A stretch of 13,899 bases of DNA. Origin: Saprospira sp. GTDB taxonomy: Bacteria; Bacteroidota; Bacteroidia; Chitinophagales; Saprospiraceae. Below, in pieces: positions 1 through 13,899 of this stretch (positions within the stretch are counted from its first letter, which is position 1; the number at the start of each line of letters is the position of its first letter). Where the stretch lies: contig JBIPOO010000093.1 in the NCBI GenBank assembly GCA_044379045.1, forward strand, positions 1 through 13,899, written 5' to 3'. The position numbers were made by a program, and so were the translations under genes. Under the pieces are notes generated by a model. That model was not told the DNA's origin. It ran no database searches and saw only the letters and a program-made list of their open reading frames with translations.

Positions 1-212
1 AATCCTCCGATTTCAACGGTAAAATTTACTGATATGCTTTGTTGAGATGAACTTGGCGCCGGCGACATTTTGAAAATCTTACCATTGATCAGTTCCACCA
101 TGCCGTCAAAGGTCCATTGCAGATAATCTGCATAGTTGTAGTTGCCAGCAATGTCCGGCTCTTCTACTTTCATCGACTTAACTTCATTTTTATATTCTTT
201 GGGTGTCTCCAT
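1..212 (-). CDS. Uma2-family (DUF820, PD-(D/E)xK-like) endonuclease. Only the N-terminal ~70 aa are present; the gene continues past the window start.
   Basis: The reverse strand reads from ATG at 212..210: METPKEYKNEVKSMKVEEPDIAGNYNYADYLQWTFDGMVELINGKIFKMSPAPSSSQQSISVNFTVEIGG. The Y-x-Y-A-D-Y-L ... ELI-x-G ... MSPAP-S ... pattern is the characteristic N-terminal signature of Uma2/DUF820 proteins. The ORF is open to the window edge. The ORF track missed it because it runs off the window. Confidence 0.6.
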   Translation of the reverse strand, partial: METPKEYKNEVKSMKVEEPDIAGNYNYADYLQWTFDGMVELINGKIFKMSPAPSSSQQSISVNFTVEIGG

Positions 213-325
213 ACTGCCAAATCATTTATTTATCTTTCAAATTTGCAAAAAGCGAATATACAGCATTTAATTCGTAAAATCAAGTCTATTTTCAACTTTT
301 CAGCACTTTTATTCCATTTGATATG

Positions 326-360
326 TATAAAAAAACACCGGATTTTATGAACCCGGTGTC
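326..360 (-). terminator. Intrinsic terminator of the MVP-like gene.
   Basis: Stem aacaccgg (335-341) pairs with ccggtgt (353-359) around an 11-nt loop. An A-run at 326-335 on the + strand gives a U-run after the hairpin on the - strand. It lies just 3' of the MVP stop at 382. Confidence 0.6.
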
Positions 361-381
361 TTTAAAAATATAGAAATAATG

Positions 382-2865
382 CTATTCTGCTTTCTCAGCT
401 GCATTTAGTCTCAGCACCTTTTCCAGCTGTGTTCCCTGTAATAAATTGGCAAAGACTTCGACAATGCTCTTTCCACCTATGATAGAGAGCGGCGCCATAG
501 TTTCGGCCATTTTTTCTGCAAGTGCTTTATCTCCAAAGGCTTGCAGTGCAGCAATCAGGTCAGGACTTACTGCCTCGGCCTTATTCACCACAGCATCAAC
601 CTGAGCCTGCAGTTCACGCAAACGCTGTTCCATGAGTTTTTCAGAAATCAACAGCTGTAGTTCCTGTGTTTCCTTATCTTTCGATAATTTCAGCCTGTTA
701 ATTTCGAGTTGTCGGCTCTGCTCGTCTAAAACCTTAGCCAATTGCTCCTGCTGTACCTTAAGTTCGGCATTCAATTTAGTAAGATTGAGCTCCAATTGCT
801 TTTCCTGTTCACTTTTTTCAAGTTCGATTCCGTATTTCTTGGTCAAGGACTTTGTCTCGGAAATTTCTCTGGAAATCTGTTCAGACTTTACTGTGTAAAC
901 CAAGTCCTTTTCTTTGCTCGTAAGATCCAGATTTTTACGAATTTCTTCATGTTTAGCCTCGAAGAGCAGATTTTGAATGTCCAGATTCTGAATTTCAATA
1001 TCCAACACTTCTACCTCATAAACATGCATGCCATTCTCGGGGAAAAGCCAGCCTAGACGGCCATTTTCGGCATCCTTTTTTGGACCAAGGATAATATCGC
1101 GCATGATACTGATTCCATTTGCATAAAATTCAGATACAGAATATTGTTTCAAAGCATTTCGAACAACAGAGCGCAAATGATCAGTCAGAAATTTTACATA
1201 GTTCTCAACATTGAACCACTTTTCGGGTTCACCCGTGAAATTTACCCGATAAGACATTTTTATATCGATGTTACAAAAGTCCTTAGTTTCGGCACTAACT
1301 ATATCCGACACCTTGTTGTTCAATGACCTCAAATACACAGTATTAAAGAGTTTGTTATCATTTTTTGGAGTTCCTGTAGATAACTCAATCGGCTGCAATA
1401 CTTCATCATATTCCAAAAGATATGTTGCCGGACCCACTACCACTTTTCGCTCCCCGGTTTTGCTTGTTACAAGCACAGCATAGCCTGTCCACACATCAAT
1501 CGTAACAGCACCTTCGTACTTATTATTCAGCGTAATGGTTCTAGGCTTTGTAAAACTGGTACTTCTCGAAAAGCTGCTGCCAACGATTCCCTCAAAAGCA
1601 TTTTCATCATTTTCTTTCAAATTGACATCCAATATAGCCGGACTTTGAGAAAGTTTCAAGCTTTCTTCCTTGCTGCGGGTTTCCTGCTGTCTTTCAGATA
1701 TTTCCTGAAGTTTTAAGTTGTATTGAACTGCCTCCTCGTTGCCTGGGAACCAAAGCCTTACCTGTTTTGGACTCAAAACCCTGCGCACGATAACTTCCTC
1801 GCGGGGGTCAGGCAGGAACATACTGGGGCCTTGTTTTAGTGCAATTTTACCACTATTTCTGTTAAGGTAATATCTTCCTTCGCCTGGAGGAATGGCCACC
1901 GCATAGTAAATATCCTGCTCGCCGTATTTTATCAAAGCATGCTCAGGGCGCGGAAAATAAATCATCTGTTCCTTGCCAGTGATAAAAAGCTCATCGCCAA
2001 CCTTGAATTGCTTACCATTTTCTTCGTAGGGTGCAATGATTTTTACATAAATACCGCTGTTTTCATTCAGTTCGATAGCTTTGAACTTGCGTGTTCCATT
2101 CTTTTCGACAAATTTCTCTGTTGGATTTGGGAAAACTACTGCCGGACCCTGAATATAACGTTTATTTCCATCTTCATCCAAAAGTATACAGTATTCCAGA
2201 CGCTCAAGCGTAACTGCCTTTCTGACATATTCAAGACTTTTTTCGTCCTTAACAACTTCAATACCGGTAGGCGGAATGTAAAATGAAACGTCTGTACCTT
2301 TTATGATGAGCAACTGCCCCATCGTGAGTTTACTTGCATCTATGGTATCGATATCCAGATTATTATTGTTGTCTTCAATCCCTTCGGGATTTGTCAATTG
2401 AGGAGTGATGACAGCATTTGCCCAATGCTCTCTTGCCTGTTGCTCCTCGTACACACGAACCGTCAGGTACTCATTCGAGCGCAGAAAGTGACCCTCAATC
2501 ACCTCAGCCATCTGACCGGGCCAGAGTGCAAAAAATGCTGGTCCGGGAAGATTTACCTTGCGTCCAATATTTAAAGACAACAATTGATTCGATGTGCCAA
2601 TTTGTGGCGGCTTTCCATCATTCGATGGATTTTTCAGAATGATGTACCAACCCTCGGGGCAGGCAATAAAGGTTTGAATGGATTTTTCTAAATCACAGAT
2701 TTCAAACATCTTTGATTTTTTGTTGAAATACACCGGCTTATCGGTGTTGGCCATACTGGTTTTGTAAGGTCCGACATAGGTAATTACATTACCCTTTGTC
2801 TGGTCTGATATAAAGGCAAACTCATTGGGAGCCAATACCAGATCGCGTTCTCTGTTTTCTGCCAT
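382..2865 (-). CDS. Major vault protein (MVP) homolog, 827 aa, with repeat domains, a shoulder domain, a cap-helix coiled coil and a cap ring.
   Basis: The N-terminus LVLAPNEFAFISDQTKGNVITYVGPYKTSMANTDKPVYF parallels the eukaryotic MVP start [38 protein letters not shown]. Repeat-domain motifs recur, for example KVGDELFITGKEQMIYFPRPEHAL versus the MVP AGDEWLFEGPGTYIPxKEVEVVE, and NENSGIYVKII versus NEGIYVQDVKTGK. The C-terminal third is a long E/Q/K/L-rich coiled coil, about aa 650-780 at coordinates ~528-918. It is followed by IAALQAFGDKALAEKMAETMAPLSIIGGKSIVEVFANLLQG, which mirrors the MVP cap-helix and cap-ring tail [44 protein letters not shown]. The size is close to eukaryotic MVP (~860-890 aa). 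Confidence 0.85.
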   Translation of the reverse strand: MAENRERDLVLAPNEFAFISDQTKGNVITYVGPYKTSMANTDKPVYFNKKSKMFEICDLEKSIQTFIACPEGWYIILKNPSNDGKPPQIGTSNQLLSLNIGRKVNLPGPAFFALWPGQMAEVIEGHFLRSNEYLTVRVYEEQQAREHWANAVITPQLTNPEGIEDNNNNLDIDTIDASKLTMGQLLIIKGTDVSFYIPPTGIEVVKDEKSLEYVRKAVTLERLEYCILLDEDGNKRYIQGPAVVFPNPTEKFVEKNGTRKFKAIELNENSGIYVKIIAPYEENGKQFKVGDELFITGKEQMIYFPRPEHALIKYGEQDIYYAVAIPPGEGRYYLNRNSGKIALKQGPSMFLPDPREEVIVRRVLSPKQVRLWFPGNEEAVQYNLKLQEISERQQETRSKEESLKLSQSPAILDVNLKENDENAFEGIVGSSFSRSTSFTKPRTITLNNKYEGAVTIDVWTGYAVLVTSKTGERKVVVGPATYLLEYDEVLQPIELSTGTPKNDNKLFNTVYLRSLNNKVSDIVSAETKDFCNIDIKMSYRVNFTGEPEKWFNVENYVKFLTDHLRSVVRNALKQYSVSEFYANGISIMRDIILGPKKDAENGRLGWLFPENGMHVYEVEVLDIEIQNLDIQNLLFEAKHEEIRKNLDLTSKEKDLVYTVKSEQISREISETKSLTKKYGIELEKSEQEKQLELNLTKLNAELKVQQEQLAKVLDEQSRQLEINRLKLSKDKETQELQLLISEKLMEQRLRELQAQVDAVVNKAEAVSPDLIAALQAFGDKALAEKMAETMAPLSIIGGKSIVEVFANLLQGTQLEKVLRLNAAEKAE

Positions 2866-3137
2866 GGTAAATTTATTAGTGGTGTAAAATACTTTGTTTG
2901 TTTTGTAAACTAAGTTAGTTCACTTCCTAAACTAAGCTGCCGCTTTTAAAGTTCCTCAAAATGCAATTTTTTTTGAATGCTATTTATAATAAAAACGTTC
3001 TTGGTCTACAGTTATATAGCATCTTTATTCAGGTCTGAAAGCTGCTGAATTTTAATTTCATTTTTCGTTTTAATGTCTAATAGCTATATTGCAGTCTGTT
3101 TAAAGCAATTTCAAAATCAAATGAAACCCTTATCTTG

Positions 3138-3920
3138 ATGAAAGTCCTGATTGTAATATTCTTTCTACTTCTATCTTTCAATTTATCTGCACAAATGCCC
3201 TACAGCGATGAGGTTCACCTCAAAAATGGGAGTGTTTTAAAATGTAAAATCATCGAATTTAAAACTGAAGAGAAAATAAAACTCGAAATTCAGGGTGGAA
3301 GCGTTTTGGTATACAATTCTTCTGAAATTGACAAAATTAACAGAGGAATAGGAGCGGAGCGCAAAGATGAAATTAGTAAAGGGCATTTCTATACTGATGA
3401 GTTGTATTTTGCAGCATTTTTTAACTTCATAGGTGGGTATAGAGAGGCTGCTTCCTGGTCTGGAGCTCAGGATATTCCTACACTTGGCTGTGGTCTGAAA
3501 TTCAGTGGAGGGAAGGCAATCAACAGGCATCTGATGCTAGGAGGGGGCATAGGCTGGTCCTACATGCACAATTATTTTATGTACTCGGCTCATTTTCCTG
3601 TTTTCGCCGAAATAAGAGGCGATATCCTAAAAAAATCTAATTCATTATACTATGCTTTTGGGCTAGGCTATAACATCGCTAAGCAAAGAAATGCGATGTC
3701 ATGGATAGGGACCACAATGATTGAGGCAAAGGGTGGAATTTATCTGAATCCAGCCATCGGTTTACGATTTGCTTCCAAAAGCAAAAAACATTTTTGTTTA
3801 GAGCTGAATTATGGTATTCACACTGCATCTTACAGCTATACAGGCACTAATGGCGAAATTATTGGGCCTACCAATAATGTTTTCATAAGACCAACCCTGG
3901 CTTTGGGAATGCTTTTTTAG
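3138..3920 (+). CDS. Hypothetical outer-membrane beta-barrel protein with a signal peptide.
   Basis: The ORF opens at TTG 3135 and the first ATG is at 3138. The N-terminus MKVLIVIFFLLLSFNLSAQ is a typical Bacteroidetes signal peptide. The Gly/aromatic-rich body has alternating-hydrophobic strands, and the protein ends in ...LALGMLF with a C-terminal Phe, as in OM beta-barrels. The N-terminal ~60 aa (VHLKNGSVLKCKIIEFKTEEKIKLEIQGG) look like a small separate plug or periplasmic domain. I recognise no specific family. Confidence 0.55.
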   Translation: MKVLIVIFFLLLSFNLSAQMPYSDEVHLKNGSVLKCKIIEFKTEEKIKLEIQGGSVLVYNSSEIDKINRGIGAERKDEISKGHFYTDELYFAAFFNFIGGYREAASWSGAQDIPTLGCGLKFSGGKAINRHLMLGGGIGWSYMHNYFMYSAHFPVFAEIRGDILKKSNSLYYAFGLGYNIAKQRNAMSWIGTTMIEAKGGIYLNPAIGLRFASKSKKHFCLELNYGIHTASYSYTGTNGEIIGPTNNVFIRPTLALGMLF

Positions 3921-3972
3921 TCTTTCTACTAATTTATTTAAGTAAATTTATTGTAAAATAATAAAACTGTAT

Positions 3973-3980
3973 TATCTTTG
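3973..3980 (+). promoter_or_regulatory. Bacteroidetes sigma-A -7 box (TATCTTTG) driving the SRP RNA.
   Basis: It matches TAnnTTTG. A TTG (-33-like, within tttaTTG) sits 19 nt upstream at 3951-3953. The predicted TSS at ~3985-3987 coincides with the 5' arm of the SRP RNA helix. Confidence 0.45.
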
Positions 3981-3983
3981 CAG

Positions 3984-4078
3984 CGGAGCCGCTGTACGTG
4001 CAGCTCCTGTGAACCTCCCCAGGTCGGAAACGAAGCAAGGATAAACGGTTGTAGCGCTCGGTACGGTTGGCTCCTTTT
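3984..4078 (+). ncRNA. ffs: Signal recognition particle RNA (small bacterial 4.5S type, ffs).
   Basis: CCCCAGGUCGGAAACGAAGCAAGGAUAAACGG matches the conserved domain-IV core of 4.5S RNA (CAGGUCCGGAAGGAAGCAGCCAAGGCAG). The 5' GGAGCC (3985-3990) pairs with the 3' GGCUCC (4069-4074), closing a ~95-nt hairpin-type molecule. It has a promoter box immediately upstream and a T-run with a terminator hairpin immediately downstream. No ORF covers the region. Confidence 0.75.
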
Positions 4079-4100
4079 TTAAGGAGCCATTTGTTTTTTT
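4069..4100 (+). terminator. Intrinsic terminator after the SRP RNA.
   Basis: ggctcc (4069-4074), ttttttaa, ggagcc (4083-4088), then atttgttttttt. Alternatively the 3' arm of the SRP helix is followed by the T-runs. Confidence 0.5.
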
Positions 4101-4189
4101 ATAAGAATGCTTTAAGTGGCAACATTTTCTTTTCCTTACTCAGTTTTAATAAACATAAGCCAAATTATTGCGAAATAATTTAAACTTAG

Positions 4190-4197
4190 TAGTTTTG
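4190..4197 (+). promoter_or_regulatory. Candidate -7 box (TAGTTTTG) for the glutaryl-CoA dehydrogenase gene.
   Basis: It matches TAnnTTTG with ATTG at 4167-4170, 19 nt upstream. It lies ~75 nt upstream of ATG 4273. Confidence 0.35.
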
Positions 4198-4272
4198 CGC
4201 TGTGTTTTATAAATGCCTCAATTACACAAGGGCAAATATTACAAATTCAAAATTTAAACATCAAATTCGGTT

Positions 4273-5490
4273 ATGCAAAACGAAGAACTCCTGGCTTCCA
4301 TCAAGAGAGTTGCCAAACAGGACAGATTTCAGGGTCATGATTATTACAACATGGATGAACTCTTAACTGACGAACAGAAAATGGCCCGCGATGCCGTTCG
4401 TGATTTTGTGCGTCAGGAAGTATCCCCAATTATCGAGGACTGCTACGAGAGAGCTATTTATCCAAGGCATCTTGTAAAAGGTTTGGCTGATTTGGGTGCC
4501 TTTGGTCCAAGTCTGCCGCAGAAATATGGCTGTGCAGGCACTGATGAAACAACCTATGGTCTAATGATGCAGGAACTCGAAAGGGGAGACTCTGGCGTGC
4601 GCTCTGCAGCTTCTGTTCAAGGTTCTTTGGTGATGTACCCAATTTATAAATTTGGAACCGAAGAGCAACGTATGAAATATCTGCCCAAACTTGCTTCGGG
4701 CGAATTCATCGGCTGTTTTGGCCTCACTGAACCAGATCACGGTTCCGATCCCGGAGCTATGATTACCAATATCAAGGACGATGGTGATGCCTATATCCTT
4801 AATGGTGCCAAAATGTGGATTACCAATTCACCAATTGCAGATGTTGCGGTTGTTTGGGCCAAAGACGAAGCAGGAATCATCCGCGGAATTATTGTCGATA
4901 TGGATACTAAAGGTGTAAGTGCCCCCGAAATTCACGGTAAACTTTCACTGAGAGCTTCAATCACGGGCGAGCTTGTGTTTGAAGATGCAAGAATTCCAAA
5001 ATCACAGTTATTGCCAAACGTACAAGGCCTCAAAGGTCCGCTTTCATGTCTAAGCAAAGCCCGTTATGGTATTGCCTGGGGTGCAATTGGAGCGGCTATG
5101 GATTGTTACGATTCTGCGCTGCGTTATTCGCTCGAGCGTGAACAGTTTGGCAAGCCTTTGGCTGGTTTCCAGCTTACACAGAAAAAACTAGCCGAGATGA
5201 TTACCGAAATCACCAAAGCGCAGTTGCTTACATGGAGACTCGGTACCCTAATGGATGCTGGCAAAGCAACACCTGCTCAGGTTTCGATGGCAAAAAGAAA
5301 CAATGTGCACATGGCTTTGACGATTGCCCGCGAAGCTCGTCAAATTCATGGTGGTATGGGAATCACGAATGAGTACCCAATCATGCGTCACATGATGAAT
5401 CTCGAAACGGTACTTACCTACGAAGGTACACACGATATTCACCTGCTTATTACAGGTATGGATGTGACTGGTTTGAACGCTTTCAAATAA
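4273..5490 (+). CDS. gcdH: Glutaryl-CoA dehydrogenase (acyl-CoA dehydrogenase family).
   Basis: The 405-aa product carries the ACAD motifs [80 protein letters not shown] and the ending TGLNAFK. These are near-collinear with human GCDH ([17 protein letters not shown] ... [12 protein letters not shown] ... [27 protein letters not shown] ... [39 protein letters not shown]). Confidence 0.9.
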   Translation: [405 protein letters not shown]

Positions 5491-5518
5491 ATAAAAAATT
5501 ACTAGCTGATAGAGAATA

Positions 5519-5550
5519 GGGGGCTGCCATTTGGTTGCCCCTTTTTAAAT
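5519..5550 (+). terminator. Intrinsic terminator of gcdH.
   Basis: gggggctgcc atttggtt gcccc then ttttt, a GC stem GGGGC/GCCCC plus a T-run, 30 nt after the stop. Confidence 0.6.
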
Positions 5551-5667
5551 GAACTAGTGTAGTGATTTGTTAATTGGTAAACTTTTTATTTGGTCTGCTT
5601 TTTTTTCTTTCTTACTTTTTTCATGATAAAAAAGTAACAAAAAATCTAGTCCTCAGCAAGGCGTTTT

Positions 5668-5855
5668 TGGGTCTTAAGCCATAGTAATTCAATGGTTTAT
5701 TTGCAAGGAACCCAAAACCGGAAGCAGCATCTGTAACCTGAGTTTATTACTCCTCAACATTTATCCATAATTAAAACAATACCATTGCCAGCCGATGCTG
5801 CTTCCATACGCTGGTGCTTCGGACTTGTGACGCGGTGCCTTCGGCGCATTTTTCC
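5668..5855 (+). ncRNA. Candidate small structured RNA of unknown class: three hairpins with the last one acting as an intrinsic terminator.
   Basis: Hairpin 1 pairs gtttttgggt (~5671-5680) with acccaaaacc (~5711-5720) across a 30-nt loop. Hairpin 2 is a perfect 12-bp inverted repeat, ggaagcagcatc (5720-5731) and gatgctgcttcc (5794-5805), extended by ca/tg across a 3-nt bulge, with a 62-nt loop. Hairpin 3 pairs gtgcc (5835-5839) with ggcgc (5843-5847) and is followed by atttttcc. It sits in a 550-bp gap between convergent genes that contains no supported CDS. Confidence 0.3.
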
Positions 5856-6037
5856 AAAAGGCTATAGCCTTTGAGTGAAAAAATTGAAAATGTTTGCTTT
5901 TTATCGATTCCTTATACTGGCATTACTAATGATATAATTTCGCTTCGCGGAGCCTTTGGGTTCAATGAAAATACTTCATTCGCCTTGAGGAGTATTCGTG
6001 TACAAAGTTTTTATCAGTTGTGCTTGTGTACTTATAC

Positions 6038-7228
6038 CTATTCCATAAAAAGTTTATCATAAACTTTCAGAATCAGGTAGGCCTCGGCAGCACTTCGGTA
6101 ATATTTATACAGTTGTTTACTATCAGTTTTACTGATCCAGCTGTAGTGCATTTTACTGAGGTCCTGATTTTGTTTCAGATATTTCTTGATTGCCTCGAAA
6201 CTATCTGGTGGATTGTGGTGCATACATGCAGTTAGCCCTGCTATGAATATTCTAAGTATTCTACGCTTCTCGCTATTTGTATCAAAATCTGTAAAAAAGG
6301 CATTGAAATTTTTCAGTAGCCCCTCTGTTTTTAGAATATAGGAAAGTCTTTCCCAATTGCTATAAGCAAACAATACAGCAGCAAGTGCATGGTCTTCAAT
6401 AGTTTTCAGATCGGTTGTTTTTCCGAAAATTTTAAATTTATCTATCAAACGGCTGTTAACCTTTATGTCCTTTAGTGCTATATCGGTAAATTGAAATGGC
6501 CCAAGACTGTGTAAGCCGTCATACCTAGCAGGAAAATAGCAGATAAATTCATAACCTGCTTCCTGAAGCAATCTGTCGAAATAATAAACTTTGAAAATCG
6601 GATTTACATCAACAATCTGTCTCTTTGCAGTCATATGTGTTGGTGGCATCATTTCCTGAATATTATAACCAAGCAAAATATTGGCGGAGAGATTATCGGC
6701 GATTAGATTCATAAATGTAAGCCTTTCGGAACTGTAAAGCCGTTGCATTTCAGCGTGCAGTTTTCGCATCGTATCACAAGCCGGAACGAGCACTGTATTG
6801 CGGTAATTTCTGATATCGCTTTTTGTGGTTTTGTTGTTTCTGAAAAGTTCAATGGCTTCAATCGCAGTAATCATTGCAGATGCTTCAATTTTTCCGCTAT
6901 TGCTTTTTTGCGCATTCCGGGCTTTCGACATCCACATATCATAGATGCCTGCGGCAAAATCAATATTTCCTGTTTTTTTATAAATGCCCAAGGGCAGTGC
7001 AAGGCCTTCCATATCTTTTCTTGAAATGATTTCCCGGTCGACCAGGTCTTTAAGACTCATTTTCGAAAGTCTGCGACTGATATCCTCCTCTGCACTACTA
7101 TTGATAGCGTTGAGCATTTCATCATAGATAGGCGTAGACAGAAGACTGTCGCGTTCATTGCGCTGTGCAAATGAAAAAGAATTGAGGAATATGGTTAAAA
7201 AAAGGCTTATGAAAATTCGGTTTTGCAT
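6038..7228 (-). CDS. Hypothetical secreted protein, 397 aa from Met81 of the track ORF.
   Basis: The track ORF 6038..7468 would overlap the upstream dsbD-like gene by 180 nt. The in-frame ATG at 7228..7226 begins MQNRIFISLFLTIFLNSFSFAQ, a clean signal peptide, so I take it as the true start. I recognise no family. Confidence 0.55.
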   Translation of the reverse strand: MQNRIFISLFLTIFLNSFSFAQRNERDSLLSTPIYDEMLNAINSSAEEDISRRLSKMSLKDLVDREIISRKDMEGLALPLGIYKKTGNIDFAAGIYDMWMSKARNAQKSNSGKIEASAMITAIEAIELFRNNKTTKSDIRNYRNTVLVPACDTMRKLHAEMQRLYSSERLTFMNLIADNLSANILLGYNIQEMMPPTHMTAKRQIVDVNPIFKVYYFDRLLQEAGYEFICYFPARYDGLHSLGPFQFTDIALKDIKVNSRLIDKFKIFGKTTDLKTIEDHALAAVLFAYSNWERLSYILKTEGLLKNFNAFFTDFDTNSEKRRILRIFIAGLTACMHHNPPDSFEAIKKYLKQNQDLSKMHYSWISKTDSKQLYKYYRSAAEAYLILKVYDKLFME

Positions 7229-7240
7229 AATTGAGCATTT

Positions 7241-7275
7241 AAAAAAAAGATGCTGTTTTTCAGGCAGCATCTTTA
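7241..7275 (-). terminator. Intrinsic terminator of the DsbD-like gene.
   Basis: gatgctg (7249-7255) pairs with cagcatc (7265-7271) around a 9-nt loop. The preceding A8 run on the + strand (7241-7248) gives a U-run after the hairpin on the - strand. It lies between the dsbD stop (7288) and the downstream gene start (7228). Confidence 0.6.
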
Positions 7276-7287
7276 AAATATCAATAT

Positions 7288-9735
7288 TTATTTCTTTTCT
7301 TTTTTCCACTTTTCGTAATTGTCCAATCCGCACTGTAGAAAATCTCTGTAGGTTTTTACATCGGGGGTATTTCCGCGTGGGGCATTCAAAACTGTTTCGT
7401 CTGGCGCCATTAGTACATAAAGCGGTTGCGACTGTTGCGCAAAGTTGACCCTTTCGAAAGCAGCCCACTTGTTCCCTACATTTCTGATTTTGGTGCCATC
7501 CGGAGCAATTTCAACTTTTTCGAGTTTGGTACGGTCATCGACATACAAAGATATGAGTACAAAATCATTGTTCAGGTATTTATTGATCTCCTCTTTAACC
7601 CAGACATTGTCTTCCATCTTGCGGCAGTTTTCACAGCCATGTCCTGTAAAGTCAATCATGACTGGTTTGCCAACTGAACGTGCATAGGCCATACCTTTTT
7701 CATAGTCTTTGAAACACTGTTGAATACCGGCAGGACATTCGCATGGACAAAAATAAGAATAACAGGCTGGCGGTGCAATTCCGCTCATCAATGCAGGAGT
7801 GGCATAGGAATTTGTTTTGGCATTGGTCATAAAACCTGTGGCCAGATAAACAGACAAGGCAATGGACAAAATTCCCAATGTTCTGCGCGGAATACCAATT
7901 TTTGCTCCTTTGTCATCGTGCGGAAAGCGGATAAAACCCATTAGGTAAAGGCCCATTCCCAATGCGCACAGTACTGTTACAGCCAGGTAAGTTTCATATT
8001 TCAAAATTCCCCAATGCATGGTCAAATCTGCTTTCGATAAAAACTTAAACGCCAGTGCCAATTCTACAAAGCCCAATACCACTTTTACGGTATTCATCCA
8101 ACCGCCCGATTTTGGCAATGAATTGAGCCAGCCCGGGAAGGCCGAAAATAAACCAAAGGGCAACGCCAATGCTGTAGCAAATCCTAGCATACCAATGGCA
8201 GGAGCCAATCGTCCTCCTTCAGCTGCCTGTACCAGTAGGGTTCCGATAATTGGACCCGTACAGGAAAAAGAAACCAATGAGAGCGTAAATGCCATGAAAA
8301 ATATACCGATGATGCCACCACGATCGGCTGCACGGTCGGTATTATTCGACCAGGAAGATGGCAGTTTGATATCATAATATCCAAAGAAGGAAATTGCAAA
8401 GGCTACAAAGAGCACAAAGAACAGGGTATTGGGAATCCAGTGCGTTGATAACCAGTTGAGGGCATTGTCACCAAAAATGATGGTGATGGACATGCCCAAA
8501 AGTACATAAATTAGGATTATGGACAGAGAATAAATGGCAGCATTTTTCAATCCTTCGGCCCTCCCTTTACTTCGATGAGTAAAATAAGAAACCGTTAGCG
8601 GAACCATTGGAAAAACACAGGGTGTCATCAACGCAAATAGTCCGCCTAAAAATCCGAAAACAAAAATCATCCAAAGGCTCAGGTTGTTTTGCGGAACATC
8701 GGTGGCACAGTCGCCACTTTTCATGGCAATGGCAAGACTTTCCTTTATTTTTTTGCGTTCAATACCTTCCGCAACTTTTAAGTCGCTGTCTGTTTTTGTT
8801 TTTTCGAAAAAGCTAAATTCAATATTAGCAGGAGGCAGACATTTTTCTTTGTCGCATGCCATGAAATTTACAAAGCCTTTTACTGCCTGAGTAGTATCTT
8901 TGACTTTTATGATCTGCGTAAGTGTGTAATCCTTTTTGAATTTGATTACATTCATTTTGAAGGTCTTATCAATGCCTTCTGAACGGTTTGCGGCAGATGA
9001 ACTGCTCTCGACTACATCGCCTATAAATTCAACATTAGCATTTTTCTCAAGGTTCAAGGCAGTAGGAACAGGTCCTTTACCTTTTATATCTTTGCCATAA
9101 ATATGCCAGCCCTCATCGATTGTTGCGCTAAAAATAAGCTTATATTCATTTGTGCCTGTTTTTTCGGCACGATATTCCCATTTTACCGGCTCAGGCTTAT
9201 CGGTACCCTCTATTTTGTTTTCTTCGTCCTTTGGTTCATTTTTTTTTTCGTCTGACCCTTTTGCGGTTTTGCTTATTTTGGACAGATCGAATTTAAAATC
9301 AACATCAGTTGGCGGGAGGCACATCGTATTGTCGCAGGTCATATAGGTGACATAGCCTTTGACTGGAACTTTTAAATCTGTGCATTTTACACGCTGTACA
9401 ATCGTTACATCGTGTTTGTACTTGGTCAGCTGCATGTCGAAGGTTTCGTCCAGGCCAGTTTTTTTATACTCAGGTTTTGATGCTGATTCTGTGGCTTTGC
9501 CAACTAATGTAGGTTTCGACTCAAAGTTAATAGAAGTCGCTACAGGGCCATCTTCGCTTGGAAGATACTGTGAATATACATGCCATCCCGTTTTGATAGT
9601 TGCAGTAAACATCAGGTCATATTCATCGCCCTGTACATGTTTCGCCGAAAAAGTCCATTTGACTTCATCTTGTGCCTGTACTTTGCAAATGAAAATACCG
9701 AAGAGTAGTGTTGTTAAAAAGAGAATTTGCTTCAT
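7288..9735 (-). CDS. dsbD: Thiol:disulfide interchange protein, DsbD family (electron-transferring membrane disulfide reductase), with duplicated N-terminal alpha domains.
   Basis: The 815-aa product has the signal peptide MKQILFLTTLLFGIFICKVQAQ. Two tandem ~150-aa DsbD-alpha-like domains follow (KWTFSAKHVQGDEYDLMFTATIKTGWHVYSQ...MTCDNTMCLPP and KWEYRAEKTGTNEYKLIFSATIDEGWHIYGK...MACDKEKCLPP), each with a C-x4-C pair. A polytopic membrane core carries LMTPCVFPMVPL and SFSCTGPIIG, the two conserved Cys of DsbD-beta/CcdA. The C-terminal thioredoxin-like domain has CENC (FTGHGCENCRKM). Confidence 0.85.
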   Translation of the reverse strand: MKQILFLTTLLFGIFICKVQAQDEVKWTFSAKHVQGDEYDLMFTATIKTGWHVYSQYLPSEDGPVATSINFESKPTLVGKATESASKPEYKKTGLDETFDMQLTKYKHDVTIVQRVKCTDLKVPVKGYVTYMTCDNTMCLPPTDVDFKFDLSKISKTAKGSDEKKNEPKDEENKIEGTDKPEPVKWEYRAEKTGTNEYKLIFSATIDEGWHIYGKDIKGKGPVPTALNLEKNANVEFIGDVVESSSSAANRSEGIDKTFKMNVIKFKKDYTLTQIIKVKDTTQAVKGFVNFMACDKEKCLPPANIEFSFFEKTKTDSDLKVAEGIERKKIKESLAIAMKSGDCATDVPQNNLSLWMIFVFGFLGGLFALMTPCVFPMVPLTVSYFTHRSKGRAEGLKNAAIYSLSIILIYVLLGMSITIIFGDNALNWLSTHWIPNTLFFVLFVAFAISFFGYYDIKLPSSWSNNTDRAADRGGIIGIFFMAFTLSLVSFSCTGPIIGTLLVQAAEGGRLAPAIGMLGFATALALPFGLFSAFPGWLNSLPKSGGWMNTVKVVLGFVELALAFKFLSKADLTMHWGILKYETYLAVTVLCALGMGLYLMGFIRFPHDDKGAKIGIPRRTLGILSIALSVYLATGFMTNAKTNSYATPALMSGIAPPACYSYFCPCECPAGIQQCFKDYEKGMAYARSVGKPVMIDFTGHGCENCRKMEDNVWVKEEINKYLNNDFVLISLYVDDRTKLEKVEIAPDGTKIRNVGNKWAAFERVNFAQQSQPLYVLMAPDETVLNAPRGNTPDVKTYRDFLQCGLDNYEKWKKEKK

Positions 9736-9944
9736 AAAAGATATTAATCAGTGTTTGGAAATGATGCGCAACAAAGTTATAAAAGAATTTTAATTTCTTT
9801 GTTCTAATGCAAATCTAAACTGAGTGATTATTTAATTGAGTTAATCAAAGGTTAATGATATGGTAATTTTTTTAAAAAAATAAAATATGTAAATGCCCGG
9901 TAAAAATATCAATTATAATCAAAAAACAGGATTATTAGGTATAA

Positions 9945-9991
9945 TCAAAACCGAAAACAGTTTAGAATATAAGATCTAATGCTGTTTTCGG
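9945..9991 (-). terminator. Candidate intrinsic terminator of the GH25 gene.
   Basis: A perfect 10-bp stem, ccgaaaacag (9951-9960) with ctgttttcgg (9982-9991), around a 21-nt loop. Only a short U-run (ttttgatta) follows on the - strand. It lies 36 nt 3' of the stop at 10027. Confidence 0.4.
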
Positions 9992-10026
9992 CCTCAATTA
10001 TTTAATTCACTATTTTATTCACTAAT

Positions 10027-10752
10027 TCACTTTTTCATACAGAGATTGTTAAAATCTTCTTCACTTCCCTTAAAAAAGTCTAAATCAACTTCCTTGTCAA
10101 TTCCATTGATTTTACCGTGAAATGAGTACTGTCTGAACCTCCATTGATGATCTTCAAGGTATGTTACTCTTTTATTTCGAGTAGAGCAGATCCAGATTTC
10201 ATTATCGAAATTGCCTTTGATATGATCAATATAATAATCGTAGGTTGTGTAGAAAATTGGCTTTACTCCATAATGCTGCTGCATCAGTTTTTCCAGTCTT
10301 TTTAATTTATCTGCAAGTTCTGCCTTACGCTCTGGAAGCTTCATTTCTTTGTTTTGGCAATATTCAAGGTCAATGACCGGAGGCAGATCTAAGAGTTCTT
10401 TTGGTGCGCTGGCAACAAAATTTGCAAATTGTCCATCCGCATCAGATGTCAGTTTAAAGTAATGATAGACTCCAATTTTAATCCCCTGTTTTTTTGCTTC
10501 TTTTGCATTATAACTGAAGCAGCTGTCCTGAAAAGTTGCACCCTCAGTAGATTTAATAAAGGCAAAGCGGACACCATCTTCCTTTACTTTTCCCCAATCA
10601 ATTTTTCCCTGATGATGTGACACATCAATACCTTTTATGCTATGAGGCTCCATCAAAGAAATGAAATTATTTGAAGGTAGCAATGAAATGCTGAAAATAG
10701 TGAGGCTGAGCGAGCTGAAAAGCACAATTGCCAGAATGATTATTTTTTTCAT
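10027..10752 (-). CDS. Glycoside hydrolase family 25 lysozyme (muramidase), secreted.
   Basis: From the internal ATG 10752..10750 the product is MKKIIILAIVLFSSLSLTIFS (signal peptide), followed by the GH25 signature GIDVSHHQGKIDWGKVKEDGVRFAFIKSTEGATFQD. The track ORF's 44-aa N-terminal extension has no signal and sits in the intergenic region. Confidence 0.8.
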   Translation of the reverse strand: MKKIIILAIVLFSSLSLTIFSISLLPSNNFISLMEPHSIKGIDVSHHQGKIDWGKVKEDGVRFAFIKSTEGATFQDSCFSYNAKEAKKQGIKIGVYHYFKLTSDADGQFANFVASAPKELLDLPPVIDLEYCQNKEMKLPERKAELADKLKRLEKLMQQHYGVKPIFYTTYDYYIDHIKGNFDNEIWICSTRNKRVTYLEDHQWRFRQYSFHGKINGIDKEVDLDFFKGSEEDFNNLCMKK

Positions 10753-10831
10753 AAAACTATTTTTTTTCTTGTGTACTAATGTGTTTTTTATTTGATAACG
10801 ATGCCTTTTGTGGCTTATTGTGTTTTTGAAT

Positions 10832-10854
10832 AAAGAAAAAAAGAGGCCTCTTTC
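10832..10854 (-). terminator. Intrinsic terminator between the 220-aa gene and the GH25 gene.
   Basis: A perfect 14-bp palindrome aaagaggcctcttt (10840-10853). An A-run on the + strand (10834-10842) gives a U7 run after the hairpin on the - strand. It lies 5-27 nt after the stop at 10859. Confidence 0.6.
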
Positions 10855-10858
10855 AGGG

Positions 10859-11521
10859 TTATCTCGCAAAAACAGTGATGTCATTCATCTTCCTATCGCT
10901 GGAATCTCCGCTACAGCTCGATTTAATATCGTAAAACTTAAAAACATCGCCGGGTTGGGCAGTACTTAACAGTTTTATTACATACTCGTCGAAATACTCA
11001 CCATTGTTTGTGTAAGGCCTACTGGGATCTGAAGATCCATTGGTTTTGATTACTGTAAATTTTTGAACCCTGCAGGGCGGCTTGTTGAAATTCGCGTTCG
11101 AAACAATGGTAATGAGTCTTCTTTCTGCAGCTAAAGAACCAGTTGTTACTTTTCCCTCTGATTTTCTGCTAAAGCCCAGTACTGTAAGCGCGTCGGCTAC
11201 TCTTTTTACAGGAAAATTATAGCTCTTAATGATTGCACCTGTTTTGTTGTTTTTCAATTGAATAGTGCATTCCTTATTGCTTGCATTTAGCTTTGTAAGC
11301 CTTACAATAAAACAATCCTTATCTTTCTTTATACTGCCTTCAGCGCCGATTATGGTGCCTTCTATGTCGGCCATATCCATTGTTGTAAAGTCATTTTTAA
11401 GGATATTATCGACTGCCAGTAATAAGAAATTAAATTCCGCATTTGGAATATGCCCCAGACTTTGCGCGAATAATGACATTGAAAAAAAAAATGCCATAAT
11501 TATACCTGTTATTTTTTTCAT
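10859..11521 (-). CDS. Hypothetical secreted protein, 220 aa, with a signal peptide and four Cys.
   Basis: MKKITGIIMAFFFSMSLFAQ is a signal peptide. The Cys sit at CFIV, ECTI, PPCRV and SSCSG, spaced as two possible disulfides. I recognise no family. Confidence 0.55.
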   Translation of the reverse strand: MKKITGIIMAFFFSMSLFAQSLGHIPNAEFNFLLLAVDNILKNDFTTMDMADIEGTIIGAEGSIKKDKDCFIVRLTKLNASNKECTIQLKNNKTGAIIKSYNFPVKRVADALTVLGFSRKSEGKVTTGSLAAERRLITIVSNANFNKPPCRVQKFTVIKTNGSSDPSRPYTNNGEYFDEYVIKLLSTAQPGDVFKFYDIKSSCSGDSSDRKMNDITVFAR

Positions 11522-11883
11522 AATGATTTAGTTTTAATGTGTTAGAAAAGGAAAAGAACAAAAGAATATGTCAGCAGTGAAAGATGAGATGTAGAGAAAA
11601 GAAATCGCAGCGCTTTTCTCCTTTTCGCTGAGATTGAAAACATAAAGTGTTACCAACAGCGTGTTTTTTTGTATTTATTTTTTCAGTATATTTTTTTTGA
11701 ACTGCTATGCTAGTTGAATTGTAAACGGCGATTTTTTGGGCTTATTATATTTTTTATTTTTGAAAGTTAAAAAAAGTGAAAGACGCTTTGTTTTAGCGAA
11801 TCAGAGCGCTTTAAAAAATGAGATTGAGAAATGATTTTAATCATCGATTGAGCCAAGTCATTATTAGACCAAACTAAGTCATT

Positions 11884-11891
11884 TAAATTTG
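11884..11891 (+). promoter_or_regulatory. Candidate -7 box (TAAATTTG) for the usp gene.
   Basis: It matches TAnnTTTG 37 nt upstream of ATG 11928. No good -33 TTTG is present (ATTG at 11847-11850 is too far). Confidence 0.3.
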
Positions 11892-11927
11892 TAAAAATTC
11901 ATTTATCATTATTACAAATTATACTTT

Positions 11928-12770
11928 ATGAAAAAGATCCTGGTTCCAGTTGATTTTTCGGGAGCATCCGATTTTGGTTTCAATTATGCATACCGTTTAG
12001 CACAGCAGTTTGCTGCCGAATTGCATGTTGCACATATTTACAGGCCTCCTTATGTTGAATCCACTATGCCCCCGGCAATGATTCAACAGATTATCAATGA
12101 CAAAGAGCGTGACTTGCTAAAGCATTTAAAGTCAAATGTTCATGCTCCCTTAAATCTTTCAGCGGAGCAGCAGCTAAACAAAGTGACAATGCACTATCTG
12201 CTCGAATCTGGTGCAAATACCGACATCGCCGAGATAGGTAACAGAATCAATGCTGATATTATTGTGATGGGTACTCATGGGGCGGGTAATGCTGTCGAAA
12301 AAGTTTGGGGTACAAATACTGCAAAGGTAATCCGTGATGCAAAATGTCCGGTATTGGCTGTGCCGATCGGTTCGGAATTCAGGTATGTAAGTGATATTGC
12401 TTATGCGACCGATTATGATAATAATGACCTGGACAATATTATGCAATTGGTTTTGTTTGCTAAGGCAATCAATGCCAAGGTGCACTGCATCCACATCAAT
12501 AACATTCTGGATAGTCCCGATGAAATGAAAGAAGCAGGTTTTAAAGCAAAATTCGAAGAGAGATTTAAAGATTTGCAGGTTAGTTTTTCGGTGCATAGCA
12601 GCACATCTGTACAGGAAGGGCTTGACACATTCATGCGTGTAAATCATATGCATATCTTGTCTATGCTTACCCATAAAAGAACGGTTTGGGACCGCATGTT
12701 CGGAGAAAAGAGCATGACAAGAGAAATGGCAATGCGCAGCAAGTCGCCCATTTTGGCTTTTCATAGTTGA
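11928..12770 (+). CDS. Universal stress protein, tandem UspA domains.
   Basis: The 280-aa product has an N-terminal domain MKKILVPVDFSGASDFGFNYAYRLA ... ADIIVMGTHGAGNAVEKVWGTNTAKVIRDAKCPVLAVP, the classic ATP-binding Usp motif G-x2-G-x9-G(S/T)N, then a second degenerate Usp-like half. Confidence 0.85.
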   Translation: MKKILVPVDFSGASDFGFNYAYRLAQQFAAELHVAHIYRPPYVESTMPPAMIQQIINDKERDLLKHLKSNVHAPLNLSAEQQLNKVTMHYLLESGANTDIAEIGNRINADIIVMGTHGAGNAVEKVWGTNTAKVIRDAKCPVLAVPIGSEFRYVSDIAYATDYDNNDLDNIMQLVLFAKAINAKVHCIHINNILDSPDEMKEAGFKAKFEERFKDLQVSFSVHSSTSVQEGLDTFMRVNHMHILSMLTHKRTVWDRMFGEKSMTREMAMRSKSPILAFHS

Positions 12771-12906
12771 TTTTTAGCTGTACTTTTTGAAATGCTTAAA
12801 AGTAAAATTCTTACTTTTGTAACGTTATTTATCTCTTATTTTTCACCCTTTGTTACGATGTTGGCAAAGGCTCAAAGACACATTAGATCAATATCACGCA
12901 TAGAAA

Positions 12907-12952
12907 ATCTCGTTTGTAGAACAAGACCACATTTTCATCTCGTTTGATGAAC
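12907..12952 (+). promoter_or_regulatory. Direct repeat pair upstream of the methyltransferase gene.
   Basis: atctcgtttgtagaac (12907-12922) and atctcgtttgatgaac (12937-12952) match at 14 of 16 positions with 30-bp periodicity, 45 nt upstream of the start at 12998. A second pair, TTTGTAACG (12816-12824) and TTTGTTACG (12848-12856), has 32-bp spacing. TACTTTTG at 12812-12819 is a canonical -7 box. Confidence 0.3.
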
Positions 12953-12997
12953 GATACAAATCAACTAATTTTCAAATAGAAAAATCTTTCATCTGCT

Positions 12998-13576
12998 TTG
13001 AATCTCGACAAAAACTATTGGGAAAGCCGCTGGGCCGAAGGTCAAACTGGCTGGGATACAAGGTCGGCAACTGAACCTATTAAGCATTATTTTGATCAGA
13101 TTGCTGATAAGCAAGCAAAAATTCTGATACCTGGTTGCGGAAATGCGCATGAGGCCATCTATCTATTTGAGTCGGGTTTCAAAAATGTTTACATTTGCGA
13201 CTGGGCGGAGCAACCATTACTGCCATTTTCGGAAAGAATTCCAGATTTCCCAAAAGCACAATTGCTTTGTGCTGATTTCTTTGATTTGGAAACAGGTGCT
13301 TTTGATTTTATTGTTGAGCAGACTTTTTTCTGTGCGCTTGCCCCGGAATTGCGCAACGCATATGCACATAAAGTGAGGTCAATGCTCAGAAAAGGTGGAA
13401 AACTAGTAGGTTTACTCTTTAATTTTCCGCTTACGGAAGCCGGGCCTCCATTTGGTGGCAGCACGGAGGAGTATTTACATTATTTCGAACCTTTGTTCGA
13501 ATCTGTCTACATTGAGCCTTGTTACAATTCGATAAAGCCAAGGCTGGGTTCAGAATTATTTATCCTTATTTCTTAA
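12998..13576 (+). CDS. Thiopurine S-methyltransferase (TPMT)-family SAM-dependent methyltransferase.
   Basis: The 192-aa product starts NLDKNYWESRWAEGQTGWD, the TPMT signature W-x-x-R-W...Q-x-G-W. The SAM-binding motif I is KILIPGCGNAHEAIYLFESGFKNVYICDWAE (compare VLVPLCGKS...GxxVxGxE). The start is TTG at 12998, as there is no in-frame ATG before the conserved N-terminus. Confidence 0.75.
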   Translation: MNLDKNYWESRWAEGQTGWDTRSATEPIKHYFDQIADKQAKILIPGCGNAHEAIYLFESGFKNVYICDWAEQPLLPFSERIPDFPKAQLLCADFFDLETGAFDFIVEQTFFCALAPELRNAYAHKVRSMLRKGGKLVGLLFNFPLTEAGPPFGGSTEEYLHYFEPLFESVYIEPCYNSIKPRLGSELFILIS

Positions 13577-13661
13577 AAAACTGAAACCCCTTGAATAGCC
13601 GCGCTGACCAGCGACTATGCAAGGGGCGTCAATGTTGACCTTTGACCGACTTATCGTTTTT

Positions 13662-13752
13662 GAGACCGGGATGCTGCCTGTTTTGAGAGATCGGCAACTG
13701 AGACCTTTTGTCGGGGAAGAACTTTTTCTTAGAGACCTAAAATTATGAGACC
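13662..13752 (+). repeat. Cluster of four GAGACC hexamers plus two TTGACC.
   Basis: GAGACC occurs at 13662, 13700, 13732 and 13747, each preceded by T/A-rich context (tttttGAGACC, aactGAGACC, cttaGAGACC, ttatGAGACC). Tandem TTGACC-T-TTGACC is at 13635-13647 and a near-copy GAGAGA at 13685. All are in the 200-nt 3' region of the TPMT gene, before the T-run terminator. Confidence 0.4.
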
Positions 13753-13790
13753 GGCTGATTTAGGCGGCAGCCTTTTTTCTGTTTTTCTTT
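13753..13790 (+). terminator. Intrinsic terminator.
   Basis: ggctg atttaggcgg cagcc followed by ttttttctgtttttctttt. Confidence 0.5.
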
Positions 13791-13899
13791 TGTTCGTTAT
13801 TGCTTTCATAGATAGTGTAATTTTCATATTTGGCTTTGTTATGTTCAGCCCAAATATCTTTACCGATATTACAGACAAGGACTAGTTGTCGATAAACGG

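What the first reader, a model, noticed from the sequence alone, without database searches (positions are those of the whole stretch)
382..2865. Full-length major vault protein (MVP) homolog in a bacterial genome
The 827-aa product is collinear with eukaryotic MVP over its whole length. It has the N-terminal repeat domains, including the VGP-x-T start motif and GDE-hydrophobic ... P-x-x-x-EVV repeat motifs. It also has a shoulder region, a ~130-aa cap-helix coiled coil and a cap-ring tail. In eukaryotes 78 copies of MVP form the 13-MDa vault shell. To my knowledge no bacterial vault particle, cargo or function has been characterised, and homologs have only been noted computationally. A bacterial vault-like compartment would be a new class of prokaryotic protein organelle. 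It could also be a repurposed shell, for example in defence or storage.
Basis: partly seen in the sequence, partly recalled or inferred. Interest (0 to 1): 0.85.

Follow-up and report, generated by a model that had tools for sequence, protein, structure and literature searches.

The report
Bacterial major vault protein homolog (Saprospira)
This Saprospira gene really does encode a full-length relative of the eukaryotic vault-shell protein, but the same protein was already reported and is already annotated as such, and nobody has yet shown that it builds a particle.

Summary
Window 382-2865 (minus strand) is an intact 827-aa ORF, and it is a genuine major vault protein (MVP) homolog. A profile of 129 diverse homologs aligns residues 3-825 to human MVP 2-869 (probability 99.9%, E 7.5e-32). 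A confident AlphaFold model (mean pLDDT 84) finds only MVP chains as full-length structural matches; SPFH cage proteins match only the shoulder and helix.

The gene is native to a Saprospira genome, stands alone with its own terminator, and has no membrane segment. It has no conserved neighbour in 80 genomes. No vault RNA or Y RNA was found near the gene in the window or six loci.

The family is large, with at least 766 clusters at 50% identity in many bacterial phyla and in huge phages.

It is not new. Saprospira grandis H6L4P8 was named as an MVP homolog in 2013 and 2019, and this exact sequence is labelled "major vault protein" by JGI/IMG.

No experimental bacterial vault was found in the literature searched. 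Self-assembly into a shorter vault-like cage is my best inference and is untested.

The parts
382..2865 (-). Complete coding sequence of the 827-aa bacterial MVP homolog (stop codon at 382-384)
   Evidence: ORF list and translation. Of 6656 database homologs, the best 120 listed are 57-96% identical and nearly full length. hhalign to human MVP spans residues 3-825.
2722..2844 (-). Repeat b1 (aa 8-48), equivalent to human R1, the domain that forms the waist contact in eukaryotic vaults
   Evidence: Five strands in the model with pLDDT ~95. hhalign aligns bacterial 6-50 to human 5-48, E 1.7e-4. The S37-x-A-N-T-D-x-P44 loop is invariant in A1.
2494..2679 (-). Repeat b2 (aa 63-124), preceded by a 14-aa insertion (aa 49-62)
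   Evidence: DSSP strands 63-124. FALWPGQ aligns to human R2 FPLYPGE in the N-terminal hhalign, E 4.7e-6 for the whole N-terminal alignment.
2245..2490 (-). Repeat b3 (aa 126-207), with an inserted helix (aa 141-150) and a variable loop (aa 156-180)
   Evidence: DSSP. The loop has the lowest conservation, 0.19. hhalign gives only weak matches to human R3/R6.
2110..2226 (-). Repeat b4 (aa 214-252), equivalent to human R6 and the most conserved module
   Evidence: hhalign aligns bacterial 214-255 to human 270-319. Conservation 0.80.
1933..2088 (-). Repeat b5 (aa 260-311), equivalent to human R7
   Evidence: hhalign. The PDB profile search aligns positions 217-350 to human 275-409.
1786..1911 (-). 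Repeat b6 (aa 319-360), equivalent to human R8
   Evidence: hhalign aligns bacterial 320-353 to human 377-410, E 4.7e-4. DSSP.
1516..1770 (-). Insertion after b6: two helices (aa 366-405) and a poorly conserved, low-confidence linker (aa 406-450). It corresponds to the shorter linker inside human R8.
   Evidence: pLDDT below 50 for aa 407-435. Variable in alignments A1 and A2.
1375..1503 (-). Repeat b7 (aa 455-497), equivalent to human R9. The conserved S-x-G-x-P-K loop (aa 496-501) follows it.
   Evidence: Pfam Vault_3 E 2.1e-8. hhalign aligns bacterial 452-507 to human 456-512, E 1.2e-6. S496 and K501 are invariant in 129 sequences.
991..1362 (-). Shoulder (SPFH/Band-7-like) domain, aa 502-625
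   Evidence: Pfam MVP_shoulder E 5.9e-29 and Band_7 E 5.8e-7. pLDDT ~95. Structural matches to SPFH cage proteins.
577..984 (-). Cap helix: one continuous 136-residue helix, aa 628-763
   Evidence: DSSP H628-763. Aligns to the human cap helix. It is the least conserved ordered part, 0.34.
385..561 (-). Cap-ring tail, aa 769-827: short helices modelled with low confidence
   Evidence: DSSP helices at 769-789, 793-796, 801-808 and 814-822, with block-mean pLDDT about 42-57. hhalign to human extends to residue 869. The SPDLIAALQAFGDKALAEKMA motif is conserved in A1.
324..363 (-). Intrinsic terminator just after the stop codon: a 14-bp hairpin followed by a run of T
   Evidence: RNA fold -17.5 kcal/mol, z -5.6, 0 of 200 shuffles fold as well. 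Sequence read.
2866..3134 (-). 269-bp upstream intergenic region, shared with a divergently transcribed gene (3135-3920, + strand). It presumably holds the promoter.
   Evidence: Sequence and ORF map. No sigma-70-like consensus lies within 2866-3134 itself; the only nearby match is at 3214-3243 on the + strand. Bacteroidota promoters are not covered by that scan.

Best explanation
**What it is (shown).** The gene encodes a true member of the MVP family, in the large bacterial clade typified by Saprospira grandis H6L4P8 and Microscilla marina A1ZGE7. The protein is soluble and cytoplasmic. From N- to C-terminus it has seven MVP-type beta-sandwich repeats, an SPFH-like shoulder, a 136-residue cap helix and a short cap-ring tail. 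It is transcribed on its own.

**How it most likely works (inferred).** As in eukaryotes, where MVP alone builds the shell, many copies would pack side by side. The repeats and shoulder would form a thin wall and the cap helices a closing dome. Two such half-shells would then pair through the N-terminal repeat. The result would be a hollow, vault-like cage, roughly two repeats per half shorter than the eukaryotic vault, that encloses or sequesters cytoplasmic material.

**Unknowns.** Copy number, cargo and physiological role are unknown. No partner or cargo gene is encoded nearby.

**My estimates.** Membership of the MVP family about 0.95. Assembly into a large homo-oligomeric cage about 0.7. 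A closed two-halves vault about 0.5.
For: **Membership**
- Pfam MVP_shoulder and Vault_3 match above their cut-offs.
- Only MVP chains are found in PDB by sequence.
- The full-length profile alignment to human MVP has E 7.5e-32.
- The AlphaFold model has mean pLDDT 84.4, with the repeats at about 95.
- The 12 best Foldseek matches are all full-length vault chains (E 6.6e-33 to 1.2e-25), followed by the murine R1-R7 crystal structures (E ~1e-15).

**Seven repeats**
- The strand pattern of the model shows seven modules.
- The alignment offset to human falls from 56 at the R6 equivalent to 4 at the R9 equivalent.
- Each of the seven segments best matches a human MVP repeat.
- 252 aligned residues against R1-R7 is about five repeats.
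- All 129 diverse homologs have every module, with occupancy about 1.0.

**Self-sufficient, soluble and native**
- A strong terminator follows the gene and the upstream neighbour is divergent.
- No protein family recurs next to the gene across 80 genomes beyond lineage-level synteny.
- No 19-residue window reaches transmembrane hydrophobicity; the maximum is 1.3.
- Gene GC (0.417) and GC3 (0.418) fall within the range of the neighbouring genes.
- The window is 88-93% identical at the nucleotide level and syntenic with a Saprospira MAG contig.

**Constraint consistent with lateral packing**
- Identity is 57-60% across different phyla.
- The repeats are the most conserved parts, 0.56-0.80.
- The loop of b1 that aligns with the human waist-contact loop is invariant in A1 (waist residues from PMC12280208).

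**Established knowledge.** MVP alone forms vault shells when expressed (Stephen et al. 2001, as cited in 10.1101/2023.11.10.566534). All solved proteins with an SPFH domain followed by a helix form large cages (PMC13100048).
Against: - No particle has been seen. Nothing in the literature library reports a bacterial vault.
- Oligomerisation was not modelled here.
- The repeat count rests on the secondary-structure string, alignments and aligned lengths. I could not inspect the coordinates.
- The cap helix, which drives assembly in eukaryotes, is the least conserved ordered segment (0.34) and is about 20 residues shorter than in rat.
- The human waist-contact residues themselves are not conserved.
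- Pfam repeat models other than Vault_3 do not match the N-terminal 450 residues.
- No TEP1/TROVE, PARP, vault RNA or Y RNA was seen near the gene, so a ribonucleoprotein like the eukaryotic vault is not supported.
Confidence: 0.6

Rival explanations
1. It forms only a half-cage (dome) that sits on the cytoplasmic membrane, like HflK/C, QmcA, flotillin or stomatin. The repeats would act as a long skirt, and the complex would organise or enclose a membrane patch rather than being a free, closed vault.
For: - The shoulder matches Pfam Band_7 above its cut-off (30.2 vs 23.6 bits).
- Sokolskyi 2019 noted that this bacterial clade is closer to Band 7 than eukaryotic MVP is.
- Eukaryotic vaults were recently seen bound to membranes in situ (PMC13100048).
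Against: - There is no transmembrane or strongly hydrophobic segment and no signal peptide.
- The N-terminus, which carries the anchor in SPFH proteins, is instead an MVP R1-like repeat with an invariant loop at the position of the human waist contact.
- No NfeD, FtsH or other membrane partner is conserved nearby.
Confidence: 0.2
2. It does not build a cage. It acts as a monomer or small oligomer that binds nucleotides or other small molecules, as in the sequestration idea of Sokolskyi 2019, or as a scaffold.
For: - Human MVP has an NAD+/ADP pocket between adjacent shoulders (PMC12280208).
- The S-x-G-x-P-K 'keyhole' loop, including the lysine equivalent to human K506, is invariant in 129 bacterial homologs.
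- RaptorX predicted GMP/CMP sites in the Saprospira protein.
Against: - Of the 13 human pocket residues, 12 could be mapped reliably and only K506 is conserved. R504, R507, P508, H509, R511, L517, F522, W545, P565 and K573 are replaced and D521 becomes N. R437 lies in a region that does not align reliably.
- The human pocket exists only between neighbouring subunits of an assembled shell.
- An extended protein more than 20 nm long, built of thin domains and conserved along its whole length, is hard to explain without lateral packing.
Confidence: 0.1
3. It is a mobile-element or phage-derived gene, for example part of an anti-phage or phage-encoded system, rather than a resident cellular structure.
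For: - Full-length homologs (43-46% identity) occur in three huge uncultured phage genomes of 462 and 735 kb, next to phage genes.
- Gut phage MVPs have been reported (10.1101/2023.11.10.566534).
Against: - No PADLOC defence model matches and there are no plasmid copies.
- The neighbours are housekeeping genes: SRP RNA, acyl-CoA dehydrogenase and DsbD.
- Composition equals that of the neighbours, and synteny holds within Saprospira.
- The neighbour-joining tree groups sequences largely by taxon (Saprospiraceae, Myxococcota, Riflebacteria and Sericytochromatia each form one clade; Bacteroidota fall into two).
Confidence: 0.05
4. It is a recent transfer from a eukaryote, or eukaryotic contamination of the assembly.
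For: Daly et al. 2013 raised transfer from eukaryotes as one possible origin of bacterial homologs.
Against: - Identity to human MVP is only about 16-23%.
- The gene has no introns and has a bacterial terminator.
- It sits in a bacterial gene neighbourhood.
- At least 766 clusters at 50% identity reach E <= 1e-30 against the bacterial profile. Human MVP would score about 1e-21 at that library size (my extrapolation).
- In the tree, human MVP sits on a very long branch outside all the bacterial sequences.
Confidence: 0.02

Closest known systems
Eukaryotic major vault protein (rat, human and rabbit MVP; PDB 4V60, 9BW5, 9Z4W)
   Same: - Same order of parts: MVP beta repeats, SPFH-like shoulder, one very long cap helix and a cap-ring tail.
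- Collinear over residues 3-825 (E 7.5e-32).
- The only full-length structural matches are MVP chains.
- No membrane anchor.
- The S-x-G-x-P-K loop before the shoulder is conserved.
   Different: - Only about 16-23% identical.
- Seven repeats instead of nine; one repeat stands where human R4-R6 are.
- Extra insertions at aa 49-62, 141-180 and 366-450.
- The cap helix is about 20 residues shorter.
- The NAD+ pocket and waist residues are not conserved.
- No TEP1, PARP4 or vault RNA was seen nearby.
- Assembly has never been demonstrated.
Previously reported bacterial MVP homologs (Saprospira grandis H6L4P8, Microscilla marina A1ZGE7, Flexibacter litoralis I4AHY9, Corallococcus, Plesiocystis, Herpetosiphon; Daly 2013, Sokolskyi 2019)
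   Same: - This is the same family and the same genus. The window protein is 97% identical to that of a MAG assigned to the S. grandis species cluster and 58% identical to the Microscilla protein.
- It shows the same Band-7 signal.
- It has the same association with gliding, filamentous or predatory lineages.
   Different: Nothing essential. New here:
- the seven-repeat count;
- the size of the family (at least 766 clusters at 50% identity);
- further phyla (Riflebacteria, Sericytochromatia, Vulcanimicrobiota, Chloroflexota, Desulfobacterota);
- the lack of any conserved neighbour;
- copies in huge phages.
SPFH / Band 7 cage proteins (HflK/C, QmcA, stomatin, prohibitin, flotillin, erlin)
   Different: SPFH proteins have an N-terminal membrane anchor and no MVP repeats, and they form half-cages on membranes. 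This protein has about 500 residues of MVP repeats in place of the anchor.
Cyanobacterial (Oscillatoriales) MVP-like proteins
   Same: They are bacterial, full-length MVP homologs.
   Different: They are reported to be more than 50% identical to eukaryotic MVP and to group with eukaryotes. The Saprospira protein belongs to the separate, much larger clade found in chemotrophic bacteria.
Encapsulins and bacterial microcompartments
   Same: If it assembles, it would likewise be a self-assembling protein shell in a bacterial cytoplasm.
   Different: No sequence or fold relationship: no HK97-fold or BMC-domain match in Pfam or in the structure searches. There is no adjacent cargo gene or targeting-peptide partner, and the expected geometry is a barrel rather than an icosahedron.

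Membership tests
Major vault protein (MVP) | MVP shoulder domain (Pfam PF11978) | tested here: met
   E 5.9e-29, 100.9 bits against a cut-off of 25, aa 516-626. All 10 homologs tested also match.
Major vault protein (MVP) | N-terminal MVP-type beta-repeat fold | tested here: met
Major vault protein (MVP) | Nine repeat domains (R1-R9), as in all solved vaults | tested here: not met
Major vault protein (MVP) | Long cap helix followed by a cap-ring tail, collinear with the rest of the protein | tested here: met
   A single helix spans aa 628-763. hhalign runs through the human cap helix and cap ring to residue 869.
Major vault protein (MVP) | Self-assembly into a hollow barrel of two half-shells (39 + 39 copies in mammals) | not testable with these tools
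   No multimer prediction or experiment was available. No published bacterial particle was found.
Vault ribonucleoprotein (complete particle) | Association with TEP1 (TROVE), a vault PARP and vault RNA | tested here: inconclusive
   No recurrent neighbour family within about 10 kb in 80 genomes. No vault RNA or Y RNA in the window or in six loci. Whole genomes could not be searched.
Vault (human) NAD+/ADP-binding shell | Basic pocket residues R504, K506, R507, P508, H509, R511, L517, D521, F522, W545, P565, K573 (and R437) | tested here: not met
   Only K506 (bacterial K501) is conserved, and D521 becomes N517. The others are replaced. R437 lies in a region that does not align reliably (alignment; residue list from PMC12280208).
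SPFH / Band 7 membrane cage proteins | SPFH domain | tested here: met
SPFH / Band 7 membrane cage proteins | N-terminal membrane anchor (transmembrane helix, hairpin or lipidation site) directly before the SPFH domain | tested here: not met
   The maximum 19-residue hydropathy is 1.3, and it lies in the C-terminal tail. About 500 residues of MVP repeats precede the SPFH-like domain.
Known anti-phage defence systems (PADLOC) | Match to a defence-system protein model | tested here: not met
   No PADLOC model matches at E <= 0.01.

The most novel reading that the evidence does not exclude
Saprospira and hundreds of other bacterial lineages, mostly gliding, filamentous or predatory, together with some huge phages, build a genuine closed vault-like protein cage from this single gene. 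The cage would be a seven-repeat, shorter version of the eukaryotic vault. That would be a widespread, uncharacterised class of bacterial protein compartment. It would also be the likely prokaryotic root of the eukaryotic vault, and it would offer a simple system in which to find out what vaults are for.
Probability: 0.45. Interest if true: 0.8.

Novelty: already known. Interest (0 to 1): 0.4.

Why it matters
The function of vaults has been unresolved since their discovery. Recent vault papers still treat the particle as eukaryotic and do not mention bacterial homologs (PMC13100048; PMC9778704 abstract).

A bacterial MVP that assembles would give a minimal system: one gene, with no PARP4, TEP1 or vault RNA in sight. 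That system could be used to study assembly, cargo and function. It would add a new kind of protein compartment to bacterial cell biology. It would also bear on where the eukaryotic vault came from.

As a finding, however, the existence of this homolog in Saprospira has been published and is in public annotation. The value lies in doing the experiment, not in the detection.

Tried and rejected
1. **First AlphaFold run.** Using 62 close homologs (57-93% identity) gave a poor model, mean pLDDT 57.7 with the N-terminal half below 50. It was replaced by a run on a diverse 129-sequence alignment.
2. **Pfam repeat models.** At E up to 5, no Pfam family other than Vault_3, MVP_shoulder and Band_7 gives a meaningful match in 10 family members; in particular no repeat model matches the N-terminal 450 residues. 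Internal repeats are barely detectable by profile self-comparison.
3. **Single-sequence and shallow-profile comparisons.** Against human MVP these covered only the C-terminal 60%. The N-terminal part alone was insignificant with the shallow profile.
4. **Conserved partner or cargo gene.** All-against-all clustering of ORFs from 80 loci found only overlapping spurious ORFs, generic histidine kinases and lineage-level synteny such as LepA.
5. **Vault RNA or Y RNA nearby.** None was found. Only an SRP RNA, tRNAs and RNase P RNA appeared.
6. **Defence-system membership.** No PADLOC match. NCBIfam has no model for the family.
7. **Plasmid copies.** None.
8. **Conservation of the human NAD+ pocket.** Not conserved, apart from one lysine.
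9. **AlphaFold database fold search.** The library was not available.
10. **Regulatory repeats upstream of the gene.** Only short two-copy matches that are likely chance.
11. **Link to Saprospira rhapidosomes.** Already dismissed by Sokolskyi 2019. I found nothing to revive it.
Full report
**1. The observation.** The window contains an 827-codon ORF on the minus strand at 382..2865, with an ATG start and the stop codon included. Its N-terminus coincides with the consensus start of its homologs. An ORF of this length in DNA of about 40% GC is far beyond chance, and it has thousands of database relatives.

**2. Identity by sequence.**
- Pfam finds the MVP shoulder domain (E 5.9e-29), the Vault_3 repeat (E 2.1e-8) and a weaker SPFH/Band 7 match over the same region.
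- Among all PDB sequences, only MVP chains are matched. The single sequence gives E 6e-11 and a profile of 62 homologs gives E 2.4e-25. A second, collinear stretch aligns residues 217-350 to human 275-409.
- To compare full lengths I used the human MVP sequence, which I verified as 100% identical to PDB 11dr_A.
- With a shallow profile the alignment covered bacterial 218-806 against human 274-843 (E 8.6e-18).
- With a profile of 129 mutually diverse homologs it covered bacterial 3-825 against human 2-869, with probability 99.9, E 7.5e-32 and 723 aligned columns.
- The protein is therefore collinear with MVP from the first repeat to the cap ring.

**3. Identity by predicted structure.**
- A first AlphaFold run on close homologs failed for the N-terminal half.
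- A second run on the diverse alignment gave mean pLDDT 84.4 and pTM 0.64, with the repeat region at about 95.
- By Foldseek against the PDB, the 12 best matches are all full-length rabbit, human and rat vault chains (E 6.6e-33 to 1.2e-25). Next come the murine R1-R7 crystal structures (E ~1e-15). Only then come SPFH cage proteins (flotillin, prohibitin, QmcA, stomatin, HflK/C, erlin; E 5e-7 and weaker), which cover only the shoulder and helix.

**4. Anatomy, and the one real difference.** The strand pattern of the model defines seven beta modules:

| Module | Residues | Note |
|---|---|---|
| b1 | 8-48 | equivalent to human R1 |
| b2 | 63-124 | preceded by a 14-aa insertion |
| b3 | 126-207 | inserted helix and a variable loop |
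| b4 | 214-252 | equivalent to human R6 |
| b5 | 260-311 | equivalent to human R7 |
| b6 | 319-360 | equivalent to human R8; followed by two helices (366-405) and a low-confidence linker to about 450 |
| b7 | 455-497 | equivalent to human R9 |

- After the repeats come the shoulder (502-625), one 136-residue helix (628-763) and a helical tail (769-822).
- In the alignment to human MVP, b1 pairs with R1 and b4-b7 pair with R6-R9. The stretch between b1 and b4 holds two modules where the human protein has four. The offset is 56 residues at b4 and falls to 4 at b7 because of the long insertion after b6.
- Each bacterial module on its own best matches one of the human repeats.
- The 252 residues superposed on R1-R7 correspond to about five repeats.
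- I therefore count seven repeats, not nine. The caveat is that I could not inspect the coordinates.
- All 129 diverse homologs possess every module, so this is the architecture of the bacterial clade.
- I did not find this repeat difference stated in the papers I read.

**5. Genomic setting.**
- The window is 88-93% identical at the nucleotide level, and syntenic over almost its whole length, with a contig of a MAG assigned to the Saprospira grandis species cluster. The MVP proteins are 97% identical.
- Gene GC and third-position GC fall within the range of the neighbouring genes.
- The gene is followed at once by a strong hairpin-plus-T terminator (-17.5 kcal/mol, z -5.6). Its upstream neighbour is transcribed divergently, so the gene is monocistronic.
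- The neighbours are ordinary: an SRP RNA, an acyl-CoA dehydrogenase, DsbD, a GH25 lysozyme, a universal stress protein and a methyltransferase.
- Clustering all ORFs from 80 genome loci with up to 10 kb of flank on each side found no family that travels with MVP beyond lineage-level synteny.
- No vault RNA or Y RNA is nearby.
- No defence model matches, and no plasmid carries the gene.
- The protein has no membrane segment.

**6. The family.**
- The word-indexed search returned 6656 homologs. The best 120 are 57-96% identical and nearly full length.
- The exhaustive search of 50%-identity representatives found 1662 clusters at E <= 1e-3 and 766 at E <= 1e-30.
- Carriers include Saprospiraceae, Cytophagales, Microscillaceae, Bacteroidales, Myxococcota, Desulfobacterota, Riflebacteria, Sericytochromatia, Chloroflexota (Caldilinea), Vulcanimicrobiota and others.
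- A neighbour-joining tree groups the sequences largely by taxon: Saprospiraceae, Myxococcota, Riflebacteria and Sericytochromatia each form one clade, while Bacteroidota fall into two. Human MVP sits on a very long branch. This fits long residence in these lineages rather than frequent recent transfer, although deep branches are unresolved and no support values were computed.
- The repeats are the most conserved parts (0.56-0.80) and the cap helix the least conserved ordered part (0.34).

**7. How it most likely works.**
- Shown: the protein has the complete MVP building plan in a soluble form and is encoded alone.
- Established knowledge: eukaryotic MVP alone assembles into vault shells, and every solved protein with an SPFH domain plus a long helix forms a large closed dome.
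- Inference: this protein packs laterally into a dome with a repeat-built wall. Because b1 aligns with R1 and carries an invariant loop at the position of the human waist contact, two halves probably pair into a closed barrel that is shorter than the eukaryotic vault.
- Conservation of 57-60% identity across phyla along the whole thin wall is what lateral packing would impose.
- Rivals are a membrane-bound half-cage, a non-assembling nucleotide binder, a mobile or phage function, and a eukaryotic origin. They are weighed in their own section. The membrane half-cage is the only serious one.
- The human NAD+ pocket is not conserved, except for one invariant lysine in a conserved S-x-G-x-P-K loop. 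I therefore do not claim nucleotide binding.

**8. Comparison with what is known, and novelty.**
- Daly et al. 2013 list Saprospira grandis H6L4P8, Microscilla marina A1ZGE7 and others as bacterial MVP homologs that fold and dock like MVP in silico. They note that the Saprospira protein was already provisionally annotated as MVP.
- Sokolskyi 2019 analysed the same Saprospira protein, its Band 7 signal and the link with gliding bacteria.
- A 2023 preprint added gut-phage MVPs.
- The exact window sequence is in public collections and is named 'major vault protein' by JGI/IMG, while NCBI calls relatives hypothetical and NCBIfam has no model.
- No paper in the library reports an experimentally observed bacterial vault. 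Recent vault papers do not mention bacterial homologs.
- The finding is therefore real but already known as an in-silico observation.
- What this analysis adds:
  - the seven-repeat architecture;
  - the size and phyletic breadth of the family;
  - the absence of any conserved partner;
  - copies in huge phages.

**9. Verdict.**
- Novelty: already known.
- Interest 0.4. A vault specialist would not be surprised that the homolog exists. Whether bacteria build vaults remains open, important and cheaply testable.

Noticed in passing
L081 (LR756501.1 11212-25605, reverse complement), ORF 5998-8427; also LR756500.1 and LR756503.1: Three huge uncultured phage genomes (462 kb and 735 kb) encode full-length MVP homologs, 43-46% identical to the window protein (MVP_shoulder E 1.2e-28, Vault_3 E 4.9e-11). 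In the 735-kb genome the gene lies among phage genes, including a phage metallopeptidase and a weak match to a prohead core protease. I found no paper that mentions MVP in huge phages.
   Followed up: partly
window 3979-4077 (+): A small SRP RNA (Rfam Bacteroidales_small_SRP, 50.6 bits, E 8.5e-8, just below the gathering score of 55.2) lies between the divergent neighbour of MVP and the acyl-CoA dehydrogenase gene.
   Followed up: no
window 3-212 (-): The start of a gene that runs off the window edge weakly matches the Uma2 putative restriction endonuclease family (E 7.4e-4, 19.5 bits, below the cut-off of 27). It lies just downstream of the MVP terminator.
   Followed up: partly
window 6038-7468 (-): A 476-aa ORF with no Pfam or PADLOC match. 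With its GTG start it would overlap the 3' end of the DsbD gene by 181 bases. An internal start at MQNRIFISLFLTIFLNSFSFAQ, which looks like a signal peptide, seems more likely. Function unknown.
   Followed up: no
window 5545-6038 and 10129-10850: These two stretches have no nucleotide match in the otherwise syntenic, 88-93% identical Saprospira contig L001. The second covers most of the GH25 lysozyme gene (10027-10884), so that gene appears replaced or highly divergent between strains.
   Followed up: no
window 10859-11521 (-): A 220-aa protein with a signal-peptide-like N-terminus matches only the C-terminal domain of the gliding/T9SS protein GldM (GldM_4th, E 7.4e-8). Its gene overlaps the start of the GH25 lysozyme gene.
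   Followed up: no
window 7288-9735 (-): The DsbD-like thiol:disulfide interchange protein is 815 aa long and carries two copies of the DsbD_N domain before the membrane domain.
   Followed up: no
L044, L051, L053, L057 (with L047 on a longer branch): In the tree, MVP genes from MAGs labelled Synergistia and Vulcanimicrobiota are almost identical, with a Bacillota-labelled MAG (L047) as their nearest relative. They also share the flanking genes for LepA and a radical-SAM-like protein. This suggests mislabelled bins or a very recent transfer.
   Followed up: partly
L043, L050, L066, L074, L078 (Myxococcota), 0-2 kb downstream of MVP: Three small proteins of about 130-260 aa on the opposite strand recur downstream of MVP in five myxobacterial loci. 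This may be only lineage synteny. In this high-GC DNA many overlapping ORFs are spurious.
   Followed up: no
window protein aa 496-501 (window 1363-1380, - strand): The loop S-T-G-T-P-K aligns with the human MVP 'keyhole loop' (S-A-G-R-P-K), which contacts NAD+/ADP. S496 and K501 are invariant in 129 diverse bacterial homologs, although the rest of the human pocket is not conserved.
   Followed up: partly
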